This document shows, one piece after another, positions 1 to 64,000 of a stretch of DNA of 64,000 nucleotides. Position 1 is the first letter of the stretch. Each line of letters begins with the position of its first letter. The notes under the pieces are model-generated. The model was not told the origin of the DNA and made no database searches. It saw only the letters and a list, made by a program, of their open reading frames with translations. A program made the position numbers and the translations under genes. The stretch lies in NCBI RefSeq assembly GCF_036365525.1, contig NC_090394.1:22679327-22743326 (forward strand), read 5' to 3'. Source of the DNA: Heterodontus francisci (lineage: Eukaryota).

Positions 1-895
1 GATCCCCTGCTTTTTGTGCTGTACATTAACGATTTGGGCGTAAACGTAGGGAGCATGATCAAGTTTGCGGACGACACAAAGATTGGCCGTGTGACAGATA
101 GCGAGGAGGATAGCTGTAGGAAGATATTGATGGTCTAGTCAGATGGGCAGAAAAGTGGCAAATGGAATTCAACTCAGAGAAGGAAGTAAGGGACCTTGGA
201 GGGAATGTCCACAGATCCCTAAAGGTAGCAGGACAGGTTGATAAGGTGGTTAAGAAGGCAGATGGAATCCTTTCCTTTATTACCCGAGGTATAGAATACA
301 AGAGCAGGGAGGTTATTCTGGAACTGTGTAATTCATTGGTTAGGCCACAACTTGAGAACCGTGTGCTGTTCTGGTCACCTCAATACAGTAATTGCACTAG
401 AGAGGGACAGCGGAGATTTATGAGGATGTTGCCAGGACTGGGTAAATGCAGCTATGAAGAAAGCTTGGATAGGCTGGGGTTGTTCTCCTTGGAACAGAGA
501 AGGCTGAGGGGAGATCAGTTTGAAATGTACAAAATTGTGAGGGGCCTGGATAGAGTGGAGGTGAAGGGTCTATTCACCTTAGTAGATAGGTCAGTGACGA
601 GGGGGCATAGATTTAAAGTGAATGGTAGAAAAATTAGAGGGGAGATGAGGAAAAACTTTTTCACCCAGAGGGTGGTGATGGTCTGGAACTCACTACCTGA
701 AAGGGTAGTTGAGGCAGAGACCCTCAACTCATTCAAAAGGAGTCTGGATATGCACCTCAAGTGCTGTAAGCTGCAGTACCACGGATCAAATGCTGAAAAG
801 TGGGATTAGAATAGGTGGATCGTTTTTCAGCTGGCACAGACACAATGGATCAAGTGGCCTCTTTCTGTGCCTTAAACTTTCTATAATTCTATGAT
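1..895 (+). mobile_element. CR1-type LINE, 3' part of ORF2 (RT C-terminus) plus 3' tail
   Basis: ORF 162-809 carries CR1 motifs (LVRPQLE, LGLFSLEQRRLRGD, TRGH, FFTQRVV..WNSLP); ends in a TTCTATGATTC-type tail. Confidence 0.9.
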
Positions 896-1820
896 TCCAT
901 AACTGATCACTTGCCTCAATCCATATAAAATTATCTAATCACACTTCATCTCATGATGATAACTTCTGAATGATTTTTCCCATCAACTCAAAAGATAATG
1001 AAGGAGTCCATTTAAAAGTATAGTTTAGCACTGGTGTCAACTAATTTGGATTTTGCACCAATGCTAAAACTGGGGTCTAAATCAAGATTAAGAGTCCAAC
1101 CTGACTCCTGAGAGAACAACTACTCAGAGGAGATAATCTCAGTGCTTCCATTTTACACTCTAATGCAATGGTAAAGCAGTTTTACATCTACACTTAAATC
1201 TACTTAAACTCAATTTAAACATTAAGGCGGCTGGGGTTCTTCCCTCCCACTTTCAAAACATCTACATTTAACAGCTGGGGAAGAACTCTGACAAGCTTGT
1301 ACCAGGCATGTGTACAGCTCTCTCTCTTGGTTAGACAAGGGCTAACCAGAGCTAACTCACTCAAACCCAAAATGCACCAATCAGCCGCAATGTGAATGCT
1401 GCCTCAATATCAATAATACTACTATCATTTAAACGCCACAAATCCTACACATATGCTGTTTTCACAGTTCCGACAGCACAAGTGTAACTGAAATCTTAGC
1501 GACCTCACACTATGAATACTCAGGAACTTGTGTGTGGGATGCTGACTTCATGAAATATCGCAATGTTTTAAGACACATGGCACCAGTTTAATAACGGTTT
1601 CAGTAATCACAGCTCCACGCCACCGTAACCAACATGGTGATAGCTTACAAGGGCCCCACATTCCTGGCCCATCAGAATCCAGTTTAAGAACATGGGGCTG
1701 CGCTTATCTTTCGCCCTGAGATGCATCGAGGTCAGGTTACACTTTTTAATCAGATGGTGGGGGGGAGAAGGCCTCATTCTGATAGTCTCTCCTCAGACCT
1801 GACAGCGGGATTTCACTCAC

Positions 1821-1852
1821 TTTGTCTTGAACTGTATTGAGCTGGCTGCCAT
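1821..1852 (-). CDS. TBL3: TBL3 (transducin beta-like 3 / UTP13) first coding exon; gene continues off the left edge
   Basis: Minus strand reads gacgATG GCA GCC AGC TCA ATA CAG TTC AAG ACA AA|gtgagt = MAASSIQFKT(N), resembling the TBL3 N-terminus (..FKTN) with a phase-2 donor. Strong Kozak context, CpG-rich surroundings, and synteny with RNF151/RPS2/NDUFB10. Confidence 0.8.
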
Positions 1853-1859
1853 CGTCCTG

Positions 1860-2030
1860 GTTCATTCCGCTTCGCTCTCGAGGCCAATTGCCCCGCTCCA
1901 CAAAGCGCCGTCTCCCAGCGACAACACGTTTCCAGCTCGCCACCGGGCACTTCCGGCGCTTTCTAATGACGTTGTAGGCGGGGCTCTCAATATGACGCAG
2001 CCTCATCCCCATAGCAACAGCACACAGCAA
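1860..2030. promoter_or_regulatory. CpG-rich TBL3 promoter, possibly bidirectional
   Basis: ETS/GABP site CACTTCCGG (~1948-1956), CRE-like TGACGT and TGACGCA, GC box GGCGGG, and an RFX X-box-like CCCCATAGCAAC (~2007-2018). Confidence 0.65.
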
Positions 2031-4129
2031 GTATTGGCCCACTTTAATCTGGGGTGAACATGGAAACGTAGGACCAAAAAGTGCTGCAAATATATCTTGG
2101 TTTCATTTCAGATTTCCACCATCTGCAGTATTTTGCTTTTATTATAGAAACATAGGACTTCGGAACAGGTATAGACTACTTGGCCCTTCGAGCCTGCTCC
2201 ACCATTCAATAAGATCATGGCTGATCTGGTTGTCATCTCAACTCCACCTTCCTGTCTGCCTCCACCTCCCCCCCCCCCCCCCCCCCCCCGTAATGCTTTG
2301 ACTCCCTTGTAGATCAAAAATCTGTCTAACTCAGCCTTGAATGACCTAACCGCCACTACTTTCTGGGGAAGAGAGAACAACCATCTGAGAGAGAAAAAAA
2401 ATTCCTTATAGAATCATAGAAAGTTTACAGCACAGAAAGAGGCCATTTGACCCATCATATCTGCACCAGCCTAAAATCAAGCCACCCAGTTTAATCCTAC
2501 CTTCCAGCATTTGGTCCGTAGCCCTGCAGGTAACAGCACTTTAGGTGCATGTCCAGACACCTTTTAAATGAGATGAGGTTTTCTGTCTTATCTACGTCTT
2601 AAAAGGAAGACTTGGAGATGGTGATGTTTTCCCTGTGGTTTGCAAATGTTTTTGCCTCTGTCACTGCCGGGCGGGTGTGTGGACCTGGAATTACAGCACA
2701 GGAGGAGGCCTTTTGGCCCAACAAGCCTATGCTAGCCCTTTCAAAGAGCTTTTCACTTAGTTTGACTCCTCTGCTCTTTCCCCATATGTCTGCAAAATGT
2801 TCCCTTTCAAAAGGGAATTGGATAAATACTTGAAGGGAATGCATTTCCAGAGCTATGGGGAAAGTATAGGGGAGTGGGACTAATGGATACTTTTTTCAAA
2901 GAGCCAGAACAGGTACGATGGGCCAATTGGCCTTCTGTTCTGTATCATTCTATGATTTTAAGTAGATGTTCAATTCCCTTTTGAACATTACTATTGAATC
3001 AGTTTCCCTTTCAGCCAATAACAATCCACATAAAACAACTCATTGCTTAAAAAACATCCTCCTCATCTTGCCTCTGGTTTTTTTGTCAATTAGATTAATT
3101 CTGTGTCCTCTAATTGCAAACCCTCCTGCCAGTGAAAACTGTTTTCCTTATTTACTCGATCAAACACCTCATAACATGGAAAATCATTCTTGATCCAGTG
3201 TTCTAGGCTTGTCTCAATGGTTCATAAACCTCTCATAGCATGTGGAGACTATTGCAAAGGGAATGGACAGGAGGTTTCAGTCAGTCCTCCTGACAGCAGC
3301 TTATATTGAGTTGTGGGAGAAAAAAATTGCAAACCAATGAAGCAAGAAGTCTTGTATGTGCAAACCATCCCTTTAAACAGCAGCAGCTTCACCTTAAAAC
3401 TTTATAGCACATACTCATTCAGTATTTTAAGTTACATCCAAACATGTGTCCATACCCATCTTTTGACAACTCCTAAATACAATAATAAAACAAACCTCAA
3501 GTTTTAGCCATTTAGCTTTTCAGACCTGTTCAGCCATTCAGTTAGATCATGGCTGATCTATACATCGTCTCACAAAATGCAGACAGTTGATTGTGCTGTC
3601 GCCCATCCTCTTTCAGCTTTCCTTTGCCATTTTTAACTATTTTGCTTCATGTATGAACACATCAATCCATGCTGATAGAAAGCAGTAATTTCTTAAAAGG
3701 TACCTTTACATTTTGTCTGTCAGTTTCAGCACACAAACAAAGCACAGTAACTTTGGTTAACTTAACTTCTCTTTTGGTGTCTTGATCACAAGCTGGCGAG
3801 GGCAAATATGAGGGCATGAAAGCAGTAAACTGCCAAAATAGGTTAAGGGATAGGTCAATAGAGATGCAGTGGCAGACATTTAAGGGAATATTTCAGAATA
3901 CACAGAATAGATACATTCCAACGAGAAAGAAAAATTCCGGGGGTGGGGGGGACCCGCCATCCATGGTTAACTAAAACATTTAAAGATAGTATCAAACTTA
4001 AACAAAAAGCATGTAATTGTGAAAAGATGGGTGGCAGGTCAGAAGTTGGGCTAGAATATAAAAAACAGCAAAGAATGACTAAAAGATTGATAAGGAAGGT
4101 AAAATTAGAGTACAAGAGGTCACAAGGTC

Positions 4130-5662
4130 ATAAGAACTAGGAGCAGGAGTAGGCAATTCAGCCCCTCGAGCCTGCTCCGTCATTCAATACGATCATGGCT
4201 GATCTCATCTCAGCCTCAACTCCACTTTCCTGCCCATTCTCCATAACCCTTCAACCCATCACTAATTAAAAATCTGTCTAGCTCCTCCTTAAATTTACTC
4301 AATGTCCCGGTATCCACCACACTCTGGGGTAGTGAATTCCACAGACTCACGACCCTTTGAGAGAAGTAATTTCTCCTCATCTCTGATTTAAATCTGCTAC
4401 CCCTTATCCTAAATCTATGACCTCTCGTTCCAGATTGTCCCACCAGAGGAAACATCATCTCTATGTCTACTTTGTCAATCCCCTTAATCATCTTATATAC
4501 CTCAATTAGAACGCTCATTCTTCTAAATTCTAGAGAGTAAAGGCCTAAAATGCTCAATCTCTCTTCATAAGACAAATCCCTCATCCCTGGAATCAATGTA
4601 GTGAACCTCCTCTGAACTGCCTCCAATGCAACTACATCCCTGCTCAAGTAAGGGGACCAAAACTGTACGCAATACTCCAGGTGCGGTCTCACTAATGCCT
4701 TGTACAATTGCAGCAACACTTCCCTACTTATATATTCTATTCCTTTAGCAATAAATGCCAAAATTCCATTTGCCTTCCTTATTACCTGCTGCACCTGCAA
4801 ACTAGTTTTCTGCAATTTGTGCACGAGGACACCCAGGTCCCTCCGCACGAAAGCACTCTGAAGTTTCCTCCATTTAGATAATAATTTGCCTTTCTATTCT
4901 TCTGACCAAAATGGATAACCTCACACTTATCCACGTTAAACTCCATCTGCCAAATTTTGGCCCATTCACCTAACCTATTCATATCCATTTGTAAATTTCT
5001 TATTTCTTTATTGCAACTTACTTTCCCACCTATTTTAGTATCATCTGCAAATTTGGCTATAGTATCTTCTATCCCTGCATCCAAGTCATTATATAGATTG
5101 TAAATAGTTGGGGCCCAACGACCGAACCCTGTGGCACCCCACTAATTACATCTTGCCAACCAGAAAAAGACCCATTTATCCCGACTCTCTGTTTTCTGTT
5201 GGTTAGCCAATCCTCTATCCAAGCTAATAAATTGCCCCTAACCCCATGTGATCTTACCTTGTGTATTAACCTTTTGTGTGGCACCTTATCAAATGCCTTC
5301 TGGAAGTCCAGATATACAATATCTACAGGATCCCCATTATCCACTTTACTTGTTACATCTTCAAAGAACTCTAGCAAATTAGTCAAACACGATTTACCCT
5401 TCATAAAACCATGCTGACTCTGATGGATTGCGTTTTGACTTTCTAAATGTCCTGTTATTACTTCCTTAATAATGGATTGTAACAATTTCACAACGCCAGA
5501 TATTAAACTAACTGGTCTATACTTTCCTACTTTCTGCTTCTCTCCTTTTTTGAATAAGGGCATTATATAAGCATTTTTCCAATACACTGGAACCTTTCCC
5601 ACATCCAGGGATTTTTGGAATATTACAACTAATGGATCCACTATCTCCATTGCCACTTCCTT
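4130..5662 (-). mobile_element. CR1-type LINE ORF2 (RT) with frameshifts, 5'-truncated
   Basis: ORFs 5069-5704, 4782-5084 and 4216-4848 give YRPVSL, QHGF..KSCLTNL, YLDFQKAFDKVPH, GVPQGSV, KFADDTK, LEYCVQFW. Confidence 0.92.
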
Positions 5663-6640
5663 GTGAAGAAGACATACTGGTCTCTGCATTTTGGAGCAGA
5701 ACAATAAATTATTGAATTAAGTTCAGATAAATTTAACAGACATTCTGGAGAAAAGCAGGCTGTAAGGTATGAACTACCAGGTTGTGGCCTCAAGCGGGCT
5801 TTAAAGAGGGAACCATCACTTTGTGGCCTCAACCAGGCCATAAGAAGGGGCCCATTGGGGTGCAGCCTGAAAGCAAGCTGTAAGAGAAGACACCAAGTGG
5901 TGGCAGTTAGAGAGAGAGAGGGAACACCTGCCCTCTGAAGATATACAGCAAATGGATGTGGAGCAAAAACAAGAAATGCTGGATTCACTCAGCAGGTCTG
6001 GCAGCATCTGTGGAAAGAGAAGCAGAGTTAACGTTTCGGGTCAGTGACCCTTCTTCGGAACTGACAAATATTAGAAAAGTCACAGATTATAAACAAGTGA
6101 GGTGGGGGTTGGGCAAGAGATAACAAAGGAGAAGGTGCAGATTGGACCAGGCCACATAGCTGACCAAAAGGTCACGGAGCAAAGGCAAACAATATGTTAA
6201 TGGTGTGTTGAAAGACAAAGCATTAGTACAGATTAGGTGTGAATATACTGAATATTGAACATCAGCAAGTGCAAACCTGAAGAAAAACAACCTGAAAAAA
6301 ACAGTGGGTAAGCAAACTGAACAAACTAAGAAGAAATGAAATAAATGCAAAAAAAATTGTAAAAAATGTAAAAAGGAATGCAAAAAAAAAAGGAAGAAAA
6401 AATAACTAAAAATGAAAGTAAAGTGGGGGGCTGTCATGCTCTGAAATTATTGAACTCAATGTTCAGTCCGGCAGGCTGTAGTGTGCCTAATCGGTAGATG
6501 AGATGCTGTTCCTCGAGCTTGCGTTGATGTTCACTGGAACACTGCAGCAATCCCAGGACAGAGATGTGAGCATGAGAGCAGGGGGGAATGTTGAAATGGC
6601 AAGCAACCGGAAGCTCAGGGTCCTGCTTGCGGACTGAGCT

Positions 6641-7600
6641 GACACTTCCCTTCCCTTCCTCGACTTCTCTGTCTCCATCTCTGGGGATAGGTTGTCTACC
6701 AATATCCATTATAAGCCCACTGACTCCCACAGCTACCTCGACTACACTTCTTCACACCCTACCTCCTGTAAGGACTCCATTCCATTCTCTCAGTTTCTCC
6801 GTCTCCGACGCATCTGCTCTGATGATGCTACCTTCCATGACGGTGCTTCTGATATGACCTCCTTTTTCCTCAACCAAGGATTTCCCCCCACTGTGGTTGA
6901 CAGGGCCCTCAACCGTGTCCGACCCATTCCCCGCACCTCTACCCTCACCCCTTCCCCTCCCTCCCAGAACCGTGACAGGGTTCCCCTTGTCCTCACTTTT
7001 CATCCCACCAGCCTCCATATCCAAAGGATCATCCTCCGCCATTTTCGCCACCTCCAGCGTGATGCCACTACCAGTCGCATCTTCCCCTCCCTTCCCCTGT
7101 CAGCATTCCGAAGGGATCGTTCCCTCCGCGACACCCTGGTCCACTCCTCCATTACCCCCACCACCTCGTCCCCGTCCCAGGGCACCTTCCCTTGCAATCG
7201 CAGGAGGTGTAATACCTGCCCATTTACCTCCTCTCTCCTCACTATCCCAGGCCCCAAACACTCCTTTCAGGTGAAGCAGCGATTTACTTGTACTTCTTTC
7301 AATGTAGTATACTGTATTCGCTGCTCACAGTGTGGTCTCCTCTACATTGGGGAGACCAAGCGCAGACTGGGTGACCGCTTTGCGGAACATCTCCGCTCAG
7401 TCCGCAAGCAGGACCCTGAGCTTCTGGTTGCTTGCCATTTCAACACTCCCCCCTGCTCTCATGCTCACATCTCTGTCCTGGGATTGCTGCAGTGTTCCAG
7501 TGAACATCAACGCAAGCTCGAGGAACAGCATCTCATCTACCGATTAGGCACACTACAGCCTGCCGGACTGAACATTGAGTTCAATAATTTCAGAGCATGA
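6641..7600 (+). CDS. PLE polyprotein C-terminal part: RT thumb, Cys-rich linker, GIY-YIG endonuclease (truncated, no native start)
   Basis: Uninterrupted frame: LPFLD, HYKPTDSHSYLDYTSSHP, SIPFSQFLRLRRICS, CNRRRCNTC, VVYCIRC..C..LYIGETKRRLGDRFAEH, EQHLIYRLGTLQPAGLN. Confidence 0.9.
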   Translation, partial: DTSLPFLDFSVSISGDRLSTNIHYKPTDSHSYLDYTSSHPTSCKDSIPFSQFLRLRRICSDDATFHDGASDMTSFFLNQGFPPTVVDRALNRVRPIPRTSTLTPSPPSQNRDRVPLVLTFHPTSLHIQRIILRHFRHLQRDATTSRIFPSLPLSAFRRDRSLRDTLVHSSITPTTSSPSQGTFPCNRRRCNTCPFTSSLLTIPGPKHSFQVKQRFTCTSFNVVYCIRCSQCGLLYIGETKRRLGDRFAEHLRSVRKQDPELLVACHFNTPPCSHAHISVLGLLQCSSEHQRKLEEQHLIYRLGTLQPAGLNIEFNNFRA

Positions 7601-7971
7601 CAGCCCCCCATTTTACTTTCATTTTTAGTTATTTTTTCTTCCTTTTTTTTTACATTCCTTTTTACATTTTTTACAATCTTTTTTTGCATTTATTTCATTT
7701 CATCTTAGTTTGTTCAGTTTGCTTACCCACTGTTTTTTTCAGGTTGTTTTTCTTCAGGTTTGCACTTGCTGATGTTCAATATTCAGTATATTCACACCTA
7801 ATCTGTACTAATGCTTTGTCTTTCAACACACCATTAACATATTGTTTGCCTTTGCTCCGTGACCTTTTGGTCAGCTATGTGGCCTGGTCCAATCTGCACC
7901 TTCTCCTTTGTTATCTCTTGCCCAACCCCCACCTCACTTGTTTATAATCTGTGACTTTTCTAATATTTGTC

Positions 7972-8008
7972 AGTTCCGAAGAAGGGTCACTGACCCGAAA
8001 CGTTAACT
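7972..8008 (+). ncRNA. Minimal type I hammerhead ribozyme-like motif in the PLE 3' region (mirror copy at 6026-6062, - strand)
   Basis: AGTT-CCGAAGA-A-GGGTCA.C.TGACCC-GAAA-CGTT-AACT: stem I AGTT/AACT, core variant of CUGANGA, stem II, GAAA, palindromic ACGT stem III. Confidence 0.65.
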
Positions 8009-8770
8009 CTGCTTCTCTTTCCACAGATGCTGCCAGACCTGCTGAGTGAATCCAGCATTTCTTGTTTTTGTTTCAGATTTCCAGCATCCGCAGTATTTTG
8101 CTTTTATAAAAGGATGTGGAGATTTGAACCAAAGCTTGCAGAGGAGTGAAGGGTCCACAGGATCACCAGAAATCACACTATCTACGGGTGTCCAGGTTGG
8201 AAGTGCTCGGAGAAGGGAGCAAAGAAAATATTGATTTTTGAAAAGTCTGGGAGATCCAATCGCAACCGGGAGGAGTTTGGGACTTTTTAACCCCAAAGGA
8301 TTTCATCATCAAAAAAGACGGTGTCATGTTTAAGTGTGGTGTGAAATTGTCAAGTGTTGAATAAGTAAAGAAAATACCTTTGTTTGTAATTTAAGGTATC
8401 AGCTACTTACACTGTACTATTTAGTTAATTGGGGATTTCTTTTAGTTTAGTTATAATAAAAGACTTAAAACGTGAAATGTTGTTGAGTAATTTGTTAAAT
8501 TGGTCGGGGGGTTCATAACTTGTATTTTTTTCATGTTAACGATCTTTCTGAGGTTGTAAACAGTCCCCATGAAGCACTGTGATTGCAATGTCTGAATCCT
8601 TAAAGTATAGAGCATGCTTCATGGTCAGTCATAACTTCTGACAAATATCTTAACAATGAGTTAGATTCATGGATGCTGAAGATACAGTGAGCTGTGGTCA
8701 CCTTATGAGTGGAGATATTTATCACAACTCAAGACTGAAAATATTATACAATCCTATTCACTTATGACAA

Positions 8771-9092
8771 CATAGAGTCATAGAGAGATACAGCACTGAA
8801 ACAGGCCCTTTGGCCCACTGAGTCTGTGCTGACCATCAACCACCCATTTATACTAATCCTACATTAATCCCATATTCCCTACCACATCCCCACATTTCTC
8901 CTACCACCTACCTACACTAGGGGCAATTTACAATGGCCAATTTACCTATCAACCTGCAAGTCTTTGGCTGTGGGAGGAAACCAGAGCACCTGGTGGAAAC
9001 CCATGTGGTTACAGGGAGAACTTGCAAACTCCACACAGGCAGTACCCAGAACTGAACCTGGGTTGCTGGAGCTCTGAGGCTGTGGTGCTAAC
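8771..9092 (-). mobile_element. tRNA-derived HE1/V-SINE-like SINE with CR1-type tail
   Basis: Reverse complement of the SINE at 50972-51324. Confidence 0.85.
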
Positions 9093-9251
9093 ATATGGGG
9101 GACCATTCTGATCTGTCAAAGTAAGCAGTTGTTGACAAGTGGATGATACAGATATTGGGATGTTTTGTCAATTAGAAATCATTAATGTACCATATAAAAT
9201 AAATATTAATTATCTATAATGTATAAATGTAATCAAATGAAAGAAGAAAGA

Positions 9252-10181
9252 AAGACTTGCATTTATATAGTGTCTTTCATGACCACAGGACACCCTAAAG
9301 TGCTTTGCTGGCAATGAAGTACTTTTGAAGCATAGTCACTGTTGTAATGTAGGAAATATGGCATCCAATTTGTGCACAGAAAACCCCACAAACAGAATTG
9401 GAATAAACAACCAGATTTGTTTTAGGTGTTGGTTGAGGGATAAAAGTTGGTCAGGGACACCATGAAAACACCCCTGCTATTTTTTGAATAATTCTGTGGG
9501 ATCTCTTGCGTCTACCTGAGATGGTGGTTTAAAGTTTTGTCCAAAAGGTGGCACCTCTGACAGTGCAACAATCCCTCAGTACCACACTGAATTGCCAGCC
9601 TAGATTTTTGTGCTACAGCCTCTGGAGTGGATTAAGGCCACAATCTTCTGACTCAGAGGCAAGAGTCCTACATCTGAGCTACTGTTGATAATAATAAATG
9701 CAAATATCATTATATATAAATACATATGCGAGTATAATAATAAAAATGAATTAAATTTTATAAATAGCATTTCTAATTTAAAATTTCTGTACCATTTATT
9801 TGCATGGATTTTCCTTAATTTATTTTAAATATAATTATTTGAGAGCAGACCCATTTCAAGGTGCCGTATTTTGAATGAAATGTTAAACCGAGGCCCCGTC
9901 TTCCTGCTCCGGTGGATGTTAAAGATCCCAAGACACTATTTCAAAGAAGAGCAGGGAAGTTATCCCTGGTGTCCTGGCCAATATTTATCCCTCAATCAAC
10001 ATCACAAAAACAGATTATCTGGTCATTATCACATTGCTGTTTGTGGAAGCTTGCTGTTCACAAATTAGCTGCTATGTTTCCTACATTACAACAGTGACTA
10101 CACTTCAAAAGTACTTCAGTGGCTGTATAGCACTTTGAGTCATCCAGTGGTCGTGAAAAGCGCTATATAAATTCAAGTCTT
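9252..10181. mobile_element. Two ancient Deu-domain-like SINE copies (9252-9686 minus; ~9870-10181 plus)
   Basis: Shared core (ACATTACAACAGTGACTACACTTCAAAAGTACTTCA) and TATATAAATGCAAGT-type tail; also seen at ~32480-32799, ~54540-55215 and ~62218-62966. Confidence 0.6.
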
Positions 10182-10740
10182 TTTTTTAATAAGCTTTATT
10201 GCTTCCTTGATATGTGTCACACTCTTGTCAGGTGTCAATGTCATGATAAAGCCCTGTTGATACGTTGGGTAATAAAAGAAGGCTTTAAATAGTGTTAGGG
10301 AGTTTAAAAAAAACTGTTGAACTAAGCACGCCGGTGTTTATGGTGATGACATTCATTGTAAGTATTTGGTACTAATGTGCAGAGAGGGACTACCACTTCA
10401 CTTTCTGTCAATACAAGCGGCGTGTCGACATAAATGAGTTTGGCATAAGGGGATAGGACTATATTCTATTTGCAGTGCTATACACAGGATTCAAAAATTA
10501 ATGGCAGTTTTGCAGAAGTTGAAGTTGTTTTGTGGTGCAGCTTTGTCCTTGTGTTATCGCATTGTTTGGAACAATGATTTTTATTTTAAGTGTGCTGCTA
10601 TTATGAAGTGATATAGAGTGGTAGTGTCTGAATGCTGTATTAAGCACCCTCCTTTACAGCACACCATAAGAGATACACCATAGAAGTAGAAGAAATTTTG
10701 AAAGTAATTCTTTTCTATTACAAAGTATGATACAAAGATG

Positions 10741-11285
10741 ACAGCTGGAGTACTGTGTACGGTTCTGGTCGCCACACTATAGGAAGGATGTGATTGCACT
10801 GGAGAGGGTGCAGAGGAGATTCACCAGGATGTTGCCTGAGCTGGAGCATTTCAGCTATGAAGAGAGACTGGATAGGCTAGGGCTGTTTTCTTTAGAGCAG
10901 AGCAGGCTGACGGCGGACCTGATTGAGGTATCCAAAAATTATGAGGGGCGTAGATGGGAAGAAACTTTTTCCCTTTGTGGAGGTGTCAATAACCAGGGGG
11001 CATAGGTTTAAGATATGGGACAGGATGTTTAGAGGGAATTTGAGAAAAATAATTTCACCCAGAGGGTGGTTGGAATCTGGAATGCACTGTCTGAGGAGGT
11101 GGTAGAGGCAGGAACCCTCACAACATTTAAAAAGTATTTAGATGAGCACTTGAAATGCCATAGCATACCAGGTTACAGGCCAAGTGCTGGAAAATGGGAT
11201 TAGAATAGATAGGTGCTTGATGGCCGGCCCAGACACGGTGGGGCAAAGGGTTGTTTCTGTGCTGTATAACTCTACGACTCTATGA
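10741..11285 (+). mobile_element. CR1 LINE 3' fragment
   Basis: ALERVQRRFTRMLPELEHFSYEERLDRLGLFSL; tail ACTCTACGACTCTATGAC. Confidence 0.88.
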
Positions 11286-12308
11286 CAAACGTAAAGAATT
11301 TTTGTCCAAGCATGATATATATGTGAGCTCCAAAACATGTTAGTGGTTTCTTATTGGATTTTATTATTTGGGAGTTTACCAGACTGAAATTCTTTTAAAT
11401 GATGAGATCTGTGTAATAACATTATGTTTAATTGCGAAGGGCTTTTACATTCAGAAAAAAAATCATTGGATGGTTCTGTATTAAAAATAAGAGTTTTTTG
11501 TCTTCAGTACAAATAGCTCTTTAACTGGTTGAAAGGATCTAATTGAATGGCAGAACAGGCTCGAGGGGCTGAATGGCCTCCTCCTGTTCCTATGTTCCTA
11601 AGAAGGCAAGGACCAGGGGACACAGGGTTTGGGCAAAAGATGCAGGGGGAATATGAGAAGAGCTTTTTTATACAGTGAGTGGTAATGACCTGGAAGTTGC
11701 TGCCCACAGTGTGGTGGAAGCAGAGACAATTAATGACTTCAAAAGGAAATTGGATGGCCTCTTGCAGGAAATAAACTTGCAGGGCTACTGGGATCGAGGG
11801 AATGGGACTGTACTGGGTTGCTCCATGGAGAGCTGGCATGGACTTGATGGTCCGAATGGCCTCTTTCTGTCCCATAAATGACATTATATAGTAATTTTAA
11901 ATGAGATGCCTTTAAAAGAAACAGTGCCTTTCACTGTAGTATGTTTCCAGTGCAATCCATCACAGTTCGGTGCATTGACTGCGGGCCCATTCAATCAGCT
12001 CTTTAGAATCCAATTCCATTCACTCGCTATCATTTCAGTGCACTCCATGGGCTTCTATATTGTGTTTACTTTTATATAGAGTACAAAACCAAAATCCTCC
12101 AGACCAGCATCACAACAGACGATAGTCAAGTGTCCGGAGACAGAGCTTTGCTGCTTTCCTGGGAGGTATTTTGTCAGAAAGGCGTCGAGGCGTAGGTCAA
12201 CCAGAAAGCTGGAGATGTGATTGGAGGTTGGGGGGGTGACGATCTGATTGGGCAGAAGGAGGATACATTTCTAGTAGATTGATACACGGTGGATGAGCCT
12301 AGAGCGGT

Positions 12309-12335
12309 ATGGAGTGGAGTGAGGAAGCAGTGCAG
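12309..12335 (+). CDS. Candidate first coding exon of the RNF151-like gene (MEWSEEAVQ)
   Basis: cggtATGG Kozak context; 27 nt ending CAG|gtacaa, phase 0, which fits the exon at 28657. Upstream are two ATTGG (CCAAT) boxes at 12220 and 12247 and TGACG at 12237 in a CpG-enriched patch. Unverified. Confidence 0.3.
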
Positions 12336-13599
12336 GTACAATAGCAGGGCAGTTCTCGTTGTTTAAACTGGAATAGGGGAAAAAAAAGTTTTTGTGGTGT
12401 TTAGTGAAAATTATGCTCTTTGCCAGTAATATTTTCGACTTTTTAAATGAAGCGGGTGTTGTGTAAAAGCCTGGGAGCGGGTTTATTGCCGGTCATTACT
12501 AACCCGCTTTATACGAACGAGGGTAGAAGTTTCTCCAGGGAGCAGCCGTGGAATCTGAGAGACATATACCCCAACCATTCTACCTCTCCCATTGTTGCTT
12601 TATTATCCCACTTTTCCAGGGCCTTTCGAAGCATATTTTTGGAGCTAAAGGGAATGGGACAAGACTGTAAAATTTTGTAACTGGGTAGATATTTTTATGG
12701 TGGGAGAGGGCGTTTGGAGATATGGAAGTTTACTTTCATTTGATGTTAGTACCTTTGCATAAACTTTTACATCTAATTTGTTACAGATGTAGATTTTTTT
12801 AAAGTCAATTATTTAGGGGAGCTAATAAGGTACATTTGGATTTTGCTAACCTAGAACTAGAAATTTATAATGTCCCCTGATTTTTTATGACATTTTAAAA
12901 GTGTTGTAAGTGCAAATTTGCTCTCTGGAATTACAAGTAGCCCCAATGATTTGGATTTGTCTACTTTAGACCATGTTCTCATGAGCTGCCCTTAACTGGA
13001 CAGGCCACATTAACAGCTAAATATTACAGCTTCAGACCTCTGGATAGCCATGAGCAGTGCTGTAGGAGCTCTCCTAGTATGTGTAAATATAACTTGTAAA
13101 TTATTTTCCCAATTTCAATCACTTGCTAGTATCAGTTTTTGAATATAAATGCACCATTTGGTGTTAATCTCCTAGCATGTTGTGCTACTGTGGTTATGTA
13201 TATAAAGAATTTGTCTTGAAGTGGTTTTGTACCCTCCACTGGGATTAGGGATGTGGGTCGTGCACTTAATAACCACGAGGTCCAGGGCTGTCTATCCTTG
13301 GAATCTCCAATAATGGCTTTTTAAAAATTCAGGTACTTTTTTTAAACAAGAAACTGGACTCTCAACCTGAGCAAACTTGCTGTTAATTTATTATTAAAAT
13401 GAGCTGCTCTCCCATGATCCTGAGAGAAAAAAAACTCATCAGGTCATGTGACTGTTGTCAGTTTCCTGTTTTATCTCTGCTTTTTTGTTGTCTGCCAGAT
13501 TGTTCCTTTGATGTACTTTACCACAATGTTATACCTTATTTGTTTCTGAATGACTCTGTCACCCGGTGCCTTTAATTAATTGCAATGCATAGATTTAAG

Positions 13600-14140
13600 T
13601 AATGGGAAGGGAATTTGACATGCTCAAATGGCCCTATCACAGCTGTGGGAGGCATCAATCTCCGGTGGTAGCAGAAGATCCAAGTATTGATTTGCAAATT
13701 GGTTTGATTGCTGTTGAGGGATAGCAATTGCTGGGGCAAAAGTAGGTATGGTGGGGCAGGGGATGACATTCATCATGGGTAGCCAGAAAATAATCTTTAT
13801 AACAGTCATGACCTGTGCCATAGGCTGAATAGCCGTTTCCTGCAATGCAGTGATTGGACTCCAGCTCACCCCAGCTAATCACTCTTCTGGTTCTGGCAGC
13901 TGAACCCAGTCTTGCTTGATGACCCCAGAGCTTCCTCTTTGCTGAACTTGCCTGTTGCGAAGCTAGGCACTGGGTGCACTGCACAATTGTAGGAACCCAT
14001 CAATGTAGTCCACAAGGATCACACAATCACCATTTACCTCAATCAAGAGGCATAAGAGGATGAGCTCAGCTTGCAGCAAGGGTTGTCCTGGCTGCCTGCC
14101 TCTCTTCCATGGTCTTGTCTGTGCCTGGGTGACTCTGGAG
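13600..14140 (-). mobile_element. Possible highly degenerate PIF/Harbinger transposase remnant
   Basis: Minus-strand peptide LQETAIQPMAQVMTV loosely resembles the GDxxYP..WLMTP motif; weak. Confidence 0.2.
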
Positions 14141-14408
14141 AGAGAACTTTGGAACAGGAGTAGTCCATTTGGCCCCTGAAGCTTATTCCATCATTCAATG
14201 AGATCATAGTTGATCTGTGACCTAACTCCTTCTGCCTGCCTTTTCCCCCCATAGCTTTTAATGCCTTTCGTTTACAAAAATCTATTAACTGCACTTTAAA
14301 ATGAATAATCAACTGCCTTTTGCAGAAGAGAGTTCCAAGCTCTGCCACTCTTTGCATCACTCCTGAAAGGTCTGGTTCTAATTTGTAGACTGACCCCTAG
14401 GCCTAGAC

Positions 14409-14834
14409 TAAAGGCCTGCTACCCGACCCAAACCCGACAGGACCCGACGACGTGTCGGGTTCGGGTCGGGTCGCCCTTCCGGGTCCGGCTATCGGACTCG
14501 GGTCTGGGTCGGGTTGGGGACACACAGTAAGTATTACATTTTGCTCTGCTGGGAAATTGAGTTTAGTAAGTGTCAAAAGTTGAAAAGCTTACCTGAGCTG
14601 GGAGTCAGGGATGTCAGAGGGAAATTCTGAGTCGCGCAGCGAGTGAGCGTTTTGATGTCAGCTGCATGCTGCAGCTTCCTGCAGATTCGGAATTGGAAGG
14701 TAGATAAAGTGAATATTCCGGTGGTCGGGTCAGGCGCGGGAAAAACTGGAGGGACTCGGATCGGGCTCGGGTCTGATGTGGTCCTGCCAGGTTCAGGTAG
14801 GATTTTTTTTTTTCCTGACCTGAGCAGGCCTTTA
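14409..14834. mobile_element. Non-autonomous hAT DNA transposon (MITE) inserted in a CR1 fragment
   Basis: TIRs TAAAGGCCTGCT / AGCAGGCCTTTA; perfect 8-bp TSD GCCTAGAC (14401-14408, 14835-14842); subterminal CCCGAC/GTCGGG repeats. Confidence 0.9.
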
Positions 14835-15197
14835 GCCTAGACTCCCCAACCAGTGGAAATACTTCTATCTACCCTATCATTTCCCTTTAATATCTTGCAA
14901 ACTTCGATCAGATAAGCCCTTATTCTTCTGAATTCCAGGGAATACAATCCTAATTTGTATAAACTCTCCTCAAAATTTAACCCTTGGAGTCCATTCTGGT
15001 AAATCTATGCTGCATTCCCTTGAAGGCCAATATATCCTTCCTAAGGTGTGGTGCCCATCACTGAACACAGCACTCCAGGTGTCGTCCAACTAGGGCTTTG
15101 TATAGCTGTGGCATAATTTCTACCCCCTTGTATTCTAGTTCTCTAGGTATAAAGCCCAGGATTCCCTTGGCTTTTTGATTATTTTCCATACCTGTTC

Positions 15198-15990
15198 ATG
15201 AGGTGGGCAGAGAAGTGGCAAATGGAATTCAACTTGGAGAAGTGTGAGGTGATGCATTTGGGGAGGTCAAACAAGGCAAAGGAATACACAATTAATGGGA
15301 AAATACTTGGAAGTGTAGAGGAAGTGAGGGACCTTGGAGTGAATGTCCACAGATCCCTGAAGGTAGCAGGACAGGTCGGTAAGGTGGTTAAGAAGGCATA
15401 TGGAATCCTTTCCTTTATTAGCTGACTTCTAGAATATAAGAGCAGGGAGGTTATGCTGGAACTGTATAACTCATTAGTTAGGCCACAACTTGAGAACCGT
15501 GTGCAGTTCTGGTCACCTCATTACAGAAAGGATGTAATTGCACTAGAGAGGGTACAGAGGAGATTTACGAGGATGTTACCAGAACTGGAAAAATGCAGCT
15601 ATGAGGAAAGATTGGATAGGCTGGGGTTGTTCTCCTTGGAACAGAGGAGGCTGAGGGGAGATCTGATAGAAATGTACAAAATTGTGAGATGCCTGGACAG
15701 AGTGGATGTGAAGGGCCTATTTACCTTAGCAGAGAAATCAGTGACAAGGGGACAAAGCTTTAATGTGATTGGTAGAAAGATTAGAGGGAAGATGAAGAAA
15801 AGTTTTTTTTTTTCACCCAGAGGGTGCTGGGGTCTGGAACTCACTGCCTGTAAGGTGTCTGGATGTGCTGTAACCTGCAGGGCAATGCTGGAAAGTGGGA
15901 TTAGGCTGGGTGACTCGGTTTTTGGCTAGCACAGACATGATGGGCCAAGTGGCCTCTTTCTGTGCTGTAAACTTACTATGATTCTATGAC
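15198..15990 (+). mobile_element. CR1 LINE 3' fragment, same subfamily as 1-895
   Basis: ORFs 15198-15425 and 15453-15929; near-identical segments to 162-809. Confidence 0.9.
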
Positions 15991-16249
15991 ATTTTAATGT
16001 TACTGGACCCCAAGTCTCTTTGGAACTCCACTGTTCATAGCTTTTTACCATTTTAGAAAGTACCTTGTTCTATCTTTTCAGGTCTAAAGTGGATGACGTC
16101 ACATTTGCCTATATTGAAAGCCATTTGGTTAATCTATCAATATCACTTTGAAATTTTATGCTTCCATCTACATTGCTTACGATGCTGCCTATCTTTGTGT
16201 CATTGGCAAACTTGGATATATCTCTTACCTACTTAGGATATAAATACAA

Positions 16250-17001
16250 TGGACTGGATTTTATGGGTCCCCGAGGCGGGGGAGGCCCATAGAATCGTGG
16301 CCGGGGCGGAGGGCCTGTTGCCATCCCAAGTGATTTTGCTGGGGCGGGAGAAGCTGATGACAGCCTTCCCGCCCAGAGGCCAATTAAAGCCTTTTAGTAG
16401 CGTAAGCGGCTCTTCCTGCCGCCGCTGGGTTTTAACCAGCAGTAGGGGGGTTGCCTCTGCCGTGCAGGTAGGGTGGGTTGTAAAATGAGGCACCCTCCCT
16501 GCAGGCTTGGGTTGGGGGGGTGTTCCCTCCTCCATGGGCAATCTGTAGCCCACGGAAGACCCCTGCTGATGAAACCTCCACCTCCATGGACCCTGAAACC
16601 CGGACTTCATGCCCACCCTCTCTCCTCGCCTCCCCCTCGGCAGGGCCTTCTGAACTGGACCTGGTGACTCGGCCTCACATTACCTGAGGTCCAGGATTCC
16701 AGCGCTGGGCCTGGGTTTAAGGCCACTGCGATACCGGCAGTGGCTACTGCTAGTGGTGGCGCTGTCAATACTGCTGAGCGAGCAGCCCTGTGATTGGCTG
16801 GCAGCTCTTGGTGGGATCCCTGTCTTTAAAGGGATGGGGATCCTGGCACGGAACAGTTGGGCAGCAAAACAATGGAGGATTATTCCAGGGGGTGGGGGAG
16901 CGGGGTAAAGAGGGTGAGGTTGGGCATGAAAAGGCAGAGGTGGGGTTTCCCTGCCTTTTGGCCTGGTGCCAGGGTCCTGCCTCCTCCACAAAATCCAGCC
17001 C
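16250..17001. mobile_element. GC-rich non-autonomous DNA transposon (Harbinger-like MITE)
   Basis: Terminal inverted repeats GGACTGGATTTTATGG / CCACAAAATCCAGCCC; related element at 24641-25698. Confidence 0.7.
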
Positions 17002-17067
17002 AATGAATAGTTAAGGCCTCAACTAAGATCCATGTAGAACACCACTAGTTACCTTCTGTCAATTGGA

Positions 17068-20000
17068 GTCATAGAGTCAGAGTTATACAGCACAGAAACA
17101 GGCCGTTCGGCCCATCGTGTCCGTGCTGGCCATCAAGCACCTATCTATTCCAATCCCATTTTCCAGCACTTGGCCTGTAGCCTTGTATGTTATAGTGTTT
17201 CAAGTGCTCGTCTAAATACTTCTTAAATGTCATGAGTGTTCCTGCCTCTACCGCCCCTTCAGGCAGTGTGTTCCAGATTCCAATCACCCTCTGGGTGAAA
17301 ATTCTTTCCTCAATCCCTCCTGCTCCTTACCTTAAATCTATGCCCTTGGTTATTGACACCTCCTCTAAGGGAAAAAGTTTCTTCCTATTTACTCTATCTA
17401 TGCTCCTCATAATTTTGTGTACCTCAATCAGGTCTGCCCTCAACCTTCTCTGCTTTAAGGAAAACAACCCTAGCCTATCCAGTCTCTCTTCATAGCTGAA
17501 ATGCTCCAGTTCAGGCAACATCCTGGTGAATCTCCTCTGCACCCTCTCCAGTGCAATAACATCCTTCCTATAGTGTGGCGACCAGAACGTTGCACAGCAC
17601 TCCAGCTGTGGCCTAACTAGCATTTTATACAGCTCCATCATAACCTCCCTGCTCTTGTATTCTATGCCTTGACTATTAAAGGCAAGTGTCCCATATGCCT
17701 TATCTACCTGTGCTGCTGCCTTCAGTGATCTATGGACAAGTACACCAAGGTCCCTCTGACCCTCTGTACTTCCTAGGGTATTCCCTTGCCTTGTCAGTCC
17801 TCCCAAAATTCATCACTTCACACTTCTCAGGATTAAATTCCGTTTGCCACTGCCCTGCCCATCTTACCAGCCCATCTATATCGTCCTGTAATCTAAGGCT
17901 TTCCTCCTCGCTATTTACGACACCACCAATTTTCGTGTCATCTGTGAACTTACTGACAATATCTCCTATATTCATGTCTAAATCATTAATGTACCCTACA
18001 AACAGCATGGCCCTAGCACTGATCCCTGTGGTACACCACTAGTCACAGGCTTCCACTTGCAAAAATAACCCTCGACCATTACCCTCTGCCTCCTGCCACT
18101 AAGCCAATTTTGGATCCAATTTGCCAAATTGCCCTGGATCCCATGGGCTCTTAACTTAATCAATTTCCCATGTGGGACCTTATCAAAAGCCTTACTGAAG
18201 TCCATGTCGACTACATCAACTGATTTACCATCATCTACAAATTTAGCCACCTCCTCGAAAAATTCAATCAGGTTTGTTAGGCATGATCTCTCCCTGACTA
18301 AGCCATGCTGACAATCCTTGATTAATCCCTGCCTCTCCAAGTGTAAATTAATCCTGTCCCTCAGAATTTTTTCCAATAGTTTTCCTACCACTATGTTAGA
18401 CTGTAATTACCTGTTTTTTCCCTGTTACCCTTCTTGAATAATGGTAACACATTTGCTTTCCTCCAGTACTCTGGCACCTCTGCTGTGGCCAGAGAGGATT
18501 TGAAAATTTGTGGCTGAGCCCCTGCTATCTCCTCCCTTACCTCACATAACATCCTGGGATACATCTCATCTGGGCTTGGGGATTTATCCACTTTTAAGCC
18601 GGCTAAAACTGTTAATACCTCCTCCCTTTCATTGTTAATTTGTTCGAGTATATCACAATCACCCTCCCTGATCTCTACACCTACATCGTCCTTCTCCATA
18701 GTGAACACAGATGAAAAGTAATCATTTAAAACCTCACCTACATCCTCCAGCTTCACATAGATTGCCACTTTGGTCCCTACTCTTTTCCTGGTTATCCTCC
18801 TGCCCTTAATATACTTATAAAATGCTTGGGGATTTTCCTTTATCTTGCCCGCCAGTGTTTTTTCATGCTGCCTCTTCGCTCTCCTAATTACTTTTTTAAG
18901 TACCCCCCCCCTTACATTTTCTATACTCCTCTAGGGCCTCTGCTGTTTTTAGCCCTCTGAATCTGCCAAAGCCTCCTTTCTTTTCCCTTGACATCCAGAT
19001 TTCCTGGACTTGTTGGTCCTACCCTTCACCTTTATGGCTCTGAACTCTCACTATTTCCTTTTTGAAAGGCTCCTACTGATCTGATGTAGACTTTCCTACA
19101 AGTAGCTGCTCCCAGTCCACTTTGTCTAGCTCCTGTTTTATCAAATTTAAATTGGACTTCCCTCAATTCATACCTTTATTTCCGGTCCATCTTTGTCCTT
19201 TTCCATAAACTGTAAGATTTAAGGTGGTTGTTTTTATTTATTTATACAGCACTGAAACAGGCCCTTCAGCCCACCGAGTTTGTGCCGACCATCAACCACC
19301 CATTTATGCTAATCCTACATTAATCCCATTACCCTCTCACATCCCCACCTCCCCTCAATTCCCCTACCACCTACCTATACTAGGGGCAATTTATAATGGC
19401 CAATTTACCTATCAACCTGCAAGTCTTTGGCTGTGGGAGGAAACCGGAGCACCCGGCGAAAACCCACGCAGTCACAGGGAGAACTTGCAAACTCCACACA
19501 GGCAGTACCCAGAATCAAACCTGGGTCGCTGGAGCTGTGAGGCTGCGGTGCTAACCACTGTGCCGTAACATAGTTATGGTCACTATCCCTGAAATGCTCC
19601 CCCGCTGATACTTCTACCACTTGTCCAGCCTCATTCCCTAGGATTAGGTCCAGTACTGCCCCTTCTCTTGTAGGACTTTCTACGTGCTGGCTCAAAAAGC
19701 TCTCCTGTATGCACTTTAAGAATCTGCGCCCCTTTAAGCCTTTTGCACTAAAACTATTCCAGTTAATATTGGGGAAGTTGAAATCCCCTACTATTATTAC
19801 CCTGTTACACCTCTCTGAGATTTGCCTACATATCTGCTCCTCTATCTCTCCCTGACTATTTGGAGGCCTGTAGTACACTCCCAGCCAAGTGATTACTCCC
19901 TTTTTTGTTTTTAAGTTCTACCCATATGGCCTCATTTGAGGAACTTTCTAAGATATCATCCCTCCTTACTGAAGTAAGTAATTGACTCCTTGATCAATAG

Positions 20001-21020
20001 TGCAATGCCACCTCCACTTTTACACTATTTCCCCCCCCCCCCCCCCACCACCCTGCTGCTCACAGTCATGCCTGAAGATAGCAATAATATCATATTCCCT
20101 TGTGTTAATCAACACCCTCAATTCATCTGCTTGTAAGACTCCTTGCATTAAAATAGATGAAATCCAGCCTTGCATTATTCACTTGAGCCTTAACAGGTCT
20201 ATATTTGCTCTGCCTTCCAGACTGACTTAATTTCTCTTCTATATTTGGCTGTGCATCACCCCCTGCTGTACCTCCACTCTGTATCCCATCCCCGTGCCAA
20301 ATTAGTTTAAACCCCCGCCCCCACAACAGCACTAGCAAATCTCCCAGCAACGGTGTTGATCCCGTTCCGGTTCAGGTGCAACCCGTCCGACTTGTACAGG
20401 TCCCAACTTTGCCAGAAACAGACTCAGATCCAGGAAACTAAAGCCCTCCCTTATGCACATGTCTTCAGCCACGCATTCATCTGCTCTATCCTCCTATCTC
20501 TATACTCACTAGCACGTGGCACTGGGAGTGATCCAGAGATTACAACTTTTGAGGCCCTGCTTTTTAATTTGCTACCTAGTTCCCTAAGTTCTTCTTGCAG
20601 GACCTCATCCCTCTTTCTACCTGTGTTGTTGGTATCAATGTGAACCATGACCTCTGAATATTCATCCTCCCCCTTCAGAATGTCTTGCAGCTGCTCTGTG
20701 ACATCCTTGACTCGAGCACCAGGGAGGCAACATACCATCCTGGAGTCACGTTTGCGGCTACAGAAATGCCTATCTGTACCCCTTACGATAGGGGATTCTA
20801 TCACTATAGCACTCCCACTCTTTTTTTTTTCTCCATTCCTGTGCAGCTGAGCCACCCATGGTGCCACAGACTTGGCTCTTGCTGCATTCCCCTGAGAAGC
20901 TATCTCTCCAGCAGAGATTCCGCTTTGAACACTGTTGGGAGAGGGAAATGGACCCAGGGAACTCTCGCATTATCTGCCTACTTCTTCTACTCTGCCTGAT
21001 GATCATCTATTCCCTTTCTG
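17068..21020 (-). mobile_element. Near full-length CR1 LINE (ORF1 esterase-like, APE endonuclease, RT), decayed, with a SINE inserted at 19236-19563
   Basis: ORF1: VCCLPGARVKDV, VHIDTNN, VVISGSLPVP. EN: YYRPPNS, VGDFNFP, LDLILGN, SDH. RT ORFs at 17327-18768. Confidence 0.92.
19236..19563 (-). mobile_element. HE1/V-SINE-like SINE
   Basis: Reverse complement of the 50972 family; tRNA-like head at the 19563 end. Confidence 0.88.
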
Positions 21021-22544
21021 CCTATAATGTTAGGACATCTGTAATGTTCTGGCCTACTTCCTTTAAAACTCTAGGATGGAAACCATCAGGCCCTGTGGAT
21101 TTGTCACCCTTCAGTGCCATTATTTTCTTCATTAATTATTTTTACTTCTATTAATTTTGGTGAGTTCCTGATTCAATATTACTTCCCTTAGGATGTCCAG
21201 CATGCTATCCTCTTGCTCTACTGCAAATATGGACACAGTGATTATTCAATATGTCCTCCATCTCTTTATTTTAATTTACAATATTGCTGATCAGTTTTCA
21301 AAGGGCACACATTGCTCCAGTTCATCTTTTTTCTTAATATAATTAAGTGTTGATTTTGATATCCCTTGCAAGTTTCTTTTCATATTCCCTCATTGTAGCT
21401 TTTACTTTGTTTTGTTGCCTTTGTATTGTTCCCAGGTACCAAAATCTGTGCTCTTGTACCCTATGGTTTTTTTGGCAAGTAGAACTCTTGCCCCCTGGGG
21501 GTATAAATTGGTTTTGTATTATGTTGAATTCTTTTTGGAGCATGTGGTGTCTACTGTACTTTTGGGGCCTTCTGCGACTGGGCCCTCAAGGGAATGGTGC
21601 CTGGATAATGCAAATCACGAAGTTATGATTTAGATTACTAAGCTTCTTTTTGGTTTGGTTGTATTAATTGCGCTTCCTCGCAGAATTTGTGGAATTCACT
21701 TGTAGAATTGTTTTTCTGTTGACACTGGGGTAACCAAGTGTGACTTTTATTGATCAACTCAAAATAGGCATAATGGTTGCTTACTTGAGAGATGTGGAAC
21801 AAAATATGAGTGAGAATCCCAAATTCCAACAGGGTTATCAAATAAACAGCATTGAAGTAGTTCTGTTAGGGGCTAGAAAGGAACTCAATAGCACATTAAA
21901 GGTGGTTGCTAAAAAGCTCCTGCAGTATATCACTCTGGTGAGCTGGGAAACCTCCTATACTGTGCAACTGCAAATACGTAACAATACTATTGCAGCAATT
22001 AAGTGGCTGATAGTAACCTCATCTCTGATCTTACTGTGATCAATAAAATATTTTTGATTACTATGCATATTCTTTCTTTGGCCTCCTTGTCTCGAGAGAC
22101 AATGGGTAAGCACCTGGAGGTGGTCAGTGGTTTGTGAAGCAGCACGTGGAATGGCTATAAAGGCCAATTCTAGAATGACAGACTGTTCCACAGGTGCTGC
22201 AGATAAAATTGGTTGTCTGGTCTGTTACACAGTTGGCATATTGATAGATGTGAAAATGATAATGTGATCGCAGAGGATGACTTGGCTTCCATACTGTGTC
22301 CTCGGTTCCCAGGAGTTCAAGTTTATTCTGGGCATGAAACTGTACAATAACTATCCAACTTCTCCCTCACAGGAAAGTAGATGGTTTTTCAATATCTTAA
22401 TTAATTATTTAGATACACAAGCAGAAGGGAAGTAAGAAGCTGGTGAGTCTACTGTTTTATTTTTAAGTGGTAAAGTTTATTGTATTATCAAAGTTTAAAT
22501 TAGTACAGCAAGTGCTGGTGAGGAGAGGCATTAATTAAAAAATT

Positions 22545-23422
22545 ATTTATGACCAGGTGAGAAAGGTGTCTAGGGGTCCCGTTTAGCCTTCACCTGGTCT
22601 TCCTGTAACAGGGTTTTGTTTTTAAACAGTGTTTTGAGCTCCCCCTTGGTGAATCCTTGTTCACCGCTTTCCAATTATAAGGCAAAGAAATGAGCACAAA
22701 CAGGCTTTCTTAGGTTTAAAGAAGACATAAACTTAAGCTCTAATTCGGTTAATGCATACGTGATACGCACATGCAAATAGAGACAGAAAAGAGCAGAAGA
22801 AAAATAGTCGAGAGGTTTGAGGCAATCTCTGAAGAGGGGTTTTTATTACTGTTTGAGTTTTGAGCTCGCTGTAGTCTTTGCTTGTAGGTAGATCTTGCTT
22901 TTTGTTGGGGCCCAGTATTCTTCTTAAACCTTGTTCACTGTAGGAGGCTTTTCCCTCTTGGAGTTCATATGTCTTCAATGGATTCTGAAGCTGGTGAGAA
23001 AGAGATGAGAGCAGACAGGAGAGAGGTCTTTTCCTGTCCAGGAGCAAACAGCTTTCTGTCTTCCAGCGCTGTTTCTCTAATTTAAAACTCCCCTAGTTGG
23101 CCAGCAGGTGGTCACGTGACCGACTAGTTTGACCAGGTCTCTTCTGTGTGTTGGGAGCATCTCAGCAGTCAACCTGGAATGCTAGCTTCTCCACCTTCAA
23201 CGTCTGGTAATCAAAAGTCCATTTGTGGATTAAATTGGAGCAGGGAGTGGCCCCTTTGTCCTTTTCAAGTATAGTCTGTTATTATGCAAACGTATTTCCA
23301 GTCAAGGGTCTGTTTTCTTTTTAAAGCAAGTTCTTTCTTTACTCCAGTAACAATTTAAAAATCAATGTTCATGTGGCAAAATTAATGTGCCTCATTCTTG
23401 GCAGGTGGGGGCCTGCAAGGCA
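22545..23422 (-). mobile_element. Solo LTR (family A)
   Basis: Homologous in reverse orientation to 29131-30007 and in the same orientation to 39553-40418 (shared 'RRILGPNKKQDLPT' segment and termini). Confidence 0.8.
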
Positions 23423-24640
23423 GATGTGGAGGAGCCTCAGTCCTTGCAATTGCCCAACATGTTTGAGGTTCTTTCAGCTTGTATGGATGAAAGTAGGGCT
23501 GCAGGGTGGATGAGCAAACTGACCGTGGCATCGTGGTACAGGAGGCATTCAAGCGAGATGAATAAATAGTGGTACTGGGGACAGTATAGTCAGGGGGCTA
23601 GAAATAGTTCTCTGTAGACGAGAGCGAGAGTCGAGAAGGCTGTGTTGCCTGCCTGGTGCCAGGGATCGGGGCATCTGCTCAGGGTTGGAGAGGAACTTGC
23701 ATTGGGAGGGGGAGCATCCAGTTGTCATGGTCCACGTGGGTACCAATGACATAACTAGGACTAGGAAAGAGGTTCTTCTAGAAAGTATGAGCAGCTAGGG
23801 GCTATATTTAAAAAGCAGAACTGCAAAGGTGATAATCTCTGGATTAATACCTGAGCCACGAGCAAATTGGAGTCTGGTAAATAAGATTAGTGAGTTAAAT
23901 GCTGGCTCAAAGACTGGTGTGGGAGAAAAGGGTTTTGATTCATGGGGCACTGGCACCAGTACTGGGGAAAGTGGGAGCTGCACATTTGAGGTGGTCTTCA
24001 CCTGAACTGTGCTGGGACCAGTGTTCTGGCTTGTCATATAACTGGGGCAGTAGAGAGGACTTTAAACTAAATAGTGCGGGCGAGGGATCAAGTGAGGAAA
24101 GATGTGATAAATTAGAGAGAGAGAGGACAAGGCAAGAGAGCAAGATAGCAATAAGGGTAATGATGATGAGTGTGGCAGGAAGGGACAGACCGTACAAACT
24201 TAAGCTTAACTTTAGAGTGCACTAGCAAACAAAGCTAGAGAAAATAATATAGAAATAAAGGCGCTCTATCTGAATGCACACAGCATTCACAACAAGGTAG
24301 ATGAAAGTAAGTAGGTATGATCTAATTGTCATTACTGACACGTGGTTGCAGGGAGACCAAGGCTAAGAACTGAATGTCCAAGGGTATTTATCATTTAGGA
24401 AAGATAGGCAAAGAGGTAAAGGTGGGGTAGCACTGTTAAAGGATGAAATTGGTACATTAGTGAGAGAGGATCTTGGATCGGAAGATCAAGGTGTAGAATC
24501 CGTTTGGGTGGAGCTAAGAAAAAGCAAGGGGCAGCAATCATTGGTAGGAGGTAATGTAGGGTAAGATATCAGTCAGGAAACTGAGAGGTGAAGGTAATGA
24601 GGGTAATACGGTAATCATGGAGGACTTCAATTTACATATA

Positions 24641-25698
24641 GGTTGGAGTTTAACCCCCCCGCCCCCGCCAAAAAGGGCAGGCTGGTCGGGGGTGGGGGGG
24701 CAGGGTAAAAATGGAGTGGGAGGCTGGGTTGGGGGGGGCACTTTCTAACTCACTCCTGCCAATTAATGGCCACCTAAGGTTGCCCGCTGCCATGGGATTT
24801 TATGGTTGGCAGGTGGGTGGTCGAAGCCTCAGAAAAGCCACCTAATAAAAGTAGGAGGCCTTCTGACAACTGGGGTTTGGGGCCTCACCTGGGACGATCG
24901 GTCGAGCCCCAGCTGGCAAGGGGGGGTAGGGGTGCTGGGGTAGTAGGGGGTTAGGGTGTCCTGTGCCTGATGGAGGGCTGCCCAACGCCCAACACCTCCA
25001 CCTGCCCTTGCCTTGCTGGGGCTCAACCGATCGCCCCAGGTGAGGCCCCAAATGCTTACCCATTCTCTGGGGCTCCCCGATGTCTTTTTTTTATTTTCAA
25101 AATATACTTTATTCATAGAAATCTGTAATAAAAAAAAAATACATTACCGAACAGTTTCAAACAGCACCAAGTCAAAAAATACAAACAGTGCAAAGGCGGT
25201 CCGTTACCTTCTATACAATCGTGAGTTGCCTCACAACCCTTCCATTTCGTTGTCGTGCCAGATACATTTTACAGCAGACAAAATTTCTCCGATGCAGTTC
25301 GAGGGGTCTCCCATGGATCCAGCCCCCCAGTTCAGCTTGGTGGGGGGACCTTACACTGTGGTCTTTCCCCATTGAGTCTTTGCTGCGGCTGCCCCAAGCT
25401 TTAGTGCGCCCCTCAGCACGTAGTCCTGGACCTCCCCGACATCTTAAGCCTTTAGTTGGGTTGCAGTCCCAGCAGTGGCCACCGCTCCTGGTGGTGGTGC
25501 TGCTGGGACTAATGGAGCTGCCAGCAGCTCTTTGGTGGAACTTCCTGCCTCAATGAGGTGGAAGTCCCACTTAAGACCAATTAAGGGCCCGGGGAGCATA
25601 AAATCCAGTCTGGATCTACCAGCCCGGCAGAGGCAGGATGGCCACTGACTCTTTGGTCGGTGGACGGCCCCCCTCTGGCGACTGTAAAAGTCTGGCCA
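24641..25698. mobile_element. Harbinger-like MITE inside CR1, itself carrying a LINE 3' fragment
   Basis: Imperfect TIRs GGTTGGAGTTTAAC / GTAAAAGTCTGGCC interrupt the CR1 sequence TTACATA|TAGACTGG. Confidence 0.65.
25087..25431 (-). mobile_element. L1/Tx1-like LINE 3' end (shorter copy at ~51817-51920)
   Basis: Minus strand encodes QDYVLRGALKLGAAAAKTQWGKTTV*, then AATAAA and an A-rich tail; ~14-bp TSD CTCCCCGA(TG/CA)TCTT. Confidence 0.7.
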
Positions 25699-28656
25699 TA
25701 GACTGGGTGAACCTAATTAGCATGAATGCTGTGGAGAACAAATTGTTTGGAATGTATACGAGATGTTTGTCTAGAACAGTATGTTGAGGAATCGATTAGA
25801 GAACGGGCTGTGTTAGATCGAGTCTTGTGCAATGAGAAAAGGCTAATTAATTTTGTTGTAAAAACCCCTAGGGAAGCATAATGTGATAGAAATTTGTATT
25901 GTTTAAAAGTGATGGAATTCGATCTGAAACGAGGGTCTTAAATGTAAACAAAGGAAACTCTGTGGTAGACTAGGAAACTACATTTAAAAGCTATGACAGA
26001 CAGGCAATCTAAAGAATTAATACATGGTTTGTAACAGATTTGCATTCCTTTTGAGGCACAAAACCTAGCAGGAAAGGTGATCCAACCATGGCTAACGAGA
26101 AATTAAAGATTGTATTAGATCAAAGGAAGAGGCTTATAAAGTTGCCAAAAAAGTAAGCCTGAGGATTGGGAGCTTTTAGAATTCAACAAAGGAGGACCAA
26201 GAATCTGATAGAGAAAATAGAATATGAAAGTAAACTAGCAAGAAACATAAAAACAGACTGTAAAAGCTTCTGTAGGTATGTTAAAGTGAAAGATTAGCAA
26301 AGCCAAATGCGGGCCCATTACAGGTGCAGACAGGAGAACTTTATAATGGGGAATAAGGAAAAGGCAGGGAGACTAAATAAATACTTTGTGTCTGTCTTCA
26401 TGAAGGAAGATACAGAACTTCCAGGAATAATAGAGAACTGAGGGACTAACGAATGAGGAACTGAAAGAAAATAGTATTAGTTTGAAGAAAAAGTGTAGGT
26501 CAGATGGTTTCACAGGTCGGCGCAACATCGAGGGCCGAAGGGCATGTACTGCGCTGTAAAAAAAAAAAGTACTGGAGAAGTTAATGGGACCTAAAGTTGA
26601 TAAATCCCCTGGACCTGATATACATCCCAGAATGTTGAAAGAGGTAACTGTAGCGATAGTGAATGTGTTTGTGGTTATCTTCCAAAATTCTATAGTTTCT
26701 GGAACAGTCCTTGCAGATTGGAAGGGTGCAAACATATACCCACTATTTAAGAAAGGAGGGAGAGAGAAAATAGGGAACTACAGACCTGTTAGCCTGACAT
26801 CAGTAGTAGGGAAAATGCTAGAATTTATTATAAAGGATGTGATGAAAATAATGTTAGGATTGGGCAGAGTCAACATGGATTTATGAAAGGGAAATCATGT
26901 TTGACAAACCTGTTAGTTTTTTTTGAGGATTTAATTAGCAGAATAGATCAGGGAAACCCAGTGAATGTGGTGCATTTGGATTTTCAGAAATCTTTTGATA
27001 AGGTCCCACACAGAAGGTTAGTAAACAAAATTAAGGCACATGGGATTGGGGGTAATATACTGGCATGGATTGAGAATTGGTTAACGGACAGAAAACAGAG
27101 TACGAATAAACGGGTTATTCTCAGGTTGGCAGGCTGTGACTCGTGGGGTACCACGAGGTTCAGTGCTTGGGGCCCCAGCTATTCACAATCTATATCAATG
27201 ATTTGGATGTGAGGACCAAATGTAATATTTCCAAGTTTGCTGATGAGAAAAGGTGGGTGGGAATGAGAGTTGTGAGGAGGATGCAAGGAGACTTCAAGGG
27301 GATTTAGACAGGCTACGTGAGTGGGCAAGAACATGGCAGATGGAATATAATGTGGAAAAGTGTGAAGTTATCCACTTTGGTGGGAAAACAGAAATGCAGA
27401 ATATTTCTTAAATGGTGAGATATTGGGAAGTGTTGATGTCCAAAGGGACCTGGGTGTCTTTGTTCATAAGTCACTGCAAGTTAACATGCAGGTGCAGCAA
27501 GCAATTAGGAAGGCAAATGGTATGTTGGCCTTTATTGCAAGAGGATTTGAGTAGCGGAGTAGAGATGTCTTGCTGCGATAGTCTTGGTGAGACTGCAGTT
27601 GGAGTATTGTGTACAATTTTGGCCTCCTTGCCCAAGGAAGGATATATTTGCCATAGAGGGGGTGCAACAAAGGTTCACCAGACTGATTCCTGGGATGGTG
27701 GAATCGTCCTATGTGGAGTGATTGAGGAGACTGGGCCTGTATTCTCTAGAGTTTAGAAGAATGAGAGATGATCTCATTGAAGCATACAAAATTCTTCCAG
27801 GTCACGACAGGGTTGATACAGGAAGGATGTTTTCCTTGGCTTGGGGGTGGGGTCTAGAACCAGAGGACACCGTCTCTGAATAAGAGGTAGGCTATTTAGG
27901 ACTGAGATGAGGGATTCCATCACACAGAGGGTGGTGAATCTTTGAGCCTCCACAGCCCTCTGGGGCTGAAAATTCCAATCATTGAGTATATTCAAGATGG
28001 AGAGTGATAGATTCCTAGATATTAATGATATCAAGGGACATGGGTTAGTGTTGGAAAATGGCATTGAGGTAGATCAGCCATCATGGAGTTGAATGGTGGA
28101 GCAGGCTCAAGGGGCCAAATTGCCTACTCCTGCTCCTATTTCCTCTGTTCCTAACCTCAGGCTAGTGAGCTCCAGCTCACAGTGGAAAAACCCTTAATCT
28201 GGGAAAGACTCGACCTGATGACTAGCCTATGAAGTTTTACAAGGCTCTAAAACATGGAGCTTTCTTCTCTCTACTATTTGTGGGAGTTGGTCTTCTGTAC
28301 ATCTTCAATTCCGTTTATACATTTAAAAAGACAAGGATTCGACTCGATGCTGATCAAATTACACACCCAAGATAAAGGTATTGGGAAAGAAAACCATTGA
28401 ATTGTAATATATATGATGGGATCTCCATTTGGTGTTATTGGAGGTGGACGGTTGGAAGAAGCAAATTCCCTGCTGCTTTCCATATTTGTGAGATTGTAAT
28501 TTTTCCGCTTTTCCCCCTCTCCTATTTAAGTATGACTTATACAATACATCTTTCCTCTGTTCAATATATTCTGTTGCTTCCTTTACTCCCTTTTTCAAAC
28601 TGCAGGTTGGAACGGAATCTAAAACACAACTTTCCATTTGTGTATTTCTGAATTAG

Positions 28657-28802
28657 GATTCTGGATACGATATTGAGCTGTTTGAAAATGCCCTCGACCC
28701 TGAATTCATCTGTACCATCTGCCACGGTGTGCTCAAAGATCCTGTGGAACTCGGCTGCCAGCATGTCTACTGCAACAGCTGCATAGCGAAGTGGCTTACA
28801 AA
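28657..28802 (+). CDS. RNF151: RNF151-like E3 ligase, RING exon (N-terminal half of C3HC4)
   Basis: ttag|DSGYDIELFENALDPEFICTICHGVLKDPVELGCQHVYCNSCIAKWLT|gtaaag, 146 nt; resembles RNF151 GYDLNLF..FVCSVCHGVLKRP; syntenic. Confidence 0.88.
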
Positions 28803-29130
28803 GTAAAGACTACTGGCTAATAACTTCATAAATACGTGCATAGTTTCTGATCTATTTAAAGAGTGCATACTTGTAAACTTTGAGAAATACAAAATCTGGA
28901 GACTTCTGTATGAAATTCTGTATTTGAAATTCTAGTTTAAAAGTGGGGATCTGTGTTGATCTTCAGTTGAAAATCTTGAAATGATGCTTTCGCTAAAGGT
29001 TTTTGTTAATGCATTTTGATCTATCTTGTATCTATATTAATTTTTAAATTGAAGTATGTGGGAAGATTTGCAGGATATGCTTAAATCCTATGTAGGTTAA
29101 CATTGTGTACTCAAAGTAGCCTCTGGATGC

Positions 29131-30007
29131 TGTCATGCAGGTCCCCACCTGCCAAGAATGAGGCATATTAATTTTGTCATATGAACATTGATTTTAAGCT
29201 GTTGCTGGGAAGAAAAGGCCTGTTACAAGGGCTGCCAGATACTTAGCTGAAAAACATTTGCATACTGACAGACAGTTCTTGTGGAGACAAAGGGCCATTC
29301 CCTGACGCATTTAACTCACAATGGATTTTGAGCACCAGACATTGAAGGTGTAAGGAAGAGTATTCCAGAGACTGCTAAAGTGATATAATCCACATAAACC
29401 AGCTGGTCATGTGACTAACTGGTTGGTCCAGGGTTTTTTGAACTAGCCACAGAGTTTTTTAATTCAGAATGACTGTTTGCTCCTGGAGTGAAAAGACCTC
29501 TGCTGTCTGCTCCCATCTCTTTCTCACAAGCCTCTGGACCCACTGAGGACACATGAACTTCGAGAGAAAAGTCTCCGACATCGATCAAGGTTTAAGAAGA
29601 ATACTGGGCCCCAACGAAAAGCAAGACCTACCTACAATCAAGGACTTTACAGTGATCTTGAACAGTAACCAAAACCACCTTCAGATATTGCCTCAAGCTT
29701 TTCCACTTTATTTTTTCTCTTTTCTGTCTCTATCATCATGTGTGCAACGCGCTGGCATGGGTGTGTCCCGTTTCTGTAGGCATTAACCTAATTAGAGTTT
29801 AAGTTTAATAAATTTCAACCTTTTTTTCTTTAAACCTAAGAAAACCTGTCTGGCTAGTTTCTTTGCCTTATAATTGGAAGTTAGTGAACAAGGATTCATT
29901 AAGGGGGGAGCTAAAAAAAAAAAAATGGTATGTTTAAAATTTAAACCCTGTTACAGTAAGATCAGGTGAAGGCTGAGAGGGAACCCCTTTCTCACCTGAT
30001 CGTAACA
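29131..30007 (+). mobile_element. Solo LTR (family A)
   Basis: TGTCATG...CGTAACA termini, 4-bp TSD ATGC/ATAC, TATA-like sequence ~29383, AATAAA at 29807. Confidence 0.85.
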
Positions 30008-30673
30008 ATACCCAGAAGTGTCTAGCATGTTACTTGCTGTTAGCTGGCTAGCAGTCAAATAACAGACTGTGTATGGGGGTTTTTTTGGGGGTTGGGGAGG
30101 AGTGGTATTTTTCTATGTAACATTCTCCTTCTCCCCTTTCTTGCCCGTCTCCTTTTTTATTTAAAAAAAAAAAACTGTTCAGAATAAAATAAGCCTAAAA
30201 TGTTACATTTTAGGGATTAATCAAAGTAAGAGAATTCAACTGTGGAACATTTATGCCCATGGCAAATCAATATCCATCAACTCCCGCATGGTGCCATTCT
30301 CTCTACTTTGCATAACATTGTGTTGTAATCCACTAAGAAGAATACCAGTATATACAAACTGTTCTTGTAGCTTCTTTAAAAATTGAAAATTCTGTGTTCA
30401 AAAAACAGGTTTTAGATTGTTCAATTCAGGAGAGAGAAACATTTCACCATGTCTAGTTTCCAAAAGTTGAAGAACAGTCTTCTAACTTAGAGTGCTGTCC
30501 ACTCACCAACATTTTACAGTAAGTGCACATTAGTTAGGAAATTGGGTCTTTTCCAGTAGATGCACATCCTTTCTTGAGCCTTTTTTTGAATTACAGGGAT
30601 TTACTTTACTAAATGCCATTAAGTGGTTTTAGTTGTATCTCCGTACGTAAAATTCCATAACACCTTCCCCTCC

Positions 30674-31006
30674 CAGTGGCGCAGTGGTAAGTGGCGCAGT
30701 GGTAAGCACCGCAGCCTCACAGCTCCAGCGACCCGGGTTCAGTTCTGGGTACTGCCTGTGCGGAGTTTGCAAGTTCTCCCTGTGACTGCGTGGGCTTCTG
30801 CCGGGTGCTCCGGTTTCCTCCCACAGCCAAAGACTTGTAGGTTGATAGGCAAATTGGCCATTGTAAATTTCCCCCAGTGTAGGTAGGTAGGTGGTAGGAG
30901 AATGGTGGGGATGTGGTAGGGAACATGGGATTAATGTATGATTAGTATCGATGGGTGGTTGTTGGTCGGCACAGACTCGGTGGGCCGAAGGGCCTGTTTC
31001 AGTGCC
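30674..31006 (+). mobile_element. HE1/V-SINE-like SINE with a duplicated A-box
   Basis: AGTGGCGCAGTGGTA occurs twice, followed by the family body. Confidence 0.85.
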
Positions 31007-31760
31007 CACTCCCCCTCCCTATGACTCTTTCTCTCCCCCCCCCCCCCCCCCCACCCCTACCCCTCCCCCTCCCTATGACTCCCTGGATCCATTGGATATA
31101 TGTGATGTAGACCATAAGCTCCTGTTTAGCCATGTTCTGTACTAAGTTTGTTGATTTCACCTGGGATGGCAATAGGCATACTAGTTAGCCTTAATGTTCC
31201 TAGGATTGGGGGAAAGGAGAGAAAAAAGTTGTCTGTCTTATTGCTGTCCAGCAACTTTGCTGTAAAATGCAGTGATAAAGACACAGCCAAGTACAGCTTG
31301 TTTATCTTTACAGTCAAGTAGCGTACTAATGCTCGCTTGAGAACAACGTCTGGCTGAGGTAGTTGAGGACTGCTTCTTCCATGTCCTAAATGTAATATCT
31401 CTAAGAAGAGAAGGGGAAAGATGAGAAAGTTGGGAGGAGGGGGCAGGATTTTATTTTGGCCCTATAAAATAACTGAAGACTGGATGAAGTATGTCTTGAA
31501 ATGTTACAAGGATGTATTGGAGCATATTTTAGGAAACTGTGTTAAGTGATCTAAATCTTTACTTGTGGCTATACATGTAAAGCTATAATACTTGGAAAAT
31601 AAAAATTTGTTTCACAATATATAAATGATTCTAGGTGTTCTGTGGAATAATGAGCTATCAAGTGGGTAAATTGGTGAAAATATTTTCCAGATTGTGATTA
31701 CAATATATTCAGGAATAAAGCTAGGTTTGCTTATGTTTAACGGAATATAATTTTCTTTAG

Positions 31761-31857
31761 GAAGCAGGAATGTCCTTATTGTAGGAAGAAGGTGAAAAGT
31801 GTGGCTCGATCTGTGATACCTATGATCCACAACATGATTGGTCGATTGATCATGAAG
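31761..31857 (+). CDS. RNF151: RNF151-like exon (RING C-terminal CPYC)
   Basis: tttag|(K)KQECPYCRKKVKSVARSVIPMIHNMIGRLIMK|gtaaat, 97 nt; phase matches the previous exon. Confidence 0.88.
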
Positions 31858-33139
31858 GTAAATTGTAGGCATTGAAGTTATGTATGCACAACTGGAGGGT
31901 TAGCAGTTAAATTCTGACCTGACTTAAGGATGCTATTGTACAGCACTGAAGTAGTAAGGTGTAGGTTTCTGTCCTAAGATTCCTCATGCACTGTGGTTCA
32001 GCCCTCCGAGTAGAGATGGAAAAATGCTGAGGAAATTTGGGGTTGGGGGTACAATTTGGAAAACTAGCAGATAACTAGCTTTCCTGCCTCAAAATTTGGT
32101 TTGTACTGTAAGGGCTTAGAACAGTCTTCAACCTGCCTTTTTATTTGGAAAGAGAATAAATAAATAAATAAATAACTCTTTCAGACTGCAAATCAGTGCA
32201 TCTTTGAATGCATGACAGAAGTTTGCACCACAGAAGGAGGCCATTTGGCCATCGTACCTGTGCCAGCTCTTTGAAAGTACTATCCAATTAGTCCCACTCT
32301 CCGCTCTTTCCCTCGCAGCCCTACAACTTTTTCCTTGTTAAGTGTATATATCCAATTCCCCTTTTTAAAAATTGTGTTTCCACCACCCTTTCAGGCAGTA
32401 CATTCCAGATCATCATCGCTTGTTGTGTTTATAAAAAAAAAAGTTCATCACCCCACTTGCTTTTGGTGCCTCTCTCCTATTACTTGAGCACATAATCTAG
32501 GCTGACACTTCAGTGTAGTACAGAGGAAGTGCTGTGCTGTAGTAGGTTCCATTCTCTCTGATGAGAAGCTAACCTGAGGCCGCATCTGCTCTCTGCCCTC
32601 CCAAGTGTACGTAAATTATGTGAATGCGCTATTCAAAGTAAAGCAGGAAAGCTCTCCCGGCATTATCCTTTAAAATGAGCAAATTGGCTGCTGTGTTGCT
32701 TGCGTTCCAACAGTGACTACACTTCAACTGTACTTCATTGGCTGTAAAGCACTTTGGGACATCTCCTGGGGTGTAAAAGGTGCTATACAAATGCAAGTTC
32801 TCGGAAGCTAGGGTTCTTCATTAGCAAAATTCCAGTTAAACCCTTTTGTTATATCATATCTATCTTAACGTTAAAACAATTTAAATTCTACAAGGTCTTT
32901 GTCCTCCAAGTTAGCTGTCAGGTTGTTCCTGGTTATTCAGCCTTCCCTGGGAGAACAAATGACACTGTTTCAAAGCAAACAATCTGCATCTAAATCATAT
33001 TCCAAAAATGTACATTGAAGTAATGAACATTGGAAGTGTACAGGATTCTGATGTTTAGCTGTTCTCCGAATCTGAACATTCTCTGCAGTACAAAAAATCA
33101 TCCAAACTTGAGCAAGTCCAAGCAGGTGTTTTCAAGGTG

Positions 33140-34385
33140 GTGTTGACTCCACTATATTTCACTATAAACCCACTGACTTCCACAGCTACCTTGACTGCAC
33201 TTCCTCACACCCTCCTTCCTATAAGGATCCCATTCCATTCTCCAGTTTCTCTGTTCCCATTGCATCTGTTCTGGTGATGCAACCTTCCATGCTAGCGCTT
33301 CTGATGAGTAGTATTCCCAAACCGGGGTGGTTTGAAAAGGCCTTTGACCATGTCCATCCCATTTCTCACACTTCTTCCATCCCTCCTAGAACCATGATAG
33401 GGTTCCTCTAGTCCTCGCCTTCCATTCCAGCAGCCTCCATATTCAACGGATCATTGTCAGCCATTTCTGCAACTCCAGTTTGATGCAGCAACCAAACACA
33501 CCTTCCCCTCCCTTTTCAGAATTCCAAAGGGACTGTTCCCTCCACAACGCCCTAGTTCACTCCTTTGATCACCCCCTCCATTTCCCATGGCACCTTTCCA
33601 TGCAAGCACAGCAGATGCAACTCCTACCCTTTTACCTCCTCTCTCCTCAGTGTCCAAGGCCCCAAACACTCCCTCCAGGTGAAACAGCAATTTACGTGAA
33701 CTTTCAATTTAGTATACTGTATTCACTGCTCAAGATGCAGTCTGCTCTATACTGGGGAGACCAAACACTGATTCAATAGCCGCTTTGTGGAACACCTCTG
33801 TTTACTCCAAGTGTGGCCCCAAGCTTCTGATTGCCTGTCATTTTAATTCTCCACCTTGTACTTGTGCTGACCTCTCTGTCCTTGGCCTCCAGCAATGTTC
33901 TAGTGAAGTTCAACTTAAGCTCAAGGAACAACACCTCCTCTTTCGACTGGGCACTTTACAGCCTTCCAGACTCGACATTGAGTTCAACAATTTCAGACCA
34001 TAATCTGTGCCTCCGTTTTTGTTTCCTTTTTTTCTTTGCAGGTTTTGGTTTTACTTTTGTTTTTCACTTTTGGACAGCAGCTGTTCATCGTTCTGCCATT
34101 CACACCCCCTGTAGAGACACCTTTTTTGTTTTTTACTCATCCCATTACCACTCCCTTTGGCCCTGCACCACTGACTCTTGTCATGTCACCTCCCCTGCCT
34201 TCCACTGTCGCAGACCTTCCCTTTTTGTTCTTCGCTTCTCCCTTTCACTTGTTTAAAACCTATTGTATTTCTAACTTTTCATGGTTCTGATGAAAGGTCA
34301 TTGACCTGAAACATTAACTCGGTTTCTCTCTCCACAGACGCTGCCTGACCTGAGTATTTCCAGCATTTTCTGTTTTCATTTTTGA
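33140..34385 (+). mobile_element. Older decayed Penelope-like element with a canonical hammerhead core
   Basis: Homologous to 6700-8075 (YKPTD, GIY-YIG remnant, LGTLQPSRLDIEFNNF); GGTT-CTGATGA-A-AGGTCA.T.TGACCT-GAAA-CATT-AACT at 34283-34319. Confidence 0.85.
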
Positions 34386-34577
34386 TTCCAATCGTTATGC
34401 TCTTATAATTGTTCTAGACTTTATTTAGCTCTATAGTGATCTTTTGGATTTAGTTCTTCTATATTAGAACCCTGAAGATCCAGTTCTATGTTCTGTGTTT
34501 TCTCTTGTATAGGGTTTCTTAAAGAAACAGCCATCCTGTTCTTTAAATGATAACAGCTCTTTGTTTCTATTATGCAG

Positions 34578-34968
34578 TGTGAAAACAGAGTCTATGGTTG
34601 CCAAGAAACATTTCCACTTGAACAGTGCACAAACCATAAAACTGCTTGTGAATTTAGAATAGTGAGATGCAGGTATGAAGCCTGTACCACTGAAGTGTTT
34701 CAAAAGAACCTCGCTGCTCATGAACAAGTTTGTGAGCACTGGAGCCAGCCGTGCAGAATGGGATGTGGAGTCCAGCTTACCCAGAAACAGCTGGAGGAGC
34801 ACAACTGTTACAGGGACGTCAAGAGAAAATACAAGGAAAAGATAACCATTCTTAAAAGCCGTCTGTGTAGGATGCACCGCCGCCTAAAGCTAGTCGAAGG
34901 AATTGTTCAGAATTTGGCTGCTGAGGATCACTTCCAGTTTCCAGACGCTAATGTCTATGAAGATGATG
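34578..34968 (+). CDS. RNF151: RNF151-like exon (TRAF-type zinc fingers and coiled coil)
   Basis: tgcag|CENRVYGCQETFPLEQCTNHKTACEF..CRYEAC..HEQVC..CRMGCG..HNCYRD..YEDD(G)|gtgagt, 391 nt. Confidence 0.9.
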
Positions 34969-35888
34969 GTGAGTAATCATGGATCCATGTGCAATTGTTT
35001 GGTCTCTTGGGGGTAAAGTTGCAGAATAGCAGTGACACCCATGTTGCACATGAAATTGAGATTTCCATCAGCTGTCGTGTCATCTTTGTCATAACATCTT
35101 GCAGTAAGAGGTGAAGTGCCAGCATTGCTGTCAAAGTTTTTAACTCTCTAAAGGGCACACTTGATCCAGTGGTAACATACTTGCATAGATTCAGATGCCA
35201 AAGATGGAAAATCTAGTATTTAACAAAAGGAACAATGATGGCGTGAAAATTTTCTCCCACATTCTGACCTAAAATCCCAAAGACTGACTAGCTCAACCTC
35301 TAACAGCTACAGTGTTACTAAGTTAGAATGGCCTTCCCAAGCATAAAGGCACAAAAGGATTGAATGGTCTGAGTCTGTATAAAACTGGGCTTTGTAAATT
35401 AATGAGAAGCCAGCAGCCTGAAATTGCAGAAACTCCTCTTTCCTTAAACTGCAGTAGGGTACCTTTTTAAATGTTGTGGTTATGGTGCTGACTAGTTGTG
35501 AACTTGAATTCAATAAGCCTGGTAAACTGTGGGCTGAGAGCAGGAGAAATCAACATGAGCTCTGCTGCCTTTTCATAAAAGCCCAACTAATATCCTTCAG
35601 GGAAGGGAACCTGCCACTCCTACCCAGTCTGACCTACATGTGACCATACTGCACGGTTCACTCTTAATGCCTCTGAAATGGCCTCGCAAGCCACTTGGCT
35701 GTACAACAATCACTTGGAAAAGTTGTGGGCCAATAAATGAGTTTTGTTAATGTCTCTCACTACTTAAACAAAGTTTTATTTTTTTATTTTTAAGAAACAA
35801 CTTTGGACGGTAAGTAGATAGCGATCTGAGAGTCCCTGTCCCCTCAAATACACTGAACCAGAAGCTCGGGTCGCAGCCTTGAGATAAA

Positions 35889-36020
35889 TAAAAGCAAAAT
35901 ACTGCGGATGCTGGAAATCTGAAATAAAAACAAGAAATGCTGGAACCACTCAGCAGGTCTGGCAGCATCTGTGGAAAGAGAAGCGGAGTTAACGTTTCGG
36001 GTCAGTGACACTTCTTCGGA
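35889..36020 (-). mobile_element. 132-bp PLE 3'-terminal insertion retaining the hammerhead motif
   Basis: Near-identical to the reverse complement of 7975-8107; TSD GCCTTGAGATAAA at 35876-35888 and 36021-36033. Confidence 0.9.
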
Positions 36021-36291
36021 GCCTTGAGATAAAAATTGGCATCTCTGATTGAAGTGTATGTTGTGATTTTAACCAAGTCAGAACTGTTTGAACTTGTTTG
36101 AGGGTAGCAAGTTTCTTCAGGCCACTGTTAACTTCTGGTGACCCAAATCATGTGTGAGCGTGCTCTTTTGTTCTGAACCACGACAGAACTTTTTTATAGT
36201 CCTATTGGATGCTGTCATCAGCCAGTACAGGCTGCTATTTTTGGAGATGCTAGTAGAGTAGAAAAGCACAACTGATGGTTTTGTCTTTTAG

Positions 36292-36432
36292 AAAATGAAG
36301 ACTTGGCTGCTGAAGGCCAGGAAGAAGACAACAGCAACATTTTTGATACATCAGAATACAGTGAAAATGAAAGCCAGTACTTCTGGAACTCAAGTGGCTT
36401 AGAAAATGGAGATGGACCACCAGCATATGAAG
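36292..36432 (+). CDS. RNF151: Putative acidic exon of the RNF151-like gene (GC donor)
   Basis: ttttag|(E)NEDLAAEGQEEDNSNIFDTSEYSENESQYFWNSSGLENGDGPPAYE(G)|gcatgt; phase 1 in and phase 1 out. Confidence 0.6.
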
Positions 36433-37584
36433 GCATGTTGGGGAGGGGGCAAGTGGATAAAATTTTATTTTTATTGAATTCATAGATCATTTGGTTGTCG
36501 TGTAATAAATTTGTCAATGGCATTGTCAGGGTTGGGTTAAGTTAAGCGTTATCATATCTGGAGTATAATATACAAAAATACATTACAAAGAACAGTGAGA
36601 GTTTTTAAGTATATAATTGCTGTTTGTTTTCTTTTCCTTCCTGAATCTCGTGTCCTGCATATGTGGTGGTGGGGTGATGTGTGCGCACAGAAAAAAATTT
36701 TGTTGTGATATCATGAATGATATTTATCACAATCCATTTCGTGCTGCATTGGTTTCGTTACAGTTAACCAATTCAACCACAGCTCAGGTGGCAGAGCAAG
36801 GAAACCTTAGAAAGGAAACTAGATAGGTTCTTGTCAACAAATGTGTTTCAGTGTTATTATAAATGCACCAAAGGCATACTGTGGCTGGGTGGGCTTGATA
36901 GACCAATGTTCTCCTGATTGGATCTGTACTGTTTATGTTAGATGTGACTAAGGCCCACCTCTCTTCAATCTTTCTAATTGTTCCAGTATGTTTCACTGAC
37001 AGCACTGTCGTCCAGTGCAATGGGACATTTGATAGATGCTTTGAAATGGATGGGGTTGTTGTTAAATAAATTTCAGGCTCCATTACAATCCTTTGCTAAA
37101 TCTGAAAAAGCAATTTTATAGTCCAATGCCAATTCGGGTTAGTGACACTTTAAAACAAAATTGTGCTTAAAAGTGCATGATGGCCAAGATTTATTAGTTA
37201 TCTGCTCACTCTTGTCACTGGATTTGTAAAGTTACCCAATTAACAATTCTTCGGTGTCTGCCCCTGAACTGTTCTGATTTCCTAGAGATTTTCTGGTTTC
37301 TATTAAATTCCAATGTGATGTCCAGTTATGGCTGTTCCTTGCCATTGCTCTATCCAGATGCACAAATGAGCCCCTAGTAATTGCCACTGATCCGCTTTTC
37401 CTCTTATTTTTCAAAGAGGAGTGATGGGTTTGTTTGTACAAATACATGGCAGGAGCTGTTCTCTTTAGATGGCCATGTGATTTCTGCTGCATATGTAGCT
37501 GCTAAATAAAGGGATCATGATGCAAGGAAACCAAGTTTGTATAAAGTTTGTAGTCCGAAGGGTAACCTAAGAATATTTAAAAAC

Positions 37585-40500
37585 TAGGAGCAGGAGTAGG
37601 CCATACTGCCATTCAATACAGACATATCTAATCATCTGCCCCAGCTCCACTTTCCTGTTTGCTCCCAATATCCTTGGATTCCCTGAGAATAAATCTTAGC
37701 CTTGAATGTACTCCATGATGGAGCATTCATAACCCTCTGGGGTCGAGAATTCCAAAGATTTACAACCCTTTGACTAAAATGATCAACTCCTTATCCTGAG
37801 GCTGTGTCCTCAAACTCTAGATTCTCCAGCCAGGAGAAACAACCTCTGTGTCTATCCTGTCAAGCCCCTTCAGAATCTTGTATGTTTCAATGAGATCACC
37901 ACCTCCAGAAAGCATAGGCCCAATTTACTCAGCCAGTCATCATGGAACAGCCCTCTCAGCCCAGGAACCAATTTAATGAACCTTTGCTGTACCATCTTCA
38001 AAGGAAGTATATCCTTCCTTTAAATATGGAGACGAAAACTGCACATAATGCTCCAGGTGTGGTTGCACCAAAGGCCTATCCAATTTTTATGTATTTGTCC
38101 TCTGAATGTCAGCAGCATTGGCAAGTTCAGCATTTATTGCCCATCCCTAATTCCCCTTGAGCAGGTGATGGCGAGTCACTGCCTTGAACCACTGCAGTCC
38201 ATGTGGTGTAGGTACACCCACAGTGTTGCTGGAAGGGAGTTCCAGGATTTTGCCCTAGTGACCATGAAGGAAAGATGATATGTGACTTGGAGGCGAACTT
38301 GCACGCTCCCATGTGCCTGCTGCACTAGTTCTTCTAGGTGGTAGAGGTCACAGGTTTGGAAGAAGCCTTGGTGAGTTGCTGCAGTGCATCTTGTAGATGG
38401 GAGACACTGGAGGAAGTGAAAGTTTAAGATGGTGGATGGTCTCAAGTGGGCTGCTTTGTCTTGGATGGTACCCAGCTGCTTGTTGGAGCTGTACCCATCT
38501 AGGCAAGTGGAAGGTATTCCATTATACTCCAGACTTGTGCCTTGTAGATGATGGACAGGCTTTGGGGAGTCGGGAGGTGAGTTACTCGCTGCAGAATTCC
38601 CAGCCTCTGGCACTTGTGTCGACAGTATTTATATGGCTGGTCAGATATGGTAACGTCCAGGATGTTTATGGTCAGGGATTCAACAATGGCTGTGCCATTG
38701 AATGTCAAGGGGGGATGGTTAGATGCTCTCTTGGAGATGATTGCCTGGCACATGTGTAGTGTTAATGTTACTTGCCACATATCAGCCCAAGCCTGAATGT
38801 TATTCAGGTCTTGCTGTATGCAGGCATAAACTTCAGTATATGGGGAGTTGCAAATGGTACTGAACATTGCAATCATCAGTGAAAATCCCCACTTCTGACC
38901 TAATGTTGGAGGGAAGGTCATTGATGAAGCAGTTGAAGATGGTTGGGCCTAGGACACTATCATGAGGAACTCCTGCTGAGACAATTTGCCTCCAGCAAGC
39001 ACGACCATCTTCCTTTTGAGCTCAGCATGACTGCAACCAGTGGAAATTTTCCCCCGATTCCCATTGACTCCAGTTTTTCTCTGGCTGCTTGTTGCTACAC
39101 ACTGTCAAATGCTGCCTTGCTGTCAAGGGTCGTTACTCTTACTCACCCCTGGAATTTAGCTCTTTTGTCCATGTTTGGATCAAGGCTATGACCTTGGCAG
39201 AACCCAAAATGAGCAATAACCTGCTCGATGCTGAGTAATGGCCACTTGTTGATGCTGTTGACGACCCCTTCCACCGCCTTGCTAATAATTGAGAGTAGGC
39301 TGATGGAGTGGTAATTGGCCAGATTGGATTTGTCCTTCTTGTCGACAGCACCTATCTGGGCAATTTTCCACATTGTTGGGTAGATGCCTATGTTGTAGCT
39401 ATACTGGACAGCTTGACTAAGGGTGCTGCAATTGGAGCAAGGCTTCCTTGTTCTTGTACTCCAATCCCCTTGCAGTAAAGGCCAATCTGCTATTTGCCTT
39501 CCTCATTGCTACCTGTACCTACATGCTAACTTTTTTTCTGTTCCATGTAAGTTGTTAGGATCAGGTGAGAAAGGGGTCTAGGGTTCCATCTCCGTCTTCA
39601 CCTGGTCTTACTGTAACAGAGTTTAATTTTAAACACACCATTTTTAGCTCCCCCTTAGTGAATCCTTGTTCACGAACTTACAATTATAAGGCAAAGAAAC
39701 TAGCCAGACAGGTTTTCTTAGGTTTAAAGAAAAAAGGTTGAAATTTATTAAACATAAACTCTAATTCAGTTAATGCCTACGGATACGTGACATGCCCATG
39801 CTAGCATGCATACACGTTACACGCATGCAGATAGAGACAGAAAAGAGCAGAAGAAATAAAGTGGAAAAGCTTGAGGCAATATCTGAAGGTGGTTTTGGTT
39901 ACTGTTCTTCGAGCTCGCTATAAAGTCCTTGATTGTAGGTAGGTCTTGTTTTTTGTTGGGCCTCAGTATTCTTCTTAAACCTTGTTTGATGTCGGAGACT
40001 TTTCTCTTGAAGTTCACGTGTCCTCAGTGGGTCCAGAGGCTTGTGAGAAAGAGATGGGAGCAGACAGGAGAGGTCTTCTCACTCCAGGAGCAAACAGTCT
40101 TTCTGAATTCAAACTCTGTGGCTAATTCAAAAAACCCTGGACCAACCAGTTAGTCACATGACCAGCTGGTTTAACCAGTCTCTGGAATACTCTTCCTTAC
40201 ATCTTCAGTGTCTGGTGATCAAAATCCATTGTGAGTCGAATGTGCCAGGGAATAATCCTTTTGTCTCCATAAGCACTGTCTGTTAGTATGCAATTTTTTT
40301 CCAGCCAAGTATCTGGCAGCCCTTGTTATGGGCCTTCTCTTCCCAGCAAGTTTAAAATCAATGTTCGTATGACAAAACTAATATGCCTCATTCTTGGCAG
40401 GTGGGGGCCTGCATTACAATGTGTATACCCAAGTCTCTGAACATCAACATTTAGAAGTTCATGCCATTTAAAAAAAAAAAAAAAAATTTGCTTTTCTGTT

Positions 40501-41700
40501 CCTACCACCAAAGTGAATAATCTCAAATTTCCCTACATTATACTCCATCTGCCACCTTGTTGCCCACTCACTTAGCCTGGCTATAGCCTCTTTCTGGCGC
40601 CTCAGATTACATTCCTCTTGTCATTGAATTTGGATGCATTATTCTGTTTCCTCTTCTAACTCATTAATATAGGTTGTAAATAACAGGCCCCAGATCGTTG
40701 TGGCAGTCCACGAGTTACAGCCTGCCAACCTGAAAATGCCCCATTTATCCCTACTCTCTGCCTCTTGTCCATTAACCAATCCCCTATCCATGTGAATGTT
40801 ATCTCCAAATCCATGAGCCCTTATCTTGTGTATTTAACCTCTTGTGTGACACCTTATCGAATGCCTTTTGGAAATCCAAGTATACTGCATCTACTGGCTC
40901 CCCTTTAGCTACCCTACTAGATGCATCCTCAAAAAACATCTAATAAATTTGTCAAACATGATATCCCTTTTGTAAAACCATGTTGAATCTGTCTGATTAT
41001 ACAGTGATTTTCTATGTGCATTGTTAAGATATCCTTAATAATCATAATAGATTCCAGTATTTTCCGACCGACTATCAGGCTACCTGGCCAGTAGTTCCCT
41101 GTTTTCTCTCCCACTCCTTTCTAAAATAGTGGAATTACATTTGCTAACTTCCAATCTGCTGGGACTGTTCAAAATTCCCTAGATTCTAGAAAAATCATAA
41201 CCAGCGCATCCACTATCTCTGCTGCTCTTTTTGAACCACAGGATGTAGACCATCAGGTCCTGGGGTTCTTCATCCCTTAATTTTTTCCATAATTTTTCCC
41301 TGCTGATTTTTTTTTTTTACCACCATACTTTTCAATCTATTTACCCAATCAACCTCGGACACTCTCCCTTCATGCCTATGTAAGATTCTTGTTTTGGATT
41401 TGAATATTGACTCTCCGTTAATATGGAATTCAGTTGTATTATCACTTTCTTTTTCCCCCAGAGGATCTTTTAGTATGAGACTAATTAATCTTACCTCATT
41501 ACACAAAACTAGATCCAAAGTAGTTTTGTCCCGAGTTAGTTTCATAAATTATTGCTCCAAGATGTTATCATGAAAACATTCTACAAATTCATCCGCCAGA
41601 CTGCCTTTTGCCAATTTGATCCAGTCTATATGAAGATTAAAGTCCTGCACAACATTTACATTGCCATTGTTACAAGCTACGATTATTTCTTGCTTAATAC
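37585..41700 (-). mobile_element. Decayed CR1 LINE interrupted by a second LINE (~38090-39440) and an LTR; continues at ~46068-46235
   Basis: CR1 tail at 37585; QHGFTKGISCLTNL (40929-41114); EN motifs QDFNLHIDW and LDLVLCNE; the EN sequence resumes after 46068. Confidence 0.8.
39553..40418 (-). mobile_element. Solo LTR (family A)
   Basis: TGTTAGG...CATTACA termini, TSD AAGT/ATGT; reverse complement of 29131-30007. Confidence 0.85.
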
Positions 41701-41704
41701 TCTG

Positions 41705-44700
41705 TCCAAACGGTGTGGAGATTTGAGTTTGGTGAGTGAGGATTTTAAGTGTTATCTTTATAAAAATCTGGTCTACAGTTAGCATTTAACCGTGATTTTC
41801 CCTCTAGATAAAGTAGGGTTAAGAAAGTAAAGTAAGTCCCCCTTCCAGTCTTAGGCTGGGATTAACAGGCAGTATTGAGAAGTAGCTGACCAATCCAATC
41901 TGGTTGCTGCAATTTCAGCTTCAAAAAGTATAAATATTGAGGTCTGGGTGCAGCCTGCAAATGGTGTGCAGATTGCAAGCAGAGTGTGGAGATTTGAGTT
42001 TGAGCGGAGAGTTCGGCGAAGGGGCGAGTAGGTGCTTTTTTTCTTCTATTTTTCTTGCCCTCCAGTATTTGGTTCCTGCTTCGGTGCAGTGGAAGGAGCT
42101 AGTTGGTGAGTAACTGGTAAGCTATTCTACTTAGTCTGTAATGTTAAAATATGGCAGGGCAGCTCGGCCGAGTGGAATATGCAGCATGTGGGAAGTCATT
42201 GGCACACCATGTGTCATAGACAAACACATCTGCAGGAAGTGTCACCGGCTGCAGAAGCTTGAGATCTGGGCTTTGCAACTCGAGCAGTGGCTGGAGTCAC
42301 TGTGGTGTATCCACGAGGCAGAGAACTACATGGATAGCACATTAAAGGAGGTGATCACACCACAGGTTGGGAGTATGCAGGCAGATAGGGAATGTGTGAT
42401 CGCCAGGCAGTCTGAGAGAACCAGGCAAGTAGTGCAGGAGTCCCCTCAGACTATCTCGCTTGCTGATCAGTTTTCCATTTTGGATACTGGTGAGGGTGAT
42501 GGTTTCTCAGAGGAGTGCAGTCGGAGCCAAGTTTGTGGCACCACAGGTGGCTCAGCTGCACAGGAGGGGAAGAGGAGGAGTGAAAGAGCAATAGTGTTAG
42601 GGGAACAGGCAGATGTTTCTGCGGCTGTGGACTGGACTCCAGGATGGTGTGTTGTCTTCCTGATGCCAGGGTCAAGAATATCATGGAGCGGCTGAGGGAT
42701 ATTCTTCTGGGGGGATGGTGAGCAGCCAGCGCTCATTGTCCACATTGGCACCAATGACATGGGTAGGAAGGAGAATGAGGTCCTGGAAGCAGATTTTAGG
42801 GAGCTAGGAAGGAGTTTAAAAAGCAGTAATCACCAGATTCTACCCAGTCCCACGTGCAAGTGAGCATAGGAATAAGAGAATTGAGCGATTGAACACGTGG
42901 CTGGAGCACTGGTGTTGGAGGGAGGACATCAGATTTCTGAGGCATTGGGACCAGTTCTGGGGCAGGTGAGATCTGTACAAGATGGGCGGGTTGCATCTTA
43001 GCAGGGCTGGGACGAATATCCTCGCAGGGAGATTTGCTAGTGCTGTCGGGGAGGGTTTAAACTGAATTGTTGGAGATGGGAACCAGAGAGGGAGCTCAGA
43101 TTAGAGGGAAACAAAACTAGTAACTTGTCAGGAAACCAGGAACAAATATCAGAGGAATACCAAAATGCACAGAATACTGGGGGTGATGGATAGCACTGGA
43201 GTTGGGAATAGTAAGTTATTAGGTGGGGTCAGAGTAAGGGAGAAAGTAATAAAGTCTGAATCAAGGTTAATGTGCATGTATATGACTGCATGAAGTATGA
43301 TAAGATTGAGGTACAGGTGCAGATTGCCATGTGGAAATATGATGTTGTGGCTATAACAGAGACTTGGCTGAAAGAAGGGCCGGACTGGGTGTTAAATATT
43401 CCTGGATACAAGGTGTTCAGGAAAGATAAAAAAGGGGGAAGGGTGGCGGCATTGATTTAAGGAGAACATTGCAGTGCTGGAGGAAAAAAGATGTCCCAGA
43501 GGGGTCGAGGACAGAATCAATTTGGCTGGAGCTAAGGAACAAAAAGGTGCAGTTGCATTGCTCTGTGTTGTCTATAGGCCACCAGCTAGTGGGAAGGGCA
43601 TGGAGAAGGAAATTGGAGAGGTGCAAAAATTATAGGGTAGTTGGGGGACTTTAATTATCCAAATATAGACTGGGATAATAGTGTGAGGGGCAAGAGTTCC
43701 TAGAGTGTGTTCAGGAAAATTTTCTACAACAGTATGTTGCTAGTCCAACGAGAAAAGAGGCACTGCTAGACCTGGTTCTTGGGAATGAGACGGACCAAGT
43801 GGATCAAATGTCAGTAGGAGAGCATTTAGGGGATAGTGATCATTCTATCATAAGATTTAGGCTGACTATGGAATAGGACACAGAACAATCCAGAGTAAGA
43901 ATAATTAACTGGGGGAAAGCCAAATTCAATGGAGTAAGAATGGAGCTGGGGTGAATAAATTGGAGTCAAAAAATTGACAGGAAAACTGGTAGCTGAACGA
44001 TGAGCTACCTTCAAAGAAGAGATAGTTTGGGCACAGTCGAGCCATGTTCCCTCGAAGGGGAAAGGTAGGGCAAAAAAATCCCAAGCTCCCTGGATGACAA
44101 AAGAGGTAGAAATTAAGATAAACAAGAAAAAGTGTGCTTATGATAGATGCCAGGTAGAAAGTACTATTGAGAACCAGGCTGAATATAGACGGTCCAGAGG
44201 GGAGGTGAAAAAGCAATTAAGGGAAGCAAAGAGAGCAAGAAAAGAGACTGGCAGCTAGTATTAAAGGAAATCCCAAACTTTTCTAAAGCCATGTAAAAAG
44301 GTGGTAAACTGAAGAGTAAGGCAGTTAGGAACCATAAAGGGGATTTACACATGGAGGCAAAGGGCATAGCTGAGGTATTAAATAAATACTTTGGATCTGT
44401 CTTTACCAAGGAAGAAGATACAACTTAGGCAATGGTGAAAGAGGAGGTAATTCAGACACTAGAGGGGTATAAAATTAATAGAGGATGTATTAGATAGGCT
44501 ATCTGTACTTAAAGTGGATAAAGCACCAGGACTGGATGAGATGCATACAAGGATACTGAGAGAAGTGAGGGTGGAAATCGCAGAGGCACTGGCCATAATT
44601 TTTCAGTCTTCCTTAGACTTGGGTGGTGCCAGAGGACTGAAGAATTACAAATGTTACACCCTTGTCCAAAAAAGGGTGTCAAGATAAGCCCAGCAACTAC

Positions 44701-46066
44701 AGGCCAGTCAGTTTAACTTCAGTAGTGGGGAAATTTCTAGAAAAAATAATTCAGGACAAAACTAATAATCACATGGACAAATGCAGGTTAATTAAGGAAA
44801 GCCAACATGGATTTCTTAAGGGAAAATCATGTTTAACTAACTTGCTGGAGTTTTTTCAGGAGGTAACGGGGTTGATGAGGGCAATGCTGTTGATGTGATG
44901 TGCATGTACTTTCAAAAGGCTTTTGATACAGTGCCACACAACAGACTTGAGCAAATTTATGGCTCCTGGAATAACAGGGATGGTAGCAACATAGAACTAA
45001 ATTGGCTGAGTGACAGGAAACAGAGTAGTGATCAATGGATATTTTTCGGGCTGGAGGAAGGTTTGTAAATGAGTTCCCCTTCAAACTCCAGGGCTCCGTG
45101 TTGGGACCCTTACTTTTCCTAGACCTTGGTGTACAGGGCACAATTTCAAAGTTTGCAGATGATCTGAAACTTGGAAGCATTGTAAACTGAGGAGGATCAT
45201 GTAGAACTTAAAAGGGACATAGACAAGATTGTGGAATGGGCAGACAAGTGGCAGATGAAGTTGAATGCAGAGAAATGTGAAGTGATTCATTTTTGGTAGG
45301 AAGAACATGGAGAGACAATATAGAATAAAGGGTACAATTTTAAAGTATGTGCAGGAGCAGAGGGACCCAGGTGTATATGTGCATGTCATTGAAGGTGGCA
45401 GGACAGGTTGAGCGAGTGGTTAATAAAACATACAGTATCCTGGGCTTTATTAATAGGGGCATAGAGTACAAGAGCAAGCAAGTTATGTTGCACGTGTATA
45501 AGACACTAGTTCGGCCTCAGCTGGAGTATTGCATCCAGTTCTGGACACCACACTTTAGGAAAGATGTGAGGGCATTGGAGAGAGTACAGAAAAGATTCAC
45601 TAGAATGGTTCCAGGGATGAGGAACTTCAGTTATGAAGATAGATTTGGAGAAGTTAGGACTGTTTTCCTTGGAGAAGAGGAGGCTGAGGGGTAATTTGAT
45701 AGAGATATTCAAAATCATGAGGGGTCTGGACAGTGTAGACAGAGAGAAACTGTTCCCACTCATGAAAGGATCAAGAATGAGATGGCACAGATTTAAAGTA
45801 TTTGGTAAGAGAAGTAAAAATGACATGAGGAAAAACTTTTTCACGCAAGTGGTTAAGGTCTGGAATGCACTACCTGAGAGTGTGGTGGAGGCAGGTTCAA
45901 TTGAAGCATTCAAAAGGGAATTAGACTTATCTGAAAAGGAAGAATGTGCAGGGTTGTGGGGAGAGGGCAGGGGAATGGAGCTGAGTGGGTTGCTCTTTCG
46001 GAGAGCTGGTGCAGACACAATGGGCTGAATGGCCTCCTTCTGCACTAACAATTCTGTGATTCGATG
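41705..46066 (+). mobile_element. Full-length decayed CR1 LINE (5'UTR, ORF1 zinc finger/zipper/esterase, EN, RT)
   Basis: ORF 42141-42695 (CSMWEV..HICRKC..L), HIGTND, EN motif ITETWL, RT motifs at 44662-46028, tail TTCTGTGATTC. Confidence 0.92.
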
Positions 46067-47215
46067 CTATAACTACTGTTTGGGGGCCTATAAACTACTA
46101 CCAATGTTTTTCGACCCTTGTTATTCCTAATCTCCACCCATACTAATTCTACTTCCTGATCTTCTGAGACCAGATCCTTCCTTATTACTGTCCTTTATGG
46201 TATCCCTTACTATCAGAGCCCCTCCTCCTCCTCCTTTCATTACTCAAATTTCATGAATAAAAGTGGGCGTGTTCATAATGATGCAGTTTAATTGTAAATG
46301 CAAGTATTAACTTGTGGAGGAACAACTTTTTGAATTGCTTTGAAGCAGAGTTTAAAAAGGTTGTGTTCTCAAATGGTGACGACGAAAGCTGTTGCTAAGT
46401 ACACGGTCTGAGCTTCAAAAATGTGCAAAGTCAATTTCCAATTGAAAATGGTGCTAATATGTTGGCACATTTTCTTTTTTTACAGTTTTCAGATTTACTC
46501 TGCACACTAATTACTTCTGAGTAAACCTGCTGTTCTGCTTTTAAACTGACTTTCAGGTGTCACACTAGTCCCTTGGGCTAACCTGTCCTTGTTTTCCCCC
46601 CCACTCTGGATGGGGACACTCTTGGCACTGTACTTGATACTTTCTGATTAGGCTGATTGTGTAAATCTTTGTGTGGGTATTAACATAATCTGTTAATTTA
46701 AACCAGAAAATTACAATGATCTAACAGCTGATCTTTGAATTAAAGAATTTTAAGAAAAATCATACCTGCACTAAAAAAAATTGAATGTTAAATGAACTAT
46801 TGAAATGCATGTGAGTAAAACTTGAGCACCATGCAATGCAGTTTTTTTTCCCCCATCTATTTCAATTCTCCAGATGCTCCTCCACATACCTGATTTTTTT
46901 TTTTTGTATTTTTCCTCAATAGTAATTTGTACTTAAACTCAAACTCATCCTCCTGCAACAATTCTGTCTTTGCTCAATGATATCCTACACTCCAGAAGGG
47001 GAGGCTACCCTCTTAGGCACCTGTTGTTGATCAGTTGGATTTGAATTAATTCAGATATCGCTGAACAGGATTCATTTATGTTGTCAATTCAAATTCAGCA
47101 AACGGAAGGTGGCTTTTGTGCAATTTCAACAAATAATTTGGATTAAACAACTACAAGTTAAGATTGTTTAGAGATCCTACATGATGACTTGATTTTATGT
47201 ATTTAAATCTATCAG

Positions 47216-47535
47216 ATGAAGCTTCTGAAGTAGAACTTCAACCTGTTAAATTTATACTTCGATCAGGTGAATCAGAAGATATTGAAGAGGTGGATGAAAC
47301 CATACCTGGACAGGTGACTGAGGACACCATTTCAGTCAGTTCCAGTTCCAGCACCGAACAAGAAGCCAATCTCTCTAGAAATCATACTGGTTCCCAGACC
47401 CGCCATTTATATTTTGAAACAGATGATGGTGTTGATGGGAACATTGCTTTGCCGAATGCCAGTTCCTTGTCTGGTCAAGATGTTTCCAACAGAAAGAGGC
47501 TCAGGCCCTGGATGCTGCATTGTTCTTTGAGGTAG
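47216..47535 (+). CDS. RNF151: Putative last coding exon of the RNF151-like gene (acidic, Ser-rich, ending NRKRLRPWMLHCSLR*)
   Basis: atcag|AT GAA GCT.. phase-1 acceptor; 106 open codons in unique sequence; followed by a unique AT-rich region with AATAAA signals (~48785, ~49215, ~49262). Confidence 0.6.
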
Positions 47536-50279
47536 TTTACTTTTCTTTTGGACAGATTCCTAAGACATGATAGGTGAGCTGGTCACTAAAATGTCTGTTT
47601 TGGACTTTGGAATCACAATCTAGTAGACCGTGATTTATAAAAGAAACCTCAACACTGCACAAATATCTGCAAGCAGAGGAAAAGTATAGCAAAGCTATTT
47701 TAACAGACCTCCCAAAAAATGTTGTTAAAACCTATTATGATATGCCACTGTGTGTAAAGCACTGTGCCTAGGGCATGTCACTGTTAGTTAACGAGCAGTG
47801 TTGAAAGAGGAACATAATTTTTCCCTGAAATCCTGCAGAATGTTTAACCTGTAGTGGTTTTGTAATCGTCACTAATCCTCCAACTAATTTGTGCCCATTG
47901 TGATCCATGACTAAAGCAATGACCACTTAACCCTGGAAGGAGTTTGATTAGGTTAAACTGGGGCCTTGTGTTCAAATCACACTTTTTGCAGAAAGTACTG
48001 GCTAAACCCAAGCCATTTGTTTCATATAATAAAAGCAAAATACTGCGGATGCTGGAAATCTGAATGTTTCATACCTACATACTCCATTTACCATTGTAAA
48101 TTAGTGCTGCTATTTAAAGGGGCAACATTGCTTAAATTTTCAGGGAAAAGGGGTTGTCCCAACCTAACCAGATTGAGGATAGGGTATCTGTAATGGGGAT
48201 TATATTTGTAAGATTCTGTAAAAGAAACATGTGGGTTTCCAACTGAACAGCCTGTTGAAGGATCAGGCATTCTGCTGACTTTCCCAGTCTGCATATTTTA
48301 AGGATACCTTTTTAAAGAATAATGTGCACTTGGGTATTTTGTAATGCCCTTTATTCCATTACTAATTCCATCTGAAGACTTCAGTGAATGGGATTGGTTT
48401 TGTCTGAAAGAAGCAACTCCGGCTATTACTTTTTAAAAAAAAATTCTTTTCACATTTTAGATGCCGACAATCCAGTTGGAAGCGCAGCAACCCCAGTTTA
48501 AGACTATTGTCCAGAAGACAGCATACCCAACCACGTTGATATTTCACTGCTTTTAGCTAGATCATCTCAACTTCCACCAGTCGATCACTTTAAATGAGTT
48601 CATTTTTGTTGATTCCTACAATTTCATGCTGAGTTCTGAAGTGTTTCAGTAACTGCCAAAACCCAAAGTATTTACTTGTTTTTGTTGAGCTTGTATTTAA
48701 AGTTAATCTAGAACTGCCATTAGTATGTTAGTTATCCAATGAAGGACTGGGTAGTACTTTTGGGTATAGTGCAGCCAGATGTAGAATAAAGCTGCCACAG
48801 CCCTGATTGCATCTTTTACTGTGCCAGTTCAATATTTCTGCCCGTCATTCTTATGATCTGTTAACAAGACTGACAATCAAATCATGAGCAAGTTTTCCAA
48901 TCAGCCTGCACTCATTTGGAGCTGGATTGAGGCTGGTCGATCCCTTTTCACATACCTGGCTGTGAAATGAGCTTGGGCAGTTTGTCATTTCTAGTGCGAG
49001 CCCACAGTGCAAAATTGCTCAATTTATCGATCTTGCTTAAAGACCAGGAAGATGGATAGTCTTCAAAATGGAATCAGCAAGTACAGGCGGCCTTGGAGTT
49101 CAGCCATCTGGTGGCTAAGCAAGAGGAGCAATGCTGGCAATTGCTGTCCAGAATGGATATATTCCATTTCTCTCAATTCTGTCCTTCCACTTGCTTTCTT
49201 CTCACCCACCACTAAATAAATGTTTGTTGTACACATCTTGCCATGAGAAATGTTTATCAAAAATAAAATGGCCAATAAAATTGTGGCTCGGTTGTACATT
49301 TCAGCTACAGGTTAAAATTGTCTCTTGCATTATACCAAGTATTGTTTCATGCTCTTCAGTTACCATGTTTAATTTTGTAAACACAAAAGAAAAGCCAAGT
49401 ACTTCCAGCATTTATTATACATTTCTTAATTTAAAAAAAAAATTAAATGCATTGGACTAATCCTATTTTGACTGAATTCCCATACATTAAAACTAATCAG
49501 ATTTATGCATGTCTTGAGTAACAGAACACTTCCACTGACTGGTCAGCATTGAATGTTCATTGTCATGTATTCAGATTCCAGTTTTATACAGCACTGAGTT
49601 TCTGTAGTTTTAATTAAGTACAACTGTTACTCCTTTTGTTGTTTATAAAGTTTTGTATGGTATGATACAAAGAGCACAAAACACTGACAGCCACATATTA
49701 GAATGGAGTAGTGTTATCACATACTCTTCCACTGTCAATCTCCAATTTAAGCATGGGACCAAAAGGAACCCTGAAAAGAGAAAGCAATAATGCAGAAATT
49801 ATCTTGCAGCTCTTTCCAGTATGGTTTTGTTATCTGGGGTTTGATCTTTCTTGCCTCAAATTTTTGACTCAAAACTTGCATTGCAGTATTTCCTATTATA
49901 TAAAAAGTGAAAACTTAAAGTGTAATGAGGTTTTGGTGAGTACAATTTCTTGAAATATTTTTAAGTGTATTATGGGGGGAAAAAAGTAATCCCAATCCAG
50001 CTGCAAAGGTTTTTTTTCCTGTTCCTAAATCTTGTGCAGTCTACCTGGTTCTGCTGTCCAAGATGATTAGTGAACTTTTGCTTTTTAATTTGCAGCACAA
50101 AGTTGTATTTGACTTTTCTATCTTATAAGCTGAATAATTTTGAAATAAAGTGTTGGCATTGAATTTTTTTCTAAATGTGTTAAATATTTCAACTAAATGG
50201 CTTCCTTGAATCAAGAGTAATTGAATTACTTGCCAAGAATAAGCACTGACTGACCAGTTCATATTTAGGCCTCTGCAGC

Positions 50280-50415
50280 AGTTGTGGAGAAAATATAACT
50301 ACTAAATCCATGGGATTAAAGCAACTAAGGACTTTATTTTCTTTTCAAGCATATGCAAGGGAGAAGCCTACTGGTCACCCTAACAGCTTCTCAGTGAAAC
50401 AGTCTGTAGCACACA
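50280..50415 (-). ncRNA. Candidate box H/ACA snoRNA (positional candidate for the SNORA78 slot)
   Basis: Minus strand: hairpin GAGAAGCT/GGCTTCTC, H-like AAAAGA, hairpin TAGTTGCTTTAATCC/GGATTTAGTAGTTA, ACA 3 nt from the end; the G-U pairs work only on the minus strand. Confidence 0.35.
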
Positions 50416-50971
50416 TTTATAGAATACAATAACCATCACTCATTTGTTCACACTACCCTGACACATTCCAGGTCTGCAGCTTGATCAATAACATGGACTG
50501 TATTGCCCCACATTCCCCTATCTCCTCCCAAACTTTGAAGCTGCCAGCTCCCATAGTTTATGGCAGCCTGTCTCGTCTCCAGTCTAACCCTTATCTCTGA
50601 TTAGTGATGGGGGGGGGGGCAATCAAGTACAGTTGTACAATTCCAGCATAGTGGTAAAGTATCCCAAGGTCCCTTACAATTAGTGATTCTTCTAAACTTA
50701 ATACATTCTAATACTAATTCTATTAATGTTGCCCTTCTGGTCCCACTTCACAGCTAAGCTTGTATAAATTCATAGTTTGTCTCCCAACATATTGAATAGT
50801 TCTGTGCTCAGAGCTTTCATTTCAGTAGCTAGCCACTGTTTGCTCTGCAAATATACACTAAGATTGACATTTCAACGAATAACCAGTAGCTTTCAAAGCA
50901 AATATCTCAATTAAGGATACTGCATTTACAAGTTATGCAGGAAGTACTTCTACTCATTTCCCTTCCAACAA

Positions 50972-51324
50972 GGGCGGCACAGTGGCGCAGTGGTTAGCAC
51001 CGCAGCCTCACAGCTCCAGGGACCCGGGTTCGATTCTGGGTACTGCCTGTGTGGAGTTTGCAAGTTCTCCCTGTGTCTGCGTGGGTTTTCTCCGGGTGCT
51101 CCGGTTTCCTCCCACAAGCCAAAAGACTTGCAGGTTGGTAGGTAAATTGGCCATTATAAATTGTCACTAGTATAGGTAGGTGGTAGGGAAATACAGGGGC
51201 AGGTGGTGATGTTTGGTAGGAATATGGGATTAGTGTAGGATTAGTATAAATGGGTGGTTGATGGTCGGCACAGACTCGGTGGGCCGAAGGGCCTGTTTCA
51301 GTGCTGTATCTCTAATCTAATCTA
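50972..51324 (+). mobile_element. Full-length HE1/V-SINE-like SINE
   Basis: tRNA-like A box TGGCGCAGTGG and B box GGTTCGATTC, V-SINE-like core, CR1-type tail GGGCCGAAGGGCCTGTTTCAGTGCTGTATCTC(TAATC)n. Confidence 0.9.
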
Positions 51325-53539
51325 AAAGGTCCAGATCTGGTGAGCAAGACTGACATTTTACTTTTGGGATTTGAGCCTGCAACTGATTTGAATAAGATTT
51401 TTAAAATTTGAAGTCCATTACACAAAAGCAATAGTACTTAAACAGGAAGTACTTGAGGTAAATTAAATGATGCATTCTAAAAGAAACTAGACAAGTACAT
51501 GAGAAAGGAATAGAAAGATATGCCAAAGGTAGATGGAATTGGGAGGTGATGGTATAAAAATCAGCAAAGACTAGTTGTTGGGACCAATGGCTTATTTATG
51601 CTATATATACACTAATAACAAACCAAGATCTTAATTGAGGATATTAAGATGTTACAGTTCTGAGCTCAGCATCTTGGGCCTTTAATTGCTATTCTAAAGT
51701 GAAACATGGAATAATTCTAATTGTACCAATTAAAGATTTATGCCAATGTTTACCTTTTAAGAATTCACTAAAAATTATGAATCAATATTCAAAAAGTATT
51801 TTTTTTTGCTTTGAACTTTTTTTATTTCCAAAATATACTTTATTCATAAAAATCTGCAAAAATTACATTGCCAAACAGTTTCAAACAGCACCAAAAAATA
51901 CAAACATTGCAAGGGAGATCAAAAAGTGTATCTTTAAATCTCATTAGTTCATCCTGAAAGTGAGCATTGCTACAGGGTCAGTTCTCACCAATAGTACTTT
52001 AAATTGACTTCCTGAGGAAAAGGACTAATGATAAAACAGTAAAGCATTCAGGACAGCCAGATGAACCCTTACCCTAAAACAGTGGTCTCTCCCTACCAAG
52101 AAACAAGTTGTGGCTTTATAGATTACCAAATTACATCTGTACTGGGAACAGAAAGCTTTTGATTAAGTATTTTTGGAAGTTGAAAAAGCGAAGCAAGCTA
52201 ACTTGTTCCAATAGTAAAGTAAAAACTATCAAGGCTTGGAATTTAAAGTTCTCCACGTTTTAAAATCCCTTCACAGCCTCGCCCCCTCCTCCAGCCCTAC
52301 AGGATCTCAGCATTCCACCATGTCTGGCATCTTCCGCACCCTGCCTATTCACTACTCACTGTCTGCTGTACTTTCAATTACTTAAGCCCCAACCTCTAGA
52401 ATTCCCTCCCTAAACTAAGAAGCTTCTTAAAACTTACCTGCTGACTTCTTAACAGTATTTTATAAGTTTTAAATATTAAACTTAGTACAGAAAAAAACTT
52501 CAGATGCTCAAAATTTAAAATCAAAAAGGCTGGAAAGAATCTGGTCAACAGGCACAGTCAACATTTCAGGTCTGAAACAATACTTTTTTTTCCCCACTGA
52601 TGCCATCTGCCTGGTATTTCCAGCTTTTTCTATTTTGGATTTTAAGCACAATACATCGTTACAAAGCAGGAACAAGGACATTCTGGCGTTGGAGATTGTG
52701 TATTTTTTTTGTTTTGCTGTCTTTAGACAATCGCTTTGATTTGAATGAAGGTTCATCACCCTGACGGATGCCATACTTCCAATTCTTAAGACCTGTAACC
52801 AATAATAAATCAAATTAATACAAGATACAACTAAAATATTACTTTCATGCGCAGCGACAAGTATTTTTTTTTGAAGATGTTGTAAGAGATAAACTTTCAA
52901 AGTTTATTGGCACGCGGGTTTTATTGGCCACAAACTGTACAGAAGTGGGCAATAAGCTTTAGCATGCCATTTAATATAGGCACACTTGTCTTACCGACGG
53001 TAACTAACAACGCCGCTGGTAATTTTCAGAGGGTGCCACATGTCACTGCCGCCCCGACCCAGTTAACAGAACACGTGTTTCCAACTGTTGAACTAGGTCA
53101 GTAAATCTGAAATAAAAACTGGAAATACTCAGCAGGTCTGGCAGCATCTGTGGAGAGAGAAGCAGAGTTAACGTTTCAGGTCATACCAGGATCCAGGTAA
53201 TTATCTGACAACAGCACGAATTTTAGTCATTTCAAATATAACGATGTTGAACAAAAAAAAATACGTTGACGCCATTAACACCAGATTTCAACATTTGCGA
53301 GTTGTATTTTTTCCAAAACAAACACGGTTAAATATTTAGAAAACTTCACCTCGGATACCTTAGAGACAGCTAAACAATCCGCAGCGTCACCTTTTAATAT
53401 GGAGAAAGCTAAAACATGGTGGAATTAAAAATTTTCTTAAGTTTACTGGAGTTTTTTGGAATTAGAAAACGCTTTAGAACTTGAAATTAAAGTAGATTAA
53501 CAATGGAAACCCCTGTTAAGAGCTAAACGTCCCAATCTA

Positions 53540-53803
53540 CCCCATCCGCCATCTTCACCGTCTCTCAGCCGCTGGAATTGCAGCAACAGCCAGTTATAGG
53601 GCGGCGAAACATTGGCCCCGAGTCTGAATAAGAGATAGGAAGCTGTTTCTTTAATATGTGAGTAATGAGATATACTCGGTCCGGGGTCTCCTCTCCGGCC
53701 ACACTCCCTCCCCGCGCGAGATCCGCTTTGAAATCTCGCGAGATTCCGGAGGTTTTAAGAGGGCTGCGCGCGGGCGCTCGGCCTTCTAATTGAAAAATAT
53801 CAC
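53540..53803 (+). promoter_or_regulatory. RPS2: RPS2 promoter and non-coding exon 1 (~53783-53803) in a CpG island
   Basis: TCTCGCGAGA palindrome at 53734-53743, TATA-like TTTTAAGA ~53753, pyrimidine (TOP/TCT) start CCTTCT, donor CAC|gtaagt at 53804, YY1 motif CCGCCATCTT at 53546-53555. Confidence 0.8.
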
Positions 53804-55728
53804 GTAAGTAGTGGCGGCGGCAATCGGTGTAAAATTACAGCCATCCGCCTCGGAGCGGGCCAGGCCAAGGCAGCAAAACCTGTAACTGCAGTTAATAAAG
53901 TGCTTTGTGTGGAGATTTCGTGTACTTGACGTGAAAGTGTTGGGTTTTGAGGAGTTTTTGTGGCCGGATGGCGGCGGGGCTGCTCCAGCTTTTCCCGGGA
54001 CTTTTCCGCTCTATCCCATTTACACTGATAACAGCCCGTTTCTCTGTAATGGTTCCTCCGGATAAGATGCACCTAAAACCGAGCCTAATTCTGATGAGAT
54101 GTGTGTCCCGAGTGTGGGGCCTGCGGCTGATTCTGTTTACCCACTTGGAGACGGGCTCCAGGCCCTCGGGCCGACCTGCTCGGTTAGTGGAAGTAGCGTA
54201 TTGCACTGGAGAGGCTGCTGCATAAAATGGGCCTGAACGATAGAACTCCGGAAGCTGTAATCCTTCCTCGGTGTTCGTGTAAATGATCAATTCGATCATC
54301 ATAAAAACCAACATTATGCATCATAAAAGCTAAAGCAACCCAGTGGAGGAATAATCTCACCATACCATTGTGAAAGATATTGCGGGACCGGAGTTCAACA
54401 GAATTTTTGCTTTCACATTTTTCCACGAATGGTCGTGCTTTCAGGAAAAATATATGGGACAGAAATCAAAGGTGTATTACATATTCACCAGAATACAAAA
54501 CGACATCTGTGAAGGCACTTGAATTTTGGGCTTTTAATTGTTAGTTGTGTCTCAGTGGTAGCACCCTGGCCTCAGGAGGTTGAGTTCAAAAGTCCTACCT
54601 CAAGAGATTTCTGAGCTGCCACTCCAGTGTAGTGCTGAGGATAAAGTGCTATCTTTCAATGAATTGTTGAATTGAGGCCATAGCTGTCCCCACAGGTGGG
54701 TGTAGAGATTCACTGGTACTACCTTGAAGAGCAGGTGTGGCTTTGCCAGTGTCATGCCTAACATTTATCCTTTAACAAGCAGCATGATGCTGAGAGGATG
54801 TTTCCTCTTATGTGAGAGACTAGAACAGTTTAAGAATAAGGCGTTGCCCATTTCAGATGGGGATGAGAATTTTTTTCTCTTAGGATCATTAGTCTGGAAT
54901 TTTCTTCCCCAGAGAGCACAGGCTGATCATTGAATATTTTTATCTTGATTGACAAGGTAGTCAAAGGGGAGAAGGGGTAAACCGGAAAGTAGAGTTGAGG
55001 TCACAATCAGATCAGCCGTGATCTTATCAAATGCGGAGCAGGCCCGAGGGGCCAAATGGCCTACTCCAAATTCGTGCAACAGGTTATCTTATTATCTGAT
55101 TTTGCATGCATATCAGCTGCTGAATTTCCTACATTAAAACTGACTGCAATTCAAAAGTAGTTTATTGGTTAGAAAGTGCTTTTGGAAGGTCATGAGGTTA
55201 TGAAAGGGACTATATGAATCATAGTCTTGTATCAACTAAAGCTGAGAATGATAAGTGTGGAAGGCCATTTACCCCATTTTGCCTTTGGCTCTTTGAAACA
55301 GCTATCCAAATTAGTGCCATTCCTCTGCAAGTTATTCCTTTTAAAGTATATATCCAATTTCCCATGGAAAGTTAATTTTGAAACTGCTTCCACTACCCTT
55401 TCAGGCAGTGCAGCAGTTTAAGGGGTAGTAACCATTTAGAAGTCTTAAAGACTGAGGTGTTCCAAGATAAAGGTCATTTCCACTGGTTGACAATATGGTC
55501 ATCATGCATAAATAATGATTCAGGCTGCGATTTACACTAATAAAAGCACGAAGTGCTGTGTATGATTGGTTTCAGTGTTTTTGTGCAAGTGCAGTCTTAG
55601 TTGATCCAGGTGCTGTGGAAACAGCTCACAATGTAGAAGCGATGATTTGTACAGTACCTGAGTCAGAAGTTAGTGTTAATGCTTCTGAAATATAAATATT
55701 GCGGCTGAATCTTTTGATCCCTTAATAG

Positions 55729-59379
<3,651 letters not shown>

Positions 59380-59899
59380 GCATTTATGCAAAGAATAAAA
59401 TAAAATTTGTTGCCTATGATTTTGTTTATGGTGATCTGTTTTGGATAGGGTAGATTTTGATGGCAAAATGTTTGAAAGGTCATAGGTTTTACTATAGTGA
59501 AAGTTGCTGTATCATCTTATGGCCTGATTGTTTTTAATCTTAACAATTAACTGATCTTCCCTTGATATAAATTATCCTTCAACCCTTTGGTAAGTAATCA
59601 ATTGATGAACTTGGGAATATTACCTGGCTTCCATTACACCATGACATACACGGAAATATCAACAATCACTTGTCTGCAATGCTGCTCTTTTGATCGCCAA
59701 GATTACTTCCACCTCTGCCTTAGCTCATCTGTTCAATTCCTCATCTGTGCCTTTGTTAACCCTGGATTCAATTATTCCAATGTGCTGTTGGCTGGCTGGC
59801 CTCCAAACTTGCACCCTTTGCACGTGAGCTTATTCAAGACGTTGCTGTCTATACCTTAACTTGCAATGTCTCGTCACCCCTGTCCTCATGATATTGTCT

Positions 59900-61472
59900 G
59901 GAATAAAGTGATCTGGTCTGAAATGGCATCCTTTGTGATCTGAGAACTGGAGGATTGCAAATGTTCCACTCATTTAAAAAAGGAGGGATAAATCCAGTAG
60001 CTGCATAGCAGTCAGACTAAAATCAGGGAAGCTTTTAAAAGACCGTCCAGGACAAAATCAATTGGCATTTGGAAAAATATGGGCTAATATGAAAGCATAA
60101 ATTTATTAAAGGCAAATTATTTGATGATGTAGAGGTTGATGGGGTAGTGCATTAAATTTTCAAAAGGTGTTTGAAAAGTGCCATTAGCAAAATTAGAGTC
60201 CATGGCTTAAAAGGATACTGACTGGATACAAAATTGACAAAGCACAGTAGTGGTTAATGGTTTTTCAGAGTGGAGGAGACTATACAGTGGTGTTCCCCAA
60301 GGGTCAATATTAGGACCACTGCTCTTTTTGATAATGACCTGGACTTGGGTATACAGGGCATGATTTCAAAGTTTACAGATATGAAACTTGCAAATCTAGT
60401 AAACAATGAGGATGTGGACATAGTGAATTAAGCAAATACATGACATGAAAATTAATGCAGAGAAGTGCAGCAATACATTTTGGCAGGAAGCGAGCGAGGC
60501 AATTTTTTTATTTAGAGATACGGAATTCAAGACGTTGCTGTCTATACCTTAACTTGCTATGTCTCGTCACCCCTGTCCTCATGATATTGTCTAGACTAAA
60601 GTGATCTGGTCTGAAATGGCATCCTTTGTGATCTGAGAACTGGAGAACCGAGTCTGTGCCGACCAACAACCACCCATTTATACGAACCCTGCAGTAATCC
60701 CATATTCCCTACCACCTACCTACACTAGGGGAAATTTACAATGGCCAATTTACCTATCAACCTGCAAAACTTTGGCTGTGGGAGGAAACCGGAGCACCCT
60801 GTGAAAACGCGCACGGTCACGGAGAACTTGCAAACTCTGCACGGGCAGTACCCAATATAAACCAAATGATTGTTTTAAATGATATGCAGGAACAGCAAGA
60901 CACTGGATGTGTACACAAATCTTTGAAGGTGGGAGGACAAGTTGAGAAGGCTATTAAAACCAAGGATTTGTATCAATTGAGGCAGAGTACAAACAAGGAA
61001 GGTATATTAAACCTTTATACAACACTGATTACGTTTCAGCTGGAGTATTGTATTTAATTTTGGACACCACACTAGCAAGGATGTCTAGTCCTTTGAGAGG
61101 GTGCAGGAAAGAATTATTAGAATGGTTATTAGGGATGAGGAACCAGTTTTCTGGAGGAGTTAGGGTTGATAGAGATGTTCAAAATCATGTACGGTTTAAA
61201 TGGAGTAACTGAAGAGAAACTTCACAGTGGCAAAAGTGTCAACCAGGATTGGCCAAAGTACCAAGGGAACGTGGGGAAACCAAGTTTTTTTACGATCTAA
61301 TATGCACTGTCTGAAACTAGTGGAGCAGATTAAATATTAACTTTCAAAAGGGAATTGGATAAATAGTTAAAGGGATTACTGGGCTAAGGGAAGTAGGACT
61401 AATTAGATAGCTCTACCAAAGAGCCATCACAGGCACGGTGGGCTGAACAGCCTCTTATGCTGTATGATTCTG
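59900..61472 (+). mobile_element. Heavily decayed CR1 RT and tail, with a SINE inserted at ~60503-60853 (-)
   Basis: Remnants of PLFKKG, GVPQGSILGP and QLEYCI, plus a CR1 tail. Confidence 0.75.
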
Positions 61473-61988
61473 ATTAGTGTATTCTTGTGAACCTAACTTC
61501 AGCATTTGGCATGGTTGATCACACCATCTTCCTCTAACACCTCCCTTCTGTTCCTCCTTCTGGACCAATGCTTACATAGTCAATTTCTATCAGCAGATCT
61601 TCAGTGATGCCTTGTCTCCCTTTGCATTACTGCTAACTCCACAAGAAGTTATTGTACGCAGTCTTTTGATATCAGCAGATGTCTATAAATACCAATTATG
61701 AACAGGACACCACTGTTGTGGTTGCTGACTATTCAACAGGATTTTAAATTTGCAGATTGACTTGTCAGAACTCATCACATTACCTGCAGGTGATAAAGAC
61801 TAAAACATCAACAAAAGCATAGATTACAAGTTATGCATTATTTATTTAGTGGGTCCATGAATCTGAGTCACATTCATGTGAAATTCAGCATTTTGCACAA
61901 TTTAAACACATGCGGACTGTACATTATACGTGAAGGTTTGTCACAAACTTAATTTAAAAAAAAGACTTTCCAGTGGCTTGCAGCACTC

Positions 61989-63580
61989 CTATGCTTCAGA
62001 TGCTGCCTTTTCTCTCTCCTCAATCATTCGATGTTTCTGTTTCATTAGACATTTTCTGGCACTACCATAAGCCCCCAGATCACCATCTGCAAAAAGAGGA
62101 AAACAAGCAGTAAATTATGCAGATCAGATGTAACATTTCCTCCAATCACAATGATTTTGTAACACAAAAACATAGCATCCCATGTTCATTCTTACCAAAA
62201 GATGTCCCAAAAGAGATTTGTATTTACACAGTGCCTTTCACGACTATCAGAATTCCCAAAGTACTTTATAGCCAATGAATACTTTTTTGAAGTGTAGTCA
62301 CTGCAGTAATGTAGGAGATGCAGCAGCTGATTTGTGCACAGTAAGCTCCCACAAACAGCAATGTAACAATGATTAGATAATCTGTTCTTGTGATGTTGTT
62401 TGAGGGATAAATATTGGCTAGGACACTGGGGATGACTCCCCTGCTCTTTTTATTTATTTAGAGATACAGCACTGAAACAGGCCCTTTGGCCCACAGAGTC
62501 TGTGCCGACCATCAACCACCCATTTATACTAATCCTACACTAATCCCATATTCCTACAACATCCCCACCTGTCCCTATATTTCCCTACCACCTACCTACA
62601 CTAGGGGCAATTTATAACGGCCAATTTACCTCTCAACTGCAAGTCTTTTGGTGGTGGCAGGAAACCGGAGCACCCGGCGAAAACTCACGCAGACACAGGG
62701 AGAACTTGCAAACTCCACACAGGCTGTACCCAGAATTGAACCCGGGTCACTGGAGCTGTGAGGCTGCGGTTCTAACCACTGCGCCACTGTGCTCTTCTTA
62801 GAAATAGTGACAGATGAGGCCTTGGTTTAATGTTTCATCTGAAAGATGGCAGCACTCCCTTGGTACTGCATTGGAATGTCAGTCTAGCTTGTGCTCAAGT
62901 CCTGGAGTAGGACTTGCACTAACAATCTTCTGACTCGGAGGTAATAGTGCTACCAATTGAGCCACAACTATGGAACATATATGAATGTTTTCTTCAGTAT
63001 ATGCAACCAGATCGCTGTAAACCATTAACTGGCTGACTCTAGTAGAAGTGTCCACCTCAGTGTTTCTCACGGTAGTTTAATCATTAGCCATAATGCTTGT
63101 CAATGTTACAGAAAAGATTTGCTGTATAACTTCTTAGGAACTGACAACAGCTTTTATTTCCAGTACAATTCCTCAGCATGATGATGACCTACATCAATGA
63201 GATTCTGCAGTCTCAATGTACAACTAATATATATCAGCAAATTGTAGCAAATCATTTCAAGATTTACAGGGATTCCATTTGGGGAAAAAAAACATTCCAC
63301 TTAAAGAACTAACAAAAGCTGAGTAGAACATGGGATGGATGCTTAGAACAAGTTTAGTTAGTTGGGATACAATTCTATTCTTTATAGTACATTAGATTAT
63401 AAGATTACCCATACAAAACCAGTCTGCAAGTGTTACTTACATCTCGATTGGTAGCCTTTTGCTCCCTGCTTGAATTGCTCCAGCTCCTTAGCACAGTTTT
63501 GTATGTAGCTGTTACCTTCCCTTTGCTGACAGGCCCTCAGACGCTCCTGAAGAATTTTCATAATTTCCTGATCCACTTTG
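61989..63580 (-). CDS. NDUFB10: NADH:ubiquinone oxidoreductase subunit B10, last two exons: complement(join(61989-62086,63441-63580)); 5' exons lie beyond the right edge
   Basis: [46 protein letters not shown]|[32 protein letters not shown]; canonical ag/gt sites; minus-strand AATAAA at 61841-61846. Confidence 0.96.
62449..62791 (-). mobile_element. HE1/V-SINE-like SINE nested in a Deu-type SINE in the NDUFB10 intron
   Basis: Reverse complement of the 50972 family; flanked by repeated CTGCTCTT/GTGCTCTT host sequence. Confidence 0.85.
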
Positions 63581-64000
63581 CTGCAGGAAAAAAAGTGCAA
63601 GTTTACTCATACCACAAAAATGAAAGAAGTACTGCTCGATAGCAAAAGAACTGCTGAATTGGAACAGGCTACTAGCCTTGGCAACTGCTAAATACCTAGG
63701 TTTCTGACAAGTGAGTACAATGCCTGAACTCTAGCCTCAATTGCTGGTTTAACAGGTACAGTAGCTGCAGAAAATCACATGTAACTGTCTACAAAGCATA
63801 GGCATCAATTGAGGAAGAACTGAAGACACGCCAGCACTAAGCTTCTCCTTCACAAGCTCTGCCAAAATTCGTCCTCCACTGAATGCCTGAGAACAATTCA
63901 GGTGCATCTTGCAAGCAAATTAATATTCACACCCTGAATAGAAACAGAGATGTGGAAGAGAATGAGAAAAGAACCAGGTGCTAATGAAATAGAGGAAAGA

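Follow-up and report, generated by a model that had tools for sequence, protein, structure and literature searches.

PLEs carry well-described minimal hammerhead ribozymes (min-HHRs). In the passages of PMC4209133 consulted here, min-HHRs have the type I topology, a 4-bp helix I, no loop 3 and a GUU cleavage site; they lie in the pseudo-LTR (pLTR), occur as thousands of solo copies and cleave weakly even as dimers. The motif that we analysed, at positions 7972-8008, is alike in fold, helix I, missing loop 3, site, pLTR location and solo copy number. The same passages describe an extra nucleotide after A9, a G10.1-C11.1 pair, a palindromic 15.2-16.2, a short helix I and pairs of motifs on opposite strands. 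The published consensus core is CUGANGA ... GAAA ... UH, to which older subfamilies of the present family conform, whereas position 4 here is C. All 56 of the 56 representatives in Fig. S3 of PMC4209133 have U4 and none is from a cartilaginous fish, although the descriptor-based search behind them may not allow C4. Thus, the motif class is known, most of the features flagged in the original prediction are standard, and only C4 departs from the class.

Two further systems bear on this departure. The Poseidon element PAc of Anolis carolinensis, as described in parts of PMC11167929, also has its motif at the pLTR-ORF junction and a 30-40-nt tail bounded by two internal RT start sites; mutants of its hammerhead had no effect on insertion in vitro, and uncut, unprocessed RNA was the main substrate, as it appears to be here. 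It differs in that the main ATG lies in stem II in PAc and at +173 in our element, which in addition has a CX2-5CxxC linker and C4. A natural viroid U4C variant had considerably lower in vitro activity, yet was viable and infectious (a passage of PMC3088659 citing Ambros and Flores 1998). Unlike our case, the viroid ribozyme is needed for replication, whereas here the motif lacks helix III and a large, expanding family has C4 as its consensus. The role of hammerheads in endonuclease-bearing PLEs is described as unclear in a passage of PMC8557442. Literature searches on U4C or CCGANGA-type cores, shark PLE hammerheads and PLE starts found no C4 in a PLE; Lunse et al. 2017, Ambros and Flores 1998 or supplementary file 1 of PMC4209133 may list C4, and the portions consulted of PMC6765202, PMC6155905, PMC6466107 and bioRxiv 10.64898/2026.07.22.740005 hold nothing on it.

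The window, that is, the whole 64-kb stretch of DNA analysed, contains the following features; stem I, the core letters, the extra A, GAAA, the palindrome and the two U positions are read directly from the sequence.

5956..6642, minus strand: inverted 5'-truncated copy from the same insertion, whose motif (6026-6062) is identical
6638..7600, plus strand: 3' part of the PLE ORF, comprising the end of RT, the Cys linker CNRRRCNTC and the GIY-YIG endonuclease
7601..7971, plus strand: 3' UTR / pseudo-LTR preceding the motif
7943..7974, plus strand: TATAA at 7943-7947 and an initiator-like TCAGTT around A7972, the probable start judging from copy ends
7972..8008, plus strand: minimal type-I hammerhead motif, with a 4-bp stem I, core CCGAAGA and predicted cut at 8004/8005
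within 7972-8008, plus strand: stem I of the motif, AGTT/AACT
7976-7982, plus strand: core C3 C4 G5 A6 A7 G8 A9
7977, plus strand: C4, a derived core change by comparison of copies (U4 in older subfamilies)
7983, plus strand: extra A after A9
7984-7996, plus strand: stem II and ACU loop, 5 bp by folding
7997-8000, plus strand: GAAA of the motif core
8001-8002, plus strand: CG of the stem III palindrome (ACGT, 8000-8003)
8003 and 8004, plus strand: U16.1 and U17
8009..8107, plus strand: remaining 5' segment of the element, in which copies end at 8068-8080 or 8106-8107
33160..34387, plus strand: older relative, 73-75% identical, with a motif at 34283-34319 carrying U4, U7, A10.1-U11.1 and ACAT
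35888..36020, minus strand: solo stub of 133 nt that begins at the equivalent of 7975, with a C4 core and an adjacent 13-nt target duplication
53103..53183, minus strand: older stub, reduced to the motif's 3' half and some of the tail

The sequence at 7972-8008 was checked letter by letter and is as originally read, and its identification as a PLE minimal hammerhead held up. A loose core pattern matched four times in the window against 0.07 expected, and the family pattern matched 71,991 times in the 6.0-Gb genome against 26 for a reversed control, so the motif is not a chance occurrence. The covariance-model search proposed for it gave no support: none of the seven window matches to Rfam models at E<=5 was a hammerhead family. 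Across a sample of 156 copies, which are related and were partly selected by pattern, helix I pairs were kept in 147-151 and helix II pairs in 148-156. Stem II had been drawn as six pairs around one base; folding gives five pairs with an ACU loop, and the would-be sixth pair was the least kept (139/156). Its 'palindromic' character, taken at first for a variant trait, is that of an ordinary hairpin. We also considered stem II as an intermolecular palindrome and rejected it: such pairing is possible at -23.4 kcal/mol, but any hairpin could do the same, and the loop is variable. The extra A after A9 (A in 44/44 young and 21/21 oldest copies) and the ACGT palindrome (CG kept in 125/156 copies, the remainder mostly CpG decay) are both present as predicted; they are not special to this motif, both being published for min-HHRs in the passages of PMC4209133. 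In the older copy at 34283-34319, the reported CTGATGA and AGGTCA/TGACCT were recovered, but its palindrome, a point absent from the original prediction, is broken, since it reads ACAT in place of ACGT. The compensatory change in stem II is likewise real, the first pair being GC in 82, GT in 49, AT in 23 and AC in none of the 156 copies (G7984-C7996 here; G-U or A-U in older copies). Because the sampled copies are related and partly pattern-selected, however, this counts as one historical path through a wobble pair and not as many independent events.

The frame at 6638-7600 terminates in a GIY-YIG domain, although this match and that of RVT_1 in longer relatives both lie below the Pfam curated cut-offs. 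Searching with an N-terminal ORF motif gave 3,905 matches, some of them in arrays whose periods are 3,290 and 3,296 nt. One array consists of three 3,290-nt units, the first two 100% identical, with the C4 motif in each unit and a 916-aa ORF containing DKG (PADKGG), RT, the CNRRRCNTC linker and GIY-YIG. By the description in passages of PMC8557442, the element fits a Neptune-type PLE, with the proviso that Nematis also has the linker motif; it shares with the Neptune clade the single ORF with DKG, RT, CX2-5CxxC linker and C-terminal GIY-YIG, the tandem and inverted 5'-truncated insertions, and the tail. At our locus an inverted repeat (5956-6642 and 7392-8078, 98.4% identity) holds both motif copies. 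Elements of this type usually carry an inverted, 5'-truncated copy at the 5' end, according to the same source, so the opposite-strand pair is ordinary. The original prediction had held that the two copies could not form a dimer within one RNA; this is correct for this locus but not for the family, since head-to-tail arrays place copies on one strand at distances of 3,290 and 3,296 nt. An array unit also contains a 30-codon upstream ORF in the tail region (+56 to +146), before the main ATG, and four AG sites with pyrimidine runs at about +55, +105, +141 and +169, for which no evidence of splicing was found.

We then asked how C4 is distributed. An exact 35-nt pattern with position 4 left free matched 29,545 times, and 95 of the 100 matches listed had C, which makes C4 family-wide, as does its presence in intact arrays; both rule out a private mutation. 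At most 28,247 of the 29,545 exact copies carry C4. T4 was found in 1,298 and the opposite-strand decay product G5>A in 1,161; being roughly equal and strand-symmetric, these counts indicate that T4 in the young subfamily is CpG decay. When 80 long copies (85, less four misaligned and one duplicate) were sorted by upstream divergence, C4 occurred in 41/44, 4/15 and 0/21 from the youngest to the oldest class, and the oldest class had U4 in 20/21 and no G5>A. The possibility that U4 in old copies is itself decayed C4 was rejected, because decay is strand-symmetric in young copies, yet the sample has TG in 67 against CA in 3. Going from old to young copies, T at N7 gives way to A, and A-T or G-T at pair 10.1-11.1 to G-C; C4 travels with C11.1 (CC 76, TT 61 and mixed 15 of 156 copies). 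Thus, C4 is a fixed, derived change common to about 28,000 exact copies and to the intact tandem elements, and it is not general to the hammerheads of this genome, as older subfamilies and two other families have U4. At position 4, the share of T in the summed depth was 27%, 16% and 21% in contigs of organisms A, B and C, respectively, C being the majority; the contigs of organisms E and F covered this position too thinly for a reading. Elsewhere in the motif, one metatranscriptome (X10) had C for T17 at position 8004, with 27% of the summed contig depth, which amounts to a GUC site in relatives. There is also a rare sister subfamily (seven matches), which has the tail in common, U4 in the core and GAGTC/GACTC as stem II, both letters of pair 2 being changed; one member has a GUC site.

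To locate the ends of inserted copies we sampled them by tail motifs without requiring a hammerhead, taking 100 young copies among the matches listed of 60,199 and 95 older ones among the first 100 matches listed of 44,655. The 3' ends of the 100 young copies fell at 8068-8080 in 47 and at 8106-8107 in 53, and these are likely the RT start sites that bound the PLE 'tail'. Among these same listed matches, 33 of the 57 young and 38 of the 61 old 5' ends inside 7960-8028 fell in 7970-7978, while 8002-8008 held one young and two old ends against about six expected; after removal of inverted junctions, 19/28 young and 32/47 old ends lay in 7970-7978, and one of each at the cut. The sampled edge copies among the matches listed had no common upstream exon, and 27 of 99 edge copies had an adjacent target duplication. 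The base before A7972 was G far more often than T (RG 1,568 versus RT 243, 6.5-fold), against a background of 0.226 G and 0.273 T in fetched loci. Twenty G-flanked copies among the matches listed comprised seven inverted junctions, five in which G was the last duplication base, three with G clearly outside the duplication and five unassigned ones. Copying of a capped RNA end adds a G, and the G excess thus points to a capped RNA beginning at the motif. TATAA, 29 bases upstream, and the initiator-like site are presumably promoter elements, although the TATA match is imperfect. Taken together, the copy ends make A7972 the likely first base (+1) of the RNA and suggest that transcription begins with the motif.

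The predicted cut was spanned by 90/100 young and 92/95 old copies among the matches listed. Uncut RNA was therefore the template for inserted copies. To look for traces of cutting, we counted junctions in copies with three upstream bases none of which matches the element, and found 32 starting at 8003, 38 at 8004, 174 at 8005, 26 at 8006 and 78 at 8007. For 8005 we fetched 70 of the first 100 matches listed (of 174), skipping most CGG, CAG and TGG types. Most of them were fold-backs, some through stem I, or slippage with 2-4 bases of microhomology, and among these listed matches 16 of 64 distinct junctions were clean. Clean starts at the neighbouring positions numbered 9 at 8004 (30/38 fetched) and 14 at 8006 (26/26 fetched); at 8007 (30/78 fetched) 18 were distinct, with three clean and two weak inverted calls. 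The raw 8005 excess is thus mostly microhomology. Clean 8005 starts nevertheless extrapolate to about 28 against about 11-18 at the neighbours, about twice as many, and three GTT deletions and three tandem restarts terminate exactly at the cut. These residues hint at rare RNA cleavage, in well under 1% of copies. Short tandem tail repeats of 50-61 nt restart at or beside the predicted cut site, and a stretch of contig C3 (182.78-185.79 Mb) has twelve copies of one inverted stub junction, probably through local duplication.

On balance we lean, with a little better than even confidence, towards the 37 bases being a PLE minimal hammerhead with a derived C4, likely a weak ribozyme, silent for the most part, that sits where the RNA probably starts; insertion likely does not depend on its cutting. 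The predicted cut lies inside almost all inserted copies, so that cleavage is probably weak and jumping probably does not require it. That C4 itself weakens cleavage is suggested by analogy with the viroid U4C result, which is second-hand. Copy ends do not discriminate here, because the U4 subfamilies show the same lack of ends at the cut site. Two observations pull against parts of this interpretation: C4 arose together with G10.1-C11.1, which could offset it, and the 8005 junctions mean that some RNA may be cut. In a working model of the cycle, a tandem unit would be transcribed from A7972 across the 916-aa ORF and on into the unit that follows, so that the RNA would carry two motifs 3.3 kb apart, which could pair through ACGU. 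Reverse transcription would be initiated about 100 or 135 nt inside a unit and proceed leftwards across the uncut motif; a start in the downstream unit would give ORF-pLTR-tail copies like this locus, and a start in the first unit would give stubs of 100-135 nt terminating at the cap. A cut at +33 would strip the cap, and one in the downstream unit would strip the RT start sites; because cutting would thus work against insertion, a weaker core would cost the element little. A bolder extension, which we consider speculative and rather unlikely, makes the hammerhead a brake at the first base of the capped RNA, released by a hypomorphic U4C that helped a burst of about 60,000 copies. If it were true, the cores CUGAUGA, CUGAAGA and CCGAAGA would be a natural series for testing the purpose of PLE hammerheads. 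In any event the family provides intact elements in tandem and a dated switch from U4 to C4, and its more than 100,000 insertions with a tail are a record of the RNA that was copied.

Two other accounts of the C4 motif differ from this weak, mostly silent ribozyme in opposite directions. It may be a fully working ribozyme, dimeric or protein-assisted, with C4 offset by G10.1-C11.1 and with cut RNA that decays or serves elsewhere and is rarely inserted, an account that we hold to be somewhat unlikely while giving it real weight. It draws on the ten other core positions, at which the oldest class differed in 7 of 202 cells, compared with 495 of 2,138 for the upstream pLTR, on the absence of A10.1-C11.1 from stem II, on the same-strand partners in arrays, on the raw junction peak at the cut, and on the anole PLE hammerhead, which cleaves once its protein is added (a passage of PMC11167929). 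It has to contend with at least nine in ten inserted copies deriving from uncut RNA among the matches listed, with the microhomology at most cut-site junctions, and with folding models (which ignore tertiary contacts and protein help) that put the active dimer at -13.7 kcal/mol against -19.9 to -23.4 for three alternative dimers and let stem I pairing drop to 0.01-0.18 in longer contexts. Conversely, the ribozyme could be dead in the young lineage and its sequence kept by overlap with the start site and an RT-bound RNA segment; we judge this unlikely. The majorities of the subfamilies differ at 4/37 motif positions and 5/61 positions in the neighbouring tail, so that the tail is about as conserved as the motif; moreover, the family grew to about 60,000 copies despite a changed core position, and PLE clades without hammerheads proliferate (a passage of PMC8557442). 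But the four motif changes are confined to N4, to N7 (a free position) and to one stem pair in which pairing was retained; a viroid is reported to tolerate U4C (the same passage of PMC3088659), and small residual signals persist at the cut site.

The start itself has a competing explanation, in which 5' ends accumulate at a 3' splice site (CTAAY...AG, 7960-7973) instead of at a transcription start. Old and young copies alike do retain CTAAT/CTAAC, a pyrimidine run and AG, and the Penelope intron of Drosophila (D. virilis) terminates at helix I, according to passages of PMC4209133 and PMC2377424. We nonetheless find it very improbable: copies keep A7972 and G7973 and have adjacent target duplications without a common upstream exon, and no intron-type joint was present among the 15 joints listed, from assembled contigs that are blind to starts, ends and strand (nine more joints are unlisted).

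The genome also holds a second minimal hammerhead family, with a U4 core, an extra A, a GCTG/CAGC stem II and a GUC site, in long tandem repeats near chromosome ends. The repeats are spaced by about 4.6-21 kb and lie within about 0.25 Mb of contig starts (contigs C1, C2, C4, C5 and C7); on C5 the first copy is at 4906, after 690 CCCTAA hexamers. No long RT frame was present on the motif's strand in the four stretches examined, and the family may be a telomere-associated PLE relic. Elsewhere in the window, an H/ACA snoRNA ACA64 match scoring 61.1 bits lies at 52902-53034 on the minus strand, a weak SNORA64/10-like one of 28.8 bits, below threshold, lies at 57587-57719 on the plus strand, and positions 24887-25041 form a long GC-rich hairpin-like stretch whose microRNA model score is below threshold on both strands.
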